Below are positions 1 through 6,116 of a DNA stretch of 6,116 bases, one piece after another. The DNA comes from a virus (lineage: Duplodnaviria > Heunggongvirae > Uroviricota > Caudoviricetes). Made by a program: the position numbers and the translations under genes. The DNA lies in IMG/VR virus record IMGVR_UViG_2695420367_000002. One strand, written 5' to 3'. Within the stretch, counting starts at the first letter, position 1. Each line of letters begins with the position of its first letter. Under the pieces are notes generated by a model. That model was not told where the DNA came from. It was given only the letters and a program-made list of their open reading frames with translations, and did no database searches.

Positions 1-49
1 CCGGTTTTCCTGTGCCGTCTTTCAGTACACCTGAAATCTTTACTGCCAT
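1..49 (-). CDS. stf: Side tail fiber protein, N-terminal 16 codons only (gene continues beyond window start)
   Basis: Minus-strand ATG at 49..47 (plus 'cat'), hand-translated as MAVKISGVLKDGTGKP and open to position 2. This matches the N-terminus of lambda Stf as I recall it. A purine-rich GGGGTGA lies just upstream on the minus strand. Position immediately downstream of lom matches lambda synteny. Too short for independent statistical support. Confidence 0.6.
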   Translation of the reverse strand, partial: MAVKISGVLKDGTGKP

Positions 50-58
50 ATTCACCCC

Positions 59-87
59 ACAAAAAAGCCCGCCTGAACCGGCGGGCT
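59..87 (-). terminator. Intrinsic (rho-independent) terminator-like hairpin downstream of lom
   Basis: Plus strand 66..87 is A-GCCCGCC-TGAACC-GGCGGGC-T: a 7-8 bp GC-rich stem with a 6-nt loop. The plus-strand A6 run at 61..66 places a U6 tract directly 3' of the hairpin on the minus-strand transcript, the correct orientation for the minus-strand lom gene (stop at 114..116). Confidence 0.6.
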
Positions 88-113
88 GTCATAACACTGT
101 GTTACCTGGCTAA

Positions 114-713
114 TCAGAACTTATAACCGACACCCACGATGAAACCGTCAGTGCGCCAGTCGCCACTGCCGGAGCCTTCATAAGCAATATCAATGGCCAC
201 GGATTCGGTCGGGTTAAACTGCACGCCAGCTCCCCACGCCAGAGACGTGTTGCTGTGGCGACCGTCATCACTTCCGGTCAGCACGTCGTGCGTTTTCCCC
301 TTGTTGTCAGTTACGCGGAGATAATCCCCGGAGAAAGTCGACACACGGCTGTAAGCCACACCCGCCATCGCATACGCGCTGAACCATTCATTCACGCGCA
401 CAGACGGCCCCGCCATTACGCTGAACCAGCGGTTACGCACGGAATCTTCATGCCAGCGGGTATCGCTGTAATGGGTCAGCTGGCGATTCTTGTCTCCTGC
501 ATAGCTGAAAGACGTCACCATCCCCAGTGTGTCCGTAAACTCATAACGGTATTTCACGTTAATCCCGTTCAGATCATCACTGCCGGGAACGTTCGTCCGG
601 GCATGAAGATACCCCGCGCTCAGCGTGGACTGATGTTCAGACGCCCATGCAGGCGCACCGGATACGGCCAGACAAATGGCTGCGGACAAAATGGCGGCAT
701 AAAGTTTACGCAT
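114..713 (-). CDS. lom: Lom outer membrane protein (Ail/Lom/PagC/OmpX-family 8-stranded beta-barrel), lysogenic-conversion gene
   Basis: 199-aa ORF with ATG at 713..711 and GAGAGG Shine-Dalgarno about 7 nt upstream. N-terminal signal peptide MRKLYAAILSAAICLAVSGAPAWA with an AWA-S cleavage site. C-terminal ...AIDIAYEGSGSGDWRTDGFIVGVGYKF, including the terminal Phe typical of beta-barrel OMPs, matches the lambda Lom C-terminus as I recall it. Sits directly downstream of J as in lambda. Confidence 0.9.
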   Translation of the reverse strand: MRKLYAAILSAAICLAVSGAPAWASEHQSTLSAGYLHARTNVPGSDDLNGINVKYRYEFTDTLGMVTSFSYAGDKNRQLTHYSDTRWHEDSVRNRWFSVMAGPSVRVNEWFSAYAMAGVAYSRVSTFSGDYLRVTDNKGKTHDVLTGSDDGRHSNTSLAWGAGVQFNPTESVAIDIAYEGSGSGDWRTDGFIVGVGYKF

Positions 714-734
714 AATTACCTCTCGCTTTTCTGC

Positions 735-761
735 AATAAAAAAGGCGTCATTTCTGACGCC
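735..761 (-). terminator. Intrinsic terminator-like hairpin between J and lom
   Basis: Plus 744..750 GGCGTCA pairs perfectly with 755..761 TGACGCC (7 bp) around a 4-nt loop; on the minus strand the loop reads GAAA (GNRA-type). The plus-strand A-run at 738..743 gives UUUUUUAUU immediately 3' of the hairpin on the minus-strand transcript. Located 19 nt after the J stop (780..782). Confidence 0.6.
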
Positions 762-779
762 CGTTCTGGGTTATAAAAT

Positions 780-3700
780 TCAGCTGATACTGATACCTGC
801 TGTGGATTTTTTCATCACCACAACCAGCAGATCGCTGATACTGGTTGTTGGTGTCCAGTTATTCGCTCCTGATGAAGATACGGTGAATGTCAGTGTCAGC
901 GTCCCCTGTCCGGCAGGCATATCTATAACTGAGGAAAATACGCCCTGAGCATCCGTCGTGGACTGATTAAAAATCTCCTGACCATTGCGGGTCACTCTTA
1001 ACCGGCAGGTTGAATACCAGTATGACTGTTGGTTATTACTGTTGAAATTCTCATGCTTACCACCGCGGAATAACACTGGCGGTATCATGACCTGCCGGTC
1101 AAATTTCTGATCATCACTGATTCTTACCGTGATGGTGCCACTGGCATAACTGTTCGTGCGGGGGAAAGACTTGCTGACCGTTTTGACAATATCGCCTTCA
1201 ATCTGATTGGCTGACAGTTTCCCCTTAATCTGACAGTTCTCATTAATCGTGACATTGTTGAGCGTCCCTGAATTTGCATTCACATTACCGCTGATATCCG
1301 CATTTTTAGCGGTCAGCTTTCCGTCTGGTGTCAGGGAAAATGCCGGCGGATTTCCACCGCTGGTAATGGTGGGAGCCGTCAGGCGTTTCAGGAACACGTC
1401 ATTCATGAATATCTGATCACCCTGACCAACAAACATCGGCTTTGTGTTGCCATTTGCAGGATTAATCATCGCAATCCTGTCCGCCGCCAGCAGCACCTGA
1501 CTCTGCATGCCGTCGGGGGTGTTCTCAATACCGGCACCGATACCCGCAATATAAAGGCGTCCGTCCTGCATCTGCTGCAGCTTCACAGCCCACATGCTGT
1601 TCAGGTTATTATTTGTATCAACCTGAACTTTCTGTATCTGCTGGATCGCTGCACTCTGGTCTTCCAGTTTCTTATTGACGGTCTGTGTGATTTCATTGCT
1701 GACATCCGTAATGGACGTCCTGATTTCAGCCAGGTCAGGCGCAAGCTGACCGTTATCAATCTGCGTCCACAGCTCCTGAGCCAGATGGGTTTTCCCTATC
1801 TCGCCTTTGAAAAAATCCAGATAGCCGGATGCATCATCACTCGGCTGACCAACAGCCTCCACGAATGCCGATTTGCCAACGGTGTTCACACTGCGGATAT
1901 AAAAGTAATAATCATGGCCCGGTTTGATATTGATACTGGCGGCTATCCAGTACAGCGCCGTGCCAAGGTAGCGGGCTGTGGTTTCAACCTGCCTGATATC
2001 GGTAATCCGCGTTTCCGAGAACCAGAACTCAAACTGTACCGTCGGGTCATAAACCGCAAGATGCGGCGTGGCGGTTATCTGAAAATAGCCCGGTGTCAGC
2101 TCAATCCGAGACGGCGCTGCCGGTGCGGCAATCCGGAACGATACCGACGCCGGATCGCCCTGCTGCCCCCACGCATTTACCGCCCGGACTGTCAGACTGT
2201 AATTTCCCAGAGCCAGCTGCCTGAAGCGGTATGTGGTTTCCGTCGTCCGGGCCGTGCTGACCAGCCGCTCACTGCCGTCATCCGCTGCCACGGTCAGGCG
2301 AAGCATAAAGCTCACGCCCTTCACCACCTTCGGCGTATCCCAGCGCGCCAGCACCTGGTATTCCCCGCTGTCTGCGGTGACTTCTGCGGTCAGGTGTTGC
2401 ACTGCTGGCGGAGTGACACCATTCACCGTGCCGCTCTGGTCGCCGTCAAAGTGCGCCCCGTTATCCACGATGGCCTCTTTCTCCGGTACATGCTGCACGG
2501 CAGTGATGGCATACGTGCCGTCGTCGTTCTCACGGATACTCACGCAGCGGAACAGGCGCTGGCGCAACGTCGGCAACTTCAGCCCCCACACGCTGTATTC
2601 AGCAACGCCGTCGGGAACACGGCTCACTTTCACCTTCACGCCGTCGGTGACGGACTGGACCTCCACGCTGACCGGATTACCCTCACCGTCAACCAGGCTT
2701 ATCAGCGTGGTGCCGGAGGATGGCAGCGTGATTTCACGGTCGAGCGTCAGCGTCCGGGTCTGGCTGTTCACCGCCAGCACGCGCCCGCCGGTGCTGATAC
2801 CGGCATAGTCATCATCACAGATTTCAATGACATCGCCCGGCACATGGCGAAGCCCTTCTGCGCCCACGCTGAAGTCCACGGTCTGCGTTTCCAGCAGTTC
2901 CGTTTTAATCAGCCACAGCCCGGCGCGGTGTGCCTGCCCCCGGCTGGTACAGCCAAAGGCATCCATCTTCGTGACATTGCGACCGTAACGGGCAATGGCC
3001 TGCGTATCCTCCACAAGCTCTGTCGCCGTCTCCCAGCCGTTGTTCGGGTCAATCCAGTTCACCTCAACGGCATTATGGCGGTCTTTCAGGGCGCTGAAGC
3101 TGTAGCGGAACGGCGCGCCATCATCCGGCATCACCACATTACTGCGGTTATAGGTCCACACCTTATCCGACGGTCGGTCCTGCACGAACGTCAGCGTCTG
3201 CCCGTTCCATACCGGCATACAGCGCATCGCCGAGCAGAAATCACTGAGCACATCCCACGCCTTGCGCTGCGTGGTCAGGTACGCATTACAGGTAATACGC
3301 GGCTCCGTGCCGCCAAAGCCATCCGGCACCGACTGGTCGCAATTCTGGCCGATGACATACAGCGCCCATTTATCCACATCCGCCGCACCAAGACGTTTCC
3401 CCATGCCGTAGCGCGGATGGGTCAGCATATCCCACAGACACCAGGCCATGTTGTTGCTGTATGCCGGTTTAAACGTTCCGTCCCAGATACCGCTGTATTG
3501 CCGCGTCTGCGGGTTATAGTTCGACGGCACCTGCAGAATACGCCCGCGCAGATGATAATTACGGCTCACCTGCTGGCTGCCGAACTGCTCCGAATCCACC
3601 TGCACGCCGACCAGTGCCGTGTTCGGGTAGCACTGTTTCACATCGATGATTTCGGTGTATGACGACCAGAGCGTTTTGTTCTGCAGCTGGTCTGTGGTGC

Positions 3701-4262
3701 TGTCCGGCGTCATTCTGCGCATCCGGATATTAAACGGGCGCGGCGGCAGGTTATCCACCACCACCGAGGCCAGATACTGCGAGGTGGTTTTGCCCTTAAT
3801 GGTGATGTCTTTTTCCGTCACCCAGCCACCATTACGCTGTATCTGAACCAGCAGGCGAACTTCCGACGGATTCCGGTCCCCCTTTGAGGTGGTTTCCACC
3901 AGTGCCTGCACACCGAAGGTCAGGCGCAGACGGTCGATGTTTGCCGACGTGATGGTGCGGGTGATCGGCGTGTCATATTTCACCTCCGTACCCAGCACCG
4001 TCTCGGAGCCGGAGGATTCAAATCCCTCCGGCGGTGACTGCTCCTGCTCACCTGCCCGGAACACCACCGTGACACCGGAGATATTGGTATTCCCCTCACT
4101 GTCCAGCACTGGCGTACTGTTCAGCAGCACACTTTTTAATCCGTCCACCGGACCTTCAACCGGCCCTTCACTGATGGCGTCTATCACGCTCAGTATCTGG
4201 GATGATTTCAGGTTGTCCTTCGCTTCGCGCGGGGTATGCCCCTTACTGCTGCCTTTACCCAT
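780..4262 (-). CDS. J: Tail tip / host specificity protein J (central tail fiber, receptor-binding), 1160 aa
   Basis: Single uninterrupted 1160-codon ORF with ATG at 4262..4260 and GAGGA immediately upstream. N-terminus [20 protein letters not shown] and long stretches of the first ~790 residues match lambda gpJ as I recall it. Position between I and lom is canonical. The distal ~370 residues are more divergent and lower in GC. Confidence 0.95.
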
Positions 4263-4284
4263 TCCTCACGCTCCAGAAACGACA

Positions 4285-4304
4285 AAACCGCCCGCAGGCG
4301 GTTT
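4285..4304 (-). promoter_or_regulatory. Perfect 8-bp hairpin in the I-J intergenic spacer (possible attenuator or RNA stability element)
   Basis: Plus 4285..4292 AAACCGCC pairs perfectly with 4297..4304 GGCGGTTT around a 4-nt loop (CGCA). On the minus-strand mRNA the hairpin is followed by UGUCGUUUCU and then the J ribosome-binding site and ATG. Lies between the I stop (4323..4325) and the J start (4262). Confidence 0.35.
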
Positions 4305-4322
4305 CACATAAAACATTTTGCA

Positions 4323-4964
4323 TCAGCGACCAATCACCACAACCTGACCACCATCCCCTTCGTCTGCCGTGCTGATCTCCTGAGAAACCACACGTGACCC
4401 CACGCGCATTTCCCCGTACAGAACAGGCAGAACATTACCCTGGGCAACCATGTTATCCAGTGATGAGAAATAGGTGTTCTGCTTACCGTTATCCGTGCTG
4501 GTCGTTGTTGCGGTACTCGCTTTCGGTGCCAGCATCTGTGCAACACCGCCAAGCGTCATCGCCGCACCCATTGAAAAGAGAATGTCACTGAAAGCGATAC
4601 TGATCCCCGGCATCCAGATTGCCGTAGCAATCAACGCCGCACCCAGCACCGCCTGAAACACACCGCCACTTTTTGCTCCCGCAAGACGCGGTACGATGTG
4701 GATCACGGCACCATTTGCCAGCGGTTCATTAAGACGGGCAGATAATTCATTTTCGCCTGCATCACGCCCGGCAATCCGTACCTGATACCAGCCCTCATTC
4801 AGTTTCTGGCGAAACGACGGAAACTGTGTGGCCAGTGCGCGGATGGCTTCAGCCCCCGTTTTCACACGAAGGTCGATGCGGCGGCAAAATCGTTGTAAAT
4901 CCCCGTAAAGGCAGATGCGTGCCATTCCCGGTGACGCCAGAGGGAGTGTGTGCGTCGCTGCCAT
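4323..4964 (-). CDS. I: Tail tip assembly protein I (N-terminal ubiquitin-like domain ending in GG, then a hydrophobic segment)
   Basis: 213-aa ORF with ATG at 4964..4962 and GAGG about 7 nt upstream on the minus strand. N-terminus MAATHTLPLASPGMARICLYGDLQRF and C-terminus ...NGKQNTYFSSLDNMVAQGNVLPVLYGEMRVGSRVVSQEISTADEGDGGQVVVIGR match lambda gpI as I recall it; the central region is divergent. Overlaps the 3' end of K by 103 nt, as in lambda. Confidence 0.9.
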   Translation of the reverse strand: MAATHTLPLASPGMARICLYGDLQRFCRRIDLRVKTGAEAIRALATQFPSFRQKLNEGWYQVRIAGRDAGENELSARLNEPLANGAVIHIVPRLAGAKSGGVFQAVLGAALIATAIWMPGISIAFSDILFSMGAAMTLGGVAQMLAPKASTATTTSTDNGKQNTYFSSLDNMVAQGNVLPVLYGEMRVGSRVVSQEISTADEGDGGQVVVIGR

Positions 4965-5605
4965 TTGTCGGTATACCTCTCTCGTTTACTCAGTTGTTCA
5001 GGAATATGGTGCAGCAGCTCACCGTCGCCGCAGTAAATGGCGGCATGATTCGGCACCGATGAACCAAAACAGCACAGCAGCACATCGCCCGGTTGTGCTG
5101 ATGACAACGCCACCTGATACAGCCCTGTGGCCTCCAGATTATCCAGATAGAGATTCTGACCTGATTTCCACCAGTCATCATGTCGGTAAAAATCCGGCAA
5201 ATCGATACCTGCAAGATGATAGGCATCGCGGAACAGCGTATAACAGTCCGTCACCCCGTGCTCAAAGCGCCGCCCGGTGAGATGCGGCACACAGCGGAAC
5301 TTGTGAATCGCCCCCCGGCAGACCAGCCACCACGGCAAATCACTCTGCACCTGCAGCCGCCGGTCAGCCTCACTCAGCCAGGGCAGACCACAGGGATGAC
5401 TGTGGACCAGTGCCACAATCTCACCCTGCATCTCTGCCTGCAGCCAGTCCTCCGGAGCCATCCGGAAATACTCCTCCGGCTCACCGGAAATATTCACGCA
5501 GGGAAAATATCTTTCCCCCTCCGGCGTGCTTACCACGAAGCCGCACGACTCCGCTGGCGCACATCGCCGGGCGTGCGCCAGAATCGCTGATTCTGTCTCT
5601 GTCAT
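4862..5605 (-). CDS. K: Tail tip assembly protein K (N-terminal JAB/MPN JAMM metalloprotease domain plus C-terminal NlpC/P60 cysteine peptidase domain)
   Basis: ORF open from 5647, but the first ATG is at 5605..5603 (MTETESAILAHARR...), 4 nt after the L stop codon. JAMM motif H-x-H-x7-S-x2-D is intact in VALVHSHPCGLPWLSEAD. NlpC/P60-type catalytic Cys (VTDCYTLF) and downstream His residues (PNHAAIY, LLHHIP) are present. The codon at 5647 in the ORF track is TTG, not ATG (checked by hand). Total 247 aa from the ATG. Confidence 0.85.
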   Translation of the reverse strand: MTETESAILAHARRCAPAESCGFVVSTPEGERYFPCVNISGEPEEYFRMAPEDWLQAEMQGEIVALVHSHPCGLPWLSEADRRLQVQSDLPWWLVCRGAIHKFRCVPHLTGRRFEHGVTDCYTLFRDAYHLAGIDLPDFYRHDDWWKSGQNLYLDNLEATGLYQVALSSAQPGDVLLCCFGSSVPNHAAIYCGDGELLHHIPEQLSKRERYTDKWQRRTHSLWRHREWHASAFTGIYNDFAAASTFV

Positions 5606-5609
5606 GGGA

Positions 5610-6116
5610 TTACTGCGAAAGTTTGTTAATGGAAAGGAAGCCGCCAAAGTTGCCGACGTTATTGCGAAACTTACAGCCGCTCAGGCATTTGCTGCATTTA
5701 TCCTTCGTGATATCGGACGTCGGCTGGTCATATTCATCCGCGACTGCCGGACCGTGATAACCGCACTCATCACCGCGATAGGTCCAGGTGCAGGTGTTGG
5801 CCAGCATGATACGTCCCGGAAAAACAGCGCCATCCGTTTCCGTCGGCGTGGACAGTACAAAGGAGGCACTCACCGCGCTCAGTTCGCTGCACTGCTCGAT
5901 GCGCCAGCGGCTGATCACCTCCTGCTCCGGATCGGCGTCACTGTTTCCGTTGACGAAGTTCACCGCATCCAGAAAACGGGCGTAAACCTTACGCCGGACC
6001 ACCGTTCCGCCGACCAGACTCTGCAGATCTTCCGCCATCCCGGTGACCATACCGTACAGGTTAGAAACCGTCAGCGTGGGGCGCGTACTGGTGCCTTTGC
6101 CATTCAGTTCAAAACC
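5610..6116 (-). CDS. L: Tail tip protein L, C-terminal ~168 codons (5' end of the gene lies beyond the window)
   Basis: Hand translation of the minus strand from the window edge gives GFELNGKGTSTRPTLTVSNLYGMVTGMAEDLQSLVGG..., in frame with the 146-aa track ORF and with no stop to the edge. The track's start at 6050 is therefore an internal Met. The Cys-containing C-terminus (TCTWTYRGDECGYHG...KDKCSKCLSGCKF) matches lambda gpL as I recall it. Stop TAA at 5612..5610. Confidence 0.9.
   Translation of the reverse strand, partial: GFELNGKGTSTRPTLTVSNLYGMVTGMAEDLQSLVGGTVVRRKVYARFLDAVNFVNGNSDADPEQEVISRWRIEQCSELSAVSASFVLSTPTETDGAVFPGRIMLANTCTWTYRGDECGYHGPAVADEYDQPTSDITKDKCSKCLSGCKFRNNVGNFGGFLSINKLSQ

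Follow-up and report, generated by a model that had tools for sequence, protein, structure and literature searches.

The window, by which we mean the whole stretch of 6,116 nucleotides that was analysed, carries all of its genes on the minus strand, according to the list of open reading frames with their translations. The gene order, L-K-I-J-lom-stf, is lambda-like, both in these open reading frames and in the genes called on contigs that encode an identical J (Table 1). The window is the entire 6116-bp contig CXZC01000038.1 (GCA_001284725.1), reverse-complemented. One end lies inside gene L and the other follows the first 16 codons of stf, the gene for the side tail fibre (MAVKISGVLKDGTGKP, 49..1, minus strand). 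These ends probably reflect an assembly break at repeats that are common to co-resident lambdoid prophages; genomes that match the window do so at a median of 2 places and a maximum of 15. On related contigs, the called K product has 247 aa and contains Prok-JAB and NlpC/P60 domains. As in lambda, as much as ~100 nt of K overlaps the start of I, and the mechanical list of open reading frames runs K to a TTG at 5647. The two hairpins that directly follow J and lom correspond to terminators that are annotated in phages 21 and 434.

Table 1. Features of the window and zones of the J protein (positions refer to the window; aa, residues of J).
Feature	Position	Strand	Basis or remark
stf, first 16 codons only	49..1	minus	start MAVKISGVLKDGTGKP = lambda stf start
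Strong terminator-like hairpin directly past lom	66..87	minus	terminator-like hairpin
lom	114..713	minus	ORF list
Terminator-like hairpin directly past J stop codon	743..762	minus	phage 21 terminator annotated at same place
Gene J, tip attachment/central tail fibre protein, 1160 aa + stop	780..4262	minus	ORF, Pfam
Module 2, A8-type receptor-binding domain, aa 1001-1160	783..1262	minus	Pfam Ig_GpJ_C 1036-1160, E 5e-36
Conserved linker (lower beta-prism), aa 950-1000	1263..1415	minus	93-97% aa identity to lambda, sliding windows
Module 1, phage-21-type alpha-helical shaft + upper prism, aa 806-949	1416..1847	minus	alignments
28 extra shaft residues relative to lambda/434, aa 836-856 + 860-866	1665..1757	minus	alignments
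Second Ig/FNIII domain, aa 711-805	1848..2132	minus	Pfam Ig_J_second 716-818
J body, aa 1-710, hub domains to first Ig/FNIII	2133..4262	minus	95.0% DNA, 97.5% aa identity to lambda
Gene I	4323..4964	minus	ORF list
Gene K	4862..5605	minus	ORF list
Gene L, truncated	5610 to contig end	minus	ORF list
J vs lambda protein, aa 1-~805			93-100% identical, lambda-like body
J vs lambda protein, aa 805-925			36% identical, 28 extra residues
J vs lambda protein, aa ~926-1000			about 89-97% identical, conserved again
J vs lambda protein, aa 1001-1160			43.6% identical, receptor-binding domain

J is a gene of a lambdoid prophage and belongs to the lambda gpJ family, both by its domain architecture and by its position in the gene block. 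Six Pfam families (in order, FNIII-A_GpJ, Phage-tail_3, Ig_J, Ig_J_second, Phage_Tail_Tip, and Ig_GpJ_C) all score above their curated cut-offs, lambda J has the identical set of six, and the domain positions match those of lambda J up to aa 818. Because the body is 95-97% identical to lambda J, and given the lambda structures, the protein is expected to trimerise in the tail tip and to trigger DNA ejection upon receptor binding.

We name the distal zones of J after the lambda structure paper, which distinguishes an alpha-helical shaft and upper prism, a lower beta-prism, and an Ig-like receptor-binding domain (PMC11101478). The original prediction was that a divergent distal module had been placed on a lambda-like body. 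Indeed, the protein departs from lambda gpJ directly past ...SAFVEAVG (aa 805, window 1848), and its C-terminal domain is far from identical to that of lambda. However, the departure is not continuous, as aa ~926-1000 again track lambda, and what was taken for one exchanged module is two, a shaft and a receptor-binding domain, with the conserved linker between them. Pfam Phage_Tail_Tip ends at aa 1000, where the linker ends.

The first of these modules is the long alpha-helical shaft of the phage 21 type: aa 805-925 have just 36% amino acid identity to lambda but 97.5% to phage 21 and 100% to Chlobot, PhiR70_1, and 640R1. A third type of shaft, from Stx phages, is as long as the 21-type, so it is lambda and 434 that carry the short form. 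A single-sequence AlphaFold model of aa 788-960 (mean pLDDT 53.7, with values of 81-89 for aa ~848-887 only) gives weak evidence of a loop (aa ~837-840) that leads into a long helix (aa 841-899). The J coding sequence also contains, at 1815..1830 on the minus strand, a weak terminator-like hairpin and a T-run after it (ATCCGGCTATCTGGAT TTTTTC, coding ...SGYLDFF...), where the divergent shaft cassette starts. Its presence is probably due to chance, because the window contains 8 such sites and 4.7 are expected. Nothing further was found by hairpin, Rfam, and repeat scans of both strands of 780..1900; an Rfam scan of the whole window returned no family, and a repeat scan of 700..2000 gave short, weak pairs only.

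The second module, the receptor-binding domain, has amino acid identities of 43.6% to lambda and 81.9% to phage 21 (75.4% DNA), as against 100% to the domain type known as A8, so that it is of the A8 rather than the 21 type. The same domain (99.4-99.8% DNA identity) is found on four different J backgrounds. With a lambda-like body and a 21-type shaft, it occurs in the window and in Chlobot (PP925838) and PhiR70_1 (PV340577), whose J proteins share the 1160-aa architecture, the shaft type, and every residue of the domain. (Their overall J DNA identity to the window is 96.7% and 96.0%, respectively, with scattered substitutions in bodies that are 95-96% identical to the window in DNA. A literature search for Chlobot turned up no paper that names this phage.) With a lambda-like body and a lambda-type shaft, the domain occurs in 2H10 (LR595862; 99.6% DNA identity), whose J has 1132 aa rather than the window's 1160. 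Finally, it occurs with the body and third shaft type of Stx phages (74% and 67% DNA identity to the window, or about 73-78% and 57-61% in amino acids) in Stx1_131719, where 160/160 domain residues match the window, and in vB_EcoS_phi330 (hereafter phi330; PV189401), where 158/160 match and the differences are N1037S and S1038T. The 21-type shaft, in turn, occurs with four types of domain (A8, 21, 640R1, and 1717). Thus, the two modules assort independently of each other among phages.

The exchange also left a common breakpoint. Dense mismatches between the window and 2H10, Stx1_131719, or PhiR70_1 end at codons 998-1003, with almost none beyond, which places the breakpoint shared by the backgrounds of the A8 domain at codons 999-1004. 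The conserved linker is likely to be the crossover zone because this boundary coincides with the end of Phage_Tail_Tip. A near-identical domain on differing bodies, together with a common breakpoint, bears out the proposal that the distal part of J was exchanged horizontally.

The J gene of phage 1717 has a different pattern. Its body is ~74% DNA-identical to the window; at codons ~720-737 the identity rises from about 62% to 91-98%; from codon ~738 it stays at 91-98% through the shaft; and in the receptor-binding domain the two diverge again. This would be a third recombination boundary, and judging from the alignment it lies inside the second Ig/FNIII domain, near a step in GC3 (GC content at third codon positions) that is discussed below. 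We could not name a donor lineage for the AT-richer cassettes: when one genome of each species was scanned for relatives of the receptor-binding domain, the hits had identities of just 35-79% and came from Escherichia ruysiae, Shigella, Gilliamella, and two metagenome bins.

The original prediction suggested that J may recognise a receptor other than LamB, and this holds up well, but it also described that receptor as unknown, which it is not. When we searched the PDB sequences with J aa 788-1160 as the query, the best match was "A8 gpJ 713" (9wca and 9wcb, E 2.6e-182). This protein aligns as lambda-like through the shaft and is then identical to the window over aa 994-1160 (167/167, chain J), and 9wcb also holds three chains of "Outer membrane porin C" (OmpC). 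A8 is the C-terminal part of gpJ from a natural E. coli phage, fused onto lambda gpJ (Brodel et al., 2024; PMC11338833). It was tested in lamB-deleted cells and in lamB ompC-deleted cells with plasmid-borne variants of OmpC; A8, 1A2, or both gave efficient delivery for 21 of the 23 variants, and lambda-A8 chimeras deliver DNA via OmpC without LamB (PMC11338833). Also, phi330 does not lyse the Keio ompC knockout and complementation rescues lysis (PMC12502783). We infer that the receptor-binding domain of the window's J binds OmpC and not LamB. Use of OmpC by the combination of a 21-type shaft and an A8 domain is expected only from the modular behaviour of these proteins, because the A8 chimera has the short shaft of lambda (28 residues shorter than the window's) upstream of its junction and phi330 has the third type of shaft.

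One alternative is that the domain uses LamB, as phage 21 does, or uses LamB and OmpC interchangeably. The J of phage 21 (OL657228) also has 1160 aa, is 92.8% DNA-identical to the window's overall, and has the related domain described above; its native receptor is LamB, and it gains the use of OmpC by a single change, I1025T (PMC11336670). As this 82% identical domain is one change away from OmpC, specificity is labile in the clade, and the window's J may retain some use of LamB. We considered whether I1025T was already present in the window's J, but the window retains I1025, so that the expected use of OmpC rests on the domain itself. This alternative nevertheless seems very improbable because, placed on lambda, the identical domain functions in cells deleted for lamB and needs plasmid-borne OmpC, because phi330 fails to lyse ompC-deleted cells that retain lamB, and because the deposited structure pairs the domain with OmpC. 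(A 2026 preprint on receptor prediction covers GpJ of the Drexlerviridae and not lambdoid J.)

We now turn to base composition, which is what first set the distal part of J apart. The GC contents counted by hand in the original prediction were right: the 60-nt lines at 841, 1021, 1201, and 1621 have GC of 0.48, 0.42, 0.40, and 0.47, and those at 2101, 2401, and 3001 have 0.68, 0.67, and 0.58. The mean is 0.489 for 841..1680 and 0.623 for 2101..3060. A maximum-likelihood fit of a single change-point to all sites of J placed it at window 1937 (gene nt 2325, codon 776), within the 1850..1950 that had been predicted, with GC falling from 0.596 to 0.486. GC is not uniform across J: the likelihood ratio was 37.5, whereas 200 shuffles of the codons averaged 6.2 and never exceeded 15.3. 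With third positions alone, the change-point lies earlier, at codon 710 (window 2132), and GC3 falls from 0.734 to 0.568. As GC is 0.56 in lom and 0.56-0.57 in I, K, and L, the low-GC stretch is an island within J. By zone, the body (aa 1-710) has a GC of 0.60, a GC3 of 0.73, and a GC of 0.82 at four-fold degenerate sites; the second Ig/FNIII domain (aa 711-805) is still lambda-like, with GC3 down to 0.61; and the receptor-binding domain has a GC of 0.47. Amino acid composition contributes to the step, as GC at first positions is 0.43 in the receptor-binding domain and 0.60 in the body, and distal J is enriched in N, I, Q, and K and depleted in V, R, and E. An antisense open reading frame of 625 aa (1785..3662, plus strand) occupies only the GC-rich part of J and starts near the drop in composition. 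Rather than a gene, it is an artefact of high GC3, and it provides an independent reflection of the composition step.

Another alternative is that the GC step is only a property of the J family, due to its amino acid composition or domain structure, and says nothing of exchange at this locus. We examined this with a codon alignment of ten J genes (the window, lambda, Chlobot, phage 21, PhiR70_1, 2H10, 1717, 640R1, 434, and Stx1_131719). Part of the step does belong to the family. GC3 drops at codon ~710 in 10/10 genes, including lambda (from 0.72 to 0.63, chi-square P = 0.003); codons 711-804 have a GC3 of 0.57-0.64 in every one of the ten, and the window is 93.3% DNA-identical to lambda there; and two- and three-fold sites drop in every J gene examined. 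So, part of the window's drop begins ~95 codons upstream of the break in homology, in sequence that is 93-95% identical to lambda, and the GC3 drop at codons 711-804 and the drop at two-fold sites are not explained by a swap. The shift in amino acids toward N, I, Q, and K also fits with this alternative.

Four-fold sites, however, behave differently. In the window, their GC is 0.82 in the body but only 0.61 over aa 805-1160 (Fisher P = 4e-7), whereas in lambda it is flat (0.78 in the body and 0.77 in the distal part, P = 0.83), and the distal values of the window and lambda differ (P = 0.003). Furthermore, composition at four-fold sites tracks the allele of the cassette and not the gene. Four-fold GC is 0.59-0.64 in the 21-type shafts of six phages and 0.80-0.83 in the lambda-type shafts of three (0.61 in the window's shaft vs. 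0.83 in the lambda-type allele, Fisher P = 0.019), and it is 0.59-0.61 in the A8 receptor-binding domain on every background, while the domains of lambda and 1717 have 0.70 and 0.81. Given the four-fold sites and the allele tracking, a family-wide property is ruled out as the sole explanation for the whole step. That near-identical domain DNA sits on bodies that are just 74% identical is also direct evidence of exchange, and we consider it very improbable that the step is silent about exchange at this locus. Thus J is compositionally mosaic, as both the change-point and the four-fold sites indicate, but the part of the GC3 step at codon ~710 is shared by lambda and is no mark of a swap in this phage.

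Finally, that the distal part recognises some receptor other than those identified so far is the least probable alternative of all: the domain is just 43.6% identical to lambda's, but it is 100% identical to one whose receptor has been published and whose complex has been deposited, and phi330 depends on OmpC.

We propose instead, with a probability of about 0.88, that the window encodes a lambdoid J with ~805 aa of lambda-like sequence and two independently circulating cassettes, that the composition step stems from these cassettes, and that the protein docks on OmpC. The distal third of J would consist of two cassettes, each of which circulates on its own among lambdoid phages of E. coli: a long phage-21-type shaft (aa ~806-949) and an A8-type Ig-like domain (aa ~1001-1160). 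Homologous recombination in the conserved beta-prism linker would swap the receptor-binding domain, and each cassette would bring its own AT-richer composition at synonymous sites, giving rise to the GC step. The product would trimerise into the tail tip and central fibre, and the trimer of receptor-binding domains would dock on the trimeric porin OmpC, and not on LamB, as the published work suggests. In lambda, opening of the receptor-binding domain leads to rotation of the prism, flipping of the shaft, release of the FNIII domains, and opening of the tube (PMC11101478). By analogy, the opening in the window's J would be relayed through the prism and shaft so that the FNIII domains are released, the tail tube opens, and the DNA is ejected. 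Lambda J (NC_001416) shares the body (95-97% amino acid identity to aa 805), the conserved linker, and the Pfam architecture with the window's J, which presumably has a lambda-like ejection trigger. It differs in its short shaft, in its LamB-binding domain, and in having no GC drop at four-fold sites. We expect that a full-length J with the long shaft would fire as lambda does after binding OmpC.

We also considered a more speculative extension, that the long (21- and Stx-type) and short (lambda/434-type) shafts are functionally distinct trigger or spacer cassettes that were drawn from an AT-richer phage pool. We regard this as doubtful. If it were true, the shaft cassettes would tune the length of the fibre or its firing threshold regardless of which porin is bound by the tip. 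Also, the family-wide composition step at codons ~710-737 would mark where an ancient, exchangeable "distal fibre" unit begins on its proximal side; the breakpoint of phage 1717 falls in this zone.

Under the two-cassette reading, the end of J is a case of ordinary lambdoid tail-fibre modularity, which is already known, and its tip is a common and already characterised OmpC-binding allele, so the significance beyond annotation is little. In annotation, the J of this prophage can be marked as an allele that targets OmpC rather than LamB, which aids the prediction of host range. Engineered lambda particles for delivery already use this tip, and the site at which A8 was joined by engineering (between aa 993 and 1001) matches the boundary of natural recombination at codons 999-1004; 2H10 is a natural counterpart of the A8 chimera. 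As the composition of synonymous sites travels with each cassette, it could serve as a simple marker for typing the cassettes of lambdoid J genes.

The receptor-binding domain is widespread. Its 480-nt segment has a match of at least 99% in 1017 complete E. coli genome records, and a further 495 such records match at 95-99%, with up to ten copies per genome; 19 phage records have a domain that is at least 99% identical in protein. In contrast, the best match of the full 6.1-kb window in a complete genome is at most 95.5%, so the mosaic is rarer than its parts. The identical J protein is encoded on at least 10 contigs of NCBI assemblies. Where these contigs include flanking sequence, J lies within a full head-tail block like that of lambda, and downstream of J come lom, the gene for a 1136-aa side tail fibre, and that for its assembly protein.

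Two of J's neighbours also differ from lambda. gpI (window ~4500..4890, minus strand) contains a second mosaic patch: both of its termini are identical to lambda, phage 21, and Chlobot, but its centre (aa ~27-150) is divergent and is without 10 residues of a Gly/Ala-rich hydrophobic stretch (213 vs. 223 aa). Lom is ~45% identical to the Lom of lambda (93/207 aligned columns) and matches that of Chlobot at 195/199 positions, so the gene downstream of J is also another allele than lambda's.
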